From: a virus
Reading direction: 5' to 3' (one strand)
DNA: 64,000 bases
IMG/VR virus record: IMGVR_UViG_3300038379_000741
Coordinates: 12,941 to 76,940 of that record
A program made the position numbers and the translations under genes. The notes under the pieces are model-generated. The model saw only the letters and a program-made list of their open reading frames with translations, made no database searches and had not been told where the DNA came from. Of this stretch, positions 1 through 64,000 are shown piece after piece. Within the stretch, counting starts at the first letter, position 1; each line of letters begins with the position of its first letter.

Positions 1-2
1 AC

Positions 3-392
3 GCGCGCGCCCGAGCCGGGCGTAAGGCCTGGGCCGCCGACGTCGGCTACTTCACGCTCGAGAGCGCCCTCTGCACCTACAAGTCCTGGCACCGCCCGAA
101 CCGCCGCTACCCGAACGTCTACGCCGACATGATGGTCGAGCGCATCCAGATCGCCGAGGAGCACTGGGCCGAGCCCCTCGACATCTTCTGGCGGATCCGC
201 CGGGAGTCGCTGCCCCCCGTCCTCCGCCTCGAGGACAACCCCAACGATCCCGGAGTCGCCCCGGAGAAGCAGAACCGCTATCGCGAGACCGGCGAGGTCG
301 TCTGCATGGACATCGACTGGCCCTGCTTCGCCAGCGAGTTCAACGACGCGCTCCACGGCTACACGACGCGGGCGCCATCTGGGTCCAAGTGA
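3..392 (+). CDS. Amino acid:DNA transferase (alpha-glutamyl/putrescinyl thymine pyrophosphorylase clade 2-like), 5'-truncated by window edge
   Basis: The frame is open from base 3 and reads DVGYFTLESALCTYKSWHRPNRRYPNVYADM...GEVVCMD, which I recognise from aGPT-PPase2 proteins of T-hypermodifying phages. It overlaps the P-loop kinase gene. Confidence 0.7.
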   Translation, partial: ARARAGRKAWAADVGYFTLESALCTYKSWHRPNRRYPNVYADMMVERIQIAEEHWAEPLDIFWRIRRESLPPVLRLEDNPNDPGVAPEKQNRYRETGEVVCMDIDWPCFASEFNDALHGYTTRAPSGSK

Positions 393-964
393 GACACCGC
401 CTCGAGTACCTCAACCACCGCGCCGTCTTCGTCGTCGGGGCACCTGGGGTCGGCAAGACTACGGTCGTGCGGGCCCTCCTCGAACCCCACGAGTCCATCA
501 CCCGCTTCCTGGTCGAGAAGCCGAAGTGGACGGTCTGCAAGGACATCGTGGCCGCCGGGCACTACACGGGCGGGACCTTCGACGGGGCCGACACGGTTCC
601 GTACGGCGGGGTCGAGGAGGCCCTCAAGTTCTGGGACCAGGAGTTCAAGACGACCAAGAGGGTCACGATCCTGGACGGCGACCGGTTCTCGCACGACAAG
701 GTCGTCCAGTGGTTCCAGAAGCGCGCGTGCCCGATCGTGGTCGTCTACTTCACCGCCGCCGACAAGGTCCTGGCGAAGCGTCGAGCGAAGCGCGGGAGCA
801 ACCAGAACGCGACGTGGCTGAAGGGTCGTGTGACGAAGTCCCGAAACTTCTACGACGCGGCGAGGGAGAAGGCCGACGGCCTCAAGATGACCGTCTTCGC
901 CGTCGACCTCTCCGGCCGCAGCGACGCCATCATCCGTGAGCTGAAGAAGTACCTCGACCTCTGA
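389..964 (+). CDS. P-loop kinase, 5-hydroxymethyluracil DNA kinase-like
   Basis: Walker A GAPGVGKT, plus GHYTGGTFDGAD, ILDGDRF and RGSNQNATWLKGRVTK motifs typical of phage 5-hmU DNA kinases. Adjacent to the aGPT-PPase-like gene. Confidence 0.72.
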   Translation: MRHRLEYLNHRAVFVVGAPGVGKTTVVRALLEPHESITRFLVEKPKWTVCKDIVAAGHYTGGTFDGADTVPYGGVEEALKFWDQEFKTTKRVTILDGDRFSHDKVVQWFQKRACPIVVVYFTAADKVLAKRRAKRGSNQNATWLKGRVTKSRNFYDAAREKADGLKMTVFAVDLSGRSDAIIRELKKYLDL

Positions 965-983
965 GGCGCGCCATCAACGAGGG

Positions 984-1382
984 ATGACGATGCCGCCGAC
1001 CGACCAAACCACCGAGGAGCTGCGCTTCCGACTCCTCGACCCCCGCTCCATCGTCCTCGACCTCGTCCTCGAGTGGGCGGAGAAGATCGGCGAGCAGGGC
1101 ACCGCGAAGATTACCCGGCACGAGCTTCGGCACGCCGAGGAGGCCCCGGTCGAGGTCGTCTGGAGCATGGTCATGTTCGTCCGCAACCACCGCGACGAGA
1201 AGCTCCAGCTCGGGGCGGTCATACACTTCGACGACGCGCCCAAGGACGGCGTCGAGCCCCGCTTCGTCCTCCGCAAGCTCGCCGCCACGGTCTGGAAGCT
1301 CTCGCCGTCGATCCTCCAACCCAACTTCCACGGCTACGTCACGCTCGTCGGCGTGCCCGACCCGGCACCATGGGAAGGTTGA
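984..1382 (+). CDS. Hypothetical protein (132 aa)
   Basis: GC3-rich ORF that fills the gap between neighbours. Confidence 0.6.
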   Translation: MTMPPTDQTTEELRFRLLDPRSIVLDLVLEWAEKIGEQGTAKITRHELRHAEEAPVEVVWSMVMFVRNHRDEKLQLGAVIHFDDAPKDGVEPRFVLRKLAATVWKLSPSILQPNFHGYVTLVGVPDPAPWEG

Positions 1383-1410
1383 CCTTCGACTCCATCTGCG
1401 TGTGTCGGTC

Positions 1411-2076
1411 ATGAGCCCTCGTGGTTGGTTTCTGGCCATCGAGGGGCCCGACGGCACCGGCAAGACCACCCAGGTCGAGCGCCTCCTCAAGCAGTTCCAG
1501 GGTTCCGTCCTGGTCCCGGGGTGCTCGAGGTCGCCGATCGGCAAGTTGGTGCGGCGCGGGTTGTCGGGCGAGGAGCCGCTCGATCCGTTCGAGATGCAGT
1601 GCGCCTACACGGCCGACCGCCTCGCGCGCGACGGGACGATCCGGAACCTGCTTGAGGACGGGACCCTGCTCGTCGCCGACCGCTGGACCATGAGCGCCCT
1701 CGTCTACGGCGCCCTCCACCTCGAGGACCGACACGACGTCCGCGAGCACCGCTCCTGGCTCTTCGAGATCAACGCCCCCGTCGCCGTCCCCGACCTCTAC
1801 GTCGTCCTGCTCGCCACGCCGGAATGCATCTTCGACCGACTCCAAAAGCGCTTCACTGCCGACGGTGGCAAGCGCGAGGTCTACGAGCGGGACGACCTCG
1901 TCCGGAAGGCCGTGGCCGGCTACAAGGACATCGTCGACGGCGGTCACTGGATCGAGTCGCCCATCCACGCGATCGACACGACGGACATGACCGAGGACGA
2001 CGTCGCGGACGCGGTAACGATGGCGTGGAAGGGGCTCGAGTCGGGCAGGTTCAAGAAAAAAGAAAAAAAGACTTGA
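1411..2076 (+). CDS. tmk: Thymidylate/dNMP kinase
   Basis: IEGPDGTGKTTQV P-loop, YTADR, DRWTMSALVYG and PDLYVVL motifs of dTMP kinases. Confidence 0.85.
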   Translation: MSPRGWFLAIEGPDGTGKTTQVERLLKQFQGSVLVPGCSRSPIGKLVRRGLSGEEPLDPFEMQCAYTADRLARDGTIRNLLEDGTLLVADRWTMSALVYGALHLEDRHDVREHRSWLFEINAPVAVPDLYVVLLATPECIFDRLQKRFTADGGKREVYERDDLVRKAVAGYKDIVDGGHWIESPIHAIDTTDMTEDDVADAVTMAWKGLESGRFKKKEKKT

Positions 2077-2145
2077 CGAACATTCATAGGAGCTTTATGG
2101 TCTGAGGGTCGGCGAGGAGTCGGCGCAAACCGGAGGACGGAGACC
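2055..2145 (+). promoter_or_regulatory. Early sigma70-like promoter P1 with conserved leader
   Basis: A-tract, TTGACG (2073-2078), 17-bp spacer, TATGGT (2096-2101), then GGTCGGCGAGGAGTCGG...ACCGGAGGACGG leading to the ATG at 2146. Confidence 0.8.
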
Positions 2146-3180
2146 ATGGATCGGAAGAAGGCGAACGTGATTTTGGCGGCAATTCTTGAGACGGTCGAGA
2201 GTGGCGGCGACAACGGAGTCCCGAGCGGTGTCGCGATGAACATCATCGCCACCAGCTGCGCGATCTGCGGACGCAAACTCACCGACCCACTCAGCATCGA
2301 GATCGGCATCGGTCCCGACTGCCGCAAGGGCAAGGGCTTCGAGAACCAGGACTCGGCGGCCGACTGGTCGCGCGCGTTCAAGATGCTCGGCAACGACTGC
2401 CCGCACGACCTCTACGAGGTGGTCGCGGACGCGCACGGTGTGCGCAAGGGCCGCGAGGATGGCGCGGTCGACACCACCCTCGCGGACGCGGCGAAGGCGA
2501 TCCGGGGCATCGGCGAGGGCGACCAGCGCCGCCCGGGTCTCTGCTGGTACCTCGCCACCGCGTTCGAGCGCGACGTCTCGCGCGAGGGCGTCCTCCGCAT
2601 CGTGCTCGCGATCGAGGCGCTCGGCTACACCACGCTCGCCCGCGCGCTCGCGAAGGGCCTCTACACCCGCAAGGACTACCTCCGCAAGTACGCGGTCTGC
2701 GTCGCCCACGTCGAGGAGGCGCCGGAAGGCGACGTCTACACCCGGTGCGACGGCACCAAGGTGGTCGCGGCCTGGCGGGTCGAGATGAGCTTCAACGCGG
2801 CCGCCAACGACGCCCTCCGCAAACTCGGCGCCGTCTGGTTCCAGGACAAGAAGCGCCACAAGAAGTTCTGGGCAGTCCCGGCCTGCCCGGCCAAGGTCCT
2901 CTTCGAGGCCCTCTACCGCGCCGAGGGCATGGACCTCATCGCCGGCAAGAAGGGCGTCGTCACCCCGCGCGAGCGCGCCCTCCTCGACCAGCGCCCGACC
3001 CGGCAGTGGTGGCCGGAGCCCTTCGGCGAGGACGACCCGACGGTCCAGTGCTGCTGGGTCGACGAGCACGGCCAGCACCAGCGCTACGCGATCACGGGCG
3101 AGGCCTACGGCCGCCCGGGCTGGGAGAAGGTCCCGTTCATCGGCTTCTTCTCGAAGTCCAACGTCCAGGGTGCGGCGTGA
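2146..3180 (+). CDS. DUF6011-like Zn-ribbon protein with possible HARP-like segment
   Basis: CAICGRKLTDPLSIEIGIGPDC is the DUF6011 signature. SFNAAANDALRKLGAVWFQD...FWAVP resembles HARP-like domains. Confidence 0.6.
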   Translation: MDRKKANVILAAILETVESGGDNGVPSGVAMNIIATSCAICGRKLTDPLSIEIGIGPDCRKGKGFENQDSAADWSRAFKMLGNDCPHDLYEVVADAHGVRKGREDGAVDTTLADAAKAIRGIGEGDQRRPGLCWYLATAFERDVSREGVLRIVLAIEALGYTTLARALAKGLYTRKDYLRKYAVCVAHVEEAPEGDVYTRCDGTKVVAAWRVEMSFNAAANDALRKLGAVWFQDKKRHKKFWAVPACPAKVLFEALYRAEGMDLIAGKKGVVTPRERALLDQRPTRQWWPEPFGEDDPTVQCCWVDEHGQHQRYAITGEAYGRPGWEKVPFIGFFSKSNVQGAA

Positions 3181-3479
3181 GCCTCGTCCGAGAGCAGGCG
3201 CGCGTCCGATCTGCCGTGAGCCGGCAGCTCGCCGACATCAGCCAGGTGGAGCGCACCGTTCGGGGGCGCTCCGACCGCTTCTTCTCCGTCGACCTCCTCC
3301 CCGCCCCCTACGAGGCCGAGCGCTGGGCCATCTTCCTCGCCGACGGCACCCTCATCGGCATGAAGGCCGCAGTCCGCATCGACCTCGGCGACGGCTTCAC
3401 GGCCACGCAGGCCCAGACCATCTTCCTCACCCCCGCGGCCGTCCAGGCCGCGTTCGTCAACTTCTTCGGGGGGTTGTGA
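3177..3479 (+). CDS. Hypothetical protein (100 aa)
   Basis: GTG start overlapping the previous stop. GC3-rich frame. Confidence 0.55.
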   Translation: MSLVREQARVRSAVSRQLADISQVERTVRGRSDRFFSVDLLPAPYEAERWAIFLADGTLIGMKAAVRIDLGDGFTATQAQTIFLTPAAVQAAFVNFFGGL

Positions 3480-3742
3480 TGAGGCTCTACTGGAACGCCG
3501 CCTGCGACCCCGGCGCCGAGGACTACTACGACCAGAGCACCACGCCCGACGAGATCTGCCATTCCGGGCGCATCACCGACGAGACCGGCGACGCCATCGT
3601 CCGGTCGGAGTCCGCCGCCTCCCGGCGCGCCGCCATCATCCTCGGGCTTTGCCCCGAGTGCTGGGAGGCCCTCACTCTGGACACACGCGAGTGCACCAAC
3701 CCGTACTGCTCGGAGGGGCCGGAAGGCGGCCTGGAACCGTAA
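3479..3742 (+). CDS. Hypothetical Cys-containing protein (87 aa)
   Basis: TGATG coupling. CPEC and CTNPYC motifs. Confidence 0.55.
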   Translation: MRLYWNAACDPGAEDYYDQSTTPDEICHSGRITDETGDAIVRSESAASRRAAIILGLCPECWEALTLDTRECTNPYCSEGPEGGLEP

Positions 3743-3829
3743 AAAAGAGTTGACAATCATTCGTAGTTGGTTTATAGTATCTGAACGGTCGGCGAGGAGT
3801 CGGCCCGGAAACCGGAGGACGGACTAGCC
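3741..3829 (+). promoter_or_regulatory. Early sigma70-like promoter P2 with conserved leader
   Basis: A6 tract, TTGACA (3750-3755), 17-bp spacer, TATAGT (3773-3778), same leader as P1. Confidence 0.85.
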
Positions 3830-4549
3830 GTGAACACCCATCCCGTAACCCTCGACGGTGTCGACCTCGACTTGCTCGCCACCCGCTTCTGGAGGCTGGA
3901 CGCCATGCGGGTCGACCCCAAGTGCACGTTCACGATCAAGTGGTACCGGCACCAACGCGAGGGTATCGAGGGCGGCGGTGCCTGGGGGCGCGCCCATATC
4001 GCGTTCCGCCACGTCAACATGCGCCTCGCCTGCAACGTGGAGCTGGAGGCCGCTGCCGAGGTCCTGCTCCACGAGCTGGTGCACTGCTCGCTCCCGCCGC
4101 GCGAGAATCACGGCGAGCTGTTCTGCCGGCGCCTGATCGCATGCGCCAAGGAGGCGTTCGGCATTCCCGTCGACGTCGACGCCCTTCTCGGCATCACGTC
4201 GGAGCAACACCCCTTCGGCAACCGCGCCTACGCGATCGACGAGATGCTCCGCCGCCAGATGGGCGCGTGCGGGGTCGCGGATGCGCTGCGCGCCGACCCA
4301 ACACTTCGGCATTCCCCCGCTCCTGTTGAGACGCCGGAAGAGCGCGAGGTCCGGATGGCGGAGGCCGCGCTCAAGCGCCGCAACAACCGCAAGGCCCACG
4401 TCGACGAGATGGTCCGGGTGTGGGACGCTGAGGTCGCTCTTCGCGAGCGGGCCCTCAAGCAGGGCCGGAAGCTCCGGGCGAAGTGGAGAGAGAAGCAAAC
4501 CGGATACGAGAAGCGAGAGCCCCAGGCGGTCAAGAAGAAGGAGGAGTGA
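3830..4549 (+). CDS. SprT-like zinc metallopeptidase domain protein
   Basis: EVLLHELVH...HGELF (HExxH plus downstream His), with a basic coiled-coil C-terminus. Confidence 0.7.
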   Translation: MNTHPVTLDGVDLDLLATRFWRLDAMRVDPKCTFTIKWYRHQREGIEGGGAWGRAHIAFRHVNMRLACNVELEAAAEVLLHELVHCSLPPRENHGELFCRRLIACAKEAFGIPVDVDALLGITSEQHPFGNRAYAIDEMLRRQMGACGVADALRADPTLRHSPAPVETPEEREVRMAEAALKRRNNRKAHVDEMVRVWDAEVALRERALKQGRKLRAKWREKQTGYEKREPQAVKKKEE

Positions 4550-4551
4550 CG

Positions 4552-4767
4552 ATGTCGACGATCACGATGCGAACCGGGCCCACCAACCAGGAGCGAGACT
4601 TCGTCCTCGAGACCGAGCCCCCGACCCCAGCCACCGACGGGCGGATCATCTTCACGCTCAAGACTCGGCGGGAGGAGCAGGTCCGAGCCGTCCTCACCGT
4701 CCACGAAGCCGACCAGCTCATGGGCGTCATCGACGCCGCCCTGCGCGCCGCGCGGAGGAAGCGATGA
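4552..4767 (+). CDS. Hypothetical protein (71 aa)
   Basis: GGAG RBS, coupled to neighbours. Confidence 0.55.
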   Translation: MSTITMRTGPTNQERDFVLETEPPTPATDGRIIFTLKTRREEQVRAVLTVHEADQLMGVIDAALRAARRKR

Positions 4768-4925
4768 AACTCGACGTCTACACCGAGGTCAGCATTCCGG
4801 ACGGGGTCAGGCGAGTCAAGATCGGACGGGGCGAACGCCGCGCCAACGGGACCATCGCGATTCGACTCGACGCTTTTCCAATCTCGGGGATCCTGCTCGT
4901 CTGCGAGGAAGGGAAGAAGCCGTGA
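4764..4925 (+). CDS. Hypothetical protein (53 aa)
   Basis: ATGA overlap with the upstream gene. Confidence 0.45.
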   Translation: MKLDVYTEVSIPDGVRRVKIGRGERRANGTIAIRLDAFPISGILLVCEEGKKP

Positions 4926-5224
4926 AGAAGCTCTTCGCCTTCTGGCGGTACGACTGCTTCCCCTACGTGCTCGGCGCCGAGGTGGAGGAGATCCGAGCCC
5001 TCGATCGCAGCCACCTCTTTCACGGTGACACATCGACCGCCGGCAGAATGCGAAGAGTATTTCTTCACAAGCTCGAAAACCGCGCGGACCTCGCGGCCGG
5101 CGGTGTCGAAGTAGTCGGTCACGACTTCACCTGGATGTCCTTCATCATCGGGCCCTGGTCGGATTCCCCGAGTGGCAACCTCTACCGGCGCGACTCCCAC
5201 AACGCCGATCCCGAGACCCGATGA
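4922..5224 (+). CDS. Hypothetical protein (100 aa)
   Basis: GTGA overlap. N-terminus FAFWRYDCFPYVLG. Confidence 0.45.
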   Translation: MKKLFAFWRYDCFPYVLGAEVEEIRALDRSHLFHGDTSTAGRMRRVFLHKLENRADLAAGGVEVVGHDFTWMSFIIGPWSDSPSGNLYRRDSHNADPETR

Positions 5225-5799
5225 AAGGAAGCGACATGGAACCCGTGAAAGAGATCAAGGATTTGGCCGAGGACGTGGCCGCCAACCACGTGCAGTCGAT
5301 TGCTGCGATCGAGCGCGAGCGCGAGTCGGCCGCCCTGCTGCTGGTCGCGGTCCTGGACGCCGTGCGACAGGCGGCGCCGGCGCTCGCGTCGCGGGTGCCC
5401 GAACACGTCAAGGGAGACGTGCGTGAGTCGAACTGGCAGGACGCCGCGGTCTCGCACTTCCCGTGGCGCGGGATCAAGCTCGTAGGTGGGCCGCTGTTTC
5501 GGGCCGACGGCATCGTCGAGGGTGCCGCTCTCCACTTCGACGAGGACGGCAACCTTCGGATCGTCAGCTACTCGGGGATGTGGACCAAGGACCATAAGGC
5601 CGAGTGGGTGTCGAAGGCGTCCGACCCGGTCACGTGCCGGCAGGTCGTCGACGGTAGGTGGTCGATCGAGGGAATCGTCGAAACATTCGCCCATCACCTC
5701 CGCCGGCACGCCGAGGGGGCACGGGGCAGGCGCGCCGATCAGGCCGCCAGGCTCGCCGATCGTTATGAGGCCATCGTGACGTTGCTGGGGGAGCCATGA
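5221..5799 (+). CDS. Hypothetical protein (192 aa)
   Basis: Coupled ORF that overlaps the start of the Cas12m-like gene. Confidence 0.6.
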   Translation: MKGSDMEPVKEIKDLAEDVAANHVQSIAAIERERESAALLLVAVLDAVRQAAPALASRVPEHVKGDVRESNWQDAAVSHFPWRGIKLVGGPLFRADGIVEGAALHFDEDGNLRIVSYSGMWTKDHKAEWVSKASDPVTCRQVVDGRWSIEGIVETFAHHLRRHAEGARGRRADQAARLADRYEAIVTLLGEP

Positions 5800-7355
5800 T
5801 CCGTGTCTACAAATTCGGTGCACGTCCACCAATGAATCGTGACCTCGTCGTGTCGCAGCTCCACGCGGCGCACGACTACCGCAACACGCTGACGGAGATC
5901 GAGCGCGGCCGGCGCGATGCTGTGCGCCTCGTCTACGAGACCGACGAGATCCGCGAGGCCGCAGACGCGCTCAAGCACGCGACGAAGAGCGACTTTCGCG
6001 CGCGAAAGAAAGCGCTCTATGCGCTGCGTCGCGAGGCGATGGAAGCCAATCAGGAAGAGATCCAACGCATCAACGGACTCGCCGCCGATCTGCAACGCGG
6101 CGCCCGCGAGCTGACGCACACATTCTGGGGAACGTACTTGGACATCGAATCGCAGGCGCAGCAGGCGCGTGCGGATCCGCTCTACGGCGACGATGGACTG
6201 ACACCTCACGCGCCGCGTTTCGTTCGCTGGCGCGATCCGATGCAGGGTCAGCTCGGGGTCCAGATTCAACGTCTGACGACGACAGTCGACGTCCTTGCCG
6301 GGAAGTGCTCGTATGTCCGGGTCGAGCGGCGCGACAAGGGCTACGCCACCCTATGGCTCCGCGTCGGGAGTGATGGACGCGATCCGATCTGGGCACGCTG
6401 GGACATCAAGATGCACCGCGAGGTGCCGAACGCGGCGCGCTGGAAATGGGTCCGTGTCTCGTGCGTGCCGCGATCCTTCCGGGACAAACCCGAGTACCGC
6501 GAGACGTGGACGGTCGAGATCACCGTCGACGATCCGGCTCCTGATGCTCGTTCGCTCGACCGCACGCTGTCGGGTGCGGTCGCCATCTCGTGGTCGTGGG
6601 ATGCTATGCCGGACGAGTCGATCCGCGTCGCATCGTGGCGCGACACGCGCGGACAGGTCGGGGAGATCGTAGTCCCCGTGTCAATCACAAAAGGCATCCG
6701 CAAACCAGACGGAATCCGTGCGGTGCGCGACCTCGTCTGGAACGATGCACAGCCGAAGATCGCTCGCGCCATCAAGGAGAGCCAAGACGCCACGCCTTGG
6801 CTCGTGGAGGCTGCGAACACCATGCCCTACTGGAAGTCGCTCGGCCGCGTACACGAACTCGCCCGCCGTTACCGTGTAGAGGGCTGTACATCTGCGGTCG
6901 CGGCCTACGAGATGATCCACGCGTTTTGTGACCGCGATCTGCACCTCGCCGACTACGAGCGCAATGCGCGCGACGAAGCGATCCGCGAGCGACGTGAGAT
7001 GTACCGCGTACTCGCTGCGCAATGGGCGCGTACGTACCGGCATGTGCTCTTGAGCGACCATGATCTGTCGCGCGAGGCTCGGCGGGGCGAGGACTCGGAT
7101 GTGCGGTTCACAGCTTCGCCGAATCAACTTCGTGGCGCCCTGAAAAACGCGTTCGGCGCGGACGCGATCATGGCCACTTGGGACAAAGAGGAGGGGTGGT
7201 GCGAGCGCGCATGTGCCGCGTATTTTACGGCTGGCGCTCGCAGCGAGATGTTCGCGCAACCAAAGGAAAAAACGACGAACGCATGGGCGTCACGCAAGAA
7301 AAAGAAACAAGAGAAGGAGGCCGCTCGCAAGCCAGACGGTAATGCGGCGGAATGA
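5796..7355 (+). CDS. cas12m: Cas12m (type V-M / V-U1)-like RNA-guided effector, predicted nuclease-dead, 519 aa
   Basis: Colinear motifs recalled from MmCas12m: FWGTY, GQLGVQIQR, LRVGSDGRDPIW...MHREVP, AISWSW...VASWR, GEIVVP, YWKSLGR, EMYRVLAA...VLLSD and ASPNQLR. The RuvC-I acidic position is Ser265, RuvC-II is Asp421, and there is no CxxC Zn finger. The gene directly abuts a CRISPR array. Confidence 0.8.
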   Translation: MIRVYKFGARPPMNRDLVVSQLHAAHDYRNTLTEIERGRRDAVRLVYETDEIREAADALKHATKSDFRARKKALYALRREAMEANQEEIQRINGLAADLQRGARELTHTFWGTYLDIESQAQQARADPLYGDDGLTPHAPRFVRWRDPMQGQLGVQIQRLTTTVDVLAGKCSYVRVERRDKGYATLWLRVGSDGRDPIWARWDIKMHREVPNAARWKWVRVSCVPRSFRDKPEYRETWTVEITVDDPAPDARSLDRTLSGAVAISWSWDAMPDESIRVASWRDTRGQVGEIVVPVSITKGIRKPDGIRAVRDLVWNDAQPKIARAIKESQDATPWLVEAANTMPYWKSLGRVHELARRYRVEGCTSAVAAYEMIHAFCDRDLHLADYERNARDEAIRERREMYRVLAAQWARTYRHVLLSDHDLSREARRGEDSDVRFTASPNQLRGALKNAFGADAIMATWDKEEGWCERACAAYFTAGARSEMFAQPKEKTTNAWASRKKKKQEKEAARKPDGNAAE

Positions 7356-7374
7356 TTGGCATCGTGGAGGAGAT

Positions 7375-7792
7375 ATTCAAAGGGCAGCGCAAGGCCTTCA
7401 ACGTTGCGACAGCATCGGTTGATTGAAGGGGCGCGTCGGGTCCAGCTCATTCAAAGGGCAGCGCAAGGCCTTCAACGTTGCGACCGGAGCGACCTCGGGG
7501 AGGTGCGCGCGATTCAAAGGGCAGCGCAAGGCCTTCAACGTTGCGACCAGATCAACGCGGTCGACCGGATCGAGAGCGCCACGTAGATTCAAAGGGCAGC
7601 GCAAGGCCTTCAACGTTGCGACTCGTGCTCGCGCTCTCGCCGACGCTCTCGAGGATCACGCCTCATTCAAAGGGCAGCGCAAGGCCTTCAACGTTGCGAC
7701 GAATCGATCCATCACTTCTCTCCCGGGATCAAAGAGCAGCGCGGGGCTCCAACGTTGCGACAGCGGCCATTCGCGAGGCTCCAACGTCGCGC
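7375..7792 (+). CRISPR. Mini CRISPR array: 5 identical 36-bp repeats, 5 spacers, degenerate trailer repeats
   Basis: ATTCAAAGGGCAGCGCAAGGCCTTCAACGTTGCGAC occurs at 7375, 7449, 7512, 7587 and 7665. Spacers are 38, 27, 39, 42 and 27 bp. A degenerate copy lies at 7728-7761 and a remnant at about 7773-7792. The 3' stem CGCAA/TTGCG is followed by AC. Confidence 0.97.
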
Positions 7793-7895
7793 CCGGATCG
7801 GCAACGTGACACACACCATCCCAGCAACATGAGCGCCAAGGGCCGCGGCCCCACACCGGCTCCTGGTTCGTGCCCGCGGCATCTCGAGAGTTCAG

Positions 7896-8276
7896 ATGAA
7901 ACGCACCGTCACGATTGTGTTCGAGGTCGACTTCGACGAGTTCGGAGACGAGAAGAACCCCAACTGGGACCCCAGGTTGGCGCCGCTCGACCGAACCGCC
8001 GAGGGAGCCATCGAGTATGCGGAAGCCTGCATGCTCGGTGAGGCCGATTGGCCGGCAGCCGGCAGCCGTCACGATCTCGTGCGACGACGCGAACAAGCGG
8101 TTCGAGCCATGAGCAAACCGCCTCTCTGCGAGGGTCTTCGGTGTAAGCCCAAAGGAACGCGGTTCTTGTCTGCGGGCCTGGATGTCTTGATCCTCGGCGG
8201 TCCGTACCCCTCGTCCGCCGAGGAGCTGCCGCCCATGTGGCATGTCCGCATTATCTCCGACGAGGCGCGCTACTAA
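7896..8276 (+). CDS. Hypothetical protein (126 aa)
   Basis: ORF lying between two copies of an MSAKGRGP start. Confidence 0.45.
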   Translation: MKRTVTIVFEVDFDEFGDEKNPNWDPRLAPLDRTAEGAIEYAEACMLGEADWPAAGSRHDLVRRREQAVRAMSKPPLCEGLRCKPKGTRFLSAGLDVLILGGPYPSSAEELPPMWHVRIISDEARY

Positions 8277-8323
8277 GGGCTCGCCGGCCTCTACTATGTC
8301 CGCGAGGATTGCTTGGTGTCGAC

Positions 8324-8677
8324 GTGAGCGCCAAGGGACGAGGCCCGCGCGCCGCAGCCGCCGGCCACTATGCTACCCCGGAGTTCGCGACGCGCGTGCT
8401 CCTCAACCGACTCCCGGACCTCAACAACCACGTCGTCCTCGACCTCGGGTGCGGGACCGGTGCCATCGCGCGGGTCATCCAGAAGCGCTATCCGCTCGCC
8501 AAGCTCCTCGGGCTCGAGCTGAACCCACGCGTCGCCCGCCAGGCCGCCAAGAACGTCGAGTGGTCGGAGCCGATCCTGATCGGCGACGTCCGGAACCTCC
8601 AGCCCGGTATGTTCTCGACATCTTCTTCCTCTGCTGAAGCGAACCTTCTAGATTGGGATGGCCATGCCCCTCATTGA
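8324..8677 (+). pseudogene. Truncated SAM-dependent (DNA) methyltransferase
   Basis: HYATPEF...VVLDLGCGTGAI...GLEL (SAM-binding motif I), but the ORF ends before any NPPY/DPPY-type catalytic motif. Confidence 0.6.
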
Positions 8678-8975
8678 CTCCCTCGTCCTCAAGGACGGGC
8701 AGATCATCGCCCGCGTCCGCCTCGACCGAACCGAGATCGTCCGCCATGGCGACGTCTTCCCACACTTCGAGGGCGTCCGGTACCGGGCCCTCGGTGCCAT
8801 GACGCTCGTTGACGGCCCCGACGGGGAGTGGCGGATGACCGAGCACGTCGGCGTCGAGACCCGGATCGTCGAGGTCGTGGTCCGGCGCTGGGACACGGTC
8901 GCGGCCCTGCCGTGGTCGTCGAGGAAGCGCCGAGGTGGTCGCGGACCCAACGGCGCGCCATCTTCGGGCCCATGA
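8664..8975 (+). CDS. Hypothetical protein (~103 aa)
   Basis: GC3-rich ORF coupled to the next gene. Confidence 0.5.
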   Translation: MPLIDSLVLKDGQIIARVRLDRTEIVRHGDVFPHFEGVRYRALGAMTLVDGPDGEWRMTEHVGVETRIVEVVVRRWDTVAALPWSSRKRRGGRGPNGAPSSGP

Positions 8976-9544
8976 CAACCCGAGAGACCATCTCGAAGGC
9001 CGTGACGGCCTGGATGACCGAGCACTTCGAGAAGCCCACCGTGGATCGCATCCACGAGTTCATGGACAAGACCCGCTCGCTCGAGGCCCTCGTCGAGAAG
9101 CTCGTCTTTGCCGAGCGCGTCTCCAGTGCCCCGCCCGAATTCATCCGCGGCCTCGACCTCGGCGAGCTGATCGACGTGCTCGAGAAGGCCCACCCCGACG
9201 CCGCCGTCGTCTTCGACTTCGGCACCATTCGACCACGAGGCCTCCACAGCTATCGCGGCTACTACGAGGACCTCGCGATCGGCTACGCCGACCACGAAGA
9301 CTTCTACGAGCACGGGTGGATCCAACCCAACGCCAAGCTCTTCCGGGAGAGCCTCATCGGCGCCGTGGGCGGCACCTACACCGGCTACAAGGGTGGCGAA
9401 TACAAGATGCACCGCGGCTCTCGGGTGTGGGTTGACAACGTCGGGAATTGCAGCGGGGTCGCGATCGTCGACGTCGAGGTCGACGAATACTCGGACGGCA
9501 AGGGCGGTCGCGTCTTCTTGAGGACCTGGGCCATCGACCGCTGA
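8972..9544 (+). CDS. Conserved phage hypothetical protein (SYRGYY family)
   Basis: LHSYRGYYEDLAI...YTGYKGGEY...VWV motif that I recall from many phage hypothetical proteins. Confidence 0.6.
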   Translation: MTTRETISKAVTAWMTEHFEKPTVDRIHEFMDKTRSLEALVEKLVFAERVSSAPPEFIRGLDLGELIDVLEKAHPDAAVVFDFGTIRPRGLHSYRGYYEDLAIGYADHEDFYEHGWIQPNAKLFRESLIGAVGGTYTGYKGGEYKMHRGSRVWVDNVGNCSGVAIVDVEVDEYSDGKGGRVFLRTWAIDR

Positions 9545-9693
9545 TGCTCTACTGGCAAGCGTGGCTCGTGATGCACGACGACTGCGACAACCGCGGGGGA
9601 GCCTGCCCGACGTGCCGCTCCGGGGTCACGTTTTGGGAGTGGTTACCCAAGGTGACTGCGGCGGGCGGGTGGTGACCGCGCCATCTCGGATGC

Positions 9694-10209
9694 ATGGAAA
9701 CGAAGAACAACCCCGGCGCCTTTGACGGCTTGGAGCACGCCGCTCGGGTGGCCAAGCGCCCGACCTTCGAGGCCATCTCGATGGAGCTGGCTTTCGCGCT
9801 CTCCAGCCGTTCCACCTGCCGGCGGCTCGCGGTCGGGTGCGTGATCACCAGCACCGACCACCGCAAGGTCCTCTCGGTCGGGTACAACGGGAACGCCACG
9901 GGCCTCGACAACGACTGCGACGGTCACGAGCCCGGCAAGTGCGGCTGCCTGCACGCTGAGGAGAACGCCGTCATCAACGCCGACGTCCCCCGCTCTGTCG
10001 AGAAGTTCGTGTACTGCACCAACGAGCCCTGCGTGCTCTGCGCGAAACGGCTCATCAACCTCGGCGGAGTCCGTCGGGTCATGTTCGTCGAGCCCTACCG
10101 CTTGGGGGCGCGCGCCACACTCGCCCGAGCCGGCATCAAGGCCTTCCAGATGGACCCCATCACGCCAGAGAACCGGAGCGTCTGGGGGCACCGGGGAGTT
10201 TGGTGGTAA
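9694..10209 (+). CDS. dCMP deaminase
   Basis: STCRRLAVGCVI, GYNG, HAEENA and PCVLCAK Zn-deaminase motifs. Confidence 0.9.
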   Translation: METKNNPGAFDGLEHAARVAKRPTFEAISMELAFALSSRSTCRRLAVGCVITSTDHRKVLSVGYNGNATGLDNDCDGHEPGKCGCLHAEENAVINADVPRSVEKFVYCTNEPCVLCAKRLINLGGVRRVMFVEPYRLGARATLARAGIKAFQMDPITPENRSVWGHRGVWW

Positions 10210-10512
10210 ATGTTCGTCCACTGTCCCCTCTGCAACAAGGTGCTCGGCAACCTCCCCACCGAGCCCCGGGATCCTTGGGACGAGCTGGTCAAGAACCACT
10301 TCGCGGATTGCCCGGTCCGGACGGCCGGCGAGCGCATTGAGCGGCTGGAGTTGGACAACCTCGCCCTCCAGGAGAACCTCGGCCAAGCCCTCGGCCGCCT
10401 CGCCCGCCTCGAGAAGGCCTTCGCCGAGCACGGCATCGACGATCTGCTCGCCGGAAAGTTTCCGCCCGAGGGGGCATGTCCTGAGTGCGGGCACCACGAG
10501 GTACGAAAATGA
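10210..10512 (+). CDS. Zn-finger/coiled-coil hypothetical protein
   Basis: CPLC...HFADC and a C-terminal CPECGH. Confidence 0.6.
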   Translation: MFVHCPLCNKVLGNLPTEPRDPWDELVKNHFADCPVRTAGERIERLELDNLALQENLGQALGRLARLEKAFAEHGIDDLLAGKFPPEGACPECGHHEVRK

Positions 10513-12236
10513 AACGCATGGCCAAGAGAAAGTTGCTTGACGGGACCGCTGCGTCCATGTTCAGTAAACGCATGGAATTGGAGGCACGTCGGCAGGAGCT
10601 TCAAATGGCGCTCGACGCAGACCGTTCCCAAGAAGAGCGGAACAAACTCGGGCAGTTCGCCACTCCTCTCGAGCTGGCGCGCGAAGTGGCTCGTGCAGCC
10701 CTCAACTACCTCAGGGGGCCAATTCGGTTTTTCGACCCCTCAATTGGGTCGGGTTCGTTCTTCTCTGCACTCCTCAACGAGCGCGGTCATCGAAAGCTCG
10801 CGTCCGCCCGAGGCATCGAGTTGGACGAGCGTTTTGTCAAGGCCGCCCGCAACCTATGGTCCGACGCCGGCCTCGTGGTGAATAACGGGGACTTCACGAA
10901 GTTGAAGCCACATACCGAGAACGCGACGCGCGCTACTCTCGTCTTGGCAAACCCGCCGTACGTCCGACATCACCATCTTGACCGGGAACAGAAGATCGGG
11001 CTCCAACGACGCGCCGAATCAATGCTGCGCTGCAAGGTGAGCGGGCTTTCGGGGCTCTATGTTTATTTCGTGCTCCTAACGCACGAATGGATGTCTGACG
11101 ACGGCGTTGCCGCTTGGCTGATCCCGAGCGAGTGGATGGACGTGAATTATGGGGCAGCTCTCAAAGAGTACTTATGCTCTCGCGTTACGCTTCTTCGGGT
11201 ACACCGCTTCGATGCAGCCGACGTGCAGTTCAAGGATGCGCTCGTCTCATCGGCGGTCGTCTTGTTCCGCAAGCGGGAGGCACCCAAAGGAGGTGTATGC
11301 GACATGACTGTAGGCTCTCTTTCGGCGCCGGTTCGGAGCCAGCAAATCTCCCTTACCGAGCTTCGACACGCTCCGAAATGGAGCTTTTATTTCCGCCCAA
11401 ACGGACAAGAACACAAGATGGACGTTCCAACTGTGACGCTCGGCGACCTATTTGACGTCAAGCGAGGGATTGCTACCGGAGCAAATGACTTCTTCGTCCG
11501 ACCCCGCGCGGAGTTCCAGGCGATCGGGATTCCCGACAAGTTTCTCCGACCCGTACTTCCTTCCTCCCGCCACCTCACGGGAGCGGTCATTGAGCGCGGC
11601 CCAGATGGCTATCCCAAACTTGAAGTTCCTCTCGCACTCCTTGACTGCAACCTTCCGGAGGAGCAAGTCAGGAAGGCGTTCCCGAAGTTGTGGAGCTACC
11701 TCGAATCGCCCGAAGGGCAGCAGGTTCGTACCGGGTATCTCACAAGCGGGCGGCGACCCTGGTACTCACAGGAGCAACGTGCATCAGCTCCCATCGTCGC
11801 GACATACATGGGGCGTGGCGGCCGAATGACGAAGCCGTTCAAGTTCTTCTGGAATCGCTCAGATGCAACGGCCACGAACGTGTACTTGATGCTAATCCCG
11901 AAGGGCGAGATCGCCGACGTATTAGGCGCGGAACCGGAGAAGGCGAAGGCCATCCGCGCGTTCCTCGACGAGACCGACGTTTCGGAGCTTCTCGGCCACG
12001 GCCGCGTTTACGGCGGTGGCCTTCACAAGCTCGAACCGAAAGAACTGGGGCGGCTGGACGCCTCTCGGCTGGTTCGTGATCTGGGTCTCGCGGTCAGTTT
12101 GCACCCTTCGTGGCGATCCCGAGGAGCGCGCACTCGGCCGCGACCTCGGCGTGCGCCTGGGCGAGGGCTTCCGCCTCCTCGCTCTCGCGCGCAGCACGGT
12201 CCTCTGCGAGCGCGGCCTCCCGCTCACTCGCGGTGA
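10509..12236 (+). CDS. Orphan N6-adenine DNA methyltransferase (Eco57I/TaqI-class, XamI-associated-like)
   Basis: GQFATP, FFDPSIGSGSF, NPPYVRH, LYVYF, RGIATGANDFF and YGGGLHKLEPKEL motifs. Codon usage is more AT-rich than the flanks. Confidence 0.88.
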   Translation: MKRMAKRKLLDGTAASMFSKRMELEARRQELQMALDADRSQEERNKLGQFATPLELAREVARAALNYLRGPIRFFDPSIGSGSFFSALLNERGHRKLASARGIELDERFVKAARNLWSDAGLVVNNGDFTKLKPHTENATRATLVLANPPYVRHHHLDREQKIGLQRRAESMLRCKVSGLSGLYVYFVLLTHEWMSDDGVAAWLIPSEWMDVNYGAALKEYLCSRVTLLRVHRFDAADVQFKDALVSSAVVLFRKREAPKGGVCDMTVGSLSAPVRSQQISLTELRHAPKWSFYFRPNGQEHKMDVPTVTLGDLFDVKRGIATGANDFFVRPRAEFQAIGIPDKFLRPVLPSSRHLTGAVIERGPDGYPKLEVPLALLDCNLPEEQVRKAFPKLWSYLESPEGQQVRTGYLTSGRRPWYSQEQRASAPIVATYMGRGGRMTKPFKFFWNRSDATATNVYLMLIPKGEIADVLGAEPEKAKAIRAFLDETDVSELLGHGRVYGGGLHKLEPKELGRLDASRLVRDLGLAVSLHPSWRSRGARTRPRPRRAPGRGLPPPRSRAQHGPLRARPPAHSR

Positions 12237-12273
12237 GGCGCTCCCAGATCGACTGGAGGTGCTCTCGACTCAT
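12094..12273 (-). CDS. Small helical hypothetical protein (59 aa)
   Basis: MSREHLQSIWERLTASEREAALAED... is a protein-like frame, divergent from the gene at 12379 across the palindrome. Confidence 0.4.
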   Translation of the reverse strand: MSREHLQSIWERLTASEREAALAEDRAARESEEAEALAQAHAEVAAECALLGIATKGAN

Positions 12274-12315
12274 GCCCATCATCTTACGCCCTGCCCGACG
12301 TCCTCGCAAGGGAGC

Positions 12316-12337
12316 GACGTCCCCGCGCGGGGACGTC
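12316..12337. repeat. Perfect 22-bp palindrome, copy 1
   Basis: GACGTCCCCGCGCGGGGACGTC, identical at 22296 and 51592. Confidence 0.95.
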
Positions 12338-12378
12338 AGCTTCCGCTCATCACCACCCTCGGCGCCATCTCCCTCCCC

Positions 12379-13041
12379 ATGGATGAGTACCGCCTCGAGG
12401 TGATGCCGGAGGGTGCCGATGACTGGGTCCTGCTCCAGAAGTGCTCGGGACCGATCCCCAAGGTGGGTGACACCATCAACGTCTACAGCGATCGACTCCC
12501 CCACGAGCGCACCTACTTCAACGTCGTCGACGTCCTGCATCACATGAACGCGTTTGGGCTCGATTCGGGCGAGACAGCCGCGGTATCGGAGATCTACGTC
12601 CACCTCGAGCCCGTCGACAGCGAGCCCCTGCGCCTCCTCTGCGACTGCGACGAGACCTGCTGGCGAGCCCACGGCATCGACGCCGACGACGAGTGCGGCT
12701 TCTGCGGCCTGCTCCGTCCCACCCCCCGCCCGAAGTGGAACAAGACCTCCGACCAGTGCTGGATCGCCAACGTCGACGTCCCCAGGCTCCAGGTCGTCGA
12801 GTCCGAGGACCCCGCCGAGCCTCGCGCCCAGATCCCCTACGTCCGGAAGGGCGTGGCCCGGCTGGTGGTCGAGAAGACGCCCGGCACCCAGGGCCAGTTC
12901 CGCTGGTGCGTGATCCTCGAGTCCGAGATCGAGCGCTACAGCGACAACCTCGGGGGTCACGAGGACTTCGCGGCTCGGGGATGCTCTCGCACCGCCGAGG
13001 GCGCACGCCAAGCCGCTATGGCTGCCGAGAAGCACGTCTGA
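12379..13041 (+). CDS. Hypothetical protein (220 aa)
   Basis: GC3-rich portion of ORF 12016-13041, with CDC...C...CGFC Cys motifs. Confidence 0.6.
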   Translation: MDEYRLEVMPEGADDWVLLQKCSGPIPKVGDTINVYSDRLPHERTYFNVVDVLHHMNAFGLDSGETAAVSEIYVHLEPVDSEPLRLLCDCDETCWRAHGIDADDECGFCGLLRPTPRPKWNKTSDQCWIANVDVPRLQVVESEDPAEPRAQIPYVRKGVARLVVEKTPGTQGQFRWCVILESEIERYSDNLGGHEDFAARGCSRTAEGARQAAMAAEKHV

Positions 13042-13529
13042 TGGGCAAGGTCTGGCTCGTCGGCGAGGACAACCCGTACGGGTCCGATCCCAAGTACGCC
13101 CTCTACCCCTACCCGGAACGCGCGAGCGGCCACCGCCTCATGGAGATCCTCGGACTCTCGCTCCGCGAGTACCTGGGCCCCAACATCCAGCGCCGCAACC
13201 TCTGCCGGCGCAAGTGGAACGCCAAGGAGGCCGCCAAGGCCGCCGAGACCCTCCTCGAAGAGGCAGAGGGCCAGCCGATGGTGTTGCTCGGCCGCAAGGT
13301 CGCGGGCGCCTTCCTGGTCGCCAATCAACCCCCCTTCACGACCACGACGTCCGCGGACCTGAGCCGCCTGATGGGCCGCGCTCGTGGCCCCCTCTTCGCC
13401 CATGTCTGCCGGTCCGTCCTGCTCCTGCTCCCGCACCCGTCGGGACGCTGCCGGGACTGGAACGTCGCCGGTAGCCGCGACCGCGCGCGGATCGCAGTCC
13501 ACCGCCTCCGCTTCCCAGAGTCCTCCTGA
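13041..13529 (+). CDS. Uracil-DNA glycosylase superfamily protein
   Basis: N-terminal LVGEDNP, SGHRL, RRNLC, VLLGRKVA and C-terminal LPHPSG motifs of the UDG-like fold. Confidence 0.65.
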   Translation: MGKVWLVGEDNPYGSDPKYALYPYPERASGHRLMEILGLSLREYLGPNIQRRNLCRRKWNAKEAAKAAETLLEEAEGQPMVLLGRKVAGAFLVANQPPFTTTTSADLSRLMGRARGPLFAHVCRSVLLLLPHPSGRCRDWNVAGSRDRARIAVHRLRFPESS

Positions 13530-13619
13530 AAAGAGTAAAAAAGACTTGACGAACGTTCGTAGGAGCTTTATGGTCTGAGAGGTCGAGGCGAGGAACCGCG
13601 ACGAACCGGAGGACGGAAC
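13528..13619 (+). promoter_or_regulatory. Early sigma70-like promoter P3 with related leader
   Basis: TTGACG (13546-13551), 17-bp spacer, TATGGT (13569-13574). Nearly identical to P1 and ends in ACCGGAGGACGG before the ATG. Confidence 0.85.
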
Positions 13620-13808
13620 ATGGACGCATCGAAGTCGATCAGGGTCACGGACGAGCAGACGCAGAAGGCCGAGATCGTCACGGCGGTGGTCTTCTGCAAG
13701 ACCCTGTCGCGCTTCTTCTCGGACGACGAGATCGACGCCCTCGAGGCCGGCGACTGCGTCACGGTCGAGACCAACAGCGCCGTCGTCACCTGCGAGGTGG
13801 TCCGGTGA
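13620..13808 (+). CDS. Small early protein (62 aa)
   Basis: Directly follows P3 and its RBS. Confidence 0.6.
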   Translation: MDASKSIRVTDEQTQKAEIVTAVVFCKTLSRFFSDDEIDALEAGDCVTVETNSAVVTCEVVR

Positions 13809-14179
13809 GCCGCACCATCCAGCGCAATCCCTCCCTCCTCCGCGAGGCCGCGGCGCGCGCGGCCGGGGTCGGGGTCGACCGCCAAACCTACCCCTGCATC
13901 CACGCCCTCGAGCCCGGGACCGCGGCCCAGCACGCCGACGACCTCCTCCGACAGGCCGAGGAGTCGAAGCCGCTCACCAAGAAGAACCAGGTCAAACTCT
14001 CCATCATGGGCTTCTCGACCCGGGTGCGGAAGGACGGCACGCGGGTGCGGAAGGCGACGCCGCTGCCGCTCTACGTGGCCACGGAGCCCAAGGCCCGTCC
14101 TCCAATTCCCTGCAAGGTGTGCGGGGCGCCGGAGAAGGCCACGAAGGCCGCGGGCTGCGACTACCTCGAGGCGCCATGA
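13805..14179 (+). CDS. Hypothetical protein with C-terminal CxxC...C
   Basis: GTGA overlap with the upstream gene. Confidence 0.55.
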   Translation: MSRTIQRNPSLLREAAARAAGVGVDRQTYPCIHALEPGTAAQHADDLLRQAEESKPLTKKNQVKLSIMGFSTRVRKDGTRVRKATPLPLYVATEPKARPPIPCKVCGAPEKATKAAGCDYLEAP

Positions 14180-14559
14180 AGCCCTCGCTCCTCTACGACC
14201 TCCGAGCCCTCTGCGAACGAGAGGCCGAGGAGTTCCCGGACGGTCACCCCGAGCGCGAGCACCTGCTCGGCATCGCCGGAGACCTCCAGGGCCGCATCAA
14301 CGAGCACGCCCTCGCCGAGGTCGAGCGCGTCCTTCGAGCCGGCAAGCCGATCCTGCACACCTACGCGAGCGTCGGAGCCTCCGACGTCCCGGCCGAACGC
14401 GCCAACGGCGGCCTCGTCGTCGTCGTCTACGACGTCTTCGAGCCCGGCCCGGGCGTCGACGTCCTCCGCACCAACGACGTCACCGCGGCCGCCCAGGCCT
14501 TCATCCGCGAGGTCGGCGCCTGGAACGTCTTCACCCTCCTCGAAGAAAAAGGACTCTGA
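14176..14559 (+). CDS. Hypothetical protein (127 aa)
   Basis: ATGA overlap. GC3-rich frame. Confidence 0.55.
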   Translation: MKPSLLYDLRALCEREAEEFPDGHPEREHLLGIAGDLQGRINEHALAEVERVLRAGKPILHTYASVGASDVPAERANGGLVVVVYDVFEPGPGVDVLRTNDVTAAAQAFIREVGAWNVFTLLEEKGL

Positions 14560-14560
14560 G

Positions 14561-14611
14561 GAAAAGAAAAAGACTTGACGATCATTCGTAGAGGCGGTGA
14601 TGGGCATCACC
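14561..14611 (+). promoter_or_regulatory. Promoter-like copy P4 with a palindrome over the -10 position
   Basis: A-tract plus TTGACG (14575-14580) plus ATCATTCGTAG. The -10 position is occupied by GGTGATG-GG-CATCACC (14596-14611). Confidence 0.55.
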
Positions 14612-14684
14612 TTAAAGTCGATCGGGGTCAAGGAGGTCGAGGACGTCGACGACATCAAACGAGGAAAGCCGCAATGACCCGCGC

Positions 14685-15197
14685 ATGAGTACCGATCAGC
14701 CACGGGCGAAAGCGCGTCCAGATCGGCAACCCCGTCACCTGGCAGGTCCCGGACGCCTTCCGGGAGCTGATAGGCCGGCCGGCAACGCCATCCTCCGGAC
14801 GTTCGACCGCATGAGGGTCTCCGAGGACGAGATCGTCGACGCCAAGGGTCGGCACCCCGCCCAAGCCGACCGGGTCTGGAAGTCGTTCAAGCTCCTGCGT
14901 CCGACCTTCGACCTCAGCGACGCCGTCTACCGGCACCACTGCCGCGAGATCCTCGACCGCGTCGCCGCCGAGGAGGATACCCGTCCGGGAACGAAGGCCG
15001 AGGTCCTCGCCGCCATCTCGGCCATGACCCTCAAGTCCCGGCTCGACCGAGACGTCGAGCTGCTCGGCCTCCGACTCTGCGACGAGATCTGCGACAGCGA
15101 CCTCGCCGAGGAGCGCGCCGAGGAGATCCCCGAGCACTGCGAGACCCTCCTCGCCGAGTTCCGCAAGAAGCTCCGCCAGGCCGACCGCGTCATCTGA
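14685..15197 (+). CDS. Hypothetical protein (170 aa), N-terminus possibly frameshift-scrambled
   Basis: The C-terminal ~140 aa are GC3-rich, whereas the first ~30 codons are not. Confidence 0.55.
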   Translation: MSTDQPRAKARPDRQPRHLAGPGRLPGADRPAGNAILRTFDRMRVSEDEIVDAKGRHPAQADRVWKSFKLLRPTFDLSDAVYRHHCREILDRVAAEEDTRPGTKAEVLAAISAMTLKSRLDRDVELLGLRLCDEICDSDLAEERAEEIPEHCETLLAEFRKKLRQADRVI

Positions 15198-15204
15198 GTC
15201 CGTC

Positions 15205-15630
15205 ATGGCCGAGATGGAGACGACCGCGATGATGCGGCGCTGCAAGCAGTGCGGCGCCCGGCTCGAGCACAACCCGACCGGGATCTATTGTGGAGCGGCG
15301 TGCTGCGCGATGGCGGAGGCGCACGAGCCCGTCAACTATTCCAGGCTCCTCGGCCTCGCCGAGCATGACCTCGCCGACCTCCGCAAGAGGGTCGCCGCCC
15401 TCGAGGTCGAGCTGATCTCCGTCGTCATCGAGCGCAATACCTACCGCGAGACCTGCAAGAACGCCCAGGAGCGCGGGACCGTCAAGCACGAGCAGGTCGT
15501 GCGCGTACGCAACCTCCTGCGACGCGTTCGCACGGAGATTCTCCTCTACGTAGATCGGGGAATCGATCCGCGACTCATCGAGGAGTTGTCCCAATCCATC
15601 GACGCCGAGCTGGCCAGGAGCATCGATTGA
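15205..15630 (+). CDS. Zn-ribbon/coiled-coil hypothetical protein
   Basis: CKQCG...YCGAAC followed by heptad repeats. Confidence 0.6.
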   Translation: MAEMETTAMMRRCKQCGARLEHNPTGIYCGAACCAMAEAHEPVNYSRLLGLAEHDLADLRKRVAALEVELISVVIERNTYRETCKNAQERGTVKHEQVVRVRNLLRRVRTEILLYVDRGIDPRLIEELSQSIDAELARSID

Positions 15631-15797
15631 TGAGCGACTGCTTCAACTGCGGTTCTCTGTCGGCTACGTGCACGTGCAACCTCTCGCGCGAGCAGGCTGC
15701 CGAGCGGCTTCGTCTAAAGAACTGCAACCATAAGAAACCGCACTCCACATGGGAGGGCTGTGCATTGGCTACCGCTCGCGGGGAGCCGAAGCGATGA
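15630..15797 (+). CDS. Small Cys-rich protein (55 aa)
   Basis: Translated by hand as MSDCFNCGSLSATCTC...; overlaps both neighbours (TGATG, ATGA). Confidence 0.45.
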   Translation: MSDCFNCGSLSATCTCNLSREQAAERLRLKNCNHKKPHSTWEGCALATARGEPKR

Positions 15798-16252
15798 CTC
15801 TCACCACCGCCATCGTGATGGGCGTCACCCTCGCCGCCACGCCCCCGATCGCGATGCTGGCCGAGCACTACTTCGGCAAGCGCCGCCGAGCCCGCATCGT
15901 CGCCCACTTGGCCGTCCAGGGCGAGCGCACCACCTACCAGCTCCGCGAGGTCTTCGGCCACACCGTCTACGTCGACCTCCACGTCCTCGAGGATGACGGC
16001 GTGCTCGAGCGGCGCCTCCGGAAGTTCTGCGGCCTGCCCGGCTGCGAGATCGGCCCCGACCACGAGCACGGGCACTCGGTCTACACGGCGTCCGGGGATG
16101 TGCGGGGCGTCCGCGAGGTCGCCGTCTACCGCCTCGTTCAGTGGACGGCTCGCGATCGGATGGCCGAGGCTGCGCGACGAGCAGCGCCCACGCCCACGAG
16201 CCGGGCGGTCTCGGCATCGCGCGCCGCGTCCGAGCAAGATTGGGAGGAGTGA
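15794..16252 (+). CDS. Membrane-anchored hypothetical protein (possible wHTH)
   Basis: Hydrophobic N-terminus, then TTYQLREVF...YVDLHVLEDDGVL. Confidence 0.5.
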   Translation: MTLTTAIVMGVTLAATPPIAMLAEHYFGKRRRARIVAHLAVQGERTTYQLREVFGHTVYVDLHVLEDDGVLERRLRKFCGLPGCEIGPDHEHGHSVYTASGDVRGVREVAVYRLVQWTARDRMAEAARRAAPTPTSRAVSASRAASEQDWEE

Positions 16253-16442
16253 TGGGGTCACACATCGTCGAGGGGGAGTTCCCGAGAACTCGGCGTCGAC
16301 GTCCTCGCGCCGACGTCGCCGTCCTCCACGACTGCATCGCCGTTCTCGGTAAGAAGGTCTGCGAACTGCTGGACCGCGAGGCACTTGCCTCCAAAGTCAG
16401 ACCGTTGCAGACTCCCGGGTCAACCTGAGCCGGAGGAGCACC

Positions 16443-17057
16443 ATGGACCCGCTCGTCTCTTACCTCGTCACCGCCATGAAGACCTGGAGCCCCGAGCACC
16501 TCATGCCCCACAAGGACGTCTCTCACTACCAGTCGATCGCGGAGGACTTCAAGGCGGTCGCGACCGACCCGGCCGAGAAGTCATTGTTCGAGGGCGCGGA
16601 CGGCCGCGCCAAGACGGCGCTCCTGTTCGCCTCCATCGCGTTCATGGAGTCGAGCTACTGGCCCAGCATCGACGACGGCACCTGCAACGGCCTGCACCCT
16701 GAGAAGACCGAGGAGCTGGACCTCCTCAAGAAGGCCGGCATGGGGTGTGACGGCAAGAACGCCTGGAGCATCATGCAGATCCACGTCGGCAAGGGGATCT
16801 GGCTCACGGTCGACGGCTTCACGTCGATGGGAGGCACGGGTCCCGCCATCACGGGTCCTGACCTCATCAAGGACCGGCGGCTCGCCATCCGGGTTGCTCT
16901 CCACATCCTCCGGTCGTCGCTCCGGGCCAACATCGGCCTCTGCGGCTACAGCGGCGAGCACTACCGTGAGGTCGGCGACGACCACAACTGCCCCCTCGCC
17001 CACGCCCGCATGCAGCGCGCCAAGGACTACTTCAAGGAGCACCCGTATGCCCCGTGA
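16443..17057 (+). CDS. Lysozyme-like/lytic transglycosylase (SLT-like) cell-wall hydrolase candidate
   Basis: SIAFMESSY (candidate catalytic Glu) and AWSIMQI, resembling the GLMQI motif. Confidence 0.55.
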   Translation: MDPLVSYLVTAMKTWSPEHLMPHKDVSHYQSIAEDFKAVATDPAEKSLFEGADGRAKTALLFASIAFMESSYWPSIDDGTCNGLHPEKTEELDLLKKAGMGCDGKNAWSIMQIHVGKGIWLTVDGFTSMGGTGPAITGPDLIKDRRLAIRVALHILRSSLRANIGLCGYSGEHYREVGDDHNCPLAHARMQRAKDYFKEHPYAP

Positions 17058-17063
17058 GATGCG

Positions 17064-17237
17064 GTGCGCGTATTGCGGGTTCTCGCATCCCTTCACACCT
17101 GGCAGTGCGTGGAGGCGCGCGAGGAGCGCGAGCGCCGCTCGGTCCGAAACGCCAAGCTCACCCTCCTCGCCGCCGCGCTCGTCGCCTCCGCCGGCATTGC
17201 AGCCACGCTCCTCGGCGTGCTAGGAGATGGACGATGA
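17064..17237 (+). CDS. Small single-TM protein downstream of the hydrolase
   Basis: The frame gives HTWQC...KLTLLAAALVASAGIAATLLGVLG. The start is uncertain because ATG 17059 (MRCAYCG) is in another frame. Confidence 0.35.
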   Translation: MRVLRVLASLHTWQCVEAREERERRSVRNAKLTLLAAALVASAGIAATLLGVLGDGR

Positions 17238-17482
17238 GTAACTCCGTCACCCGCTTTGGTGTCGTGCGCCGCCGGCCCCGCGACCCCGTCGAGGTCGCAC
17301 CCCACATCACCCGCTCCCACAAGCCCGACCCGCAGCGCGCCATCCAGGCTCCACCCGGGACCTTCAACGGCTGGAAGCCCTCGCTCCACTTCGAGGTCAT
17401 CGGCGCCTTCCGACCCCTCGGGCTCGTCGACTGGGGGTCCTGATCGCGGCATCTACCAAGCTTCGTCTGTTCGCGTAAAACC

Positions 17483-18592
17483 TTGAGGGAGGAGATGGTC
17501 GACGCCCCGGCTACGAGTTCGCGCTACTTCGAGAAGGCCATGGCCATCGCCAAGGAGGACTTGGAGTGGTGGCACTGCGAGCGCGTCGCCCTCCTCGACG
17601 TCGGCTCCATCAACTTCGACATCGGCGACACCTCGGTCTGGAACGAGGAGCGCCTCACCGGCCTCCACGAGCGCACGATGAGCAAGGGCCACCACATCCG
17701 CTGGGCCCGCCCGATCGCACGGGTGTACTCCCACCTGGCCGGCGACGAGCGCGAGGTCGCCCGCCAGCGCTGGCTCACCTTCAACGGCGACCACGGGTTC
17801 GTGACGAGCCAGTTCACCGTCGACGGCGAGAACGGTTGCGTTGACCCAGAAACCGAAATTCTGACTATTCGAGGATGGCAAACCCATCATGAGGTTCAGG
17901 AGGGCGACCTCGTAGCAACGATGGGACTCTCCTCGGAGCAGTTGGAGTGGCAACCTATTCTTGGAAAGATCGTGGCCCCTTACAAGGGGAAGATGTTGCA
18001 CGTCCAGACGTCACGAGTCGACATGCTTCTCACGCCCAACCACCGCGTCGTTTTCCAGAGGCAGTTGCGCGGACGATGGGGACCATTCCAAGTTGCTCGT
18101 GTCGACCAGATGCCCCCTCAGAATACCAAGATCCGAATCCCCCAAGCTCTTCCTGGAGCGAGCCTCCGGCAGTTCGCCTGTTGGTATCACGAGAAACACG
18201 ACGGGCGTTGGCCGGGCGAGTGGATCGATTACGAAGGTCTAGTTTGGTGCGTGCAAACTCCGAACAGCACTTGGGTGGCACGTCGAAACGGGAGTATCTT
18301 TGTTACCGGAAACTCCTACACCGGCATCGTCCTGAACCTGCCCGAGTCTCTCGCCGCCCTCTCGGAGGAGCGGGCCAAGCGCGTCCCCCCACCTCGCACG
18401 GTCATGGAGATGCTCGAGGACTGGGCCCGGCGCTCGACCAAGAGGCGCGTCGAGGACCTCCGGCGCATGGCGATCCGCTCCTACGCCCGAACCCTCCACG
18501 CCTACGCCAACACGCTCGTCACGCACCCGGACTGGCTCCGGGAGGCCCTCAACCTGCGGGCCCGGCGCCGCCGCAACAGGAAGGACGCATGA
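17483..18592 (+). CDS. Hypothetical protein interrupted by a mini-intein
   Basis: Exteins total ~210 aa and have no motif I recognise. The internal Hint domain is clear. Confidence 0.7.
   Translation: MREEMVDAPATSSRYFEKAMAIAKEDLEWWHCERVALLDVGSINFDIGDTSVWNEERLTGLHERTMSKGHHIRWARPIARVYSHLAGDEREVARQRWLTFNGDHGFVTSQFTVDGENGCVDPETEILTIRGWQTHHEVQEGDLVATMGLSSEQLEWQPILGKIVAPYKGKMLHVQTSRVDMLLTPNHRVVFQRQLRGRWGPFQVARVDQMPPQNTKIRIPQALPGASLRQFACWYHEKHDGRWPGEWIDYEGLVWCVQTPNSTWVARRNGSIFVTGNSYTGIVLNLPESLAALSEERAKRVPPPRTVMEMLEDWARRSTKRRVEDLRRMAIRSYARTLHAYANTLVTHPDWLREALNLRARRRRNRKDA
17837..18313 (+). mobile_element. Mini-intein (159 aa, no homing endonuclease)
   Basis: Block A CVDPETEILTIRGW, block B LLTPNHRVV, block F/G VWCVQTPNSTWVARRNGSIFVTGN followed by Ser. 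The DNA is more AT-rich than the flanks. Confidence 0.9.
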
Positions 18593-18969
18593 GCGACATC
18601 ATCGCGTCCTGTGCGTGCGGGTGGAGCACCAAGGCCGTCATCCCCGACGACGCCGACGAGCCCGTCCGGACCAGCGCCCAGCGCGTCCTCGACGCGGCGC
18701 GGGACCGGCACGTCCTCGACTGCCCGAAGGCCGGGACCAAGAAGGTCGCCCTCTTCGCCCCGCCGCACTTCCCGTCGAGCTGGAAGTACCAGAGGGCCCT
18801 CGAGGAGCACGTCAAGCGGATCGGCGTCGAGGTCAAGTTCTCGAGCAAGCTGGGATCGCGCCGGGTCGTCGTTACCGGCAACCCCGAGAACGTCGACGCG
18901 CTCCTGGCGTCAACCGGGAACCAACCCGTCTCCGGGGACGACATCAAAAGCGGCGGAGGCGAGGGGTGA
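18589..18969 (+). CDS. Hypothetical protein (126 aa)
   Basis: CACG...HVLDC motif, ATGA overlap. Confidence 0.55.
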   Translation: MSDIIASCACGWSTKAVIPDDADEPVRTSAQRVLDAARDRHVLDCPKAGTKKVALFAPPHFPSSWKYQRALEEHVKRIGVEVKFSSKLGSRRVVVTGNPENVDALLASTGNQPVSGDDIKSGGGEG

Positions 18970-19325
18970 CGCGCGTCAAGGTCCCGGAGGAGAGCACGAC
19001 TCGCAAGCGCCCCAACCCGCGCTGCACCCACCTCGACATGGCCGGCGACAGCACCATCGTGGTCTTCAAGAACGTGGCCTGGTGCGAGCAGTGCGGCGAG
19101 GGCAGGCCCGAGGAGCCCGCCCCTTCCGACCTCAACGCCGCCGCGCTTCGGATCTTCAACGACAAGCACGTACCTACTCCGGAAGAGCAGGAGATGGCCA
19201 AGCAGCACGCCGACCTCTACTTCGAGAAGAGCACCAACCCGATCTGCCCGCTCGACCCCGGTCCAGGCGGCTTCCGCTGGTGCGGCCTCTGCAAGACCTA
19301 CCACGCCGGAGCGCGGAAGACATGA
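18966..19325 (+). CDS. Cys-rich hypothetical protein (119 aa)
   Basis: CTH, CEQC, CPL and CGLC motifs. Confidence 0.55.
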   Translation: MTRVKVPEESTTRKRPNPRCTHLDMAGDSTIVVFKNVAWCEQCGEGRPEEPAPSDLNAAALRIFNDKHVPTPEEQEMAKQHADLYFEKSTNPICPLDPGPGGFRWCGLCKTYHAGARKT

Positions 19326-19717
19326 CGAAAAAGACCATGCGAACGCTCCGTCTCGTCTACGGAATCCCCGAGGGCCAACTTCTCACCGCGGGCTCTCACC
19401 GTGAGCCGCACGGCTCCCTCCTCTACAACGGGGACGTTGCCGCCGATCCGTGCCCTGCGGAGTGGGAGGACTCCCCACTACCCGAAGACGACGAGATCGC
19501 GGCCTCGCACCCGGTCCGCACACACTTGCACGGCACCTACGCGGAGGCGATGCGGCTTGTCGGCGCCCGACGGCTCGCGCGCGCGACCGTCCTGGTCGAG
19601 GAGGGCCACCGCGAGCGATGCCTGCGGTGCATGTCGGCGATAGCGAAGCTCTCTAAAGATGAGAGCGGTCCGGACGATACCGTCGAGGTCTTCGAGGTCT
19701 TCGAGGTCTTTCGATGA
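19322..19717 (+). CDS. Hypothetical protein (131 aa)
   Basis: Coupled ORF. Confidence 0.45.
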   Translation: MTKKTMRTLRLVYGIPEGQLLTAGSHREPHGSLLYNGDVAADPCPAEWEDSPLPEDDEIAASHPVRTHLHGTYAEAMRLVGARRLARATVLVEEGHRERCLRCMSAIAKLSKDESGPDDTVEVFEVFEVFR

Positions 19718-20139
19718 GCCGCTCCCGCCCCCGCTACCTCCCACCCATCGGCCAGATCGTCGACGTCCAGTACTTCGCGAGGCGGTGGAAGATCGGCAAG
19801 TACCAGTACCACAACGCCCTGAACCTCCTCGTGCGCACGATGAAGCGGGACAAGGAGCAGGGCATCCCGGCCGACGAGGTCTGGTGGATCGGGCTCGACG
19901 AGCGGGGGGCCGCGAAGCTCATCAACCTCCTCAAGCTCCGGGCCCGCCACCCCGCCATGTTCGCCCGCCATTACGTCTCACGAGAGGAGTACGAGGACCT
20001 CTCGACCCGCATGCTCCGGCTCGAGGAGGTCCTGGCCGAGGAGCGCAAGCGGAACCACGGGCTCGCCGCTCGCGTCCGCAAGCTCGAGAACGACGCCAAG
20101 GCCGTCTTCCCCGGCACCGTTACCCGACGCACGGGGTGA
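19714..20139 (+). CDS. Putative DNA-binding/coiled-coil protein (141 aa)
   Basis: Basic helical N-terminus and a C-terminal heptad repeat. Confidence 0.55.
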   Translation: MSRSRPRYLPPIGQIVDVQYFARRWKIGKYQYHNALNLLVRTMKRDKEQGIPADEVWWIGLDERGAAKLINLLKLRARHPAMFARHYVSREEYEDLSTRMLRLEEVLAEERKRNHGLAARVRKLENDAKAVFPGTVTRRTG

Positions 20140-20801
20140 CGCGCGCCATCTTCGACTCTATGCGCACCACCGTCGACGAGAAGGGGAACACGTCCTGGCA
20201 CCTCACCAAGGCCGAGATCACCGTCCTCCTCGCCCACATGGCGAGAGACGCTATCCGCCCCGCCCTCTCCAGCCTCGTCCTCAACACCGAGAAGGGCCGG
20301 GCCTGGTCGACGGACGGCCACCGCGCTGCGCTCGCCGTCACCAAGGACCGCGTCGACCACGACCGCGCCGCCAAGACGAAGGACGCCATCCTGGTCCCGA
20401 GAAAGACGCTCGAAAGCGTCACCCATCTCCGAGAGATCGTCATCACCCCCCGGCTCGGGAGTCCGATCGAGATCGCGATTCAAGGTGACAAGGACATCTG
20501 CGTCCTCACCAAGGAGCCCGAGGAGGCCCACCCCCGGCAGATCGACCAGGTCGCCCCACAGATCGGGGCCAAGCACGTGGGAGTTCCGGCGTCCTTCAAC
20601 GGCTCCTACCTCGCCGACACCTACCTCATCGTCAAAGCCCTCCCGATGCGGGAAACGCGAGAGGGTCGACGGGTCGAGAAGATGCCCGAGGCCCTCACCT
20701 TCTACCCCCCGACCGACAAGCACCAGCCGGTCACCATCACGGCTTCGTCGAACCTGAACTCGACGGAGTGGACGGTGCTCCTCATGCCGATAAGAAAATG
20801 A
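20136..20801 (+). CDS. Short beta sliding clamp (DnaN)-like protein (221 aa)
   Basis: RPALSSL, STDGHRA, ILVPRK, SFNGSYLAD, QPVTIT and a terminal LLMPIRK, all matching DnaN domain II-III motifs. Confidence 0.7.
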   Translation: MTRAIFDSMRTTVDEKGNTSWHLTKAEITVLLAHMARDAIRPALSSLVLNTEKGRAWSTDGHRAALAVTKDRVDHDRAAKTKDAILVPRKTLESVTHLREIVITPRLGSPIEIAIQGDKDICVLTKEPEEAHPRQIDQVAPQIGAKHVGVPASFNGSYLADTYLIVKALPMRETREGRRVEKMPEALTFYPPTDKHQPVTITASSNLNSTEWTVLLMPIRK

Positions 20802-20899
20802 GACCCGTCGGCACCCAGGCCCTCGACGGCGGCCGCCGCTACCCGGGAACGTCCGCGACCTCCGCGCTCTTCGCCCTCTGCGACGACGGCCCGTGACCG

Positions 20900-21151
20900 A
20901 TGGTGAACCAGTTCAACGCCAAGATCATGTTCGAGGCCGTCCTCTGGCGCTGCCACGCCGAGGACTCCAATCTCTCCGGCTGCGTCGAGGGCTACTGGTT
21001 CCAGGGCGACCCCCCGGCGTGGCTGGTCCGAGACGCCGCAACCGGCCAGGTCCTCGCCAAGGGTACGACTACGACGGCGAAGGGAGGCCGGGCCTGCGTC
21101 CAGCGCGCCATCGCGCACATCAAGAAGGAGCGGAAAGCGCAAAAAGGATGA
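20900..21151 (+). CDS. Hypothetical protein (83 aa)
   Basis: GC3-rich ORF. Confidence 0.5.
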   Translation: MVNQFNAKIMFEAVLWRCHAEDSNLSGCVEGYWFQGDPPAWLVRDAATGQVLAKGTTTTAKGGRACVQRAIAHIKKERKAQKG

Positions 21152-21694
21152 CGAGTGCGCGTGCTGCGCCTACCGCTTCATCCCCCGAGACGTTCTGGAC
21201 TGGCTCGACCGACTCATCAACGCCCCCGACCCACCCACGCTCTCGGTCCCTGGACCTGGCCGCCGACGCGTTGCATGAAGACGACCCCCACCCTCTCTTG
21301 TCGTTGCCTACATCTCCAAACTTGCGCCTCGCGCAGAATTCGCGCGCGCGACGCCCACTATCGACCCGACACCCCCGACACTCGCCTCTCTACACGGCAA
21401 TCAAGCCTCGACCCGCCCGCAAATAGATCCCCAGAGTCCCCGTTCCCATGACGTAATGGAGCGGGCTGTACCGTCCTACACATAAGGGTATGGGAATATG
21501 TTTTCCGGGACCCCCCGCCCCCGAGGACCCCGTGGCTCTCAATCGAGTCAGACCGACCTCGGCGACCCGAGAGTTCGGAGCCCGAGAGGCGACCGCGATG
21601 CTGCTCTCGGCCGGGCACATCACCGACGTCGACGCGCGGTCGATCGTCGAGAACCGCTCCCTGACTCCAGAGGTTCTGGACTCGGAGAATCGGC

Positions 21695-22294
21695 GTGGCT
21701 AGCTCGGGCACCAAGGCGGTCAAGGTCCGGGTCGACGCCCACAACGCCATGGACCGGCTCGTGGTCGACAACCCCAAGCTGCCGCAGGCGGTCGCGCTCG
21801 CGGCGCAGGGGTACAGCTACCGTCAGATCGCGCAGGCGCTCGGGTGGAAGAACCAGTCGACTCCGCACCGGCTCCTCGAGCGCTACAACGAGCTGGCCGC
21901 CCTCCTCGAGGCCGCGGACGTCACCCACAAGGTCCTGAACGAGTGCCGCGGCATCGACGCCGCCGTCACGCGCCTCTGGCAAGTGGTGGACCGGTGCTGG
22001 AAGGACGCCGACGCCGCCAACCCGGACCGCGTCGGCTTCGACCCCAAGGCCGTCAACGAGGCCTTCCGGACCATGAACCAGCTCGTGCAGACCAAGGCCA
22101 AGCTCCTCGGCATGTTCGCGCCCGAGCGCGTCGACGTCAGCCACAACGTGTCCGGCCTCGCGGCCTGGCAGCAGGCGATGGCGAGCGGGGAGATCAAGAC
22201 CCCGTCTGACCTCACCGACGACGGCCCCCTCGGCCCCCAGAAGCCGAGCCCGGACGGGAACGGCGCCGAGCGGCCGCCGGGCACGCTCCAATAG
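21695..22294 (+). CDS. terS: Terminase small subunit candidate (HTH)
   Basis: HTH YSYRQIAQALGW and KAKLLGMFAPERVDV motif, upstream of the large terminase. Confidence 0.7.
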   Translation: MASSGTKAVKVRVDAHNAMDRLVVDNPKLPQAVALAAQGYSYRQIAQALGWKNQSTPHRLLERYNELAALLEAADVTHKVLNECRGIDAAVTRLWQVVDRCWKDADAANPDRVGFDPKAVNEAFRTMNQLVQTKAKLLGMFAPERVDVSHNVSGLAAWQQAMASGEIKTPSDLTDDGPLGPQKPSPDGNGAERPPGTLQ

Positions 22295-22295
22295 C

Positions 22296-22317
22296 GACGT
22301 CCCCGCGCGGGGACGTC
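22296..22317. repeat. Perfect 22-bp palindrome, copy 2
   Basis: Identical to 12316-12337 and lies 1 bp after the terS stop. Confidence 0.95.
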
Positions 22318-22487
22318 AGAAGGACCGCCAAGACCTTGACCGAGCACCAAGACCCCAACCTGTTCTTCCAAGTCCGTCACAAGCATGACTCGAGGACGTC
22401 CTACTTCGAGCCGGACGGCCGCGCCAAGAGCGCCGAGGACGTCCCTGTCAAGGCCGAGGCCGAGTACAACTGCTGCTACGTCCCCTC

Positions 22488-22736
22488 ATGACCACCCCCG
22501 ACTTCAAGTGGCGGAAGGACGTCCCACCCGTCCCCGCGATCGAGTGTCGAGCCCACCCCGCGGGCGGCTTTGTCCGTCTCGAGTCCCTCCCCGACAACCG
22601 CCCCGAGCGGTACAACGAGATGACCAAGAAGTGGGAGCCGACTCCCCCGGGCGCCGTCGTCCACGTCATCACCGGCTACGGCCGGAGCCGCTCCTCCCTC
22701 GGCTTCCCCGAGGTCGAGTCGACCTCGGCCGAATAG
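22488..22736 (+). CDS. Hypothetical protein (82 aa)
   Basis: GC3-rich ORF between terS and terL. Confidence 0.5.
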   Translation: MTTPDFKWRKDVPPVPAIECRAHPAGGFVRLESLPDNRPERYNEMTKKWEPTPPGAVVHVITGYGRSRSSLGFPEVESTSAE

Positions 22737-22825
22737 AACTGCGGCGGTACGGTCGCGGAGTGCTCCCTCCCCTCCCCCGGGCTCCAGCACCCCGCACTCG
22801 GCCGCCGCACCTACTCCCGCAACGC

Positions 22826-24631
22826 ATGGCACGAGTAGCACGCCCCGACATCCTCCTTACTCCAAAGAAGCGCCGAGCCCTCGAGCGCAAGGCCCAGCGA
22901 GCATCCCTCGCCCTGGCTCCCCCACCTCACCCGGAGCCCGAACCCCTTCCCGAGATCGTCCTCAGCGACGGCCTCGAGGCCGTCAACGACTCAGGCGCCC
23001 AGATGCTCGCCGAGGCGATGGAGCGGTGGCGCCGCGACCCCGTCACCTTTGCGTGGGAAGTGCTCGGGATCTGGTGCTGGCGCAAGCAGCGCCAGATGCT
23101 CCGGATGATGTGCTTCAACCGGCGCGTCGCGATCCGGTCCGCGCAGAAATGCTCGAAGACCAACACGGTCGTGATCTTTGCGCTCTGGTGGCTGAACACC
23201 AAGCCGGGCGCCAAGGTGCTGGTCACCTCCTCCACCTATGACAACATCAAGGGCGTCTTCTGGGCCGAGCTGAAGCAGGTCGTCCGCCAGGCCCGCTGCC
23301 CGCTCGGCCTCCACGTCCCCGACGACCCCGCGACCGGCATCCATCTCTGGGACGGTCGCTTCCTCAAGGGCTTCTCGCCCGCCTCCCAGGAGGGCTGGGG
23401 CGGCTTCTCAGGCCCCTCGATGTGCTTCATCATCGACGAGGCCTCCGGCATCGACCAGCCCATGTTCGAGGCCATGGCCGGCAACCTCGCGGGCGGCGGC
23501 TCCCTCGTCATGATCGGCAACCCGATCCAGAACGACGGGCCCTTCTTCGACGCTTTCCACGCCATGAGGGGCGCCTGGGTCAGCATGTACATGTCGGGCT
23601 GGGACACCCCGAACTGCACGAGGGAGCGCGTCCAGATCCGCGATCACCGCACGGGCGAGTTCGCCTGGGCCACCGCGATCCCCGGCCTCGCCCAACCGGA
23701 CGAGATGGCCAAGGACGCCGAGATCTTCGGCACCACGCACTCGTTCTACGTCACCCGCCGCCTCGGCGACTTCGCCTCCGAGTCCGACAACTCCATCGTC
23801 CCCCTCGGCCTCGTCGAGAAGGCGCGAGCCCGCTGGCTCATTCCGGAGGGGCAGCCCGGCTACGTGACCGGCGTCGGCCGCCTCGTCATCGGCATCGACC
23901 CCGCCCGCTTCGGCACCGACGCCATCGCGATGGCGACCCGGCGCGGTCGCCGCGTCTATCGCCTCCAAGCCATCCAGGGCGCCAAGATTCGCGGGCAGGC
24001 CGGCCAAGACGCCAACCCCACCTTCGCGCTCACCCAGCACGTGGTCGCCAGGGTCCGCGAGGAGATCGAGTTCTACAACGCCCGGCAACGCCCCGACGAG
24101 AGACGCGCCCTCGTCAACATCGACGCGGGCGGCGGCTACGGCGCCGGGATCGCCGACATGCTCCGCCAGCTCCGTTGGTCTAAGGGCAAGCTCCTCGAGG
24201 GTCAGCTCATGTGCGACGTCGTCGAGGTCAACTCGTCCGAGGTCGCCGACGACGAGGACAACCTCTACAACATGCGGACCCAGCTCCTCTTCGGCGTGAA
24301 GGAGTGGTTGGAGTCGGCCCCGGCCGCGCTCCCGTGCGCGGTCACGGGCCCCGCCCAGGTCGAGTACGACATGCTGATGGTCGACCTCATCGCGACCCGC
24401 TACGGCCACGACAATCGCGCGCGCAAGAAGGCCGAGTCCAAGGACGAGGTCCGCAAGCGCCTCGGCCGCTCGCCCGACCGCGGCGACGCCCTCGCCCTCT
24501 GCCTCTACATGGGCGGTACCGTCCAGACCGACGCGCGCTCCACCGTACTGGCCTATGGTCGCCACGACTCCCTTGAGTTGACGTCGCCCGGCGGACAGAG
24601 GTCGGTGGTGATCGCCTCCCCGAGGTCCTGA
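22826..24631 (+). CDS. terL: Terminase large subunit
   Basis: RVAIRSAQKCSKT (Walker A), FIIDEASG (Walker B), IGNP, and nuclease motifs GIDPARFGTD and SPDRGDAL. Start placed at ATG 22826. Confidence 0.92.
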   Translation: MARVARPDILLTPKKRRALERKAQRASLALAPPPHPEPEPLPEIVLSDGLEAVNDSGAQMLAEAMERWRRDPVTFAWEVLGIWCWRKQRQMLRMMCFNRRVAIRSAQKCSKTNTVVIFALWWLNTKPGAKVLVTSSTYDNIKGVFWAELKQVVRQARCPLGLHVPDDPATGIHLWDGRFLKGFSPASQEGWGGFSGPSMCFIIDEASGIDQPMFEAMAGNLAGGGSLVMIGNPIQNDGPFFDAFHAMRGAWVSMYMSGWDTPNCTRERVQIRDHRTGEFAWATAIPGLAQPDEMAKDAEIFGTTHSFYVTRRLGDFASESDNSIVPLGLVEKARARWLIPEGQPGYVTGVGRLVIGIDPARFGTDAIAMATRRGRRVYRLQAIQGAKIRGQAGQDANPTFALTQHVVARVREEIEFYNARQRPDERRALVNIDAGGGYGAGIADMLRQLRWSKGKLLEGQLMCDVVEVNSSEVADDEDNLYNMRTQLLFGVKEWLESAPAALPCAVTGPAQVEYDMLMVDLIATRYGHDNRARKKAESKDEVRKRLGRSPDRGDALALCLYMGGTVQTDARSTVLAYGRHDSLELTSPGGQRSVVIASPRS

Positions 24632-24688
24632 TGCTCCTCTCCCGCACCCTCAAGCCGGACACTACCGAGCCCCGACCAGGGGTGGGAG

Positions 24689-24835
24689 ATGTCGATGGCT
24701 CACCACAAGCGACGTAGGCCCAAGCACCAGCGCGCGGGCTGCCTCTATTGCAAACCCCACAAGGACGAGCGCCGCAAGAAGCGGCTCCGTCCGACTCAGG
24801 AGCGGAAGATCGGGGACCGGCCCTCGGACTACTAG
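24689..24835 (+). CDS. Small basic protein (48 aa)
   Basis: MSMAHHKRRRPKHQRAGCLYCKPHK, with a GGGAG RBS. Confidence 0.5.
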   Translation: MSMAHHKRRRPKHQRAGCLYCKPHKDERRKKRLRPTQERKIGDRPSDY

Positions 24836-25237
24836 ATGCGTCGACCCGTCCGATTCCCCGAGCCCGCGTCGCCCCTGCCGGCAGCCCCCGCACCGCCGAG
24901 TGAGCCGGAGGTCCTCACCTCGACCTACGGCGGCGACCTACCCGACATGGGCGTCGTCTGCCCGCCCGGCATGGTGCCGGCCCCGCCCCCGAAGAACATC
25001 ACGCACCAGAACATCGAGGAGTGGGTCAACCCCCCGGCCCACGCCCGGTTCGTGCCCGCGCCCCAGTCATCGGCACCCCCCGAGGAGGACCAGGAGCCAG
25101 CAGCCGCCTCGGCGATCCGGATCGCTCGCCGGGTCCTGCGCGACGAGTCCTCCTCACGTGACGCCAAGAAGGTCGCCCGCATGCTCATCTCCGTCCTCTC
25201 CATGAAGGTCCCGGACTCCCTCGCGAGGGAGGGGTGA
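24836..25237 (+). CDS. Pro-rich hypothetical protein (133 aa)
   Basis: Coupled to the portal gene. Confidence 0.5.
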   Translation: MRRPVRFPEPASPLPAAPAPPSEPEVLTSTYGGDLPDMGVVCPPGMVPAPPPKNITHQNIEEWVNPPAHARFVPAPQSSAPPEEDQEPAAASAIRIARRVLRDESSSRDAKKVARMLISVLSMKVPDSLAREG

Positions 25238-27195
25238 GCGAGTCGAGGTTCCACCCCGGCTTCCGGGTCCCCCTGAGCAACGGGGACAACGGCGTCGCCT
25301 GGCACCCGCTCTACGGGGCCATCAGCGACCCGTTCAACCAGCGGAGCGTCCCGAGCCCTCGGGCCCACGGGATCGCGTACCCGGAGCCCCTCGTTACCGA
25401 CCAGGGCGAGAGTCCCATGCGCCGCGAGCGCTCGCGGCCCGGCGGCGGGGCCCCTGACACGCGCCAGCTCGAGGGCCAGGTAGCGCCGCCGACCCAGATC
25501 GAGCGCTACCCCATCATCGTCGGCCGCAACCTTACGCTCGAGACCGTCTCGAGTCGGATGCGGCTCTGCCTCACCGGCTACCGCCAGCTCTACGTCGACC
25601 TACTCGACGAGCTGATCGAGCGCGACCCGCACTGCTACGCGGTCGTCGAGAAGCGCGCCACCACGATCGCGAACGCGGCCTTCAAAGTGGTCGCCCCGGC
25701 GCTTCCGGAGGAGGAGACCAAGTCGGGCAAGAAGCGGCCGCGCGTCTCCGCCTACCGGAAGGAAGCCTCCACTCGCCAGGACAAGGCTGACCGGATCGCC
25801 GACGAGTGCCAGCGCGACCTCGAGCGCGTTCCCCGCCTCAAGCAGCACCTCAAGTCGCTGGCTTGGGCCGACTACTGGGCCCTCTCGGGCACCGAGATGG
25901 TCTGGGGCCGCGACCAGCGCAGCAAACGTTGGAGGGTGACCGACATGGTCTTCCTCCACTCGCGTCGGCTCTCGTACCCGGACCCCTGGAATTGGGACCT
26001 CTACATCTGGGACCAGGGTGCCGTCATCGGCTCCCCCTACGGCGACGTCCGCCTCCCGCCCGGCATCTTTGGCTGGCGCGTCGCCGACTACCCCGGCAAG
26101 TTCGTCGTCCACTCCCCGCAGGTCCGCGGCAACTACCCGACCCGCGAGGGCCTCGGCCGCGAGCTGGCGTACTGGATGGTGCTCAAGCACATCGCCGCGC
26201 GCGCCGCCCCCAACTACCTCGAGCGCTTCTCGAACCCGCCGACCGACATCGCGTACGCGACCGCCAAGGAGGACGGTCTCCACCGGCCCGCCTCCGACGT
26301 CGACATCGCCGACGCCCGCGCCGCCATCCAGGCCGGCGTCATGCGCGCCTGGCTCCACCCCGACTCGCTGAAGTGGAACATCCTCAGCCCCGACGGCATC
26401 GGCGGCCGAGCGAAGGTGACGTTCACGGAGTGGATGAAGTACTGCGACGATCAGATGACCAAGGCGGTCCTGGGCTCCACGCTCGGCACCGACGCCGCCA
26501 CCTCGGGATCACGCGCCCTCGGCGACGTCCAGCGCAAGGACACCCTCGCCATCTTCCAGGCCTCCGCCGAGACCCTCGCCAACACCCTCGACGACTCCTA
26601 CGTCCGTACCTGGTGCGAGCTAAACTACCCGGGCGACGAGGACCTCTGGCCCCACATCCAGGTCAACCTCGAGGACGACCCCGACCCGATGCAGATCGTT
26701 TCGCGAGCCCTCAAGCTCGCCCAGGGTGGTGTCGCCGTCGACGGCGACAAGGTCGCCGAGGAGGTCGGGGTCCCGGTCGTCGCCGTCGACGACCCCGACG
26801 GTCGACCCATGCGGCCGATCAAGCCGGCCCTACCCACCGCGCCCCCGCAGGCTCCGCGCGTTCCCGGCAACACCCCCGAGGACACCGCCGCCGAGGCCGA
26901 GCAGGAGGCGAACGCGGCCACCCACTCCCACGTCCTCGAGGTCGCCCAGACCCGAACCCCCCAGCAGAAGGCCGCCGCCGAAGGACAGCCCGCCGCCCAG
27001 AAGGCCGCACCCAAGCCGGCCCCCAAGGTCGCGGCGTCCGAGGCCCCCGCCCTCACCTTCGCCCAGCGCCACTACCAGTTCTTGAGCGACCTGCGCACCA
27101 TGCGCGACCTCGGCTTCGAGATCACCGACGCCGAGGTCACCAGGCTCGCCGCCGAGCACGGGGTCCCCGCCCCCTCCAGGAGGAAGAGCACTTGA
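25234..27195 (+). CDS. Portal protein, Mu gp29/DUF935-like
   Basis: ERDPHCYAVVEKR, REGLGRELAY, YLERFSNP, YCDDQMTKAVLG and GSRALGDVQ motifs. Follows terL. Confidence 0.88.
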   Translation: MSESRFHPGFRVPLSNGDNGVAWHPLYGAISDPFNQRSVPSPRAHGIAYPEPLVTDQGESPMRRERSRPGGGAPDTRQLEGQVAPPTQIERYPIIVGRNLTLETVSSRMRLCLTGYRQLYVDLLDELIERDPHCYAVVEKRATTIANAAFKVVAPALPEEETKSGKKRPRVSAYRKEASTRQDKADRIADECQRDLERVPRLKQHLKSLAWADYWALSGTEMVWGRDQRSKRWRVTDMVFLHSRRLSYPDPWNWDLYIWDQGAVIGSPYGDVRLPPGIFGWRVADYPGKFVVHSPQVRGNYPTREGLGRELAYWMVLKHIAARAAPNYLERFSNPPTDIAYATAKEDGLHRPASDVDIADARAAIQAGVMRAWLHPDSLKWNILSPDGIGGRAKVTFTEWMKYCDDQMTKAVLGSTLGTDAATSGSRALGDVQRKDTLAIFQASAETLANTLDDSYVRTWCELNYPGDEDLWPHIQVNLEDDPDPMQIVSRALKLAQGGVAVDGDKVAEEVGVPVVAVDDPDGRPMRPIKPALPTAPPQAPRVPGNTPEDTAAEAEQEANAATHSHVLEVAQTRTPQQKAAAEGQPAAQKAAPKPAPKVAASEAPALTFAQRHYQFLSDLRTMRDLGFEITDAEVTRLAAEHGVPAPSRRKST

Positions 27196-27206
27196 CCGGC
27201 AACACC

Positions 27207-27659
27207 ATGACCTACGCGTCCGGCCTCGCCGCCTTCGGTACGGGGCGGGCCAACTGGGAGGCGGCGAGCGAGAGCTTCGTCGCCGTCCTGGTCGGCCCCG
27301 AGTACCGACCCACCCCCCGCCACGCCACCCTCGCCGACATCGTCGACGAGCTGCGCGGTGCCGGCTACAAGCGCCTCCCCCTCACCGGCCGCGCCGTCCA
27401 GCTCAGCGACGACGCCGCCCGCGTCCTCTTCACCGCCAACCCGGTCGTCTGGGACGACCTCGCCTCCCGCGAGCGCTACCGCTACGTCGTCGTCGCGCGC
27501 CAGGACGGGTCTGGCAAGGACTCCGAGAGCGTCCTGGTCTCCTGCATGGACCTCGGCGAGGAGTGCGTCAGCCTCGCCAACCTCAGCGAGCACGGCCTCC
27601 GCTGGGGCGGCTCGCGCGACCGCGGGGTCGTCTTCGCCCTCAGCGCGGCTCGGGTGTGA
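27207..27659 (+). CDS. Virion structural protein (150 aa)
   Basis: GYKRLPLTG...FTANPVVWDD, similar to the small beta-rich head/tail accessory proteins. Confidence 0.5.
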   Translation: MTYASGLAAFGTGRANWEAASESFVAVLVGPEYRPTPRHATLADIVDELRGAGYKRLPLTGRAVQLSDDAARVLFTANPVVWDDLASRERYRYVVVARQDGSGKDSESVLVSCMDLGEECVSLANLSEHGLRWGGSRDRGVVFALSAARV

Positions 27660-27916
27660 CGGTGCCCAAGAGTGACGACGGCGTGCGCTGGATCTCCGGC
27701 ACCGCGAGGCCCGGCATCGGGCTCCGCACCTTCCTGCGCCCCGGCATGACGGTCGAGCAGGCCGTCGACCACGAGGTCGCCGTCGACGCGCTGGCCCGGC
27801 TGCTCACCGAGAAGCTCGAGACCTGCAAGACCAAGGACGGCCGCGTCGACATGCGCGACGTCGCCCACGCCGTGCTGGCCGAGCTGGGCAAGAACCAGAA
27901 CCCGAGGGGACGATGA
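27656..27916 (+). CDS. Hypothetical protein (86 aa)
   Basis: Coupled ORF. Confidence 0.45.
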   Translation: MTVPKSDDGVRWISGTARPGIGLRTFLRPGMTVEQAVDHEVAVDALARLLTEKLETCKTKDGRVDMRDVAHAVLAELGKNQNPRGR

Positions 27917-28335
27917 AGAAGGCCGACGTCATCAAGCTCTACGAGGCCGAGATGGCCATGCTGGAGTCCAGCGAGGTCGCCGAGCTGGCCGCGGCCCGCA
28001 AGCTCCTCCGCGACTGCGAGGTCGCCGTCGTCGAGCACGAGCGCGGGGGGGCCCCACCGTCCGTCCTGGCCGCCCTCCAGAACCGCCGGGACGGCGCTCT
28101 CCGTCGGCTCCGTGCCGCTGAAAGCCCCCCGCCCCGCGCCCTCCAGGCGTTCCGCGGTCTGCGCACCCGCGTCCACGAGCAGCTCCAGGCCGAGGCCGGC
28201 GACCCGCCCGGGCTCGACGTCGAGGACCGCGACGAGGCCCACCACGTCCAGAAGAAGCACTTCAAGGCCATGTGGGTCCAGGCCGACGAGCTGGTCGCGA
28301 CCGCGGGCATCACCGCCAAGGGCCGTGCCACATGA
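27913..28335 (+). CDS. Hypothetical helical protein (140 aa)
   Basis: Coupled ORF. Confidence 0.55.
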   Translation: MKKADVIKLYEAEMAMLESSEVAELAAARKLLRDCEVAVVEHERGGAPPSVLAALQNRRDGALRRLRAAESPPPRALQAFRGLRTRVHEQLQAEAGDPPGLDVEDRDEAHHVQKKHFKAMWVQADELVATAGITAKGRAT

Positions 28336-28781
28336 GCATGTCGAACACGTCCGAGAGCAACATCCTCCAGCTGCTCTTCGAGAACACCAACTGGGCCAAC
28401 GTCGGGGACGCCACGGGCCTGCGCGGTTCCACGACCGCGGGCAGCTTCTACATCAGCCTCCACACCGCCGACCCCGGCGAGACCGGCACGCAGACGACGA
28501 GCGAGAGCGCGTACACCAACTACGCCCGCGTCTCTGTCGCGCGCTCCACCACCGGCTGGACGGTCTCGGGGACCGCCCCCACCCAGGCCGCCAACGACGC
28601 CGCCGTCACGTTCCCGACCTGCGGGGTCACGGGTTCGACGGTCACGCACTTCGAGATCGGCCGTGACAGCTCCGGGGCCGGAGAAAACATCCTCTACGGC
28701 CCGCTCGACGCGTCGCTGATCATCAACAGCGGCATCACGCCCAGCTTCGCCATCAGCGCCCTCAAGGGCACCTGCGACTGA
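28332..28781 (+). CDS. Virion structural protein (head/tail fibre-associated family, 149 aa)
   Basis: YISLHTADPGETG...YARVSVAR...VTFP...VTHF motif common in phage structural proteins. Confidence 0.65.
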   Translation: MSMSNTSESNILQLLFENTNWANVGDATGLRGSTTAGSFYISLHTADPGETGTQTTSESAYTNYARVSVARSTTGWTVSGTAPTQAANDAAVTFPTCGVTGSTVTHFEIGRDSSGAGENILYGPLDASLIINSGITPSFAISALKGTCD

Positions 28782-28784
28782 GAC

Positions 28785-29633
28785 GTGCTGCTACTCGCCA
28801 CCACCTCCGACAAGATCCAGCTCACGACGAGCAGCACCGCCAACACCGACGTCCACGCCTCCTTCGTCGACTTCGCCAGCGGGAGCACGACCCCAGGCCG
28901 CCAGAACACCCTCATCTCGTCGGCGGCGACCACGGACGTGGTCGCCTCCCCGGGTGCCAGCACGGTCCGGACCGTCAAGACCCTCACGGTCCGCAACCGC
29001 CACGCTAGCACGGCCCAGGACGTCACCGTCATCCACACGGACGGGACCACCGCCGTCGAGCTGATCAAGGCCACCCTCAACGCCGGTGACGCGCTCCACT
29101 ACGACGAGCACGGCGGGTTCACGGTCCGCGACCTCTTCGGGCGGATCAAGGAGCGGGACGACAACCTCCTTGCCACCGCCTCCCCGGACTTCACCACGGT
29201 CGTCCTGGGCTCCGACGTCGTCAACAACAACGGCACCGCGAACACGATCGCGGACGTGACCGGTCTGTCGTTCTCGGTCACGTCCGGGAACATCTACTGG
29301 TTCCAGTTCTACATCATGTACACCGCCAACGCGACGACCACGGGCTCGCGCTGGTCGGTCAACGGGCCCGCCTCCCCGACGTTCCTGCGCTTCAAGAGCG
29401 AGTACTCGCTGACGACGACGACGCGCACCATCAACGAGGGGTTGTCCGCCTACGATACCCCGGCGGGCGCCAGCGCCTCCAGCGCGGCCACCAACAGCAA
29501 CATCGCCTGGGTCGAGGGCTTCGTCCAACCGTCCGCCAACGGCACCCTCATCGCCCGCTTCGCCAGCGAGGTATCCTCGGCCGCCATCACGGCAAAGGCG
29601 GGGTCGGTCCTGTTCTGGCAGCAGGTTGCCTGA
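28785..29633 (+). CDS. Virion structural protein, paralog A (282 aa)
   Basis: Thr/Ser-rich and colinear with 29634-30494. Confidence 0.65.
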   Translation: MLLLATTSDKIQLTTSSTANTDVHASFVDFASGSTTPGRQNTLISSAATTDVVASPGASTVRTVKTLTVRNRHASTAQDVTVIHTDGTTAVELIKATLNAGDALHYDEHGGFTVRDLFGRIKERDDNLLATASPDFTTVVLGSDVVNNNGTANTIADVTGLSFSVTSGNIYWFQFYIMYTANATTTGSRWSVNGPASPTFLRFKSEYSLTTTTRTINEGLSAYDTPAGASASSAATNSNIAWVEGFVQPSANGTLIARFASEVSSAAITAKAGSVLFWQQVA

Positions 29634-30494
29634 GTGATCCTGCTCACGACCACCAGCGATGAGCTGCGGCTCGTCACCCGCGACGCGTCGTCCATTGACG
29701 TCCACGCCACCTACGCCGACCTAAGCTCGGGCGTGGTCACGCCGGGGCGGAAGAACACCGCGATCACGACGGCGACCACCACCGTCATCGCGGCTTCCCC
29801 GGCCGCCAGCACCCAGCGGACGATCAAGAAGGTCACGATCCGCAACAAGCACGTGACCCGGGCTTGCTGGGTCACGGTCGTGCACCGCCAGAGCGGCCCG
29901 ACCGACGCCGAGATCCAGACCGCCATGCTCGCGCCCGGGACCACGCTCTCTTACGAGGAGCACCAGCGCTGGCGTCGGCTCGCCGGGCCCTTCGGCTACC
30001 GCTCGCGCAAGAGCGACTTCGCCTCCACGTCGCCGGCGATAGGCCAGCTCTACACCCACTTTCTCGGCGAGGACGTCAGCAACGCGAACGCGACCGCTAA
30101 CCGCCTGCTCGACGTACCCGCCCTCGGCTTCTACGTCGTGGAGGGTCAGCGCTACTGGTTCCGCTTCGTCGTCATGTACTCCGCGGCGGCCACGACGACG
30201 GGGTCGCGGTGGTCGATCTACGGGCCTGGGTCGCCCACCGCCCTGCGATACGTCTCCGAGTATAGCCTCACGACGACGTCCAAGACCTCCATCGAGGGTT
30301 CCAGCGCCTACGACATCCCCGCCGCCGCGAACGCGACGAGCGCGGCCACCGGGCAGAACACCGCTTTCGTCGCGGGCTTCGTCGACACCCCCACCCAGAG
30401 CGGTAAGGTGTACCTCCGGTTCGCCAGCGAGGTCCTCTCGTCGGCCATCACGATCCTGCGCGGCTCGTGCGTGCAGTGGATGAGGACCACCTGA
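29634..30494 (+). CDS. Virion structural protein, paralog B (286 aa)
   Basis: Shares TTTGSRWS, SEYSLTTT and RFASEV with paralog A. Confidence 0.65.
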   Translation: MILLTTTSDELRLVTRDASSIDVHATYADLSSGVVTPGRKNTAITTATTTVIAASPAASTQRTIKKVTIRNKHVTRACWVTVVHRQSGPTDAEIQTAMLAPGTTLSYEEHQRWRRLAGPFGYRSRKSDFASTSPAIGQLYTHFLGEDVSNANATANRLLDVPALGFYVVEGQRYWFRFVVMYSAAATTTGSRWSIYGPGSPTALRYVSEYSLTTTSKTSIEGSSAYDIPAAANATSAATGQNTAFVAGFVDTPTQSGKVYLRFASEVLSSAITILRGSCVQWMRTT

Positions 30495-30495
30495 G

Positions 30496-31881
30496 ATGCC
30501 GAAGGGTGTATTCGACCCCGAGCTGATCCCGGGCGCGTGGGTCGACCCGGACCTCAACGAGCCGTCCCGCTTCGACTGGGACCTAGCCGACGAGGCCGCG
30601 GCCGGGGCGATCAGCGGCACTGCCTCGATCACGTTCGGGCAGTCGGGTAGTCTCGCCGGCTCCGGGGCCCTCGCGGGAACTGCCCCGGTCGTCTTCGACG
30701 AGTCCGGCAACCTCACGGGCTCCGGTGCCCTATCCGGCGGCGCTCCCGCCACGTTCGGGCAGCAGGGGACCGGCACGCTCGTCGCAGAGGCGTCCGGGGC
30801 CGCCGCCGCGACTTTCGGGCAGTCCGGCAGCCTCCAGGGCGACGGTGCCCTCGCCGGCACCGCCCCCACTCAGTTCGGTCAGCAGGGCTCGCTCCTCGGG
30901 GACGGGGCCCTCGCCGGCACCGCCCCCACTCAGTTCGGTCAGCAGGGCTCGCTCCTCGGGGACGGGGCCCTCGCCGGCACCGCCCCCGCGGTCTTCGGAC
31001 AGTCCGGCAGCCTCGCCGGCTCCGGGGCCCTCGCGGCCACCACCCAGGTCACCTTCGGCCAGTCCGGGGCGCTCGAGGGCGCGGGCGCACTGTCCGGCAC
31101 CGCCGCTGTCGTCTTCGACCAGAGCGGCGACCTCCAGGGCATCGCCGCGGGCGACATCTCCGGCACCGCCTCGATCGCGTTCGGGCAGTCCGGCGACCTC
31201 CAGGGCATCGCTCCCCCGACGCCGGCCGCGCGCGACACCTCCGGCGGGTCCGCCGGCTGGGCCTACAACCAGGCTGTCGCCAAGCCGATCCTCGACCTCT
31301 GGGACCTCCTCGAGGAGGAGCGGCGCCGGGCCAACCAATACGAGTACGAGCCCTGGTACCTCCCACCGTCCAGGCGCGCGACCCTACCGGCACTACCCCG
31401 CCGGCTCGCCACGTTCGTGGAGCCCCCGGTCGCGGCCGCGACCGCGCTCCCGACGCTCCCGACGACCGCGACCCGCACGCGCGACCTCCTCGCCGTCGCG
31501 CTGTCGGAGTGCCCCGGACCCTCAGCCACCTCCGTCGCCCAGGCCCCCGAGCCGCCCGTCATCCTGGCTGTTCTTCGGGAGCCGCGGGTGGTGTCGACGA
31601 TCACTCCATCTGCCGCCCAAGGCGCGAGCACCGGGCGACTCCCCTCCCTCGTCTCCCATCTGACGCCGGACCCGGGAGCGGCCCCCGCGCCCAGCTCCCT
31701 CTTCGTCGACGTCGAGCCCGCAGTCGCGCTTGCCATCCCGAGGAGTCCGACAACCGCGTCCCTCTCCGACCCACCCGCCGCAGTCCTGCTCCTCGAGCCC
31801 CCGCCGGGATACGGCGAGGCCGAGGACGAGCGCGAGACACGAGATCGGCGCGAGACGCGCCACGTCAAGCGGGCCGCGTAG
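30496..31881 (+). CDS. Repeat protein with ten ~20-aa Gly-rich units and a Pro/Ala-rich tail
   Basis: Units of the form GALAGTAPxxFGQxGSLxGx. Confidence 0.6.
   Translation: MPKGVFDPELIPGAWVDPDLNEPSRFDWDLADEAAAGAISGTASITFGQSGSLAGSGALAGTAPVVFDESGNLTGSGALSGGAPATFGQQGTGTLVAEASGAAAATFGQSGSLQGDGALAGTAPTQFGQQGSLLGDGALAGTAPTQFGQQGSLLGDGALAGTAPAVFGQSGSLAGSGALAATTQVTFGQSGALEGAGALSGTAAVVFDQSGDLQGIAAGDISGTASIAFGQSGDLQGIAPPTPAARDTSGGSAGWAYNQAVAKPILDLWDLLEEERRRANQYEYEPWYLPPSRRATLPALPRRLATFVEPPVAAATALPTLPTTATRTRDLLAVALSECPGPSATSVAQAPEPPVILAVLREPRVVSTITPSAAQGASTGRLPSLVSHLTPDPGAAPAPSSLFVDVEPAVALAIPRSPTTASLSDPPAAVLLLEPPPGYGEAEDERETRDRRETRHVKRAA
30841..30987 (+). repeat. 60-bp tandem repeat (~2.5 copies)
   Basis: Positions 30841-30900 and 30901-30960 differ at 1 nt, and a partial third copy follows. 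Confidence 0.95.
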
Positions 31882-31918
31882 GCCCTGTCACTCGACCCAC
31901 CAAGAGAAGGAACGACCC

Positions 31919-32428
31919 ATGCCCGCAACCGAACCGCAGTTCGCAGCCCTCAACGCCAACTACCCGCCGGCTGCCGGCGCGGCGCTGGCTGACCTCCTCC
32001 TGCGCACGCCCTTCTGGCTCCGACTCCCGATCGACTTCAACCTCGCGGACGCCGCCGTCCTCTACACCGTCCCGGCGTCCTTGCCGGGAGTCGCGGCCGC
32101 GGGCGTCAAGATGAACGTCGAGCGCGCCTGCTGGCACGTGGACACGTCGTTCACGGGCGGCATGGCGAGCGCGATCGGCATCAGCTCCGACGACGCCGAC
32201 TACAACACCAAGGGCGACATCCTCGGCGGCGCCGCCGGAGACGTCGCGGCCACGCTCGTCTCCACCGGCCGCTACCTCATCGGCGGCACCGTCGGCGCGA
32301 AGTTCGGCTCGAACGGCGCCGTCACCATCGCCTCCGGCAAGGTGATCCGCTTCGACCGCATCACCTCCGTCTTCACGACGGGAGTCGGGGCCGTCCACCT
32401 CCTCTGCTCGTTCGTCCCGATCCTCTGA
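31919..32428 (+). CDS. Virion structural protein (169 aa)
   Basis: AAGGAA RBS, beta-rich sequence. Confidence 0.6.
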   Translation: MPATEPQFAALNANYPPAAGAALADLLLRTPFWLRLPIDFNLADAAVLYTVPASLPGVAAAGVKMNVERACWHVDTSFTGGMASAIGISSDDADYNTKGDILGGAAGDVAATLVSTGRYLIGGTVGAKFGSNGAVTIASGKVIRFDRITSVFTTGVGAVHLLCSFVPIL

Positions 32429-32742
32429 TGAGCGGGCAAGCGCACTGGAAGCGCGACCGGCTCCGCCTCAACTGGGCGCTGACAGCCCTCGGGATCGACC
32501 TCGGGACCGAGAAGGATCCGGCGGTCCGCCTCTCTTGGGACGTCGGCGCCGCCGACGTCGCCAACGTCTCCGACAAGAGCTGGCTGCTCGAAGTGTGGAC
32601 CGACAACGGGGTCCTCTACGAGCAGCACGCGGCCTCGGGCGAGGACTGCCTCCGCGTCCTCGCCAATCGCCTCATCGCCGAGGTCGTCGCGGCTACTCAC
32701 ACCGATCCCCCACCCGAGATCGAGGTCAACGTCCCGACATGA
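32428..32742 (+). CDS. Hypothetical protein (104 aa)
   Basis: Coupled ORF. Confidence 0.55.
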   Translation: MSGQAHWKRDRLRLNWALTALGIDLGTEKDPAVRLSWDVGAADVANVSDKSWLLEVWTDNGVLYEQHAASGEDCLRVLANRLIAEVVAATHTDPPPEIEVNVPT

Positions 32743-33293
32743 GTGGAGAGCGCGGAAGCAAACAGCTCGACGGCCAGTACCCCGGACCTACCGGTCCGCT
32801 CCAGTCTTTCGTGGGCGCCATCACGCCGAGCGACACGGCCGTCTTCGACCCACCCCTCCGCGGCATCCGCGTCGGGGCGGCGGGTGCCGGTACCCTGGCG
32901 GTCCTGTACGCCGGGGACGGGGCCGCGACCGGTCCGATCCTCATGAGCGTGGACGCCGGCCTCGGCGAGTTTACGCGGCACGACTCCGGATCGTTCCTGG
33001 CGGACGGCTTCGCCGCCGGGCAGAGCGTCGTCACCACCGCCTTCCCGAGTGGCGGGAACAACACCACCAAGACCATCGCGGCGGTCTCCGCCGACGGCCG
33101 GAGATACACGGTCACCAACCTCGCCGGTCTCGTCACCGAGACGGGCACCGGGGACGAGACCGCCACCGTCAGCGCCAACAAGGACACCATCCCGGCCACC
33201 GAGGCCGCCAACGGCGCCCTCCTGCGCGACAAGCTGATCCGCATGGTCTTCGCGACCGGCACCACGGCCACGGGCCTCGTGGGGTACCGGTGA
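32739..33293 (+). CDS. Head spike-base-like protein (RcGTA Rcc01079-like) with internal insertion
   Basis: GAITPSD...RGIRVGAAGAGTL...RMVFATGTTATGLVGY. Confidence 0.6.
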   Translation: MSGERGSKQLDGQYPGPTGPLQSFVGAITPSDTAVFDPPLRGIRVGAAGAGTLAVLYAGDGAATGPILMSVDAGLGEFTRHDSGSFLADGFAAGQSVVTTAFPSGGNNTTKTIAAVSADGRRYTVTNLAGLVTETGTGDETATVSANKDTIPATEAANGALLRDKLIRMVFATGTTATGLVGYR

Positions 33294-33598
33294 GCGGCGA
33301 GCGCGGCTCCGTCCAGGTCGACGGCCGCAGGGTCGGCCCCAGCCAAGTCGGCGTCGACCAGCAGTACGTAGGCGCGATCACGCCCAGCGACGTCACCGTC
33401 TACGACCCGCCGCTCAAGAAGATCCGCGTGGGCGTCGCGGGGGCCGGCAACCTCGTCCTCGTCTACGCCGCCGACGACGAGTCCGTGGCCGCCAATCGCG
33501 ACACCGTCGCGGTCGCCAACAACCAAGTCGTCAGCGGCTTCCTGATCCGGCAAGTGCGGGCCGCCACCACCGCGACGACGCTGACCGGCTACCGATGA
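33290..33598 (+). CDS. Head spike-base-like protein, short paralog
   Basis: GAITPSD...KIRVGVAGAGNL...RQVRAATTATTLTGY. Confidence 0.6.
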   Translation: MSGERGSVQVDGRRVGPSQVGVDQQYVGAITPSDVTVYDPPLKKIRVGVAGAGNLVLVYAADDESVAANRDTVAVANNQVVSGFLIRQVRAATTATTLTGYR

Positions 33599-36549
33599 GG
33601 GCCCTCATCGGCGACGACGGTGGGAGCTACACTCCAACCTCCGCGCTTTCGATCAGCGCCGGCCCCGTCCGGCTCCTCGACATCGGCGTCGTCGACGTGC
33701 ACCGAGACGGAGCAGGCGGACACTACACCCCGATCGACGGGCCCACACTCGAGCAGCTTACACGCTCGCTCGACGACAGAGCGGTCACGATGCCGTTCGT
33801 CTCGCAGGCGCAGCGGCAGTGGATGCACATCAACCACCCCGAGATCGCCAAGCGGTGGGAGAAGCACACACCAAAGGGTGCCCACCTCCCCTGGCGCGTC
33901 CAGTCCAAGGACTCGGTCCCGAGCCCCGGCGACGTCGCCCTCATCGTCGTCGACGACGGCAACGGGCGCGTCCTCACGGTCTCGCGCGACGGCAACCCGG
34001 CCAACATCGCGATCCCGGGCGGTCACGTCGAGGCCGACGAGCACCCCGCCGTTGCGGCCTCCCGCGAGTTGTACGAGGAGACCGGCGTCTCGACGTGGGT
34101 ATCGGGCTCCAACATGGTCGAGGAGCTTTTCAGCGCCGGACGACCGGACGCCCACGGCGAAGACTACGTCTACCGCGCCGTCTCGCACGACGCTCTCAGC
34201 ATCCCGAGCTTCACGCCCGAACCCGGCGAGCACGTCCGTTGGGCCCTCCCGAGCGAGCTGCTCTGCGACACGTGCACGTTCCGGGACTGGACCCGCCAGC
34301 ACTTCGACGCCCTCTTCGGGCACCTCCAGAAGGTTCCAATGACTGACCCCAAGAAGCCCGTCACCGTGTCCGTCCACGTCCAGCCGATGCTGGACGGCAA
34401 GCCCATCACGATGGCGGAGCTGGAGACCCGCTTCGGTGACCTCGGGACCGGCGCGCGCAAGGGCCTCCCGGACACGGCTTTCGCCTCTCCGGGCGACCGC
34501 AAGTACCCGATCCACGACGCCGCCCACGTCCGCAACGCGGCCGCCCGACTCGAGCAGCAGAAGGGCTCCATGAGCCCCGCCAAGTACCGGCAAATCCGCT
34601 CGCGCATTGCGCGCGCCGCCAAGCGCTTCGGGATCAAGAGCGCCTACAACGCCCCCAAGAAGACCGCCGAGAAGCCGACGGTGCCGAGCAATCAGCGCAT
34701 CAGCGTCCACGCCGACATCGCCCCTGGCGGGCGCGTCCACGTCGTCCACCACATGAGCGACAAGGACGGACGTGAGTGGAACGCCTACCGAATCCGCGCC
34801 CTCGGCACCGAGGACGCCGCCGGGTTCCACCTCCAGCTCGCCGACGCGGACCGCCCGAAGAAGCTGGTCTGGATCCAGCTCGCCGAGTGCGGCGCGTTCC
34901 GCGGCCACCCCGCGGGGGCCTTCGCGCTCACCCCGACCGTCTTCTCCGAGATCGTCCGCAACTTCGACGCCGACGGCATCCCGGTCCCGATCGATTACGA
35001 GCACGCGAGCGAGCAGGAGCCCACCGCCGGCAACATCCCCCGCCACGGGGCCCCGGCCCAGGGCTGGATCCACAAGCTCGAGAACCGCGGCGACGACGGC
35101 CTCTGGGGCCTCGTCGAGTGGGGCCCGCAGGCCGCCGACCAGATCCGTACCGGTCAGTACCGGTACATCTCGCCCGCCATCCGGTTTGGGGCCAAGGACC
35201 GCCAGAGCGGTCACGAGATCGGCGCCAAGCTCACCTCCGCCGGCCTCACCAACCAGCCCTTCCTGAAGGGCATGCAGGTCCTCGCCGCCAAGGATCGCGG
35301 CGCGTCGCACACGATGCAGACGACCACCGAGTCCGACGCCGACAGCAGCGTCCCGATGCAGACCATGGCCGACTCCGACGCCCCCCTCGGCGCGTTCGGA
35401 GCATTCGGTGCCTTTGTCGACGAGGCCGACATGGCCGCCTTCGCGGCTTTCCGGGCCGCGCGCATGGCCGCCTTCGCCGCCAAGCCCCCGCCGCCCACCA
35501 AGCCCTCGGAGTACATGCCCCGGATCAAGGCGGCGCTCCGGCTCGCCGACCTCGCGACCTGCGCGGAGACGATGGCGCAGTTCTGCCGGCTCCGGGACCG
35601 CTTCATGGCCGTCTCGGCCGAGTACTCGACGACTGCCGAGTACAAGAGTGCCGATGGCGTCGACCTCGGCGGCTACGTCGGCGCCCTGGCCGACATCGCC
35701 GCGAAAGACCGACTCAGCGCCACCCTCCACGAGGTCCTCGAGATCGTCCACCACATGATCTGCGTGGCCATGGAGAAGCACGAGCTGGAGATGCACATCG
35801 ACCAGCTCGCCGAGGAGGACGCGATGGAGGCCGCAGAGGAGCGCCTCATGCAGGATCTTGCGAAGGACTCGACCCTTGCGGCGGCCTTCGGTGAGCAGAA
35901 ACCCCAAACCCCGGCGCAAGGCGAAACGAATCCACAAGGAGACACGACGATGGACATCAAGCTCGCAGACCACGAAAAGGCAATCGCGGCCAAGGACGGC
36001 GTGATCCAGTCCAAGGACACCGAGATTGAGGGCCTTAAGCTCCAGCTCTCGTCCAAGGACGGCAAGATCACCGAGCTGGCCGCCAAGCTCACCGAGGCCG
36101 AGCAGCGGGAGCAGGACCGGCTCGCCAAGGACCTCGACGCCGAGGCCGACGCCATGATCGCCAACCCCGACAACCATCTCAAGGCGGAGTCCAAGCCGAC
36201 GGTCCTGCGCCTCCTCAAGGCGGATCCGGAAGGCACCCGCTCCCTCTACAAGGCGGCCGCGGTCCCCGCGGCCGGCGGTGCCCTCCCCCCGAAGTTCCAC
36301 CACCTCTCACAGCGCCTCCCGGCGTCGCGCCCGGGCGGCTCTAAGGACGAGGCGGACGGCAAGCTCCCCGACATCCTCGTCATGGGCGACGGCTGCGAGA
36401 TCGAGAGCAAGCTCCTCGCCGAGACGCGCGAGCAGACCACGGATCGCCTCATGTCCGAGAAGAAGCTCTCGTTCGAGGACGCCAGCCAGGAGGCCTGGGA
36501 CGCCCACAACCGCCTCTCCCAATACACCCGGCAGTCGCACGCGCGCTGA
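33595..36549 (+). CDS. Polyprotein: Nudix hydrolase + small domains + Mu gpI-like prohead protease + scaffold
   Basis: Nudix box GGHVEADEHPAVAASRELYEETG. Protease motifs PIDYEH, AQGWI, LWGLVEW, YRYISP and LTNQPFL. C-terminal coiled coil. Confidence 0.85.
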   Translation: MRALIGDDGGSYTPTSALSISAGPVRLLDIGVVDVHRDGAGGHYTPIDGPTLEQLTRSLDDRAVTMPFVSQAQRQWMHINHPEIAKRWEKHTPKGAHLPWRVQSKDSVPSPGDVALIVVDDGNGRVLTVSRDGNPANIAIPGGHVEADEHPAVAASRELYEETGVSTWVSGSNMVEELFSAGRPDAHGEDYVYRAVSHDALSIPSFTPEPGEHVRWALPSELLCDTCTFRDWTRQHFDALFGHLQKVPMTDPKKPVTVSVHVQPMLDGKPITMAELETRFGDLGTGARKGLPDTAFASPGDRKYPIHDAAHVRNAAARLEQQKGSMSPAKYRQIRSRIARAAKRFGIKSAYNAPKKTAEKPTVPSNQRISVHADIAPGGRVHVVHHMSDKDGREWNAYRIRALGTEDAAGFHLQLADADRPKKLVWIQLAECGAFRGHPAGAFALTPTVFSEIVRNFDADGIPVPIDYEHASEQEPTAGNIPRHGAPAQGWIHKLENRGDDGLWGLVEWGPQAADQIRTGQYRYISPAIRFGAKDRQSGHEIGAKLTSAGLTNQPFLKGMQVLAAKDRGASHTMQTTTESDADSSVPMQTMADSDAPLGAFGAFGAFVDEADMAAFAAFRAARMAAFAAKPPPPTKPSEYMPRIKAALRLADLATCAETMAQFCRLRDRFMAVSAEYSTTAEYKSADGVDLGGYVGALADIAAKDRLSATLHEVLEIVHHMICVAMEKHELEMHIDQLAEEDAMEAAEERLMQDLAKDSTLAAAFGEQKPQTPAQGETNPQGDTTMDIKLADHEKAIAAKDGVIQSKDTEIEGLKLQLSSKDGKITELAAKLTEAEQREQDRLAKDLDAEADAMIANPDNHLKAESKPTVLRLLKADPEGTRSLYKAAAVPAAGGALPPKFHHLSQRLPASRPGGSKDEADGKLPDILVMGDGCEIESKLLAETREQTTDRLMSEKKLSFEDASQEAWDAHNRLSQYTRQSHAR

Positions 36550-36655
36550 CGGATCGCCCAGAAAAAAAAAGAACCAACCCCGCGCCGCCGCCCCCCCCCC
36601 CCTCTCTCGGGACGCGGGTCACAACTCCAACCCCTGATACTGTAGGAGACTCACC

Positions 36656-37078
36656 ATGGCTGTCACCGACTTCGTGTGGGCACGCACCCACCTTCCCTCC
36701 GACCTGACCGGCGTCAACAACCACGCGACCGACGACATCGGCCCCAACCTCTGCGTCAAGGTCGATACCACCGCGGCCAACACACTCCCGACGGCCGCGG
36801 CCGTCGGGGTCGCACTCGCCACGACCGACGACACGATCTACGGCGTCACCGTCGAGACCATGAAGGCGGTCGGCGGCTACGGGCGCGTCGCCCAGCACGG
36901 CATCGTGCAGTGCGTCGCCTCCGCCGCCATCGCGGTCGGAGCCTGGGTCCAGGCCTCCACCGTCGGCAAGGTCGTGACCAGCGCCGCCGCCAAGCCGTCG
37001 GTCGGCATCGCCCTCACCGCCGCGGGCGCGGACACCGACCCCGTCCTCGTCCTGCTCCACATCGGCAAGAACGCCTAA
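36656..37078 (+). CDS. Capsid cement/decoration protein (DUF2190-like)
   Basis: GIVQCVASAAIAVG...VGIALTAA, located between the scaffold and capsid genes. Confidence 0.75.
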   Translation: MAVTDFVWARTHLPSDLTGVNNHATDDIGPNLCVKVDTTAANTLPTAAAVGVALATTDDTIYGVTVETMKAVGGYGRVAQHGIVQCVASAAIAVGAWVQASTVGKVVTSAAAKPSVGIALTAAGADTDPVLVLLHIGKNA

Positions 37079-37121
37079 CCCGAGCGTTCGTCTCGGTTTG
37101 CTCAAGAAAGGAAGAAGAGAA

Positions 37122-38444
37122 ATGAACGCTCCCAACGCCCCCACCAAGCTCGAAGTCCCGGCAGGTCACGTCCTGTCGACGGAGCGAGACGAGTCCGGCT
37201 CCCTCCGGCTCCGATTCATCGAGCTGGAGACCGGCGCGGTCCGCTTCACCGACGGCTCCATGGCCCCCGCCGACGAGCAGCTCCGCCCGTCCGACAAGGT
37301 CGTCGACCGCCAGCGCGACAAGATGCTCGCCCACTACGCCTTCCACGAGCAGCTCCAGGCGTACGGGACGATGCACAAGGTCAAGAAGATGAGCGCGCCG
37401 ACCGGCTTCCGCGTCCTCTCCATGAAGGAGGGCTTCACGGACGACCGCATCGGCTGCCGACCCACGGGCAAGCGCCTGCTCGACATCGGCGTCGCTGACG
37501 TCCACCGCGACGCGAACCTGCCGAACTACGCGGCCGGCTACTCGCTCGCGGAGGGTATCGCCGACGTGCTCTCCTCGCCGATCGTGACCGCCAAAGCCAC
37601 GAACTTCTACATGACCTGGGACGACATCAACTCGTTCCGCCGCGTCAAGCCGAACGCCTCCGCCCCCGGCGCGGGCGTGCCCGAGGTCAGCATCTCGAAG
37701 ACGGACGCCCGGTACGTCACCGTGCCGTACGCGCTCGCCGGATTCATGCCGACCGAGGTGGAGACGAACGCGGACACCCCGCTCCGTCCCTTCCAAAAGC
37801 TCGTGCGCCGCATCATGGAGGCCCTCTACCTCGAGCGCGAGATTCGCGTCTCCGCCCTCCTGACCACGTCGGCGAACTGGGACGCCGGTCACGTCACCAC
37901 GGTCGCGGCCGGCGCGAAGTGGAACGGCGGAGCCAGCTCGGACCCGGTCCGCAACATCAAGAACCTGATGGAGCTTTCGGCCCAGAAGGTCACCGGCATC
38001 GGCATGAGCCGCCAGCTCTACGACATCTTCACCGAGAACCAGGCGGTGCAGAAGTACATCGCCTACAAGACGCAGGTGGCGCCGATTCCGAACCCGGCCA
38101 ACATCGCGGCGCTGCTCGACCTCCCGCCCATCTACGTGCAGGAGATGAAGTACTACGCGAGCGGCACCACGTTCTCGTGGCCCCTCGGCGGGCACGTGGT
38201 CCTCTTCCGGCAGCCGCCCGAGATGCCCCCGACCTCCCAGGACGACGTGTCCACCTCGGCCACGTTCCGGTTCCTCGGCGGCGACTCCCCGGACGGGACC
38301 CAGCAGGGCGGCTGGATCGTCCGCACGTTCTTCATGCCGGATCGCGGCGAGCGCGGCGGCCGCAAGGTCGTGGTCGCCCACAACGACGCCGAGGTCATGG
38401 CTTCCAAGATCACGGGCGGCCTCATCCTGAACGCCTACCAGTGA
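37122..38444 (+). CDS. Major capsid protein
   Basis: Position and size, plus HK97-like capsid motifs (YALAGFMPTEV, LEREIRVSALL, WNGGASSDPVRNI). Confidence 0.82.
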   Translation: MNAPNAPTKLEVPAGHVLSTERDESGSLRLRFIELETGAVRFTDGSMAPADEQLRPSDKVVDRQRDKMLAHYAFHEQLQAYGTMHKVKKMSAPTGFRVLSMKEGFTDDRIGCRPTGKRLLDIGVADVHRDANLPNYAAGYSLAEGIADVLSSPIVTAKATNFYMTWDDINSFRRVKPNASAPGAGVPEVSISKTDARYVTVPYALAGFMPTEVETNADTPLRPFQKLVRRIMEALYLEREIRVSALLTTSANWDAGHVTTVAAGAKWNGGASSDPVRNIKNLMELSAQKVTGIGMSRQLYDIFTENQAVQKYIAYKTQVAPIPNPANIAALLDLPPIYVQEMKYYASGTTFSWPLGGHVVLFRQPPEMPPTSQDDVSTSATFRFLGGDSPDGTQQGGWIVRTFFMPDRGERGGRKVVVAHNDAEVMASKITGGLILNAYQ

Positions 38445-38463
38445 GGCCGACGGGTTGCGGCAT

Positions 38464-38490
38464 CCCGGGGTAGGATCAACCTACCCCGGG
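38464..38490 (+). terminator. Perfect 11-bp stem-loop after the capsid gene
   Basis: CCCGGGGTAGG-ATCAA-CCTACCCCGGG, without a U-tract. Confidence 0.5.
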
Positions 38491-38521
38491 GCCGCGTCCC
38501 CGACTCCCCAGGAGGAAGACC

Positions 38522-38791
38522 ATGGCACGAACGCGAACCGCTACCACGACCGAATCCGCAGACTCCCCCGAGCCCGTCTCGCCGGAGGCCGCGGCCGAGG
38601 TCCTCACCGAGACCCTCAAGCCCGCCGAGGTCGCCCCGCCGCCCTCGTCGAGCCGCGTCAAGTGCCGGATCAAGCACGGCCAGTACTTCGTCGGCAACGG
38701 CGTCTACCTCAAGAAGGGCGACCTCGTCGACGTCTCCCCGGAGGAGGCCGCCCGGCTCGCCGAGGTCGGCACCGCCGAGATCGTCAAGTAG
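38522..38791 (+). CDS. Small head-associated protein (89 aa)
   Basis: GGAGG RBS, directly after the capsid gene. Confidence 0.6.
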   Translation: MARTRTATTTESADSPEPVSPEAAAEVLTETLKPAEVAPPPSSSRVKCRIKHGQYFVGNGVYLKKGDLVDVSPEEAARLAEVGTAEIVK

Positions 38792-38887
38792 GCTACCGGG
38801 AGCCGCCACCCTCGAGGGTTCCCGGATAGGAGCCCTCGCTCCGGGCGAGGGTGGCACGCACCGGGGCACCTTACAAAGGAGTAACCC

Positions 38888-39382
38888 TTGGCCGACCCCG
38901 TCGCGTACTTCACCCTCCAGGAACACGTCGACGACCTCGGCGAGGACATGTTCCTCGGCGTCTACGACGACCAGTCCACCGGTTCCGTCGAGTCCGTGAA
39001 GAAGAGCAGCCCGGTCGCGCTCGTGATCCGGAACGCCCACGCCTTCGCGAGGAGCTGGTTCCCGAACCTCGGCGGCGTCCCGGCCGACAACACCGACCCC
39101 GACGCCATGGACGACCTCGTCCGGTGCGCGGCCCTCATGGTCGCCAAGTGCTTCGCCTACCAGCGCCGCCACGAGGTCGGCCGCACCTACGGGTGCTTCC
39201 CCGGCGGCGCCATGTACGAGCAGATGATCGCGATGTTCGAGCGCATCCAGTCCGGCATTCAGCGCCTCGAGAAGCCCGTCCAGTCCCCAGAGCCGAACCA
39301 GGGAGGCCTGCTCGGCCAGGACGGTCCCAAGGCGTTCGTGATCGCCGACCCCATCGACAACGAAAGTCAGGGGGACTTTTAG
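38888..39382 (+). CDS. Head-tail adaptor (Mu gp36/DUF1320-like)
   Basis: Position and size, with YEQMIAMFERIQSG resembling the gp36 family. Confidence 0.65.
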   Translation: MADPVAYFTLQEHVDDLGEDMFLGVYDDQSTGSVESVKKSSPVALVIRNAHAFARSWFPNLGGVPADNTDPDAMDDLVRCAALMVAKCFAYQRRHEVGRTYGCFPGGAMYEQMIAMFERIQSGIQRLEKPVQSPEPNQGGLLGQDGPKAFVIADPIDNESQGDF

Positions 39383-39388
39383 CGCCCG

Positions 39389-39757
39389 ATGGCGGTCAAG
39401 ACCAACGCCGACGAGTGGCTCGCCCAGGTCGAGGCGGGCCCCATGCGCGACCTCCTCCGGGACATCGACCAGGCCACCATGGACGCGGCGCGCTCGGGCG
39501 TCTGGGAGGCCCAGCAGGACCACCCCTACACGGACCGGACCCAGCAGCTCACCAACACCGCCCACCCCGAGAAGGGCAAGGTCGGGGAGTCCCACATGGT
39601 CTGGCCGATGTTCTATGCCGGCTTCGTCAACGACGGAACCAGCCGCTCGCGCCCCTACCCCTTCGTACCGATCGCGCTGGCCAAGGCTCGAGAGGTCCTG
39701 GAGGAGAAGATCAAGAAGGCCGTCGAGCGCATGGCGACCGCGGTCTCGAGGAAGTAG
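39389..39757 (+). CDS. Neck/tail completion protein (HK97 gp10-like)
   Basis: YTDRTQQLTN...YAGFVNDGTSRSRPYPF motif. Confidence 0.65.
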   Translation: MAVKTNADEWLAQVEAGPMRDLLRDIDQATMDAARSGVWEAQQDHPYTDRTQQLTNTAHPEKGKVGESHMVWPMFYAGFVNDGTSRSRPYPFVPIALAKAREVLEEKIKKAVERMATAVSRK

Positions 39758-39761
39758 GCAC

Positions 39762-41228
39762 GTGCCCGACCACTACGGCAACCTGCTCATCCCGGTCCAG
39801 CCCGCCTCCGACAAGGAGGCCCCGGGGGACCCGCTCCTCGACGTGCTGCTATCCTTCTTCGAGGCCGTCCTCAACGCGGACGCCGGGGGAGCCTGGAAGA
39901 GCGTCGGCGTGGGCCCCGAGACCAGCGGCCCGGTGGTGCACAAGTTCGCCTGGGATCCGGTCAAGCAGGCCTTCGACAAGTCGAAGACGCCCGCCCTCTA
40001 TCTTTTCCGGGAGTTCAACAACCCCAGCGAGTGGATCGCCCACGACTACTACATCCGCCACTCCCAACTCGTCCTCTACTGGGTCCCGCCCGTCGTGGCC
40101 CAGCAAGAGAAGCGAGGGCGGATGACCGCCTTTGCCAACGCGATCCAGAGCGTGCTCGACAACACGCTTGAGCCCGCGGCCCGCCACCCGGCCTGGCAGG
40201 TTGCGAGCGACACCGACCCGCTCACCTCCCTGTACGGGTCTCTGCTCTGGCGGTACGCGAACCTCTGGAAGCTGGACATCGGTCGCTCGGAGTGGACCGA
40301 GATCGTGATCCCGACCGACATGACCGGGATGCCGCCGGGGACCACCCCGCCGAAGTTCCCGGCCGTCCGGACCACCATCCTGGTCGGCGAGCGCAACGAG
40401 GGCACCGTCCCCGAGGACTTCGACACTTTCACGCTCGACGGGACCATCCAGACGGCCGTCACCTCCGACGAAGGGGTCCTCGACTACCTCGACTTCGACT
40501 TCACGCTCGGAATCGCGTCGGTCAGTCCGGCGACCGGATCCTCCGCCGGAGGAACCACCCTGGTCGTCCTGGGCACCGGCTTCGACGCCGACGCCGCCGT
40601 GACCGTGAGCGGCGTCGCCTGCACCGACGTCTCCGTCTCGGCCCCCGGCGCCCTCACCTGTCGCACTCCCCCCGGCAGTCCTCTCCTCGGCGCCCTCGAC
40701 GTTGTCGTGACCAACCCGGACGGCGACGCCGCCACCGCGGTCGACGCCTTCACGTACGTCACCCCGCCGTCGATCGACCTCGGGACCTGGACCCTCAACA
40801 ACACGACGAGGACCGGGACCTACCCGACCTACACGTTCCTCGAGACCGCGGTTAGCAACTTCCACGGGGCGTTCTCACCGAGCACTCCGATCTCGGGCGC
40901 CACCAGCGTCCGAGTCACCGCCCGAGTCCAGATGGTCGGGCGGCAGTGGTTCTGGCTCAACATCACCCCCCTCGGCAACCCCGACGAGTACGCCTACTTC
41001 GACCTCACCAACGGGGTCTTCGGCTACATCAGCCCGGGCGTCAGCGCCGTGGGGATCACCAACCTCGGCGCCGGCCTCTGGGAGGTCACCGCCACGTTCG
41101 ACCTACTCTCCAGCCCATTCTCCTGGGTCGCATCGTTCGGCCTCGACACGGCCAACAACCAGGGGACCTACCTCGGCGACATCACGAAGGGTTGCGTGAT
41201 CAGCTACCTCCTTGCCGAGCAACCCTGA
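39762..41228 (+). CDS. Tail terminator-like protein fused to an IPT/TIG domain and a beta-sandwich domain
   Basis: IASVSPATGSSAGGTTLVVLGTGF...DVVVTNPDG...DAFTY is an IPT/TIG domain. The C-terminal domain reads YFDLTNG...GLWEVTATF. Confidence 0.65.
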   Translation: MPDHYGNLLIPVQPASDKEAPGDPLLDVLLSFFEAVLNADAGGAWKSVGVGPETSGPVVHKFAWDPVKQAFDKSKTPALYLFREFNNPSEWIAHDYYIRHSQLVLYWVPPVVAQQEKRGRMTAFANAIQSVLDNTLEPAARHPAWQVASDTDPLTSLYGSLLWRYANLWKLDIGRSEWTEIVIPTDMTGMPPGTTPPKFPAVRTTILVGERNEGTVPEDFDTFTLDGTIQTAVTSDEGVLDYLDFDFTLGIASVSPATGSSAGGTTLVVLGTGFDADAAVTVSGVACTDVSVSAPGALTCRTPPGSPLLGALDVVVTNPDGDAATAVDAFTYVTPPSIDLGTWTLNNTTRTGTYPTYTFLETAVSNFHGAFSPSTPISGATSVRVTARVQMVGRQWFWLNITPLGNPDEYAYFDLTNGVFGYISPGVSAVGITNLGAGLWEVTATFDLLSSPFSWVASFGLDTANNQGTYLGDITKGCVISYLLAEQP

Positions 41229-41238
41229 CGGAGACACC

Positions 41239-41598
41239 ATGGCTCTCAAGAAGCTCCGAGTCCTCCCCAACCCCTCCCACGCGCTCGACCACGAGGGGCG
41301 CCCGCAGTGTGCGGTCCAATTCGAGAACGCCCGCGGCGACTACTGGGTGGGGGCCAGCGTCGACCAAGAGCGGACCCTCGCCGCGCGCAAGACCTTCTTC
41401 GTGTTCGACGAGGAGACTCCGGTCGAGGTGCCGCCCACCGGCTACTACGTGCGCAAGCTCCTTGACGGGGAGCTGCTCCCGGCCGACGCCGAGACGGCGA
41501 AGCTCGCGGGCGTGCCCTTCCCGGTCAAGTCGGTGGACCAGCCCCGGGCCCCGGCGCCCGAGCAGCCCTCGCGCTCGCGTCGCTCTCCGACCGAGTGA
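41239..41598 (+). CDS. Hypothetical protein (119 aa)
   Basis: GGAG RBS, directly upstream of the sheath gene. Confidence 0.55.
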   Translation: MALKKLRVLPNPSHALDHEGRPQCAVQFENARGDYWVGASVDQERTLAARKTFFVFDEETPVEVPPTGYYVRKLLDGELLPADAETAKLAGVPFPVKSVDQPRAPAPEQPSRSRRSPTE

Positions 41599-41708
41599 CG
41601 ACAAAACGAGCGAACGTGGTTACCTGGGCGCTGCTCATCGCGCTGCTCCCGGTGACCGTCTGGACAGCGTTGATCGCCTTCGACGCATGCAAATGAAAGG
41701 ACCATTCG

Positions 41709-43250
41709 ATGACTTGGGACATCGCAGGATTCGACTCTACGTACCTCCGCCCCATCTTTGCGGCCAAGATCGTGTACGCAGCCGGGCCGGCCGTCGGCCA
41801 GGGCCCGATGAACGTGCTCTGCATGGGCCTCAAGACGTCGGCGGGCAACCTCGTCGTCGACTCCGAGATCCGGCAGTGCTTCTCGCGCGAGGACGTGGTG
41901 ACGGCAGCCGGTGACGGCTCCCAGCTCGCCCTCATGGGCATCGCGGCCCTCAAGGCCAACCCAAACTGCAACCTCTTCCTCATCGCCGTGACCGAGGCCG
42001 GCGGCGGCACCGCCGCGACCGTCACGATGCTGCTCGCTACCATCCCGACCTCGGACGGCACCATCACGGTGCGCGTCGCCGGGGCTTCGATGAACGTGAG
42101 CTACGCGGCCGGCACCGCGATCGACACCATCGGCGCCAACCTCGCCTCGCGCATCAACGCGCAGGTCGACTGTCCGGTCACGGCCTCCTACAGCGCCGGC
42201 TCCGACACCCTCACGCTCACGTCCAAGAACGTCGGCATCGGTACCAAGGACATCATCGTCTACCAGGACCTCTCGCTCTCGGGCGGAGTGACCTCGACGA
42301 TGACGGGCTCCGCCGACGTCAACGTCTTCGGCCAGATCAAGGGCGTCCGGATGGGCGCGGCCGGCGGTACCGGCACCGAGGACTACACGACCGCCCTCAC
42401 CAAGATCCAGACCAAGCGCTACGCGCGCATCGCGGTCGGCACCAACGACGCCACGAACGCCGCCCTGGTCGAGACCACGGTCAACAACCTCGCCGCCGTA
42501 ACGGTCCAAATCTACGACCAGTTCATGTTCGGCCACAACGGCACACAGGGTCAGGCTACCACGCTCGCGCAGACCACCCTCAACGCTCCCCGCGCGCAGG
42601 TCTACGCCTACCGCAACTCCGAGACCCCGCCGTGGGTCATCGCGGGTGGTTGGGCGGCGGTCCGCGCCGCGACCGAGGGCGACGACCCCGTCCCCGACTA
42701 CGACAACTACGACTGCTCGGCGTGGATCTTCCCCACGCAGTTCGACTCGGACACGTGGCTGCCGACGGAGGAGAACGCCCTGCTCAACGCGGGTGTGACT
42801 CCGATCAAGACCGAGAACGCAGCCCCCAAGGTCGTGCGCAGCATCACGACCTACTGCCTCAACGGAGCCGTCCAGGACACGCGCACGCTCGACATCGGCG
42901 ACGCAGTCTTCCCCGACTACGCCTACTTCGACCTCCAAAACCTCTACGGCACCTTCCGCGAGGCCAACAAGTACGCCGAGCCCGACCCCGACATCGCGGC
43001 CGGCGATACCTTCCCGGTCGCCGGGGTCGCGTACCCGCAGCTCTGGGTCAAGACCGTCATCGGCCTCATGTACGACTGGAGGGCCAACGGTTGGATCGAG
43101 GACACGTTCTCGGGCGACAACCCCGCCTACCCGGTGCAGGCGTCCTGGAACAAGGCCGCCCGCCGAATCCAGTCCAACGTCCCCTTCGTGGTCAACCGCG
43201 TCATTCACCAGCTCTCGGTGATCGCGCGCCAGACGGCGCCGGCTGCCTGA
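41709..43250 (+). CDS. Contractile tail sheath protein (Mu gpL-like)
   Basis: GDGSQLALM, EENALLNAGVTP and VVRSITTY motifs, 513 aa. Confidence 0.88.
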   Translation: MTWDIAGFDSTYLRPIFAAKIVYAAGPAVGQGPMNVLCMGLKTSAGNLVVDSEIRQCFSREDVVTAAGDGSQLALMGIAALKANPNCNLFLIAVTEAGGGTAATVTMLLATIPTSDGTITVRVAGASMNVSYAAGTAIDTIGANLASRINAQVDCPVTASYSAGSDTLTLTSKNVGIGTKDIIVYQDLSLSGGVTSTMTGSADVNVFGQIKGVRMGAAGGTGTEDYTTALTKIQTKRYARIAVGTNDATNAALVETTVNNLAAVTVQIYDQFMFGHNGTQGQATTLAQTTLNAPRAQVYAYRNSETPPWVIAGGWAAVRAATEGDDPVPDYDNYDCSAWIFPTQFDSDTWLPTEENALLNAGVTPIKTENAAPKVVRSITTYCLNGAVQDTRTLDIGDAVFPDYAYFDLQNLYGTFREANKYAEPDPDIAAGDTFPVAGVAYPQLWVKTVIGLMYDWRANGWIEDTFSGDNPAYPVQASWNKAARRIQSNVPFVVNRVIHQLSVIARQTAPAA

Positions 43251-43296
43251 GAGAGCGTCGCCAACCCCCCTCACCGAGAGATAGGAGACAAGTCTC

Positions 43297-43668
43297 ATGG
43301 CGATGCCGCAAGTACGAGCGTTCCCGCTCTTCATCAATGCCAAGAAGGTCGGCCAGGTCAACGGCACGAACTTCTCGGTCATGCCCAACCGCCAGAAGCT
43401 CTACGGCGCCGAGGGCTTCCTCACGCTGTCCCGAGGTGCCGTCACGTGCGGCGTCGAGGTCGACTTCATCGAGCCGGTCACGGGCGACGACGTCGACTTC
43501 ATCGCGAACTGGATCCTCCAGAAGGACGTCGGCGTCCAGATGCCGATCGGCGGCAAGCAGTACGTGATCGACATGGGGTTCACGGGCGGCAACGTCACGT
43601 CGAACACCGAGACCGGCGTCGTCAACGGCAAGTGCACGCTCGAGGGCGGCGTGCCGAAGATCACCTGA
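43297..43668 (+). CDS. Tail tube protein
   Basis: 123 aa, immediately after the sheath gene. Confidence 0.75.
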   Translation: MAMPQVRAFPLFINAKKVGQVNGTNFSVMPNRQKLYGAEGFLTLSRGAVTCGVEVDFIEPVTGDDVDFIANWILQKDVGVQMPIGGKQYVIDMGFTGGNVTSNTETGVVNGKCTLEGGVPKIT

Positions 43669-43753
43669 CATGTCGACCTCCAGCACCTTCATCCTCTACC
43701 TGCGGGCTCACGCCTTCCACTGGAAGCTGCGGTCGGTCTTGGGAGGCTAGGAG

Positions 43754-44110
43754 ATGGCATTCAAGACCGTCACTCGGGTCGTGATGACGACAACGGGGAG
43801 CGGTATCCAGGGCTCCGACGTCTACATGTCGCCCCCGATCGTGAACGAGAACGCGCCCGGGCCGGGACCCCAGCCCGTCGTCCTCGCCTCCGGCACCGAC
43901 ACGACCGTCCCGGTGCCAGCCGGCTGCACCGAGGCCCTCATCGTCTCCTCGGACTCCTCGACCCTCGCCAAGATCCTCAAGAAGGTGACCGGCGACCAGG
44001 TCCCCATGCACTCCTCCAAGCCGTTCCTGTACTCGTTCCCGAACGGGACGGCTTCCTTCATCATCAACTGCGCGGCCCCGGGCGAGACCGTCCTGATCCA
44101 CTGGGGCTGA
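43754..44110 (+). CDS. Hypothetical structural protein (118 aa)
   Basis: GGAG RBS, beta-rich. Confidence 0.55.
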   Translation: MAFKTVTRVVMTTTGSGIQGSDVYMSPPIVNENAPGPGPQPVVLASGTDTTVPVPAGCTEALIVSSDSSTLAKILKKVTGDQVPMHSSKPFLYSFPNGTASFIINCAAPGETVLIHWG

Positions 44111-44139
44111 CCCTGCAACACGAGGTGCGAGCGTAAGAC

Positions 44140-44748
44140 ATGTCCACGTTCTCCAAGGTCCTCGGAGGCGCGAGGGAGCGCAAGCGCGCCCACCTCACCC
44201 TCGCCGACGGCACTCAGGTCCCGGTCGACGTCCGGATGCTCACTCCCATGGAGAGCGCCGCCGTCGTCTCTAGGGCTACCGAGTTCGCCCGGGAGAGGGG
44301 AGCCGCCGAGCTGACCGACGGCAACCCGATCTACGACCTCGGCATCTACGTCCACACGCTCGCCATCGCCTGCCTCGACACGGAGCGCCCGAACGAGGAC
44401 GCCAAGTTCTTCGACGGCGGCCACGAGCAGATCCTCAACTCCGAGATACTCGCCCCGGACTCGATCGCGCACCTCTTCGCGCTGTACGAGCACCACATGG
44501 ACGAGGTCTCCCTTTCGCCCTCCGAGATGGACGAGGCGGGATTGCGTCGGCTCATCGAGAGCAGCGCAAAGGGCGACATGCTCCCTTTTTGCAAGCTGCG
44601 GCCGGGAATGCAGTGGAGCTTCGTGCATTCTATGGCTGTCCTGCTTCACAAATTACTCAGTCCCAGTACGTCGTCTGGGTCTGGCTCCGCACCTGGTACG
44701 ATCGAGCCGTCGCCGAAGCCCGAAAGCAACGGGTCGGCGGAGACGTAG
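44140..44748 (+). CDS. Tail assembly chaperone candidate 1
   Basis: Located between tube and tape measure. Colinear with the next ORF (VRMLTP / LRPLSE). Confidence 0.55.
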   Translation: MSTFSKVLGGARERKRAHLTLADGTQVPVDVRMLTPMESAAVVSRATEFARERGAAELTDGNPIYDLGIYVHTLAIACLDTERPNEDAKFFDGGHEQILNSEILAPDSIAHLFALYEHHMDEVSLSPSEMDEAGLRRLIESSAKGDMLPFCKLRPGMQWSFVHSMAVLLHKLLSPSTSSGSGSAPGTIEPSPKPESNGSAET

Positions 44749-44756
44749 GGTAGAGG

Positions 44757-45338
44757 ATGCCGGCGTTCTCAAAGATCGAGAAGGAGACGCGCAAGCCGCC
44801 GGCCATGGTCCAGGTCCCGGCGTCCGCGTGGGCGCCGAGCTGGAAGGACGCCCCGCTCGACCCCGTCCTGGTAGGCCTCCGACCCCTCAGCGAGCAGGAC
44901 CTCGTCTTCTGCAACGGGGAGGCCGTCAAGCACGCCTTCCGGTTCTACCCCACCTCGCTCGACGAGGGCGTGGCGACCGCGCGCGACGCCGCCTACCACG
45001 ACCTCCAGATGCGCCTCGCCGTCAGCAGGGCCACCTGCGACCCCAACGACGTCACTCAACCCTGGGAGGTCTGGGGCAGGCACGGCGGCGACGAGCTGGT
45101 GCGCGAGGTCCTCACGACCGAGGGTGTCAAGTTCCTCTGGGACCACCTCGAGCGCGTCACGATCGAGACGTCCCCGGTGGAACCCCAGGCAACAGACGAA
45201 GACATCCAAGAACTGCTCAAGAAGGCGCCGGGCGCCCTCGCCGCGATGCCGCACTGGCGCGCTGCGAGGGTCCGGCGCCTTCTGCACTTCTGCCTCAACC
45301 AGACCCTCGCCGCCCTCGGCGAGGTGACGGACGGCTGA
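44757..45338 (+). CDS. Tail assembly chaperone candidate 2
   Basis: Paralog-like to the upstream ORF. Confidence 0.55.
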   Translation: MPAFSKIEKETRKPPAMVQVPASAWAPSWKDAPLDPVLVGLRPLSEQDLVFCNGEAVKHAFRFYPTSLDEGVATARDAAYHDLQMRLAVSRATCDPNDVTQPWEVWGRHGGDELVREVLTTEGVKFLWDHLERVTIETSPVEPQATDEDIQELLKKAPGALAAMPHWRAARVRRLLHFCLNQTLAALGEVTDG

Positions 45339-45339
45339 C

Positions 45340-45705
45340 GTGTCCAAGCTCGCTCCCTTCACCATGTACGGAGATCCGGCTGACACCGTGGTCGGCTATC
45401 ACACCTGGTGTCCAGGCTGCCGGAGCATCCACCCCGTATACGTCACCACGCACGTCGGCGACAAGCAGGTACACCACTGCGCCTGGTCCTTCAACGGCGA
45501 CCTCGAGCGGCCCACCTTCTCGCCGTCGCTGCTCGTCTACGGTCACAAGCGCGAGGACGGGAGCGTCATCAACCCGCGCTGCCACTCGTTCATCACGGAC
45601 GGCCGCTGGCACTTCTGCGGCGATTGCGAGCACGCGCTCGCCGGGCAGGTGGTCGACATGGAGGAGTGGGCCGACGAGATGTGGGATCGCCGGGCCGACG
45701 TCTGA
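45340..45705 (+). CDS. DUF6527-like metal-binding protein
   Basis: WCPGC...H...WSFNGDLERPTFSPSLL...CHSFITDG...FCGDCEH. Confidence 0.7.
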   Translation: MSKLAPFTMYGDPADTVVGYHTWCPGCRSIHPVYVTTHVGDKQVHHCAWSFNGDLERPTFSPSLLVYGHKREDGSVINPRCHSFITDGRWHFCGDCEHALAGQVVDMEEWADEMWDRRADV

Positions 45706-45708
45706 CCC

Positions 45709-47874
45709 ATGCTGAAGATCACCGTCGGCGCCAGCCTCGACCGCTCCACCCTCGCCGTCTTCTCCCAGATGGCCGACGCCGCCAAGCGCGCGGCCGCCCA
45801 GATGGCGACCGCAGAGAAGAAGGCGGCCGACGACGGCGACAAGGCCTACAGGGCAGCCGCCAAGGCCGTAGAGGGCTACGAGCGCGAGAAGACCCGCGAG
45901 GTGCAGCGCGCCGCTAAGGCCCGAGCCGCGGCCGAAAAAGCGGCCATCAAGGAGATCGAGCTTGACGCCCGCCGGGCCGCCCGAGAGCGCGAGAAGGCCG
46001 AGAAGGAGGCCTCCCACCGCGTCGTCCAGGCCCTCCGCGAGGAGGCGCGGGAGGCCAAGCGCCTGAACGAGGAGCGCATCCGCGACTCGAAGAGGCGCGA
46101 GCGTGAGGAGGCCCGCCAGGCGGGCGAGCATCGCCGTGGCGTAGTTGGGGGGCTGCGGACCGGATTCGGCCTCGCCGCGCGCGGCATGCGGTTCGCGGCC
46201 GGCGTCGGCCGGGACGTCCTCGGTGGGATGGGGGTCGACACCAGCTTCCAGTCCCTCGTCTCCCGAAACGTCGCGCTCGAGGACGCGGCGACGTCGCTCG
46301 CCAACGCCGCCTACATGCCCGGCAAGGCTGGGGCGGCCGGCATCCGCCAAGACCCGAGGCTCCTCATGCAGGAGTCGTTCGGGATCGGGACCAGGACCGG
46401 GTTCAGAGCCGGAGAGGTCATGGGCGGTATGGAGCAGTTCGTCCGGTTGACCGGCGACCTCGAGACCGCGCGCAGTGTCATGGAGAGGCTCGCCATGCTC
46501 TCCAAGGCGACGGGCTCCAACCTCGACGACATGGCGGCCGCGGCCGGCAACGTCTCCAACGCACTTGGCGACGTCCCCAACAAGGCCATGATGGTCGACG
46601 AGGTGATGCGCCAGATCGCCGGCCAGGGCAAGCTCGGCGCCGTCGAGATCAAGGACCTCGCGGTCCAGATGGCGAAGGTGGCCGCCTACGCTCCCATGAT
46701 GGAGGGCGGCACCGCCCGCAACATCCAGACCTTCGGCATCATCGCCCAAGAGGCCCGCGCGCACGGTGGCGCGTCCTCGGCGACCCAGGCCGCCCAGAGC
46801 GTCATGGCCCTCATGGCCCAGCTCACCAAGGGGGCCCGCATCAAGGGCTTCAAGGACATGGGGGTGTCCACGCAGGACGAGACGACCGGGAAGTTCCGAG
46901 ACATCGCGAAGATCCTCCCAGAGGCCTTCGCGGCCGCCGCTCGCAGGACTGGCGGCGTCGGCTCCAACTTCCAGCAGGCGATGAACACCATGATCGCCGA
47001 CCAGCAGGCGCAGCGGGCGTCTCGCGGGTTCCAAACGGCCTTCCAATCCGCCTACGCAGCGACGTCGGGGACGAAGGAAGAGAAGATCGCGGCCGGCATC
47101 GCCGCCGTCAACCAAGAGTTCGAGAACCTTCGCAAGGCCGCCATCCGTGAGGCCGAGCTGCGCGAGTCCTTCTCGCGCGCGATGGAGACCAGCAAGTCGA
47201 AGTCCGAGCAGTGGAACAACGCCCTCCAGGAGGCGACCCTCGAGCTGCAAGACAAGCTCATCCCCCTCATGCCCGCCCTCGTCGACGCCTTCACGGGGCT
47301 CCTCGGCGGCGTGAAGGCCGTCGTCGACTTCCTCCAGGAGGCGGGCATCATCAAGAAGGAGAACCGCGCCGCCGGCTCCGCCGCGCAAGGGTCCAAGGCG
47401 GTCGCGCTTACCCTCTCCCAGTTCGACGAGGGGATCCAGAAGGGGGAGTTGTCCCAGGCTCAGATCGACCAGGCCAAGGCGCTCGCCGCCAAGCAGGGCC
47501 AGGACCTCGCCTCCGCCGAGGAGGCCGCCAAGGGGGCCGGCCAACACGGGACCATCAGCCGGTTCGTGCGCGGCGAGCTGTCCGTCATGCGCGAGGCACT
47601 CCCCACCGCCCTCGGCGGGTCCGAGGAGCGCGCCGGCCTCCAGGCCTTCCCGCTCTTCGCCGCCTTCAGCGCCTACCAGCAGGGCGAGAAGCTCGACAAG
47701 CTCGAGCAGGGCCAGGTCCTCCCCGGCGAGGCCGCGCACGAGCGACTCAACAAGCTCAACCAAACCCTCGAGAGCATCAAGAACGGGACCCTGAAGGTCC
47801 ACATCACCAACCCCACCCCCGGCAGCGGAGGCCCCCAGGCCGACCCTGGGGAGAGTAACATGCCGACGGAGTAG
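45709..47874 (+). CDS. Tape measure protein
   Basis: 721 aa, Ala-rich and helical, with QGKLGAVEIKDLA motif. Canonical position. Confidence 0.85.
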   Translation: MLKITVGASLDRSTLAVFSQMADAAKRAAAQMATAEKKAADDGDKAYRAAAKAVEGYEREKTREVQRAAKARAAAEKAAIKEIELDARRAAREREKAEKEASHRVVQALREEAREAKRLNEERIRDSKRREREEARQAGEHRRGVVGGLRTGFGLAARGMRFAAGVGRDVLGGMGVDTSFQSLVSRNVALEDAATSLANAAYMPGKAGAAGIRQDPRLLMQESFGIGTRTGFRAGEVMGGMEQFVRLTGDLETARSVMERLAMLSKATGSNLDDMAAAAGNVSNALGDVPNKAMMVDEVMRQIAGQGKLGAVEIKDLAVQMAKVAAYAPMMEGGTARNIQTFGIIAQEARAHGGASSATQAAQSVMALMAQLTKGARIKGFKDMGVSTQDETTGKFRDIAKILPEAFAAAARRTGGVGSNFQQAMNTMIADQQAQRASRGFQTAFQSAYAATSGTKEEKIAAGIAAVNQEFENLRKAAIREAELRESFSRAMETSKSKSEQWNNALQEATLELQDKLIPLMPALVDAFTGLLGGVKAVVDFLQEAGIIKKENRAAGSAAQGSKAVALTLSQFDEGIQKGELSQAQIDQAKALAAKQGQDLASAEEAAKGAGQHGTISRFVRGELSVMREALPTALGGSEERAGLQAFPLFAAFSAYQQGEKLDKLEQGQVLPGEAAHERLNKLNQTLESIKNGTLKVHITNPTPGSGGPQADPGESNMPTE

Positions 47875-47877
47875 CGC

Positions 47878-48792
47878 GTGGCCAAGCTCTTCCTCGACTC
47901 AGCCCAGGTCGCCTCTTGGAACGAGGTGCCGTTCGTCATCGACTCGATGGAGATCATCGGCAGCAGCCGCCACCACGTCCACAAGTACCCGCACCAGAAC
48001 GGCGGCGACCTCGAGAAGCTCGGGCGCGAGCTGTACCTCGTCCGGATGCACGCCCTCTTTGACGAGGGATTCACGAAGGCGCCGTACCGGAACAATTACC
48101 CGAAGAACATCGAGGCCATCATGAGCTACGCCGAGCAGGGGCTCACAGCCAACCTCGTGACCCCCCAGGCCGGCACCATCAAGGCCTACTGCACGGACTG
48201 GCCCCGGAAATGGAGCGCGGACCGACGCTCCGGCGAGTCCATGGACCTCACCTTCATCGAGGACCAGGACATCGTCGATCTCGACGTCTTCTCCTCGCAG
48301 CCGACCTTCGCGACGATCGAGGAGTTGCACAACGTGGTCGTGAACTTCCAGTACCTCGACCCCAGCGTCGACCAGAACCTCTTCGCCAAGCTCCGGACCG
48401 CCGTCAACTCCGTCCTGGCCGTCCGCGACCAGATCGAGCTTCAGCTCTCCCTCCTCGAGGCCAAGATCCTCACGGTCGAGCAGCTCATCACCCAGATCGA
48501 CAACGCGATCACGACCCCGATCGCGTACCCGCTCGTCAACGCCTGCATCGCGCTCTACAACGCGCACGTCAAGCTCGCCAACGACGTCACCCAGAACCAA
48601 CTCGCCGTGCGCACCTACGTGGTGCCCCGACTCATGACCATCATGGACGTCGCGAGGGCGATCTTCGGCCGCACCGACAAGGCCTTCGACATCCTACAGC
48701 TCAACGCCGTCAACGACGCGCTCGCGATCCCGCTCGGGACCGAGCTGAAATACCTGGTCGACATCGGCCTCATCCGGGGGACCGCGGCGTGA
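47878..48792 (+). CDS. Mu gpN-like DNA circularisation / tail-tube initiator protein
   Basis: ASWNEVPF...RHHVHKYP...EKLGRE, with a C-terminal LysM/tail X-like segment. Confidence 0.75.
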   Translation: MAKLFLDSAQVASWNEVPFVIDSMEIIGSSRHHVHKYPHQNGGDLEKLGRELYLVRMHALFDEGFTKAPYRNNYPKNIEAIMSYAEQGLTANLVTPQAGTIKAYCTDWPRKWSADRRSGESMDLTFIEDQDIVDLDVFSSQPTFATIEELHNVVVNFQYLDPSVDQNLFAKLRTAVNSVLAVRDQIELQLSLLEAKILTVEQLITQIDNAITTPIAYPLVNACIALYNAHVKLANDVTQNQLAVRTYVVPRLMTIMDVARAIFGRTDKAFDILQLNAVNDALAIPLGTELKYLVDIGLIRGTAA

Positions 48793-48946
48793 CGCTCGCC
48801 GTTTGGACCGACAGGAACGGACTGTCCTTCGAGGACGTCGCCGTCGACGCGGGGGGTGACGTCGGGCTTGTGGAGCCGGATGGACTTGACGGCGACGGGC
48901 GCGAGGTGCGCGACCTCGCGCCCCAGATGGCCAGGGCGGCGAAGCG

Positions 48947-50515
48947 GTGAGCATCGCCAACCAGGGCGTCACCCTCCAGGTTGGCGGTACCGTGGTGCTG
49001 ATCGCGACCCAGTACGACCTACGCGTCGGGGTCTTCGACCAGCCCGGAGCCTTCTCGCTCCAGCTCGGGAGCGGCGAGAGCGCCGCCAGCATCCTCCACA
49101 AGTACCCGAAGAACAGCCCCTTCGGCGTGCTCGTTGCCGACAAGCCCATCTTCGCCGGCTTCACGGACGGCAACAGCGCCTCGGGCGACGCGAGCGGGAC
49201 CGAGATCACGATCGACGGCCGCGGGACCCTCAAGTTCTTCTACGACTCCTTCCACGAGCGCGAGCAGAGCTACATCACGTCCACCTTCGCCGAGCTGATC
49301 GAGAAGGCCATGGACGCGGTGGGGATGACGAAGCCGTTCACGAACGGCGAGCGCCCCAGGATCCGCACCTCCAACGCCGAGGTCCGCCAGCTCCGCGCGG
49401 GCACGACCGTCAGCGCCTCGGGCGACGAGTTCTCGACGGAGCTGACCGAGCAGGTCGGCACCGTCGGCAACGCCAAAATCGTCCTGCGCGCCAAGCTGGG
49501 GGAGCGCTGGAGCGACCTCCTTCAGAGGGTCCTGAACCAGCAGGGCCTCTTCATGTGGGACGCCGAGAACGGCGACATCGTGGTCGGTCGCCCCAACACG
49601 CAGCAGCCGCCCCTCTACCAGATCGTGCGCGAGGTCGGGTCGGGGGCGGTCAACAACGTCGTCAGCTTCCAGTTCAAGGATGACATCCAGCCCCGCTACA
49701 GCGAGGTCGTCATCTACGGCCGCGCCTCGGGCCGCAAGTACGCTCGGACGCAGGCGCGCGGCGCCTACACCGACGACGAGATGGTCAACGCCGGGGTGCA
49801 CAAGACCCTCGTCCTGCACGACGTCGATGTCACCAGCACCGCCCACGCCGAGCTGATCGCGAAGCGCCACCTCGCCGAGGGCCGCCGCCGCGCCTTCTTC
49901 CTCGAGTACGTGGTTGCCGGCCACATGACCCAGCTCCTCGGAGCGAGCACGAACGACCTCATCCTCTGGACGCCGGACACGATGGTCCAGGTCCGGGACG
50001 AGCAGCTCGGACTCGACGGCTTGTACTGGATCGAGAGCTGCCGCTACCGCCGCAACGCCGGGGGCACCACCACTGCCCTCCGGCTCCTCGACCCGAACAG
50101 CCTCCTCTTCGGGACGGACGCGCCAATCTCGGTGCCGGATCCCAACGCGGCGGCCACCGGCTCGCGCGTCAAGGTGGGGGTCGGCGCCAAGCTCGCCTCG
50201 GTCAACCAGCACGGGCTCTTCACCGCGTACGCGCAGGGACCCGGCCGCTCCGTCGTCTACGGCACTGCGTCGGAACCCGGCGTCCCAGCCGACGTGCTCG
50301 ACTACTTCAAGCAGTTCCCGCAGGCCCGCATCTTCGAGGTCGTCGCCTTCATCCGCACCTCGCACCCCCAGCTCATGTTCCCGCCGGGCAAGCCCATCCC
50401 GCTCACGCGGCCGACCTTCGAGCGCGGCTTCCTGGTCCAGGACGAGTTCGCGAAGACGCGCAAGGCCACGACCCACATCACGTTCGAGCCCACGATCGTG
50501 ACCAGAAAGCTCTGA
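48947..50515 (+). CDS. Baseplate hub (Mu gpP/gp44-like) with C-terminal extension
   Basis: AFSLQLG, ITIDGRG, RYSEVVIYG and LWTPDTMVQVRDE...YWIES motifs. Confidence 0.8.
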   Translation: MSIANQGVTLQVGGTVVLIATQYDLRVGVFDQPGAFSLQLGSGESAASILHKYPKNSPFGVLVADKPIFAGFTDGNSASGDASGTEITIDGRGTLKFFYDSFHEREQSYITSTFAELIEKAMDAVGMTKPFTNGERPRIRTSNAEVRQLRAGTTVSASGDEFSTELTEQVGTVGNAKIVLRAKLGERWSDLLQRVLNQQGLFMWDAENGDIVVGRPNTQQPPLYQIVREVGSGAVNNVVSFQFKDDIQPRYSEVVIYGRASGRKYARTQARGAYTDDEMVNAGVHKTLVLHDVDVTSTAHAELIAKRHLAEGRRRAFFLEYVVAGHMTQLLGASTNDLILWTPDTMVQVRDEQLGLDGLYWIESCRYRRNAGGTTTALRLLDPNSLLFGTDAPISVPDPNAAATGSRVKVGVGAKLASVNQHGLFTAYAQGPGRSVVYGTASEPGVPADVLDYFKQFPQARIFEVVAFIRTSHPQLMFPPGKPIPLTRPTFERGFLVQDEFAKTRKATTHITFEPTIVTRKL

Positions 50516-51135
50516 TGGAGATCGGGATCGTTGCCGCCACAACGTACGAGGACAACACCCTCACCGCGCAGCCGGTCCTCTTCGGCGACGACGCCACCGC
50601 CGCGCCGGGGGAGGCTTACCACCCCCTCGGCCTCGTCGCCCGGCCCAACGACCCCGAGGTCGACCAGCAGAGCGGCGCGGTCACGAACGGGGCGCGCGTC
50701 CTCTACGTCTACGAGGGCTCGACCCTCCACACCCTCGTCCTCGACGACCCCCGGGCGACCCAGAAGCTCCCCCAGCTCGCCAAGGGCGAGGCCGCCTTCT
50801 ACTCTCCGGGGGCCCCCGACACCGCCCACGCGCGGTACTACGCCGATGGGAACCTCCTCGTCAATGTCCCGATGGGGAAGACTATCAAGGGGGGTGGGAA
50901 CGACGCACGCGCCCTGGCTCACTCGGCCGAAACGGTCGCGCTCTTCACGATCCTCAACACCCTCATCCTCGGGTTCCAGACGGTTTGTAACGACTCCACA
51001 GTCACGACGGTCGCGCAGCTCAAGGCCGCCCTCCTCCCCTACATCACCGCCGCCGTCACCGGCTTCACGACTCCGGTGAGCGGACCGGCACCGCCCCTCG
51101 TCAGCCTTCCCACCGTCAAGCAGCTCGGCACCTAG
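50515..51135 (+). CDS. Baseplate spike (Mu gp45-like)
   Basis: YHPLGLVARP and LAKGEAAFY motifs. Follows the hub gene. Confidence 0.72.
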   Translation: MEIGIVAATTYEDNTLTAQPVLFGDDATAAPGEAYHPLGLVARPNDPEVDQQSGAVTNGARVLYVYEGSTLHTLVLDDPRATQKLPQLAKGEAAFYSPGAPDTAHARYYADGNLLVNVPMGKTIKGGGNDARALAHSAETVALFTILNTLILGFQTVCNDSTVTTVAQLKAALLPYITAAVTGFTTPVSGPAPPLVSLPTVKQLGT

Positions 51136-51136
51136 G

Positions 51137-51547
51137 TCAGATGTTGCAGCACTTGCGGTAGAAGCCGTTGACGATCCCCATCGAGACGCACGAGCACCAG
51201 CCCCCGTCGGGTCCGCAGTTCTTGGGGAGGTCGGTAGCGGAGGTCGGGCACTCCCAGGCATTGTAGTGGTTGGTCTGGTTCAGGCAGACCCCGTCCAAGT
51301 TCGGGTTCCTCCAGCAGAGGGTCGACCCGGCATCCCCTCCGGAGTCGGCCGGACTAGTGTCGGCCGAGGAGGCCTCCGAGTCGCCCACCGCGTCAGGGCT
51401 GGAATCAGCCGCAGGAGCGTCGAGTGGACCAGCGTCGGTCGCGGAAGCCTCCGGATAGTCCACCACTGTGGTCCCATCGGGTGCGGTGTTGATGACGACG
51501 GTCGTGCAGGAGCACAAGAGCAAGAGAGCGAGCGAGATGAACCTCAT
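51137..51547 (-). CDS. Cys-rich lipoprotein (moron), opposite strand
   Basis: Signal peptide with lipobox MRFISLALLLLCSC, an Asp/Ala/Ser linker (DAG/DSG) and an 8-Cys C-terminal domain. Confidence 0.75.
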   Translation of the reverse strand: MRFISLALLLLCSCTTVVINTAPDGTTVVDYPEASATDAGPLDAPAADSSPDAVGDSEASSADTSPADSGGDAGSTLCWRNPNLDGVCLNQTNHYNAWECPTSATDLPKNCGPDGGWCSCVSMGIVNGFYRKCCNI

Positions 51548-51553
51548 GAGTCT

Positions 51554-51584
51554 GAGGAATAACCCCCTTTGAACCATTGTCAAA
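51554..51584 (-). promoter_or_regulatory. Possible promoter for the lipoprotein gene
   Basis: The minus strand reads TTGACA-16 nt-TATTCC just upstream of the ATG, in an AT-rich patch. Confidence 0.4.
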
Positions 51585-51591
51585 CGTTTGC

Positions 51592-51613
51592 GACGTCCCC
51601 GCGCGGGGACGTC
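51592..51613. repeat. Perfect 22-bp palindrome, copy 3 (24 bp with flanks)
   Basis: Identical to copies 1 and 2, lying between divergent genes. Confidence 0.95.
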
Positions 51614-51625
51614 GGGGATCCCTAG

Positions 51626-52096
51626 GTGGGAGCCGGCCTGAAGAAGGCGGGCGACCTCTGGGCCGGCCACGAGCTGCCCGCGGACGCCGAAGTCTTCGTC
51701 CCGATCGAGCAGGCTCCGGCCTACGATCCCACCATCCGGGGGATCCCGTTCGACGAGGACGGGCGCGCCCAGACCGTGCACTGGGTTGATCAGGAGGTCG
51801 CGTTCGTCCTCACCGTCCCGCTGGGGTCGGTGGCTTGCATCCCGGACGTCGGGACGGACGTGGCCAAGCTCAAGACCGCCACCTCCGACAACGTCCAGAC
51901 CGTGGTCGAGGACGTGGTCCAACGCGCCCTCTCCAGGCTCCTCAACCTCAAGGCGATCTCCATCGACGCCGTCGACGTCCTGCGACGCCCCGGCACGCTC
52001 GCCTACCAAGTCCATTACAAGAACCTCCTCATCCCGTCCCCCCAGAAGCAGGCCCGGACCGTCACGATCCCGCCCTGGGCCCGGAAGGCAGCATAG
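51626..52096 (+). CDS. Baseplate wedge protein (gp46/gp25-like)
   Basis: PLGSVACIPDVG...VQRALSRL. Canonical position before the J-like gene. Confidence 0.65.
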   Translation: MGAGLKKAGDLWAGHELPADAEVFVPIEQAPAYDPTIRGIPFDEDGRAQTVHWVDQEVAFVLTVPLGSVACIPDVGTDVAKLKTATSDNVQTVVEDVVQRALSRLLNLKAISIDAVDVLRRPGTLAYQVHYKNLLIPSPQKQARTVTIPPWARKAA

Positions 52097-52099
52097 AGC

Positions 52100-53614
52100 A
52101 TGCCCGTCGAAGTCCTCCCCGACGCCCTGACCGTCCCCTCGAGGGACGATCTCGTCGCGCAGTACCTCGCGGACATGAACTTCCGCGCGCCCAACGTCGC
52201 GGTCGCGCAGGGCCAGCTCGCCAACCTCGACGCCAACCTCGACGCCGACATGGTGCTCCCGCTCTACGGCGAGAGTGTTCGCCAGGGCGAGGGAGTCGGG
52301 CTCGAGCAGCAGACGTTCGAGCAGCTCCAGGATACCGCCGAGAGCAAGGGTCTTCCCCGGCTCCTCAAGGCGGTGGGGGCGATCGGGTTCGTCATCGCGG
52401 ATGCGTCAGCCGGCGGCGCCTTCATCACGCAGGGCGACATCTGCAAGCACCCTCAGACGAACGCCCAGTACCAGTGCACCCTCTCCGGCCTCTACCTCCC
52501 GGGAGCCCCCGTCCCTGTCAGCGGCATCACGACGGGTCCGAGCACCGACCAGGACGCTGGCACCATCCTGGTCTGGGTCAACCCACCGTCGGGCCTGAAC
52601 CCCAACGCCGTCGTCTTCGAGAACAGCGACGGCACCGGGCTCAGTGGCGGCAAGGAGGACGAGACTCGCGAGGAGCTGATCGAGCGCATTCGGAACGCGA
52701 ACGCGTTCCCGGCCGCGAGCGGCAACGACGCCTCTTACCAGCAGGTCACGATGCAGACGCCGGGCTTGGGCGTCGAGGCCGTCTTCACGTACCCTTGCGC
52801 GCAAGGACCTGGCACCAGCTCGGTCGCCTTCCTCATTCGACCATCGGGGCCGGGAGGAACCCGGATCCCCAACGCCGCCCAGATCTCCCTCGCCCGCGCG
52901 TGGGTGACGGGTCAGATGCCCAAGGACGACTCGATTGCCTGGTGCACGATCGTGGTCTCCAACGTCGTGGTCGCGGTCAAGATCCGCTGGGCCCAGGGCG
53001 TAGCCCGCTGGCTCGACGGGGTCCCCTGGCCGCCCCTCCCCAGCGACCTCCTCGCCTACTACGTCGACTATGCCAGCAGCCCGGGTGGGACCGCCACCCC
53101 CACCGTCTTCGCCGTCAAGACGACGACTTCAGATGCCACGGTGGCCCCGCAGGTCGGCCAGACCATCGGCTTCTACGACCGGACGAACAACAAGTGGTTT
53201 CGCAAGCGCGTCGGGGCGGTCTCGGGCGCGAACCCCTGGACCATCACGGTCGACCAGACCAACGGGTCCAGCGACACGTCCTACACGCCGACCGACGGAG
53301 CGCTCCCGGCCCCCTGGAGCGACAGCCTCGGGCTCGTGAGCGACACCGTCCTCGACTACTTCGACAGCCTCGGGCCCGGCGAGCAGCTCGCCACCTTCTT
53401 CGATGAGGGTTACCGGCAGAAGCGCAGTCCGCCGTCGCCTCAGAGCTGGCCGTACACGGCGAGCAGCAAGATGACCCTCGGCGCCGAAGAGCTGAGCGCC
53501 GTCGAGAGTCTCCTCGTCGCCGCGCCAACCCTCCCGCTCGTCACCGCCATCGGCACGGTCGGGGTGAGCAGCAACCTCCTCGTCCTCGTCACCTTCGTGG
53601 CTTACGCGCTCTAA
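52100..53614 (+). CDS. Baseplate J-like protein (Mu gp47)
   Basis: SGGKEDETREELIER, ASGNDASY and AQGPGT motifs. Confidence 0.85.
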   Translation: MPVEVLPDALTVPSRDDLVAQYLADMNFRAPNVAVAQGQLANLDANLDADMVLPLYGESVRQGEGVGLEQQTFEQLQDTAESKGLPRLLKAVGAIGFVIADASAGGAFITQGDICKHPQTNAQYQCTLSGLYLPGAPVPVSGITTGPSTDQDAGTILVWVNPPSGLNPNAVVFENSDGTGLSGGKEDETREELIERIRNANAFPAASGNDASYQQVTMQTPGLGVEAVFTYPCAQGPGTSSVAFLIRPSGPGGTRIPNAAQISLARAWVTGQMPKDDSIAWCTIVVSNVVVAVKIRWAQGVARWLDGVPWPPLPSDLLAYYVDYASSPGGTATPTVFAVKTTTSDATVAPQVGQTIGFYDRTNNKWFRKRVGAVSGANPWTITVDQTNGSSDTSYTPTDGALPAPWSDSLGLVSDTVLDYFDSLGPGEQLATFFDEGYRQKRSPPSPQSWPYTASSKMTLGAEELSAVESLLVAAPTLPLVTAIGTVGVSSNLLVLVTFVAYAL

Positions 53615-54168
53615 TGCCGGCCGAGCCCTCCACCCGCGGGAACACACTGCGCGGCGACGTCCCCGTCACCTACGACGAGGTGCCGCCGTTCCGCCCCACC
53701 GTCGACGACATGGGTGGGGCCAAGAAGAAGAACGTCGAGCCGCCTCGAACGCCTCCCAACCCGGTCCGCTCTGTCACGGCCGAGGACTGGAACCAGGCGG
53801 TCCAGCAGGTCGAAGCCCTCGCCCGCGTCGCCCCGATCGCGATCCTGACCGTCCGGTGGACCGGCTTCACCCCAGTCATCGAGCAGGCGGCCGGCATGGG
53901 AGCCGCCGCCAAGAATCCCGCCACCTACACGGTGACCTCCACTGCGCCCTTCAGTGCCGACGTCAATGTCTCGTGGCCGGCCCGAACCTTCCCAGGCCGT
54001 GTCTGCCGACATGTCGCCCGCCTCGCCAGCTTGGTCTCTGGGACCATGACGGGCAGCATCACGACCGAGGCCTTCAACAACGGCGTGACGGTCCGACAAC
54101 TCGACGACACCGGCGGCTCCCCCACCTCGCCGTACGGTGACTTCGTCCTCTTCATCTACGGACAATAG
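53614..54168 (+). CDS. Baseplate/tail protein, paralog A (184 aa)
   Basis: Colinear with the next ORF. Confidence 0.6.
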   Translation: MPAEPSTRGNTLRGDVPVTYDEVPPFRPTVDDMGGAKKKNVEPPRTPPNPVRSVTAEDWNQAVQQVEALARVAPIAILTVRWTGFTPVIEQAAGMGAAAKNPATYTVTSTAPFSADVNVSWPARTFPGRVCRHVARLASLVSGTMTGSITTEAFNNGVTVRQLDDTGGSPTSPYGDFVLFIYGQ

Positions 54169-54648
54169 ATGCCCTCCTCGAACACGATCACGTACGACCA
54201 AAACCCCCCACACCGCCCCGGGACCGACGACGTCGGCGGAGCCGCGAAGGTGAACGCGCGCCGACCCCCGGACCCCCAACGGGCCCTTACCGCCGAGGAC
54301 ATCAACCAGCTCTCGAAGCAGATCGTCGAGATCGCCGGGGTATCGCCGGTCGCCATCTTGGTGGTCGTCAACACCGGGACGCCGACCATCGAGTCCGTGA
54401 CCGGCATGGGAAGCGCGGCCAAGAACCCGTCGACCTACACGCTCACGGACCTCGGCGTCGGTCACACTCGGATCTCTTGGCCGGCCAATACGTTCCCGGC
54501 CCGTATCGCTCGTCACACCGCCGACATCTCGGACACAACGGGCCAGATCGCGACCACGACGGGGGTCAACCAGGCCGAGGTCTACACCGAGGACGCGGGC
54601 GGCGGTGCGTCTGACAAGAGTTTCGTGCTCTTCATCATGGGTCAGTAG
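54169..54648 (+). CDS. Baseplate/tail protein, paralog B (159 aa)
   Basis: Shares TAED, AKNPxTY, SWPAxTFP and FVLFIxGQ with paralog A. Confidence 0.6.
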   Translation: MPSSNTITYDQNPPHRPGTDDVGGAAKVNARRPPDPQRALTAEDINQLSKQIVEIAGVSPVAILVVVNTGTPTIESVTGMGSAAKNPSTYTLTDLGVGHTRISWPANTFPARIARHTADISDTTGQIATTTGVNQAEVYTEDAGGGASDKSFVLFIMGQ

Positions 54649-55607
54649 TGGGGCAGTTCTCCGCCTTCACACCGTTCGGACTCTTCGACTTCTCGGACGA
54701 CCCCTCGCCCGCCGAGCTGTACTACGACTCCATGGTGGCCCAGCTCTCGCCGGCCTTCGACATGTCCGAGGGCACCTACATCGAGGCCAAGACGTTCGCG
54801 CGCGCGATCCTCCTCGGGTGCGCGCGAGCCCAGAACCAAGCGGCCAACAACCAGCGCATCCCGAGCCGCGTCCATGACAAGCTCCCCACCTGGGAGAAGG
54901 ACTACGGCATCGTCGTCGACCCTTCTTGGACCCCGGACACGCGCCGCGAGGTCCTCTCGGCCCGGGTCCTGCTCATGCACGGCTCGCGCGAGGAGGCCCT
55001 CTTCACCGAGCTGAGCGCCATACTCGGCACCGACCTCTACAAGATCCGGGCAACGCAGCCATCCGAGCGCGTCCTCTGGCCGTCGCCGGATCCGACCGGG
55101 ATCGGGACCTTTCCGGCCATGGACGCCCAGCTCGTCTTCGGCCGCATCCTCGACCCCGTCGCGGCCCCCGGCTCGGTCCAGGTCCGGTTCGAGGCGGTCG
55201 GCGACCTCTACCCGACCGTGGGGCAGAAGCTCTGTTTCGAGCCCGAGGTCAACGTCCTCACCGAGGCCGCCACCGTCACCGCCCTCGCGCGGTCGGTCGC
55301 CGGGCTCGAGAATCCCGACCTCCTCACCGCCACCTTCACGAAGGCCAAGGACGCCAACTCTTGGTTCGCGAGCGCGATGCCGCTCTGGCAGTCCTCGCAG
55401 CGCGTCCTCCAGATCATCGTCAAGCCCGCGGCCGCCGCGAACGTGGAGACCCGGCGCAAGGTCCACGAGGCCATGGCCAGGCATTGTAAGACCACTACCG
55501 AGTGGGAGATCATCGAGAGCGCCGACGGGGTCAACACCGGTCCCTGGATCGTCAACATCGCCTACGTGGGCTCCACTGCCATCGGGACCGTCCCGTTCGT
55601 GTTCTGA
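54648..55607 (+). CDS. Baseplate wedge protein (Mu gp48/YmfQ-like)
   Basis: LPTWEKDYGI...RREVLSAR motif. Confidence 0.7.
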   Translation: MGQFSAFTPFGLFDFSDDPSPAELYYDSMVAQLSPAFDMSEGTYIEAKTFARAILLGCARAQNQAANNQRIPSRVHDKLPTWEKDYGIVVDPSWTPDTRREVLSARVLLMHGSREEALFTELSAILGTDLYKIRATQPSERVLWPSPDPTGIGTFPAMDAQLVFGRILDPVAAPGSVQVRFEAVGDLYPTVGQKLCFEPEVNVLTEAATVTALARSVAGLENPDLLTATFTKAKDANSWFASAMPLWQSSQRVLQIIVKPAAAANVETRRKVHEAMARHCKTTTEWEIIESADGVNTGPWIVNIAYVGSTAIGTVPFVF

Positions 55608-55608
55608 C

Positions 55609-56871
55609 ATGCCCCACTTCCCCAAGGTCTGGCCGAACGGATTCAAGGACGGGATCACCACCGCCCAGGCCCACCAGCTCAAGAAGATCGACGACGCCCT
55701 CGCGAAGGCCGTCAACGGGGACGACGGCGGCCTCTGGGTCCCGGCCAAGCTCGAGGCTGACACTACCGCGTGGCGCCTCTACAAGGTCTCGGTCGTCTCC
55801 CAGGTCACGCCCTACACCGACGCCGACGGCGGCCAGAACGCCGTCTACCTCGTCGACTCGACCTCCAACGACCACCACAAGTTCTACCGGGACCTCCCCA
55901 CCTTCGTCTCCGGGCACAGGTACACGATCTCGACCTTCGCGAAGAAGAACACCGCCGTCCGGTACCTCTGGATGGCCAACGACCCGGGGACGACCCAGTA
56001 CGTCTTCTTCGACCTCCAGACGGGGACCGTCGGTGCCACGGGCGGCGGAGCGACCGGGACCATCACGTCCGCGGGGGGCGGTTGGTACTACTGCTCGGCG
56101 ACCATCCCGAACTGGACCGCGGCCCGGACCCACGTCGGAATGAGCACCGGCAACGGGACCTTCGCCTACGCCGGGACCGGCTTCCAGGGGATCCTGCTCT
56201 ACAAGGCGCTCGCCGACTTCGACTCCGGCACCGTCAAGGCGCGCCCGATCGTCGTCGGCGGGCTCGGCCTCCAACCCACCGTCGCCCCCACCAAGTGGCC
56301 GACCTTCGGCGAGGCGGGCGGCCAGCGCGTCTTCGTCCGCCGACTCGGCGCCCTCCCGGCTTCGCTCCTCCCCGGCCAGGCTCTCCCGACCTCCGGCGAC
56401 TTCATCGAGGGCCAGGGCCTCGGGCTCATGGGCGACCGACCCCTCCTGCTCCTCGACCTGCCCGAGGGCTCCTACCTGGCGAGCGTTACCGCCTACGTCA
56501 AGATCGCCACCATCCTGCGATCCCCTCTTCCGACCAACCTCCCAAAGATGAGCGTCCTTCGGACCGCGATCACGACTGGGTCCGAGTTGGAGCTGAGGGC
56601 GGCAGGGGCCTCCACATTCGTGGTCGGCGGGACCGGGATCCCGGACGCCTACGTCTCCCCACCAGCCAGCCCCAACGTTTACCCGACGACCGGGGGCCCC
56701 GGGGCCGTCCAAAAGTGGACGTACACGGCCGACCAGATCAACGCGGTCGACCGGACGACCTACTTCTACACGATCCGGATCCACGACGAGTCGGGAGGCA
56801 CCGCCATCGCGGGCAACACCTACCTCGGCTTCGAGCTGACCTTCCTGGCTCCCGAACTCCGAATTGCCTGA
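55609..56871 (+). CDS. Tail/fibre-associated protein, paralog A with inserted domain; contains the protospacer of spacer 3
   Basis: Colinear with 56884-57609 apart from a ~160-aa insertion. Confidence 0.7.
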   Translation: MPHFPKVWPNGFKDGITTAQAHQLKKIDDALAKAVNGDDGGLWVPAKLEADTTAWRLYKVSVVSQVTPYTDADGGQNAVYLVDSTSNDHHKFYRDLPTFVSGHRYTISTFAKKNTAVRYLWMANDPGTTQYVFFDLQTGTVGATGGGATGTITSAGGGWYYCSATIPNWTAARTHVGMSTGNGTFAYAGTGFQGILLYKALADFDSGTVKARPIVVGGLGLQPTVAPTKWPTFGEAGGQRVFVRRLGALPASLLPGQALPTSGDFIEGQGLGLMGDRPLLLLDLPEGSYLASVTAYVKIATILRSPLPTNLPKMSVLRTAITTGSELELRAAGASTFVVGGTGIPDAYVSPPASPNVYPTTGGPGAVQKWTYTADQINAVDRTTYFYTIRIHDESGGTAIAGNTYLGFELTFLAPELRIA

Positions 56872-56883
56872 GAGAGGACCCAC

Positions 56884-57609
56884 TTGGCGCACAACACGAA
56901 GGTATGGCCGGCCGGACTCACCGACGGGGTCAGCAAGATCCCGCACGGCGAGCTGGAGGCCATCGACACCAACCAGAGCAAGGCCATCAACGGCGACGAC
57001 GGCGGCGCGTGGTCGCCCTCCGCAGCCATCGTCATCACCGGGCAGGGGATTCAGCCGACCCTGACGGCGAGTCAATGGCCGAACTTCTTAGCCGACGTGG
57101 GCGCGAAGAGGACCGAGGTGCGCACGTCCGCCCTCACACCGGTCGCCCGCCTCTTCGTCGGGGGGCTCCTCACCTCCGGCAGCATCGTGCAAGGGCAGGC
57201 CGCTGGAACGGTCTGCACGACCTTGCTCCAGCTCCCCCACAACGCGACTCTCACGCAGGTCAAGGCCTACATCAAGGTCGGCTCCGGTCATAACCCCGGG
57301 CCCGGAGTCCCTGTCAACCTCCCCAACATGTCGATCCAGAGGCTCAACGCCGCGACCGGGGTCCTGACCGACTTCCTGAACGCCGCGGACCCGATCGCGT
57401 TCCCGACCCCGGGCTCCGAGGCGGCCTGGTACGCGGCGGGGGCGATCCAGTCCTGGACGTACACGTGCAACCAGAACAACGTCGTCGACCGGACCCTCTA
57501 CCACTTCCTCCTGGCCATCACGGACGAGACCGGCTCCAACAGCGTCGCCGGCAACCTCTACTACGGCTACGAGGCAACCTTCACCGTCCCGGACCTGCGA
57601 GTAGCCTGA
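56884..57609 (+). CDS. Tail/fibre-associated protein, paralog B
   Basis: KAINGDDGG, LPNMS and WTYT...VDRT shared with paralog A. Confidence 0.7.
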   Translation: MAHNTKVWPAGLTDGVSKIPHGELEAIDTNQSKAINGDDGGAWSPSAAIVITGQGIQPTLTASQWPNFLADVGAKRTEVRTSALTPVARLFVGGLLTSGSIVQGQAAGTVCTTLLQLPHNATLTQVKAYIKVGSGHNPGPGVPVNLPNMSIQRLNAATGVLTDFLNAADPIAFPTPGSEAAWYAAGAIQSWTYTCNQNNVVDRTLYHFLLAITDETGSNSVAGNLYYGYEATFTVPDLRVA

Positions 57610-57612
57610 CCC

Positions 57613-58011
57613 ATGGCGACCATCAGCTACAGTGAGACCCCGCAGATCAGCCAGGTCCGAACCACCGACGCGGTCGCGACCGACGTCCCCACCCTCTCCT
57701 GGGTGCCGGCCGACAAGACCAACGAGACCTACGTCATCGAGGCCAAGGCGATCCAGGAGAACGCCGCGAACCCCCTGGTCTGGTACCAGCTCCGGGTCAC
57801 GGTCGTCCGCTTCTCCGGCGGGTCGGCGGTCTTCCTCGACGGCTCCGACGGCGCCGCCGGCATCGTCATCCAGCACGGCGACACCGCCTGGTCGTGCACG
57901 ATGGTGACCGCGAGCGGCGGCGTCGTGAAGGTACAGGTCACGGGAGCGGCCGGTACCAACCTGAACTGGATCGTGAAGATCACGCGCCAGCTCTTCTCCT
58001 CGTTACCTTGA
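57613..58011 (+). CDS. Tail structural protein (132 aa)
   Basis: Beta-rich and located in the fibre operon. Confidence 0.6.
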   Translation: MATISYSETPQISQVRTTDAVATDVPTLSWVPADKTNETYVIEAKAIQENAANPLVWYQLRVTVVRFSGGSAVFLDGSDGAAGIVIQHGDTAWSCTMVTASGGVVKVQVTGAAGTNLNWIVKITRQLFSSLP

Positions 58012-58022
58012 GGTAGCCAAGC

Positions 58023-58559
58023 ATGCCGACAGCCCCCTACGCCAAGGTCCTGATGAGCTTCAACGGCGGAGGCCCGGTCACGGGCTTTCAGACGCCCCGC
58101 GCGTTCGCCGACACCGTCCAGCTCACGGGCGAGAGTCTCTCCGGGTGGCAGCAGGCCTACTGGGAGATCTTCGGCTACCCACCGGGTTGGGCGACCCCGT
58201 CCGGCTGGACCCTCCAGGCATCGGGGAGCATCACCTCCACCGACTTCACTCCGTCCCTCATCACACTCCCGACCAGCTCGGTCGGGGTCTTCGGGGCTTG
58301 GGGCGGGCGCCTCATCGTCAACAACGGACAGAAGAACGGCCAGGCCGGGCACATCGACATGCGGGATGAGACCTGGGGGTGGGAGATCCCGAGCCCGGCC
58401 CTGGGCCTGACCGAGTACTTCTCCCAGGAGGGCACGCAGCGCGACGCCTTCCGCGCCTGGACCAAGCCCTGGCAGGACTCCATGCGCCGGCTCGAGTCCG
58501 CCCTCGGCGGCGCCACCTCGAACGCAATCGCCCTCAAGATGGGCCTCTACATCCCGTAA
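58023..58559 (+). CDS. Tail structural protein (178 aa)
   Basis: Located in the fibre operon. Confidence 0.6.
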   Translation: MPTAPYAKVLMSFNGGGPVTGFQTPRAFADTVQLTGESLSGWQQAYWEIFGYPPGWATPSGWTLQASGSITSTDFTPSLITLPTSSVGVFGAWGGRLIVNNGQKNGQAGHIDMRDETWGWEIPSPALGLTEYFSQEGTQRDAFRAWTKPWQDSMRRLESALGGATSNAIALKMGLYIP

Positions 58560-58568
58560 GGAAAGATC

Positions 58569-59018
58569 ATGGCCGCCAACGCCCAGCCCCGATTCACCAA
58601 GCAAGCCAACGTCAGCGCCGTCAAGGTCACGGCCGCCAACACCTCGAGCGCCGGAGGCGGCACCGTCGGCACCGACATCTTCAAGGCCTTCACGGCGGAT
58701 GCCACCAACGGCTCCTTCGTCGAGAAGATCATGTGGATGCCGTGTTCGACCGCGGCCGCCACGGCCACGACGGCGACGACGGCGCGCGTCTTCCTCTCGT
58801 CAGTCGGTACGGGCGCGACCACGGACGCCAACACCCACCTCGTCGCCGAGATCTCGCTCCCGGCCCAGACCGCCGACCACTCCACCCAGGCCGTCAATCC
58901 TTTTCCACTCCCGCTCGGCATCAACGTCCCGGCCGGGTGGTTCATCCACGTCACCAACCACGTCGCTCCCGCGGCCAACACGTTCTGGAAGGCGACCGTC
59001 ATTGGCGGAGACTTCTGA
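58569..59018 (+). CDS. Tail structural protein (149 aa)
   Basis: Located in the fibre operon. Confidence 0.6.
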   Translation: MAANAQPRFTKQANVSAVKVTAANTSSAGGGTVGTDIFKAFTADATNGSFVEKIMWMPCSTAAATATTATTARVFLSSVGTGATTDANTHLVAEISLPAQTADHSTQAVNPFPLPLGINVPAGWFIHVTNHVAPAANTFWKATVIGGDF

Positions 59019-60010
59019 TGAGCGGGCAGGGCGACTCCATCAACATCCCCCGCCTCGGCAACGTCGAGGACGCCGTCGTCTTCACAGCGCGCGGCCTCAC
59101 ATCGGACACCGGGGACTGGCAGCATTGGCAGAAGCCCCGCAACGCCAAGATGGTATTCATCTTCTGCGTCAGCGGGGGAGGAGGTGGAGGGGGAGGCTTC
59201 TCAGCCGCCGCTGGCAACACGCGCGGAGGAGGCGGTGGAGGAGCGAGCGGCTCGGTCTCCCGCCTCATCATCCCCGCGTTCATGCTCCCCGACATCATCT
59301 GGGCACACCCCGGCCGAGGAGGCGCGGGTGGGGCTGCCGGAGTGGGTGGGTCCAACGCGAGCGAGAGCTACGTGGCCATCCAGCCCGACGGGGCGGGCTC
59401 GTCCGTCAACCTCATCGCCCGCGCCGGCCTCGGGTCGCCCGCGGGTGGCGGTGCCGGGACTGGTGGCGCGGCGGGGGCGGGCGGGACGGGAGGTGGGGCC
59501 GCCACCGCGACGACGGCCACCTACTTCGGTGCCGGGATCTTCCAGTCCAACAACGGCGCCGCCGGCTCGAGCGGCGGGTCCCAGAACGGGACCCCGGGCC
59601 AGACGGTCGGGCTCGGCTCCATCGGCATCAACTTCACGGGAGGTAGTGGAGGTGGGGGTACGGGTGCCGGCAACGGCGACAATGAGGGGGGAGCCATCCA
59701 GCTCGCCGGGCTGTCGAACGCCGACGTCCCGGGCGGAGTCGCCGCGGCCGGAGCCGGGAACCACGGCATTATGGTCGGGCTCGGTCCGGCCATCGCGCTC
59801 GCCGACCTGTCCGTCCTCGCCATGCTCAACAACTTCGGGCACGTCTTCTTCACGGGAGGCACGGGCGGCGGCACCGCCGGCACCGCCGGCACGGCTGGGC
59901 GCGGCGGAGACGGCTCCTACGGGTGCGGGGGTGGGGGTGGTGGCGGAGGCGTGACCGGCGGCGCAGGCGGCAACGGGGGCGACGGCCTCGTCATCATCGT
60001 GGCGTGGTGA
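59018..60010 (+). CDS. Glycine-rich tail fibre protein
   Basis: WQKPRNAKMVFIFCVSGGGGGGGG...GGNGGDGLVIIVAW glycine-rich domain. Confidence 0.75.
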   Translation: MSGQGDSINIPRLGNVEDAVVFTARGLTSDTGDWQHWQKPRNAKMVFIFCVSGGGGGGGGFSAAAGNTRGGGGGGASGSVSRLIIPAFMLPDIIWAHPGRGGAGGAAGVGGSNASESYVAIQPDGAGSSVNLIARAGLGSPAGGGAGTGGAAGAGGTGGGAATATTATYFGAGIFQSNNGAAGSSGGSQNGTPGQTVGLGSIGINFTGGSGGGGTGAGNGDNEGGAIQLAGLSNADVPGGVAAAGAGNHGIMVGLGPAIALADLSVLAMLNNFGHVFFTGGTGGGTAGTAGTAGRGGDGSYGCGGGGGGGGVTGGAGGNGGDGLVIIVAW

Positions 60011-60020
60011 GGAGGAGACC

Positions 60021-60401
60021 TTGAGAGAGCCGCTCTGGGACAACCTACTCCTCCGCGAGGGTGAGGACTACAACAAGGTCTGGATCATCAACGACGACGA
60101 CGGCGAGCCCATCGACTTCTCGGTGGGAGGTTACAGCTTCGCCCTCATGATCCGGAACGACTCCGGCTCTGACGAGCCACCGGCCGTCAGCCTTACCTCG
60201 ACCCCCCCGAACGGAATCGCGCTCGGGGCTGACGGCAGCGTGACGGTCACGATTTCGAGAGCCACGATCGCCACCGCCATCGCGTCCGGATGGGACCAGC
60301 GGCCGCGGGGAGTCTTCAGCGCCGTCATGACCGACCCGGGAAACAAGACCGCCACCGAGGTCGAGGGCCCGGTCCGGATCAGGAGGATGCCGACCCGATG
60401 A
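60021..60401 (+). CDS. BppU-like/LtfC-like baseplate or fibre adaptor
   Basis: REGEDY...PIDFS...FALMIR...VEGPVRI pattern. Confidence 0.55.
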   Translation: MREPLWDNLLLREGEDYNKVWIINDDDGEPIDFSVGGYSFALMIRNDSGSDEPPAVSLTSTPPNGIALGADGSVTVTISRATIATAIASGWDQRPRGVFSAVMTDPGNKTATEVEGPVRIRRMPTR

Positions 60402-61909
60402 CGCAAGGATTCTCACCGCCTCCGGACAGCCCGTCCTCGATCCGCGGATACTCGGGCCTCAACGCCGACTACCTGGCGTGGCTGGCCAAGCGCGCACCGC
60501 CCGCCGCGACGCAGTCGTCGACCGCGCTCGTCATCGACCCCGTCAACGGGAAGGACAACCAGTCTGGGTTCACGGCGGCGTCGGCGATCAAGACGAACGC
60601 GGAGGCCAACAAGCGCCTCGCCGGCTACTCGATCGACCACAACGTCACGGTCACGTGGACCAGCTACCCGGCGATCTCGACCGACCCCCTCCGCCTCGAC
60701 CTCAACGTCGTCAAGGGTTCGTCGTCGTCCCCGCTCGTCACCTTCCAGGGACCGGCCCTCACCCAGCTCCTCTCCGGCACTGTGGCGGCGACGACGCCCC
60801 GCAATCGGGCCACCAACACCCCGAACCAGATCACCCAGGCCAGCCTCGCGGCCGCGCACGTCAGCCTCCGGGGTCGCGTTACAGGCGGATCACGCGTGAA
60901 CTCCCGCTTCTGGTTCGCCAAGGACCTCGGTGGCGGTGCGCTCCGGATCTCGGAGCCCGCCATCGCCGATCTCACACCGTCGACCGGGCAGTTCCTCACC
61001 CCGACAGTCCTCCAGAACGGCGACCCGTTCGAGGTCCTTCAGTCGACTGGGACCATGATGGTCGATTACGTGAACGTCATCTCTTCGGGAGGGTTCTACG
61101 GAGGCTCGCAACCGCTCGTCTACTTCCTGGACCTCGACCTCGCACCCTGGACCGCGGCCTCCGCGGTCCCGTTCTTCAACCGTGCCTGCGCGATCGACAT
61201 GCACAATTGCCGGTTCACGAATGTCTTCCCAGGCCTCGTCGGCGGCGGGACGGGCGGCTTCGACTTCCGCTCGGAATCGTCGGCCGCGAACGCTCAGACC
61301 TGGACGTCGCTGCTCAATTGCTGCGCGCTCAACAAGGCCGTGGTGTTCTCGGGGTACCGCGCCATCGCCGACAGCGTTGACGCCGGCCTGTACACTCAGG
61401 TGTTCGCTGGCGGGTCCAACTATCTCTCGATCCTCAACGATGTTCTATTCCAGGACCCAATCTCTGGCGGGACCCTCGCCGCTGCCATCGGAGCGATCGA
61501 CGGAGGCACCCTCCTCGTCGACGCCGTGGGCATCATGGACCACCGCGTTACCTCCTTCTCCGGAATGATCGTCCGAGACGGGGGCCGCCTCATCTTCACG
61601 CCTAGCTTCTACGGCCTCGGCGGGTACGGGTGGGGGACGTCGGCGTCGGCCGTCTATGGCATGGAGGTCTCCGACGACGGGACCATGCGCTACCGCAATG
61701 CCGCGCTGCTATCGGTCACGGGTGCGTCCGGCGACTTCCGTGTGGGCGCCCGCACCAGCGTCGAGCCGTTCGACCTCGCGACCCGCACCTACCTGGCCGC
61801 CGTCGCGTGCACGTGGGCGAACCTCGCCGCCAGCGCCACCAGCAAGGACAACCTCCACGACGTCACCCACAACGCTCGCGTCTACAAGTCGACGGCGCAG
61901 CACTTCTGA
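60398..61909 (+). CDS. Tail spike / receptor-binding protein candidate 1 (503 aa)
   Basis: IDPVNGKDNQSG...AIKT N-terminal motif and a beta-helix-like C-terminus. Confidence 0.6.
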   Translation: MTQGFSPPPDSPSSIRGYSGLNADYLAWLAKRAPPAATQSSTALVIDPVNGKDNQSGFTAASAIKTNAEANKRLAGYSIDHNVTVTWTSYPAISTDPLRLDLNVVKGSSSSPLVTFQGPALTQLLSGTVAATTPRNRATNTPNQITQASLAAAHVSLRGRVTGGSRVNSRFWFAKDLGGGALRISEPAIADLTPSTGQFLTPTVLQNGDPFEVLQSTGTMMVDYVNVISSGGFYGGSQPLVYFLDLDLAPWTAASAVPFFNRACAIDMHNCRFTNVFPGLVGGGTGGFDFRSESSAANAQTWTSLLNCCALNKAVVFSGYRAIADSVDAGLYTQVFAGGSNYLSILNDVLFQDPISGGTLAAAIGAIDGGTLLVDAVGIMDHRVTSFSGMIVRDGGRLIFTPSFYGLGGYGWGTSASAVYGMEVSDDGTMRYRNAALLSVTGASGDFRVGARTSVEPFDLATRTYLAAVACTWANLAASATSKDNLHDVTHNARVYKSTAQHF

Positions 61910-61918
61910 GAGGACCAC

Positions 61919-62131
61919 ATGGGATTCGTCAAGTACGCGGATCAGTGGCACGAGGTCGACGAGTCGGCTCCCGCGCCGCCCGACCCCGCCCCAACTCCTC
62001 TCACCAGAGGCATTCGCCGGCCGCAGGTCACGACCTTGTGCTGCAAGAAGCAGGTCCTCAAGACTGTAGACCCGAGTACGGGGATGCCCTGGGCTGCGCC
62101 GATTGACGACTCGCCCCTCTGCTCGGGCTAG
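61919..62131 (+). CDS. Small hypothetical protein (70 aa)
   Basis: GAGG RBS, located between the spike genes. Confidence 0.4.
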   Translation: MGFVKYADQWHEVDESAPAPPDPAPTPLTRGIRRPQVTTLCCKKQVLKTVDPSTGMPWAAPIDDSPLCSG

Positions 62132-62136
62132 GTGGG

Positions 62137-63822
62137 ATGACGCACCGGAAGGTACCACCAGCCGCCATTCGAGGATTCGGCGGCCTCACCGCCGCCCAGC
62201 AGCAGTACTTGGCGGACCACTGCATCAAGAGGCCCGTGTGGCTCGCCCAGTCTGCCTGGCACATCCGGTTCGACGACGGCGACGACCTTGCCGACGGCAA
62301 GACGTACACGACGGCGCTCAAGACGCTCGGCGAGCTGTTCCGGCGCGTCGGGCGAGACTTCCGCCCACCCCAAGACGTCGACGTCTTTCTCTACGGCGAC
62401 AACACCCCGGAGGACCCCTGGGACGCCGAGTGGAACTGCAACGTCGTTCGCTCGCCGGTTCTGTTCATCCCACCCGCACTGCCCGTCTACCCGCTCCGAC
62501 AGGCCCGCATCCACGCGATGACGTCGCGGATCTACTACTCCGGAACCCTCACGGCCGTGCAGGCCATGGATTGGACGACCAACACCCCGTACGTCGTCAC
62601 CGACCCGAACAACAAGGGCGCGAACGAGACGCCGCCGGTCGCGCCGCCCGACGACCAAACCTTCTGGTACAACGCGCAAACGGACTGGTTCGATCGGGTC
62701 CGCGGCGGCAACCATGACCAGCAGCGCATCCGCGTCATCGGCGGCCCGCGGGCCGGCGCGGTCTCTTGGACGGCCGCCGCCAACCTCGCCGGCTACGGGA
62801 TCTTCGGCGGAGGGCAGAACGGATCCATTCGGACGAGCAACTGGAGCATCTCGGTGCCGTTCGGGTACACGGCCGGGTTCGCGGCCGTCGGGATCACCCC
62901 GGTCGTCCCGCAGGTCGGCGACCCCTACGTGCTCGAGGACCTCCAGCTCCTCTACATCGACCGACTCGTCGCCAAGGGAAACGGTGACTTCACGGGCTCG
63001 GGCCTCGCCTTCAACGGGTTCAACTTCCGCCTCGCCAACGGCGGCGACTCTCAGAACCCCAGTAACCAGCCCCCGATCGTCGTCGACGGCGGCTCGCTCG
63101 TTTTCGTGAACTGCAACTTCGACTTCAGCGTCAACGTCTACAACGGCTCGGCCACGTTCGCGGCCTTCTCGTACTTCGTGAACTGCTCCGGTATCGACGG
63201 CATCTTCGTCGCGGGAGGCGGCGTCTGCTACGTCGACGCCGGCCAGTACCACCTCGCGCTCGGGGCCTCCAACGCCGCCACGATGATCATCGACGGCGAC
63301 GCGATGATCACGACCGGGGCCATCTACGCGCAGCGCCAGGGTCAGGTGTGGGTCTCGTCCTGCCAGATCTGGGACATACCCGGGCACGCCCGCAAGGCCG
63401 GTGTGCTCTGCTTCGACTACGGTACCGTCTACTTCTTCGGGAACGTGTCCTTCTACGGCACGAACCGACTCTGGGGCGTCGACCAGACCGGTCAGGGACC
63501 GCCGTTCGTGTCAGGACGCGCGTACGCGGTCGCCGCCTTCGACGGCGGGCGGTTCTTCTACAACGAGGCTGTCGCCAACATCCAGAACATGATGACGATC
63601 GACGGGCGCTCGAAGTGGTTCGGGATCGGGAAGTCGTGGACGCGCGGCGAGACCGCCCAGTCCGTCGATCCGACAACCGGCGCGCTCACGACCTTCCGTG
63701 ACACCACCAAGGCCAACCTCTTCGCCTCCGTGGCGAGTGGCGGCTTCGGCGGGCGCGCCGTCGACGTCGAGACTCAGGGCCTCATCGCTCCGTACACGTC
63801 ACCAACCGCACCGACGGCGTAG
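62137..63822 (+). CDS. Tail spike / receptor-binding protein candidate 2 (561 aa)
   Basis: GDDLADGKT...ALKTLGE and VGDPYVLED echo candidate 1, with a beta-helix-like C-terminus. Confidence 0.6.
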   Translation: MTHRKVPPAAIRGFGGLTAAQQQYLADHCIKRPVWLAQSAWHIRFDDGDDLADGKTYTTALKTLGELFRRVGRDFRPPQDVDVFLYGDNTPEDPWDAEWNCNVVRSPVLFIPPALPVYPLRQARIHAMTSRIYYSGTLTAVQAMDWTTNTPYVVTDPNNKGANETPPVAPPDDQTFWYNAQTDWFDRVRGGNHDQQRIRVIGGPRAGAVSWTAAANLAGYGIFGGGQNGSIRTSNWSISVPFGYTAGFAAVGITPVVPQVGDPYVLEDLQLLYIDRLVAKGNGDFTGSGLAFNGFNFRLANGGDSQNPSNQPPIVVDGGSLVFVNCNFDFSVNVYNGSATFAAFSYFVNCSGIDGIFVAGGGVCYVDAGQYHLALGASNAATMIIDGDAMITTGAIYAQRQGQVWVSSCQIWDIPGHARKAGVLCFDYGTVYFFGNVSFYGTNRLWGVDQTGQGPPFVSGRAYAVAAFDGGRFFYNEAVANIQNMMTIDGRSKWFGIGKSWTRGETAQSVDPTTGALTTFRDTTKANLFASVASGGFGGRAVDVETQGLIAPYTSPTAPTA

Positions 63823-63829
63823 GTGCCCC

Positions 63830-64000
63830 ATGTCCGCATCGTCGACCCAGAAACCGCGCGTCCTCATCGTCGACGACGAGCACGCCATCAACGTCGCCTT
63901 CGACCGGCTGTACGGCAACGGCTGGGACGTGGAGACGGCGACCGACCCCGTCATCGCGCGCGAGCGGCTCCTGTCGCCCGAGCTGTTCGACGCCGTCCTC
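63830..64000 (+). CDS. Response regulator receiver domain protein (3'-truncated)
   Basis: Translated by hand as MSASSTQKPRVLIVDDEHAIN...WDVETATD...FDAVL. Confidence 0.8.
   Translation, partial: MSASSTQKPRVLIVDDEHAINVAFDRLYGNGWDVETATDPVIARERLLSPELFDAVL

Follow-up and report, generated by a model that had tools for sequence, protein, structure and literature searches.

Results

The window analyzed here is a 64,000-nucleotide stretch (positions 12,941 to 76,940 of IMG/VR virus record IMGVR_UViG_3300038379_000741) of a linear 94-kb contig that has no end repeats and a CheckV completeness of 88%. At its 5′ end, on the plus strand, lie a probable pseudogene, the 3′ portion left of a gene for an amino acid:DNA transferase (ADDT, formerly aGPT-Pplase2; PF18724 family) (positions 1–392; ORF1, 3–392), and a P-loop kinase gene of the 5-hmU DNA kinase family (Ploopntkinase3; ORF2, 389–964), the two sharing a 4-base overlap, GTGA. 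On the same strand, they are followed by a 132-aa ORF without an assigned family (984–1382) and by ORF4, a thymidylate kinase (dTMP kinase, Tmk) gene (1402–2076). The original prediction, which read this arrangement as a thymidine-hypermodification module, had correctly placed the adjacent, overlapping ORFs and their motifs, and the motif matches do not arise by chance: ORF1 matched a profile built from 17 full-length homologues with an E value of 1e-84, and ORF2 matched an independent profile at 5.5e-22.

The ORF1 match is, however, confined to positions 144–315 of the 318 in the profile. In tblastn searches, the Hydro gp3 query aligned over residues 147–316 of 324 and no more, and the closest full-length relative, L008, over 150–314 of 321 only. 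Of the ~320 residues of a full ADDT, ORF1 retains the C-terminal ~170, about 160 N-terminal residues being gone, and it lacks the complete two-bundle all-helical ADDT domain (about 230–320 residues). Homology sets in abruptly at VLGRDDLDWH in our family alignment (A1), at genome position ~12826. ORF1 is open at the 5′ end of the window, and its upstream extension reaches this junction at window position about −114. On the whole genome, the frame opens only at position 12766, with an in-frame TTG at 12769, so that ORF1 can encode at most 187 aa, against the ~320 aa typical of the family. The clade motifs WFAxLNGNTQ, DTDRR, FGRLSxFS, and GSxSHRNG are absent from ORF1 in alignment A1. Using tblastn and a clade-specific profile, we found no ADDT N-terminal half in any of the six frames of the 94-kb contig, and no second ADDT is present there.

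Within the retained part, the catalytic Glu/Cys motif is preserved as LESALC (window ~60–74). In alignment A1 it occupies columns E218, S219, and C222, all invariant, and it pairs with VETILC of PaMx11 gp46; the E-(S/T)-x-x-C pattern and the subsequent D...E are both kept. Mutational data have shown the Glu/Cys motif to be essential in M6 gp51 and ViI gp247 (PMC8989533). The remnant is still coding-like in character. The earlier designation of ORF1 as aGPT-PPase2-like thus stands as far as the catalytic motif and the clade match go, but it applies to the C-terminal part only and finds no counterpart in PF18724. ORF1 had no Pfam match, with nothing for PF18724 at E ≤ 1, and a search of the genome with PF18724 returned nothing at E ≤ 10; the same model does score in full-length relatives of ORF1. 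We also considered whether C-half-only proteins occur naturally, given database homologues of 131–198 aa, and rejected this idea, since those checked begin at contig ends. Short homologues with more N-terminal sequence carry the canonical motifs of that region.

A structure model linked the family to a characterized enzyme. The full-length relative P0004 (model pLDDT 89) matched the glycinyltransferase PUGT (PaMx11 gp46, PDB 8z2m) with a Z score of 14.1 over 237 residues, the second-best match scoring 7.2. This link needed the model, because sequence searches of the PDB with ORF1 or the family profile did not retrieve PUGT. The PUGT active site has a front part (Asp24, Tyr47, Tyr51, Glu92, Trp146, and Lys150) and a back part (Glu243, Thr244, Cys247, Lys261, Asp262, and Glu265) (PMC11472151). 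An hhalign mapping that is weak but collinear, and consistent with the structural match, places the front residues in the region lost here.

At genome ~12826, the ORF1 homology is joined out of frame (+1) to a 47-residue fragment that may represent the N-terminus of a ParB-like protein, ParB-like codon ~47 running into ADDT codon ~160. The GC3 coding signal follows frame 0 from ~12640 to ~12790 and frame 1 afterwards, the switch falling at ~12790–12830. The frame-0 fragment scored weakly against phrog_2159 (E = 1.4e-4) and aligned in register with residues 10–52 of the ParB-like protein of Thermus phage P23-45 (pairwise E = 2e-9). Pfam ParB_N did not match it, an hhalign comparison with six cassette-linked ParBs was not significant although the expected motif was aligned, BLASTP detected no similarity to the ParB proteins of L009, Hydro, and Wooper, and a word-index search retrieved no longer relatives. 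A solitary CRISPR repeat, a perfect copy of the repeat of the phage's own Cas12m-like array, lies 70 bases 5′ of the ATG of the ParB-like fragment and about 200 bases upstream of the junction; the pseudo-spacer that follows it matched nothing meaningful in the rest of the genome. At the junction we saw no slippery sequence or stimulatory element for frameshifting, and a scan of genome positions 12300–14000 for sigma-70 promoters and terminators was empty.

The same configuration was found in other assemblies. A JGI contig, three SNPs apart, is colinear through the junction and spans the repeat, the ParB-like fragment, and the junction, where it is identical. A Logan contig from another run has the same gene order, and the truncated 187-aa ORF is called in it again, which brings the assemblies containing this ORF to three. 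As only a few SNPs separate the three, their agreement shows recency rather than selection.

ORF2, by its sequence, is an intact member of the 5-hmU DNA kinase family, as had been predicted. PF18751 scored 36.8 bits against a cut-off of 27, and the translation carries a Walker A motif (GAPGVGKTT), DGDRF, and RGSNQNATWLKGR. In the kinase alignment (A3), the Walker A, G-x-D, (E/D)GDR, and RRAxRG..QNxSWxKGRxTK lid motifs are all kept. The independent profile mentioned above was built from six ADDT-linked kinases with ORF2 left out; ORF2 matched it over positions 2–170 of 180, while Tmk scored only 4.6 bits on it. A profile that included ORF2 matched the N-terminal half (residues 3–100) of the characterized PaMx11 gp49 kinase at E = 2.8e-10. 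The GC3 value of the gene is 0.94, which is high as in coding sequence. No Shine-Dalgarno sequence is visible, and, together with the 4-base overlap, this suggests that translation of the kinase may have depended on ORF1.

The dNMP kinase and dCMP deaminase genes of the original prediction were both confirmed. ORF4 matched PF02223 with 60.7 bits (cut-off 27) and phrog_761 with an E value of 3.7e-26, and its translation carries the P-loop EGPDGTGKTT and ADRW, a DR(W/Y) motif. The dCMP deaminase gene (9694–10209, plus strand) matched PF00383 (dCMP_cyt_deam_1) with 62.7 bits and phrog_174 at E = 3e-34, with the HAE and PCxxC zinc motifs intact. A ThyX gene lies upstream of the window (genome 6324–7154; PF02511, 141 bits), and dCMP deaminase, ThyX, and Tmk together form an ordinary dTTP supply route. 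The 132-aa ORF between the two kinase genes had no match in Pfam or PHROG and has five homologues only; the single context inspected beyond this locus, that of P0078, contains no recognized modification genes, so membership of this ORF in the cassette was not demonstrable. Its look-alikes in the Atlas are Enterochelin_N/CBM48-type beta-sandwich domains, a lead only. The 344-aa ORF after Tmk was considered as a divergent TET/JBP or PLP enzyme by comparison with a 344-aa gene of L011, but the two have no similarity, and the ORF contains only a DUF6011 motif.

The genes that would complete a pathway were not found. In the 12.9 kb preceding the window we found ThyX, UvsX-like, DinG-like, SbcCD-like, and RuvC-like genes; no dUMP hydroxymethylase (PF00303) is present there, where the original prediction had suggested looking for one, nor anywhere in the 94-kb contig, which represents an estimated 88% of the genome. 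For this sequence, the lack of a hydroxymethylase, which the prediction itself had named as a ground for its refutation, thus applies. Pfam searches of the contig for Tet_JBP (PF12851), Thymidylat_synt, ADDT, aGPT-Pplase3, and HMUDK_hel returned nothing. Clade-specific profiles for TET/JBP, ParB, and the ADDT N-terminal half recovered the positive-control loci and nothing in this genome; the TET profile detects six positive controls, even the distant ones Hydro (1e-43) and Wooper (1e-48). ThyX is present, but a 5-hmU source of either the ThyA or the TET/JBP type is missing. We recognized no PLP or radical-SAM gene among the scanned upstream ORFs, a number of which lack any family match, and found no tailoring enzyme (PLP, radical SAM, FAD, amidoligase, and similar) among the genes flanking the cassette. 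The proposal that upstream tailoring genes might confer new chemistry therefore finds no footing here. With an estimated completeness of 88% and no end repeats, the contig could be missing sequence that encodes a TET/JBP, a hydroxymethylase, or another ADDT.

In relatives on long enough contigs (Hydro, Wooper, L008, L009, L011, L012, L016, and L018), a TET/JBP gene adjoins the ADDT and kinase genes, and in Hydro, Wooper, and L009 the order is ParB, TET, ADDT, kinase. The kinase, RuvC-like protein, and 344-aa ORF, used as IMG/VR queries to locate an undeleted close relative, retrieved only distant loci or nothing. Two degenerate-pattern scans of metagenome contigs for an undeleted locus gave nothing and then one chance match, in a contig of 37% GC. 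The gene context of a 95.7-kb contig carrying P0006 differs from the one described here. Nor did we find a close cultured relative: across the INPHARED phages searched, TerL identity did not exceed 28.5%.

Discussion

We propose that this locus is probably the deletion-scarred remnant of a TET/JBP-type thymidine-hypermodification cassette and not a working module. In the relatives, the cassette acts in three steps: T in DNA is oxidized to 5-hmU by a TET/JBP dioxygenase together with a ParB-like activator, the 5-hmU is phosphorylated by the P-loop kinase, and the ADDT then swaps the phosphate for an amine or amino acid. The deletion would have taken the rest of ParB, the whole TET/JBP gene, and the N-terminal half of the ADDT, and would have measured about 2 kb in an ancestor organized as in L009, Hydro, or Wooper; the kinase gene left behind is intact but would have neither a substrate source nor a transferase partner. 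The prediction that this phage carries modified T is not borne out, as the transferase gene is truncated and frame-disrupted and the 94-kb contig lacks a 5-hmU source. With the front half of the transferase lost and the 5-hmU-making enzyme missing, the pathway appears broken, and because dCMP deaminase, ThyX, and Tmk supply ordinary dTTP, virion DNA most likely contains canonical T. The intact kinase with its GC3 of 0.94 and the coding-like remnant suggest either that the deletion was recent or that some use has been retained.

A module that still works, with the kinase and Tmk taking part and with the missing 5-hmU source and full transferase supplied from the ~12% of the genome left unassembled or from very divergent unannotated ORFs, is unlikely. 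The incompleteness of the linear contig, its many ORFs without a family match, and the intact kinase would all fit this reading, but the genes of the relatives are clustered and the scar marks their former site. Moreover, TET/JBP profiles that reach as far as Hydro and Wooper are blank here, the ADDT N-terminal half is missing in all six frames, and ThyX points to ordinary dTMP synthesis. It is very improbable that an error of assembly or sequencing produced the truncation and that the real phage has an intact ADDT. The contig derives from a metagenome and the CRISPR repeat lies close by, and repeats can cause misjoins; yet no simple indel would suffice, since ~160 ADDT codons are absent and unrelated ParB-like sequence stands in their place, and the independent JGI contig is identical across the junction and the third assembly has the same 187-aa ORF.

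It is also doubtful that the remnants have been put to a new use, either as a ParB-N::ADDT-C chimera produced by a +1 frameshift or from the internal TTG, or as an orphan kinase acting on another substrate (for example a nucleotide, or DNA of the host or a competitor) and perhaps regulated through the solitary CRISPR repeat in its leader. Reuse would account for the conservation of the catalytic Glu/Cys motif and the entire kinase, for the identical arrangement in three assemblies, and for the perfect array repeat next to the ParB-like fragment. It also has a precedent: in L012, an unrelated 57-kb contig, protein P0043 is an independent in-frame ParB-N::ADDT-C fusion within a rich hypermodification cluster, and such chimeras might therefore be functional. 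P0043 is, however, a single case among 75 homologues, the junction shows no apparent frameshift signal, the lost region corresponds to the part of the solved homologue that supplies half of its active-site residues, and near-identical assemblies attest to recency, not selection. The boldest form of this idea, in which either a functional new ParB-N::ADDT-C architecture (made by frameshift here, in frame in L012) or a repurposed orphan kinase has its expression tied by the CRISPR repeat to the phage's own Cas12m-like DNA-binding module, seems to us quite improbable.

A deletion-scarred cassette has practical consequences. Annotation pipelines and motif scans would call this phage thymine-hypermodifying on the strength of its "aGPT-Pplase2" motif and its "5-hmU DNA kinase"; viewed as a whole, the locus appears to hold a broken pathway, and calls of cassette presence or absence therefore need checks of domain completeness and of the 5-hmU source. 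The locus does not point to new chemistry. It would also illustrate the natural loss, by a phage, of a pathway for DNA hypermodification, and the repeat of a Cas12m-like module beside the scar could inform the gain, loss, and swapping of anti-restriction strategies.

Characterized amino acid:DNA transferases are PUGT (PaMx11 gp46; 8z2m, 8z2n), M6 gp51, and ViI gp247, whose partner 5-hmdU DNA kinases are gp49, gp54, and gp67/gp243. The PUGT fold is common to the full-length ADDT clade, its catalytic motif survives in ORF1, and the kinase family is alike, but compared with gp46 the transferase here is incomplete, with a sequence identity of only ~13%. PaMx11, M6, and ViI obtain 5-hmU before replication from a ThyA-type dUMP hydroxymethylase, for which this contig has no gene. 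Glutamicibacter phage Montesquieu has a cluster of aGPT-Pplase2, a PLP-type enzyme, a P-loop kinase, and a thymidylate kinase, and shares with this phage the local order transferase, kinase, thymidylate kinase. ORF1 and the Montesquieu transferase share 41–54% identity across the retained part, varying with the stretch aligned; the latter enzyme, at 345 aa, is full length, and its gene is followed by a PLP-type tailoring gene, neither of which is seen here. In L008, L011, and L012, as in Montesquieu, tailoring enzymes adjoin the core genes, unlike here.

The closest parallels are the TET/JBP-coupled cassettes of Mycobacterium phage Hydro (gp1–4) and Gordonia phage Wooper (gp1–4) (Lee et al. 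2021, PMC8989533; O'Toole et al. 2026, PMC13229309). Actinophage and metavirome cassettes of this kind comprise a ParB-like activator, a T-dioxygenase (5mYOX), an ADDT/aGPT-Pplase2, and a 5-hmU DNA kinase (PMC8989533, PMC13229309). Unlike them, the locus described here is without TET/JBP and the bulk of ParB, its ADDT lacks the first ~160 residues, and the two remaining pieces are out of frame. It lies in the early/recombination region, whereas cassettes of the Hydro/Wooper type lie next to terminase, and Tmk and the unassigned ORF come after its kinase. The ADDT clade is nevertheless the same, with 42–59% identity across the retained part; the kinase likewise lies directly 3′ of the ADDT, with a 4-base overlap like that of Wooper and L011, and a putative ParB-like N-terminus stands on the 5′ side.

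ORF1 retains the C-terminal half of an amino acid:DNA transferase

The source contig, an IMG/VR virus record in which the window spans positions 12941-76940, is linear, 94,388 bp long, 67% G+C and an estimated 88% complete. It has no cultured close relative, the large terminase being at most 28.5% identical to any in the phage collection searched. Our gene inventory covered the window, the right end of the contig (L002) and, because the locus touches the window's left edge, the upstream 12.9 kb (L001). The ORFs lie where they were originally placed. When the full genome is read, the frame of ORF1 (window 3-392) opens only at genome position 12766, giving at most 187 aa; homologues usually reach ~320 aa and contain PF18724, the family of amino acid:DNA transferases (ADDTs). 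When Hydro gp3, Montesquieu gp42 and the two nearest full-length relatives served as tblastn queries, only their C-terminal halves aligned, and the N-terminal halves had no match anywhere else in the genome. Alignment with 17 full-length homologues showed similarity starting abruptly at VLGRDDLDWH, with unrelated residues in place of the near-invariant D..GS.SHRNG block just before it and of three N-terminal motifs. Likewise, a profile of the ADDT N-terminal half found nothing in this genome, though it recovered every control locus.

The original prediction of an aGPT-PPase2-like protein holds for the family and its Glu/Cys motif, but only part of the protein is present: the family profile matches the genome only over positions 144-315 of 318, and ORF1 has no Pfam match. 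This Glu and Cys are essential in M6 gp51 and ViI gp247 (PMC8989533) and, in our alignment, are the counterparts of Glu243 and Cys247 in the solved structure of the glycinyltransferase PUGT/gp46 (PMC11472151). The predicted structure of P0004, a full-length relative (pLDDT 89), matched PUGT with Z=14.1 over 237 residues, far above the next matches, HhH glycosylases at Z~7; the clade of ORF1 is therefore a true ADDT clade. The PUGT active site draws on both halves of the protein (PMC11472151), and its front-half residues map to the part absent from ORF1, in a weak alignment that is collinear with the structural match.

A ParB-like fragment and a solitary CRISPR repeat precede the remnant

Third-position G+C indicates coding in frame 0 between ~12640 and ~12790, after which the signal moves to frame 1. 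The frame-0 piece (ATG at genome 12690, 47 residues to the junction) matches a PHROG annotated as 'ParB-like partition protein' (E=1.4e-4). Its top tblastn matches are ParB-like proteins encoded by Thermus and Microbacterium phages, and in a pairwise comparison (E=2e-9) it aligns in register with the ParB-like protein of P23-45 at residues 10-52. On the strength of these matches we read the sequence at genome ~12826-12829 as a junction of ParB codon ~47 to ADDT codon ~160, with a +1 shift. A 1.8-kb JGI contig is colinear from the RuvC-like gene through the CRISPR repeat, ParB fragment and junction into the kinase, with three SNPs. A further contig (7.7 kb, from another SRA run) carries the 187-aa ORF too and agrees in gene order up to the Cas12m-like gene. 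Short database homologues might have pointed to natural half-size ADDT proteins; we rejected this, as those checked are cut by contig ends.

The 36-nt repeat of the Cas12m-like CRISPR array (window 7375-7765) recurs once, without a mismatch, at genome 12584-12619. This extra copy sits in the stretch separating the RuvC-like gene from the ParB fragment, 70 bases upstream of the latter's ATG. The genome has no other repeat outside the array, and the independent contig L007 shares this one. Comparison of genome 12549-12619 (window -391 to -321) with window 7630-7700 showed that the 35 bases just before the repeat are identical to the 3' part of spacer 4. Since the first 7 bases of that spacer (its PAM-proximal end) do not match here, the element looks more like a duplicate of a spacer-repeat unit than like a target.

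The kinase is kept in a genome lacking a recognisable source of 5-hmU

The predicted membership of the 5-hmU DNA kinase family was borne out: ORF2 (window 389-964, 191 aa) matches that family, Ploopntkinase3, at 36.8 bits (Pfam threshold 27) and is matched end to end (E=5.5e-22) by a profile of six ADDT-adjacent kinases from which it was left out. Walker A, G-x-D, DGDR and RRAKRG..QNATWLKGRVTK are all kept, and a profile with ORF2 included extends to PaMx11 gp49, a kinase characterised by experiment, which it matches over the N-terminal half. If the cassette is decayed, ORF2 would be an orphan kinase whose translation may be impaired as well: its GTG start codon and the stop of the untranslated remnant overlap, and no Shine-Dalgarno sequence is visible.

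The proposal that this phage has modified T was not supported. Neither Pfam nor a clade-specific profile sensitive enough to pick up even the distant Hydro and Wooper enzymes revealed a TET/JBP in this genome. We also found no ThyA-type hydroxymethylase, aGPT-Pplase3 or HMUDK_hel, and there is no complete ADDT. No PLP or radical-SAM tailoring gene was recognisable among the ORFs scanned. ThyX (L001, 141 bits), the dCMP deaminase (window 9694-10209) and the ORF4 thymidylate kinase (window 1402-2076), the deaminase as originally predicted, the kinase originally called more broadly a dNMP kinase, and both matched by family profiles, form the standard route from dCMP through dUMP and dTMP to dTDP.

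Only five database homologues were found for the 132-aa ORF between the two kinases (window 984-1382); as a lead only, a language model likens it to Enterochelin-esterase N-terminal/CBM48-type beta-sandwich domains (score 0.96). The early region also encodes a 583-aa Eco57I/N6_Mtase-type adenine methyltransferase (window 10485-12236), a further DNA-modification gene unrelated to T modification, whose last ~60 residues look out of frame and Arg/Pro-rich. Besides ThyX, genome 1-12488 and 76000-94388 encode a UvsX-like recombinase, DinG-like helicase, SbcD-like phosphoesterase, SbcC-like protein with zinc hook, RuvC-like resolvase, family B DNA polymerase, DnaG-type primase, DnaB-like helicase and GH25 lysin with a PG_binding_1 domain. 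No family matched several of the large ORFs in these flanks (481, 532, 539 and 561 aa).

The locus is probably a decayed cassette

We consider it likely that this is a decayed cassette, without T oxidation and without transferase; by analogy with the L009 contig, the lesion would be a ~2 kb deletion. Against decay, however, the contig lacks ~12% of the genome, the kinase is wholly intact, the catalytic motif is still present in the remnant, and one independent in-frame fusion of a ParB N-terminus to an ADDT C-terminus exists. In this protein (P0043; L012:6001-6831, a 57-kb Logan contig), ~70 ParB N-terminal residues are joined to ADDT from profile position 119, in a neighbourhood with a PALP enzyme, kinase, TET/JBP, amidoligase and GATase. 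This second, independent junction may likewise have arisen by deletion, or the chimera may be a genuine architecture.

Comparison with related cassettes

The closest relative of ORF2 (48% identity) is the kinase of L016, a 97.6-kb IMG/VR contig, where a single stop-free frame (L016:5396-7573) holds a TET/JBP domain and then the kinase. This frame may encode a fusion of T-dioxygenase and 5-hmU kinase, and within 7 kb of it there is no ADDT. The ADDT homologue P0002 (322 aa, N-terminus cut by the end of its 1.7-kb JGI contig) has a C-terminal extension resembling the PLP-type (ACC-deaminase-like) enzymes that adjoin ADDT in L008, L011 and Montesquieu, and appears to be a transferase/PLP-enzyme fusion. 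In L009, the TET/JBP gene (L009:5342-6352) has an in-frame stop at codon 297, which may mean damage to this cassette as well or an overlong gene call. Among the relatives compared, TET/JBP accompanies the ADDT clade of ORF1 and the kinase wherever context suffices. Genes 1-4 of Hydro and Wooper are ParB, TET, ADDT and kinase, an order identical in L009, whereas in L008, L011, L012 and L018 these genes are ordered differently and frequently accompanied by tailoring genes for PLP enzymes, amidoligases or GATases.

Follow-up and report, generated by a model that had tools for sequence, protein, structure and literature searches.

A phage recovered as a 94,388-bp IMG/VR virus record, estimated to be 88% complete, carries a zinc-less, RuvC-degenerate member of the Cas12m family with a short CRISPR array directly behind its gene, and one guide of that array matches the phage's own genome. 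What would a virus do with such a system? The chances seem to us about even that effector and array form a self-contained CRISPR-interference cassette, acting as an RNA-guided repressor of resident genomes and not as an immune nuclease. The initial annotation, made from the sequence alone, had described a nuclease-dead Cas12m-like effector with a mini-array, expressed early to repress host defence genes or competing phages. Its Cas12m-type phage module, residue losses and crRNA structure stand, whereas the proposed targets and the RuvC-II residue do not.

Organization of the cassette and its crRNA repeats

All positions refer to the window, the whole 64,000-nucleotide stretch of the record that was analysed. 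The minimal module of a type V-M-like effector and an array is phage-borne, as first described: the record encodes a terminase, a portal, a protease, a major head protein, a sheath and a baseplate. No integrase was found in the phage, and the carrier is apparently virulent. The ORF and the five-repeat array are present as first described (Table 1). The effector ATG lies within the TGA of the preceding ORF (5221-5799; sequence ATGA), a 4-bp overlap through which its translation may be coupled to that of the preceding gene. The repeats do begin 19 nt past the stop codon, and the gap measures 19-23 nt in the relatives L023, L027, L040 and L051. The AT-richness ascribed to the effector gene is real but modest, with a GC3 of 0.75 against 0.84-0.94 in neighbouring genes. 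Cas1, reported missing from the window, was found nowhere in the whole 94-kb record, a search of four related phages found none either, and no conserved accessory gene was found beside the effector. The locus had no match in a DNA search against GenBank phages, and a run search placed it in no RNA sequencing run and in a single DNA run, from a freshwater metagenome.

The upstream sigma-70-like site, of a quality (11/12) for which 0.2 matches are expected in shuffles, probably drives an operon that ends in the effector gene and array. No promoter-like site lies nearer the array within 5000-8300 and no terminator-like site within 3500-5300; one weak terminator-like hairpin occurs inside the effector gene (7196-7219). 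Transcribed from this host-type promoter, the array would be the 3' end of the same transcript.

Table 1. Features of the cassette and of its self-target, in window coordinates
Feature	Position	Strand	Description
Sigma-70-like promoter	3750-3778	+	TTGACA, 17-nt spacer, TATAGT; 11/12 consensus matches
Effector ORF (P0001)	5796-7355	+	519 aa; zinc-less, RuvC-degenerate Cas12m-family
Gap from stop codon to first repeat	7356-7374	+	19 nt, without leader; read from sequence
Five identical 36-nt repeats	7375-7700	+	Starts 7375, 7449, 7512, 7587, 7665
Spacer S1	7411-7448	+	38 nt
Spacer S2	7485-7511	+	27 nt
Spacer S3	7548-7586	+	39 nt
Spacer S4	7623-7664	+	42 nt
Spacer S5	7701-7725	+	25 nt
Sixth repeat, degenerate, terminal	7726-7761	+	Both stems kept via G-U pairs, still foldable
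Trailing sequence, would-be sixth guide	7762-7797	+	Hairpin remnant of a further repeat, 7772-7791
S3 protospacer in own genome	56730-56755	+	56734-56755 = S3 positions 1-22, exact

The repeat can form a pseudoknot with stems at nt 9-11/20-22 and 14-18/30-34, in a register identical to that of the PmCas12m crRNA. The published Cas12m crRNA pairs -28..-26 with -17..-15 in stem I and -23..-20 with -6..-3 in stem II. Across 15 loci all 120 of 120 cells are paired, with compensatory changes in six of the eight pairs; slid registers pair 32-44% of cells, and none of 500 shuffles was as good. The suggestion of plus-strand crRNAs, originally drawn from a stem followed by AC, can thus be extended to the full Cas12m pseudoknot with covariation. 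No inverted repeat copy exists within 5500-8500, and therefore no tracrRNA is indicated.

The sixth repeat, which resembles the repeat of the closest relative, L023, had escaped the first reading, as had the hairpin remnant and an orphan repeat upstream. The latter, a seventh and exact copy, is found on the phage record 7.7 kb upstream, a little beyond the edge of the window, and sits upstream of a ParB-like gene.

The effector and its clade

Sequence profile and predicted fold both place the ORF with Cas12m, in keeping with the original assignment. The effector aligned by phmmer with the solved Cas12m 23vw_A (E 8.6e-24), and a profile of its clade matched 23vw (5e-66), Cas12m2 (3e-28) and GoCas12m (2.5e-24). 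Foldseek related the AlphaFold2 model (pLDDT 88.7) to 8hhl (Cas12m2) and 8pm4 (GoCas12m) at TM 0.67-0.71 (E 8e-21); Cas12h/Cas12f was the next-best structural family (E 4e-8), and TnpB structures were far weaker (TM 0.39-0.41). The effector is homologous in sequence and in fold to Cas12m, whose arrangement is WED-REC-RuvC with a REC2 coiled-coil insertion. Pfam and NCBIfam scans of the protein returned no match.

The replacement of the RuvC-I Asp by Ser265 holds in our alignment, in which this residue faces His317 of Cas12m2 and the Asp of 'AIDLGW' in 23vw. The RuvC-II residue had been given as Asp421, one position too far along: Asp421 falls opposite the residue that follows the catalytic column, and the column itself holds Ser420, opposite Asp485 of Cas12m2. 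Asp421 is conserved in 97 of 115 sequences. For RuvC-III, MAFFT and hhalign disagree and put either Arg471 or an acidic residue of loop 463-466 in the column; the acidic residues of this loop could add to a residual active site. The triad matches none of D-E-D, N-E-D, D-N-D, H-D-D, N-D-D or H-E/Q-K. The zinc finger is missing, as the initial annotation had stated: no CxxC...CxxC occurs in the last 170 aa, alignments with the solved Cas12m structures break off ahead of the zinc-finger region, and ~30 aa separate the last beta-strand from the basic tail, against ~85 aa in zinc-bearing relatives. The effector accordingly lacks the TNB domain, an insert in RuvC that carries an HCCC or CCCC zinc finger and precedes the RuvC-III helix. 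No D-x-N-A-A motif aligns in it, whereas 600-aa relatives have both this motif and CxxC pairs; a 'DGNAAE' at the very end of the protein is a chance resemblance, lying in a tail that is disordered and not conserved. At 519 aa the protein is 77 aa below the 596-aa Cas12m2, close to the earlier estimate of ~75. With RuvC carboxylates lost at two positions and the zinc finger gone, its description as nuclease-dead is upheld at the level of residues. It would be a Cas12m derivative without the TNB (zinc-finger) insert and short of two or three carboxylates in RuvC.

Zinc-less sequences form a monophyletic clade of 122 tips (SH-aLRT 100), which puts its size at 122 or more. A literature search found no description of this well-supported branch, as had been guessed, and we read it as a new variant of type V-M. 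Its RuvC-I/II pairs are E-S, E-D, E-P or S-S, compared with D-E in zinc-bearing relatives. The RuvC-I residue varies among E, S, Q, A and N, with Glu in most members, and the RuvC-II column is Ser or Pro in most. Across 30 members sharing 38-66% identity, 34 residues are invariant, and judged by these sequences the clade looks to be under constraint. The array lies 3' of the effector gene in 15/15 clade loci with sufficient downstream DNA, and L040 and L051 also have one after the gene. Members reside mostly on phage or metagenome contigs, many of the contigs being 50-230 kb long; the sole match in a GenBank phage protein search was Virus Rctr197k, at 30% identity. Bacterial genomes are nearly devoid of the clade: a scan of 185,579 species (one genome each) gave one locus, and protein search added a second in a Labilithrix metagenome-assembled genome (MAG), an integrated relative 41% identical to the phage effector.

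Targets of the guides

The phage's own genome is the only identifiable target of the array; four of its five to six guides have no known target. The S3 self-match has a chance expectation of 3e-8 for a 94-kb genome and, at 22 nt, exceeds the 17-18-bp read-out of Cas12m. The match breaks off sharply after nt 22, and the tetranucleotide preceding it (CGAC) is identical to the 3' end of the repeat. The site falls in the 3' part of ORF 55609-56871, ~130 nt before the next gene. This ORF belongs to the baseplate/tail-fibre module and yielded weak carbohydrate-binding and receptor-binding-like leads.

Host defence genes and competing phages, the targets first envisaged, did not emerge: a spacer search of 401 Myxococcota genomes, IMG/VR and GenBank phages found neither a host target nor one in a rival phage. 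The first 22 nt of S1-S5 have no exact match in 2.9 million IMG/VR contigs, and GenBank phages gave chance-level matches only (E 0.4 or worse). S4 matches in the Myxococcota genomes were short and GC-rich and were judged chance; we rejected them because the two locatable ones lie in unrelated genes (an aminotransferase-like gene and nrdR).

Do relatives show the same pattern? Self-matching spacers number three of five in G002, perfect over the full spacer at 35-37 nt, and one of ten in G005, while one guide of L032 matches its own effector gene. When six phage genomes were compared as 30 ordered pairs, no spacer matched the other genome over more than 16 nt, the one exception being a 25-nt array-flanking sequence shared by G003 and G004. 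In the Labilithrix element (G006), two guides match host genes, both with a 5'-TTC flank; the matched genes are no known defence genes, and these targets rest on a binned MAG. The earlier idea of host-gene targeting survives for this integrated relative, and not for the present array or for defence genes. A short array fragment in an Acidimicrobiales genome has no target in the same genome. The S3 self-match, the self-matching guides in three relatives and the Labilithrix host-gene guides are new here. Perfect self- and host-matching spacers are tolerated by their carriers, and a guide matching the phage's own genome makes silencing likelier than DNA cutting.

The six phage self-protospacers have no PAM consensus (flanks GAC, GCC, GAC, CGA, CTG and GCT), and TTC flanks none of the six compared with both host targets in G006. 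If the PAM of the phage effector were T-rich, the phage's own S3 site would not be bound. Self-targets lie within genes and not at promoters, on both strands; the guide pairs with the coding strand in six of eight mapped cases and with the template strand in two. The targeted genes share no common class: the S3-targeted gene and the target gene of G002 spacer 2 are not homologous. The target of G002 spacer 3, considered as an opposite-strand promoter or RBS, proved to lie inside a plus-strand gene with a chagasin-like domain.

In the repression that we propose, the effector would bind the repeat pseudoknot and mature the crRNAs, and the first ~17-22 nt of the spacer would form an R-loop on double-stranded DNA beside a PAM. 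The bound effector would not cut and would instead block RNA polymerase. It would act chiefly on resident genomes: S3 would direct it to the phage's own late tail-fibre-region gene, the guides of relatives to their own genes, including the effector gene, and those of the integrated relative to host chromosomal genes. We suggest only tentatively, with the odds leaning against it, that phages use the zinc-less dead-Cas12m array as a programmable transcription factor that times infection. Early crRNA-effector complexes would then sit on phage late or replication genes, on the effector gene or on host genes until replicating genomes titrated them away, and RNA guides would thereby time the infection programme. 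The displaced repeat upstream of the ParB-like gene might be a second, hard-wired guide or an mRNA-processing site.

Alternative readings and known systems

Could the same dead RNA-guided binder serve phage and mobile-element competition, its guides silencing co-infecting relatives? We think this rather unlikely, if worth weighing seriously. Self-matches would then be tolerated by-products, because the carrier copies lack a PAM, which suits the distribution of TTC between phage self-protospacers and G006 host targets. Plasmid type V-M and type IV systems have been read as tools of inter-element competition, and virus mini-arrays target related viruses (PMC11656645). The scattered intragenic self-targets are what random acquisition from a sibling genome would give, and the S3 match breaks off within a tail-fibre-like gene, a kind that is often mosaic. 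However, within the set of six phages no array has a spacer that matches one of the other five, the IMG/VR contigs hold no exact match to the first 22 nt of S1-S5, and the GenBank phages gave nothing significant. Furthermore, the G002 matches are perfect over the full spacer length, and the effector gene targeted in one relative and the host genes targeted in another are not competitors. Against the repressor reading itself count the inactivity of TNB-deleted PmCas12m, the S3 target flank that equals the repeat end, the intragenic self-targets on both strands and the mostly target-less guides.

A decaying, non-functional Cas12m remnant, with self-matches as neutral debris, seems improbable. 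The lost catalytic residues and TNB domain, the variable RuvC-I position, the short array with spacers of 25-42 nt, its degenerate terminal repeat and displaced copy, and the fate of PmCas12m on TNB deletion would all suit decay, but the clade comprises at least 122 diverged full-length members that keep the invariant residues, arrays are kept throughout, and the substitutions in their stems are compensatory. The five repeats are moreover identical, the fold is confidently predicted and the gene-to-array spacing is conserved. It is quite improbable that the system acts on RNA or on host CRISPR, with antisense guides blocking translation or with dead effector and repeats as an anti-CRISPR decoy that sequesters Cas12m-type crRNAs or proteins of the host. 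In six of eight mapped cases the crRNA is antisense to the target-gene mRNA, phages are known to use dead-Cas9 decoys and solitary-repeat anti-CRISPR RNAs (PMC11656645), and this phage has an orphan repeat. Yet in the two remaining cases, S3 included, the crRNA runs in the sense of the mRNA; across the clade, repeats and their neighbouring effectors co-vary, which marks the repeats as cognate rather than as mimics of host ones; double-stranded DNA is bound by every Cas12m characterised so far; and the G006 TTC flanks point to PAM-dependent DNA recognition. That the protein still cleaves DNA or RNA through a rebuilt active site strikes us as most improbable of all. Candidate residues exist in the RuvC-I Glu of most members, the conserved Asp421 and the acidic residue of loop 463-466 that profile-profile alignment sets opposite RuvC-III, but this protein has Ser and not Glu at RuvC-I, and most members have Ser or Pro in the RuvC-II column. 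Cutting is absent even from Cas12m proteins of D-E-D type (PMC11013384), and cleavage with perfect self- or host-matching spacers would be lethal to the carrier.

How does the system relate to those already described? It resembles type V-M (MmCas12m2, GoCas12m, PmCas12m; 8hhl, 8pm4, 23vw) in homologous sequence and fold, in a single effector with an adjacent array and neither tracrRNA nor adaptation genes (here by Cas1 search), in a 36-nt repeat of the same two-stem pseudoknot register, in a non-canonical RuvC site and in carriage on mobile elements. D-E-D, H-D-D and N-D-D Cas12m proteins all bind without cutting (PMC11013384, PMC10442227). Unlike them, the phage effector has neither the TNB zinc finger nor the D-x-N-A-A helix motif and is ~75 aa shorter; its RuvC columns read S-S, and those of the zinc-less clade E-S, E-P and E-D, unlike described Cas12m clades. 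The clade is separate and nearly absent from bacterial genomes, and its guides match the carrier's own genome. Phage-borne Cas12m as such is not new, since a September 2026 preprint reports one of D-E-D type, MvCas12m of myxophage MV-1 (610 aa, D305/E463/D555 kept), and found no protospacers for it (bioRxiv 10.64898/2026.09.14.751636). Both effectors are phage-encoded beside an array without tracrRNA, and the MvCas12m locus has no cas1, cas2 or cas4, but ours is 519 aa, zinc-less and RuvC-degenerate and has a self-matching guide. By its described length and intact triad alone, MvCas12m resembles the zinc-bearing relatives (P0115-P0121 and others).

TldRs that have lost the C-terminal RuvC/zinc-finger part retain guide-directed DNA binding and gene repression; some sit on prophages and repress resident-genome genes (PMC10705468), a likeness to the reading proposed here. 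They derive from TnpB, however, with a single adjacent omega-RNA-like guide and no CRISPR array, and, unlike Cas12m, without the REC2 insertion; their targets are promoters. The present family has a true repeat-spacer array in every locus, and its nearest structures are Cas12m; the shared RuvC/zinc-finger loss is convergent and no evidence of membership. Type IV-A systems and virus mini-arrays are likewise nuclease-free, adaptation-less, binding-based and on mobile elements, some with natural self-targets (PMC11656645). Type IV differs as a multi-subunit class 1 system with DinG, and archaeal virus mini-arrays borrow a host effector, having none of their own.

If the clade is active, it would provide a naturally occurring Cas12m able to function with no TNB zinc finger, which would be notable given that PmCas12m lost its activity when the domain was deleted by engineering. 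With ~520 aa, it would rank among the smallest programmable, non-cutting, crRNA-only binders of double-stranded DNA, a compact size useful for CRISPRi, base editing and epigenome editing. It would also mean that the TnpB-Cas12 lineage lost the RuvC/zinc-finger module a second time, independently. Guides that perfectly match carrier genes, the effector gene or the host chromosome would add to what is known from TldRs, and a virus would be using a CRISPR array for gene regulation, not immunity.

Identity of the effector and its clade

Searches of Pfam and NCBIfam with P0001, the 519-aa effector, returned no match. Among PDB sequences, phmmer paired it with 23vw_A, a "CRISPR-associated DNA-binding protein Cas12m" (E 8.6e-24), and A1, a profile built from 30 clade members, matched 23vw at E 5e-66, Cas12m2 (8hio, 8hhl) at 3e-28 and GoCas12m (8pm4) at 2.5e-24. 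A confident AlphaFold2 model (pLDDT 88.7) returned Cas12m structures as its top four Foldseek hits (E 1e-18 to 8e-21, TM 0.63-0.71), with the next family weaker by thirteen orders of magnitude. P0001 is a Cas12m relative, as first proposed, an assignment now founded on tests.

At RuvC-I, Ser265 lies opposite the Asp of "AIDLGW" in 23vw and His317 of Cas12m2, as first proposed. The RuvC-II residue had been taken as Asp421, which is one position off: Ser420 is opposite the catalytic Asp485 of Cas12m2 and Asp421 opposite the neighbouring Asp486. The RuvC-III column is occupied by Arg471 of a conserved W-C-E-R motif according to MAFFT and by an acidic residue in loop 463-466 according to hhalign. 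In relatives of ~600 aa, CxxC...CxxC precedes W-D-Q-D-x-N-A-A; P0001 and its clade have neither, and ~30 residues replace ~85, which bears out the missing C-terminal zinc finger. Among 232 full-length family members, the RuvC-I/RuvC-II pairs were D-E (68), N-D (8), N-E (5) and H-D (4) in zinc-bearing proteins and E-S (53), E-D (23), E-P (19) and S-S (8, including P0001) in zinc-less ones. Maximum-likelihood analysis placed P0001 within a clade of 122 tips, every one zinc-less (SH-aLRT 100). As the searched literature holds no description of a zinc-less, RuvC-degenerate Cas12m clade, the suggestion that it may be undescribed stands.

Array, repeat RNA and transcription

The gene order read initially, a 519-aa ORF overlapping its neighbour by 4 bp and followed by five repeats, is present in the sequence; a degenerate sixth repeat and a hairpin remnant had been overlooked. 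The sixth repeat sets S5 at 25 nt, beside 38, 27, 39 and 42 nt for S1-S4. We prefer the upstream effector start over a 507-aa database call because the first 12 residues are kept in relatives. Codon usage of the effector is more AT-rich than that of adjacent genes, as claimed, but modestly so (GC3 0.75 versus 0.84-0.94).

Features of the locus and related sites (window coordinates unless a record is named)
Feature	Position	Strand	Remarks
Near-consensus promoter	3750-3778		TTGACA-17-TATAGT; sequence match
Effector ORF (P0001)	5796-7355	+	ATG overlaps stop of ORF 5221-5799 in ATGA
Weak terminator-like hairpin	7196-7219		inside effector gene
Five identical 36-nt repeats	starts 7375, 7449, 7512, 7587, 7665	+	first is 19 nt after effector stop
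Degenerate sixth repeat	7726-7761	+	
Hairpin remnant	7772-7791		after the sixth repeat
984-aa ORF	33595-36549		head module
S3 self-match	56734-56755	+	3' part of ORF 55609-56871
Exact seventh repeat copy	G000:C1:12584-12619		356 nt before window start
ParB-like region	L038:12513-12940 into window 1-130		frame appears to switch near 12790
Labilithrix target, alpha/beta-hydrolase gene	L049:1501-1538		38/38 nt; near 5' end of gene
Labilithrix target, VWA-domain gene	L050:1418-1460		41/43 nt

All five IMG/VR relatives with a full-length match have an array after the effector gene, as do 10/10 metagenome loci with ~140 nt or more downstream, again across a gap of ~19-23 nt; every cleanly definable repeat has 36 nt and a terminal GAC. 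We scored 15 aligned repeats for pairing of nt 9-11 with 20-22 and of 14-18 with 30-34. All 120 cells were paired, with compensatory double changes in 6/8 pairs; none of 500 shuffles did as well, and sliding the partner reduced pairing to 32-44%. Counted from the repeat 3' end, these stems (-28..-26 with -17..-15 and -23..-19 with -7..-3) share the register described for the crRNA pseudoknot of PmCas12m, which fixes the transcribed strand as +, in agreement with the + strand crRNAs predicted initially, and supports a putative Cas12m-type handle on the 5' side of the guide. A search for an anti-repeat near the array gave none, so no tracrRNA is indicated. Since the promoter in the table has no promoter-like counterpart in 5000-8300, the array most likely forms the 3' terminus of an early operon, presumably driven by host polymerase; 3500-5300 contains no terminator-like site.

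The phage record (IMG/VR; 94,388 bp, estimated 88% complete) encodes terminase, portal, protease, major head, sheath and baseplate proteins. A search of it found no integrase or serine recombinase and no Cas1, consistent with the noted absence of cas1. The 984-aa ORF joins a MutT/NUDIX hydrolase match (residues ~105-199) to a head-maturation protease match (418-803), an unusual fusion.

The 35 nt preceding the displaced seventh repeat are identical to the S4 3' end (7630-7664), so a 71-nt unit (L038:12549-12619 of the phage record) has been duplicated. A RuvC-like resolvase ORF (11778-12488) and a ParB-like ORF flank the ~200-nt gap that contains this copy, which is absent from all five related phage genomes; candidate explanations are a hard-wired guide, a site of mRNA processing or binding, and a scar left by recombination. 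The ParB-like region holds two overlapping ORFs, each with plausible protein sequence, and its frame change could stem from a frameshift or a sequencing error, or mark two separate genes.

Array structure also varies among relatives. In G001 (L002; 59,962 bp) the array spans both contig ends, with one spacer repeated at each, so the contig is circularly permuted or broken within the array, and its CheckV completeness of 63% may mislead. Four consecutive spacers are duplicated as a segment in L051:11760-12820, and two are repeated by segmental duplication in L032:2509-3180, indicating growth by recombination as well as acquisition. L051 lies on a 233-kb contig; a canonical TnpB gene (OrfB_IS605 plus zinc ribbon) follows its array at a distance of 2 kb.

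Targets of the guides

Positions 1-22 of S3 match the phage's own genome (chance expectation 3e-8). The match ends sharply after nt 22, exceeding the 17-18-bp heteroduplex read by Cas12m, and it is flanked 5' by the 4 nt found at the repeat 3' end. The targeted ORF belongs to the baseplate/tail-fibre module and has weak receptor-binding-like leads. For S1, S2, S4 and S5, the expected host-gene or rival-phage targets did not materialize: searches of the phage itself, IMG/VR, GenBank phages and 401 sampled Myxococcota genomes gave none. Myxococcota matches to S4 were rejected as GC-rich chance matches, the two locatable ones lying in unrelated genes. The "myxobacterial" host label itself derives only from relatives in Labilithrix/Polyangiales bins and from G+C content, and a single sequencing run, a freshwater metagenome, holds the locus.

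For five related phages, whose records were retrieved in full, we compared each array with the genome that carries it. In G002, which is complete with terminal repeats, three of five spacers match perfectly over 35-37 nt, hitting genes for a RecD/Dda-like helicase and a protein with a chagasin-like domain as well as a 431-aa ORF. One of ten spacers in G005 has a self-match (35 nt; small ORF or intergenic region), and none does in G001, G003 and G004, whose records are 55-63% complete. In L032, a metagenome locus, a spacer present twice in the array has a 33-nt target inside its own effector gene. As a control, spacers were compared across all 30 ordered pairs of these phages and ours, six genomes in total; matches reached at most 16 nt, except for 25 nt of common array-flanking sequence between G003 and G004. 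The effectors of self-matching loci are all zinc-less with degenerate RuvC residues.

The Labilithrix MAG encodes P0093, a 41% identical homologue found by protein search, beside ordinary bacterial genes in what looks like an integrated element. Two spacers of its 11-repeat array match a different, chromosomal contig (G006:C291), although binning of the MAG could mislead; the targeted alpha/beta-hydrolase gene comes immediately after one for an ECF sigma factor. Both protospacers have a 5'-TTC flank, whose final C coincides with the last base of the repeat, in contrast to none of six phage self-protospacers (GAC, GCC, GAC, CGA, CTG, GCT); with different orthologues and few cases, this is suggestive only.

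Distribution and possible function

Flanking genes differ between loci, so the cassette consists of effector and array and nothing else. Many homologues of P0001 occur in metagenomes and on long contigs, whereas a single scan covering 185,579 prokaryote species, with one genome each, yielded just one locus, on a 3.3-kb contig of an Acidimicrobiales bin. We found no report in the searched literature of such near-exclusive phage association, or of self- or host-directed guides in this clade. V-M systems are known on plasmids and some prophages (PMC11656645), and a September 2026 preprint presents a myxophage (MV-1) Cas12m as the first from a phage (bioRxiv 10.64898/2026.09.14.751636); that protein is a 610-aa D-E-D Cas12m, unlike the shorter, zinc-less, RuvC-degenerate P0001. 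Phages G003 and G004 (L004/L005) carry zinc-bearing homologues (~606 aa, His at RuvC-I like Cas12m2), so phage-borne "classical" Cas12m is not unique to MV-1; their arrays comprise 3-8 repeats, with spacers as short as 17-18 nt in some cases. Phage-borne Cas12m as such is thus already known; the zinc-less clade and its self- and host-directed guides are new to the searched literature.

What might the system do? Gene silencing by Cas12m is established. The best-supported reading is that the effector would be a crRNA-only, PAM-dependent DNA binder unable to cut, and by likeness to studied Cas12m the bound complex may act as a transcription roadblock. D-E-D, H-D-D and N-D-D Cas12m block transcription without cutting (PMC11013384, PMC10442227), and TldRs retain guide-directed DNA binding despite losing the same C-terminal module (PMC10705468). 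Residual nuclease activity is a minor alternative, as perfect matches to the carrier's own and host genomes are hard to reconcile with cutting; we give similarly little weight to a decaying remnant and to an RNA-directed or decoy function. Inter-phage competition, in which self-copies would be spared by lacking a PAM, appears rather unlikely to us, though the PAM question keeps it close to the reading that we favour, at about an even chance: that this clade of Cas12m regulates resident genomes.

Follow-up and report, generated by a model that had tools for sequence, protein, structure and literature searches.

The stretch of DNA analysed here (the window) comprises 64,000 nucleotides, bases 12941-76940 of a linear IMG/VR virus record of 94,388 bp with a G+C content of 67.6% and a CheckV completeness of 88%. 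On its plus strand, a cas12m-like gene for a protein of 519 amino acids (5796-7355) is followed by a CRISPR array (7375-7700), which starts 19 bases past the stop codon of this gene; the record contains baseplate and tail genes, and the array thus sits in a viral genome. Profiles of cas1, cas2 and cas4 found no match in the 94-kb record, although control profiles did match. An independent assembly of one freshwater run (Logan) agrees with the record in the architecture of the locus: word depth was ~17 in unique sequence, 42 in a piece present twice and 100.8 in the repeat, corresponding to ~6 repeat copies, and the contigs end where the record has its junctions. The Logan contigs break at the repeats and leave spacers 1-3 uncovered, so that spacer 3, the subject of this analysis, is neither re-confirmed nor contradicted by them.

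The 519-aa protein is Cas12m-like by sequence as well as by its modelled fold, the bilobed WED-REC-RuvC core. Its residues 173-431 were aligned by phmmer with a Cas12m chain of the PDB (23vw_A, E 8.6e-24), and the AlphaFold2 model (pLDDT 88.8) retrieved in Foldseek four top matches that all are Cas12m (8hhl, 8hhm, 8hio, 8pm4; TM 0.63-0.68), the best being Cas12m2 8hhl_A (E 1.4e-19, TM 0.65) and GoCas12m 8pm4_A (TM 0.68), whereas matches to other Cas12 proteins and TnpB did not exceed a TM of 0.40. We call the protein 'Cas12m-like' because the Zn-ribbon domain was not detected: the protein has no Pfam match, hence none to the Zn-ribbon (PF07282), which is present in distant homologues of 590-620 aa; its C-terminus holds a single C-x-x-x-C, and pLDDT is low past residue 490. 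In the phmmer alignment, Ser takes the position of the RuvC-I Asp, and the effector probably binds DNA without cutting it, to which this replacement points only indirectly. Cas12m is known to bind without cutting, to protect against phages and plasmids and to silence from within coding regions (PMC11013384); the duplex it forms is 17 bp (PMC10442227), or 18 bp are read (PMC11013384), mismatches in the first 11 nt are reportedly not tolerated (preprint 10.64898/2026.10.26.761838), and the PAMs described for it have TTN or else are rich in T or C (PMC11013384). For the 519-aa protein, >200 homologues of ~520-560 aa were found in metagenomes; the Zn-ribbon is likewise undetected in this clade, Glu or Ser stands at the RuvC-I position, many members lie on contigs of 45-230 kb, and the few source names are Labilithrix and Polyangiales (Myxococcota). 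Among bacterial genomes, a homologue was found on one short Acidimicrobiales MAG contig only.

The array is built of five identical 36-nt repeats (starting at 7375, 7449, 7512, 7587 and 7665), all on the plus strand, and of spacers of uneven length: spacer 1 (7411-7448) has 38 nt, spacer 2 (7485-7511) 27 nt, spacer 3 (7548-7586) 39 nt, spacer 4 (7623-7664) 42 nt and spacer 5 (7701-7726) 26 nt. Two of them share sequence with the genome of the carrier, spacer 3 with a tail-fibre-like gene (nt 1-22) and spacer 4, together with the repeat that follows it, with a site outside the window (nt 8-42). A decayed trailer (7727-7793) consists of a degenerate repeat (7727-7761), 10 nt and a repeat remnant (7772-7793). 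The own repeat was not found elsewhere in IMG/VR; the 24-nt core of the degenerate repeat is that of the repeat of a relative (L007, whose protein is 66% identical) and not of the own one, and it looks like an older repeat type retained at the trailer end.

The orientation of the array follows from the structure of its repeats. All 12 aligned related repeats terminate in GAC, and all 12 can pair a 5-bp stem (alignment columns 16-20/32-36), which closes 2 nt before the spacer; four of the five pairs show compensatory changes on both sides, and none of 500 shuffles reached the observed percentage of paired cells, number of double-change cells or covariation score. A second (pseudoknot) helix, which had also been proposed for the repeat, was rejected as unsupported (59% paired). 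The repeat design matches the scaffold of MmCas12m2, in which a G(-23).A(-2) pair and the stem end with A(-2) C(-1) and the guide lies 3' of the repeat (PMC10442227). In the array-bearing relatives, the array lies 3' of the gene on the same strand, in one of them a hairpin and then a T run come past the array, and in the present phage repeat decay is seen at the far end. Covariation of the repeat stem and the crRNA design of Cas12m (PMC10442227) thus fix the first nucleotides of each spacer, and with them the 22 nt of spacer 3, as the PAM-proximal end, as an earlier note on this DNA had assumed.

The match of spacer 3 to a tail-fibre-like gene

Nucleotides 1-22 of spacer 3 are identical (22/22) to positions 56734-56755 of the plus strand, within an ORF for 420 amino acids (55609-56871). 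This ORF lies directly 3' of baseplate genes, with baseplate hub and wedge PHROGs at 48947-53614 and a weak Mu Gp48-like Pfam match, below the cut-off, in the ORF just upstream (54648-55607); it therefore stands where a tail fibre is expected, and we call it tail-fibre-like on the ground of this synteny. The next gene (56884-57609, 241 aa) is a paralogue (36% identity, E 9e-37), in which the corresponding site (57472-57493) matches the spacer at 19/22 positions, with mismatches at guide positions 5, 11 and 12 and AAC as flank. Chance can be ruled out as the source of the identity: none of 100 shuffles gave such a match, and BLAST assigns it an E of 1.4e-7 against the whole 94-kb record. The remaining nucleotides 23-39 match the gene colinearly at 3 of 17 positions only. 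In all these points, namely the identity, the weaker match in the paralogue, the lack of colinearity beyond nucleotide 22 and a significance far beyond chance, the earlier note was borne out.

It was equally right about the sense and the flank. Spacer 3 has the coding-strand sense of the ORF, hence its crRNA would be of the same sense as the mRNA and could pair only with the template DNA strand, by which RNA targeting is rejected. The four bases in front of the gene site, CGAC, are the last four of the repeat and not the TTN of a Cas12m PAM, and the unbroken identity between array and gene consequently amounts to 26 nt (56730-56755, plus strand; codons ADQINAVDR); both of its ends are abrupt. 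Such a flank is expected by chance with a probability of ~0.013-0.016, and in the tail gene a CGAC stands at either end of the 22 nt. The CGAC at the self site is a conserved Ala-Asp codon pair, found also in relatives. Homologues in syntenic tail modules (L005, 60% identity; L006, 55%) retain the peptide W-x-Y-x-A-D-Q-M-N-P-V-D-R-T-T-Y-F-Y, and their DNA matches spacer 3 at 18/22 with the same GCCGAC flank; as the phage itself matches at 22/22, the source of the spacer is the phage or a very close relative of it. The tail protein has no relative among isolated phages, and within IMG/VR only a weak one was found.

Judged by complementarity alone, spacer 3 would suffice to guide the effector to the carrier's tail gene, since 22 PAM-proximal nucleotides cover the whole 17-18-bp duplex which Cas12m reads. 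From -4 to +22, however, the gene site and the phage's own repeat-spacer junction are the same DNA, so that binding of the effector to the tail gene would entail binding to its own array. Type V effectors would be expected to refuse the repeat end as PAM, and with a flank that equals the repeat-spacer junction the own tail-gene site is probably spared from binding.

The 17 unmatched nucleotides of spacer 3, read in the frame of the tail gene, give a stop after five codons, all of them common; rare codons occur in both other sense frames, one antisense frame also reads well, and the codon reading lends weak support to a colinear coding source. No exact copy of the junction was found, neither of nt 13-39 in IMG/VR nor of nt 12-35 in JGI metagenome contigs. 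Nucleotides 22-33 of the spacer (7569-7580) recur on the same strand at 55512-55523, within the gene that precedes the tail-fibre-like one, with I-E-S-A in frame at both places; with a genome-wide E of 0.13 this recurrence is probably due to chance, odd as its position is.

Self-like spacers in related phages

Arrays were read beside 15 homologues of the effector gene, in eight IMG/VR records, where spacers were compared with the whole record, and in seven metagenome loci of at most 22 kb. Counting the present record, spacers matching the carrier's own DNA outside the array were found in four of 16 phages (the others being G002, L090 and L096). Spacer 4 of G002 matches its own genome at 36/39 positions, with mismatches at 1, 37 and 39, two of which are synonymous third-codon positions; array and self-like site lie on opposite strands there and share no repeat-end flank. 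Spacer 4 of L096 also matches at 36/39 (mismatches at 1, 2 and 23). The array of L090 (11593-12422) has self targets at 10981-11012, 1852-1877 and 7169-7198, one of them within its own cas12m-like gene and one intergenic beside an integrase gene: spacer 2 matches the cas12m-like gene and is identical to it in the conserved P-x-W-L-x-E-A motif, differing in the adjacent hypervariable stretch, spacer 6 has a mismatch at position 9 and an indel, and spacer 8 starts with a non-matching block at nt 1-6. Units of this array are irregular, with spacers of 4, 8, 20-22 and 51 nt.

Five of the seven self-like spacers mismatch the carrier at the PAM-proximal end and one does so at position 9, leaving spacer 3 of the present phage as the only one with an intact seed; the seed-end mismatches of the relatives fall on positions 1, 1-2, 1-6, 1-7 and 9. 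These spacers of the relatives look like alleles taken from close relatives. Repeated acquisition from the same loci is indicated by spacers 7 and 11 of L090, which are two variants of one protospacer, and by spacers 1 and 3 of G005, which overlap on opposite strands. The three bases preceding guide position 1 at the seven self-like sites (GAC, GAT, ACT, GCG, TCG, GCA and AGA) reveal no shared PAM. Searches for protospacers gave no match to spacer 1 in IMG/VR or metagenome contigs, only its own array for spacer 6 of G002, and mere noise when the array was compared with GenBank phages.

Possible origins of spacer 3

The explanation which we tentatively prefer, and to which we would give not quite an even chance, is that spacer 3 comes from close kin and that the phage's own site is spared by its repeat-like flank. 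A phage-borne, adaptation-less Cas12m-like module would draw its guides from genes of very closely related phages and keep these relatives out by occupying their DNA, whereby transcription or replication would be blocked. Spacer 3 would stem from the tail-fibre allele of a near-identical relative, or from an earlier variant, which diverges from that of the carrier immediately past ...GTCGACCGGA, the carrier retaining the first 22 nt; its own site would stay unbound, as its flank CGAC is the repeat end and presumably no PAM context. What we infer here is where the spacer came from, that the self site is not bound and that the module serves exclusion. A derivation from kin is favoured because the self-like spacers of related arrays behave as alleles of close relatives. 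Virus-borne mini-arrays have been described that target close relatives, the orthologous loci of the carrier bearing mutations or deletions (PMC6858448), and the self-like spacers of the related arrays, with their seed-end mismatches, follow the pattern of these sibling-targeting mini-arrays (PMC6858448).

Several observations fit a kin-derived spacer less well. Neither the full 39 nt nor the junction was found in IMG/VR or JGI metagenome contigs, and no protospacer has come to light for any spacer. The known relatives have the GCCGAC flank, too, and a homologous source would probably have been without a PAM unless it differed just upstream. The seed of spacer 3 is perfect against self, unlike that of the relatives' self-like spacers, and its divergence is an abrupt block and not scattered; as the carrier's locus differs only past nucleotide 22, escape would have to rest on the flank, and the coincidence of this flank with the repeat end (chance 0.013-0.016) is left unexplained. 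The first option of the earlier note, a spacer aimed at tail genes of competing relatives, thus emerges as the best supported one thanks to the allele-like spacers of related arrays, but a full-length, PAM-flanked homologue, for which it had suggested a search in relatives, was not found: the two known ones are flanked by GAC and match at 18/22. Its suggestion that modified T could protect the carrier's own DNA is weakened, as the proposed module for thymidine hypermodification has an aGPT-Pplase2 gene truncated at its 5' end. This homologue of aGPT-Pplase2 (PF18724; window 3-392 plus upstream sequence, record 12814-13299) has lost its first ~215 codons and kept residues ~215-380, its N-terminal half was found nowhere in the record, and the module may be non-functional.

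The truncated gene lies close to a second piece of DNA that the array shares with the genome. Nucleotides 8-42 of spacer 4 (35 nt) and the whole repeat, in total 72 nt (window 7630-7701), recur with 100% identity 8 kb upstream, outside the window (record 12549-12620, i.e. window -391 to -320; locus L002 1501-1572). The left junction of this copy and a twofold word depth are visible in the Logan contigs. On one side of it is a gene of a RuvC-like resolvase, on the other a mosaic of gene remnants (the truncated aGPT-Pplase2 and a short ParB-like fragment), and it looks like a rearrangement scar. Taken together, the spacer 4 copy, the uneven spacer lengths and the units of 4-51 nt in L090 show that these arrays have been reshaped by recombination.

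Reshaping of this kind is what the strongest rival invokes, which we regard as possible but rather unlikely: spacer 3 would have been captured from the phage's own gene without the usual acquisition machinery, by a template switch or illegitimate recombination primed at the shared CGAC, and would have no function. The 22 nt of the gene would have replaced the front of an older spacer, and the product would be tolerated thanks to an effector limited to binding and a flank that is no PAM. The best argument for such a capture is the extension of the identity by 4 nt into the repeat, to 26 nt, by a flank of low chance probability (0.013-0.016); moreover, CGAC brackets the 22 nt on both sides in the gene, the identity starts and stops abruptly, another stretch of this array recurs in the genome at a scar beside the truncated aGPT-Pplase2, lengths are uneven in this array (38, 27, 39, 42 and 26 nt) as in the units of L090 (4, 8, 20-22 and 51 nt), and cas1, cas2 and cas4 were not found in the record. 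What speaks most clearly against it is the length of spacer 3, which with 39 nt falls into the canonical range of the family (36-40 nt), a value that a partial replacement would preserve only by luck. Furthermore, allelic divergence explains the self-like spacers of the relatives, the opposite strands of array and self-like site in G002 go without a shared repeat-end flank, and the CGAC, being a conserved Ala-Asp codon pair in relatives as well, may be mere coincidence.

Improbable in our view is autoregulation, the second option of the earlier note, by which the spacer-3 crRNA would guide the effector to the template strand of the tail-fibre gene, close to its 3' end, where a roadblock would time or limit the expression of this gene and of downstream late genes. 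The perfect PAM-proximal pairing over 22 nt does exceed the 17-18 bp used by Cas12m (PMC10442227, PMC11013384), and a site within a coding region is one from which Cas12m can silence (PMC11013384). Among six self-like spacers with a defined target sense, five share the sense of spacer 3 (binomial p ~0.11), and two self targets of L090, in the cas12m-like gene and in the intergenic region beside the integrase gene, are typical regulatory places. The crRNA would pair with the template strand, which is the effective orientation for roadblocks by dCas12a. With a flank equal to the repeat end, however, binding would imply binding of the own array DNA, and this flank is not T- or C-rich like the known Cas12m PAMs (PMC11013384). 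The site is found not at a promoter but inside a late structural gene, 37 codons short of its stop; spacer and site are unconserved, the relatives carrying other spacers and homologous sites that match at 18/22, and no spacer of a relative matches a tail gene. Mismatches between the relatives' spacers and self cluster in the seed, whereas a self-guide would require the reverse. A self-regulatory guide would call for a functional PAM at the promoter or in a 5' region, conserved among relatives; this was not what we found, and autoregulation of the tail gene gained no positive support, the DNA from -4 to +22 being indistinguishable from that of the own array. More doubtful again is a variant in which the effector accepts the repeat-like flank: sitting on the template strand close to where the tail-fibre gene ends, it would reduce read-through to late genes further downstream and at the same time feed back on its own array.

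Very improbable, finally, is an assembly artefact, with metagenome reads joined into a chimeric array or a chimeric spacer 3: the record was indeed assembled from a metagenome, repeats do break assemblies and spacers 1-3 are outside the Logan contigs, but the Logan word depths (~17/42/100.8) fit a single genome with six repeat copies, the junctions are reproduced, and a chimera would neither set 22 nt of a gene 49 kb off exactly between two intact repeats nor be expected to yield a spacer of canonical length.

Known systems and further observations on the related loci

The closest parallel to a kin-derived spacer is provided by the mini-arrays of SPV1 and SPV2 of Sulfolobales (Medvedeva et al. 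2019, PMC6858448): there, too, a virus carries an array without adaptation genes, the spacers correspond to genes of the carrier lineage while the orthologous loci of the carrier differ, and stand-alone repeats occur in the viral genome. Unlike SPV1 and SPV2, which use Cas proteins of the host, the present phage brings its own Cas12m-like effector; moreover, its own copy keeps a perfect match of 22 nt on the seed side, and a reciprocal target phage was not found. With type V-M systems (MmCas12m2, 8HHL; GoCas12m, 8PM4; PMC10442227, PMC11013384) the locus shares fold, sequence similarity, a non-canonical RuvC site and a 36-nt repeat whose stem ends 2 nt (AC) short of the guide, and known systems of this type need no tracrRNA-type partner (PMC10442227, PMC11013384); it differs from them in the size of the predicted effector (519 aa versus ~600), the undetected Zn-ribbon, the Ser at the RuvC-I position and in being phage-encoded. 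The Cas12m of myxophage MV-1 (preprint 10.64898/2026.09.14.751636) likewise is encoded by a phage next to an array, with no cas1, cas2 or cas4; this MvCas12m has 610 aa, a D-E-D triad and eight spacers without matches (preprint 10.64898/2026.09.14.751636). The protein described here, in contrast to that of MV-1, belongs to the shorter clade with its >200 metagenomic homologues, and spacers match the carrier itself.

Should the reading as a conflict among kin be true, tailed phages of this clade would combat their nearest kin by means of a CRISPR effector of their own that binds DNA and does not cut it, and one relative (L090) even has a spacer aimed at a cas12m-like gene. With a non-cutting effector, a guide could match the genome of its carrier without killing it, which would relax the rule against self-targeting, and tolerated self-matching guides could be a first step to regulatory use. 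An effector aimed at the carrier's own DNA, for repression and not destruction, is known from Francisella, where the scaRNA acts with Cas9, and from crRNA-like RNAs regulating cas genes. Such regulatory guides have limited complementarity beside a proper PAM at a promoter, whereas here the seed matches in full, the flank resembles the repeat and the site lies far inside an ORF. In the 519-aa protein, a compact natural relative of Cas12m, and in its natural guide-target pairs, which are defined, the locus offers a means to measure PAM rules and the discrimination between self and non-self directly.

Some observations on the related loci should be added. A scan with a back-translated motif for further viral relatives gave three matches, all of them false. 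In L092 (7983-10004), a gene of an AcrVA2-like protein (PF26125, 673 aa) lies directly upstream of the cas12m-like gene and overlaps it. A more distant relative, G008 (L048), has a stand-alone repeat and a partial second one (12029-12102) ~600 bp upstream of the cas12m-like gene, and a fragment of 21-27 nt of the repeat 3' end (21035-21061) 6.3 kb downstream of its array. The IMG/VR record of G001 (L035-L037; 59,962 bp) is classed as linear, but its ends overlap inside the CRISPR array with the same spacer at both ends, and this record probably is circular or terminally redundant.
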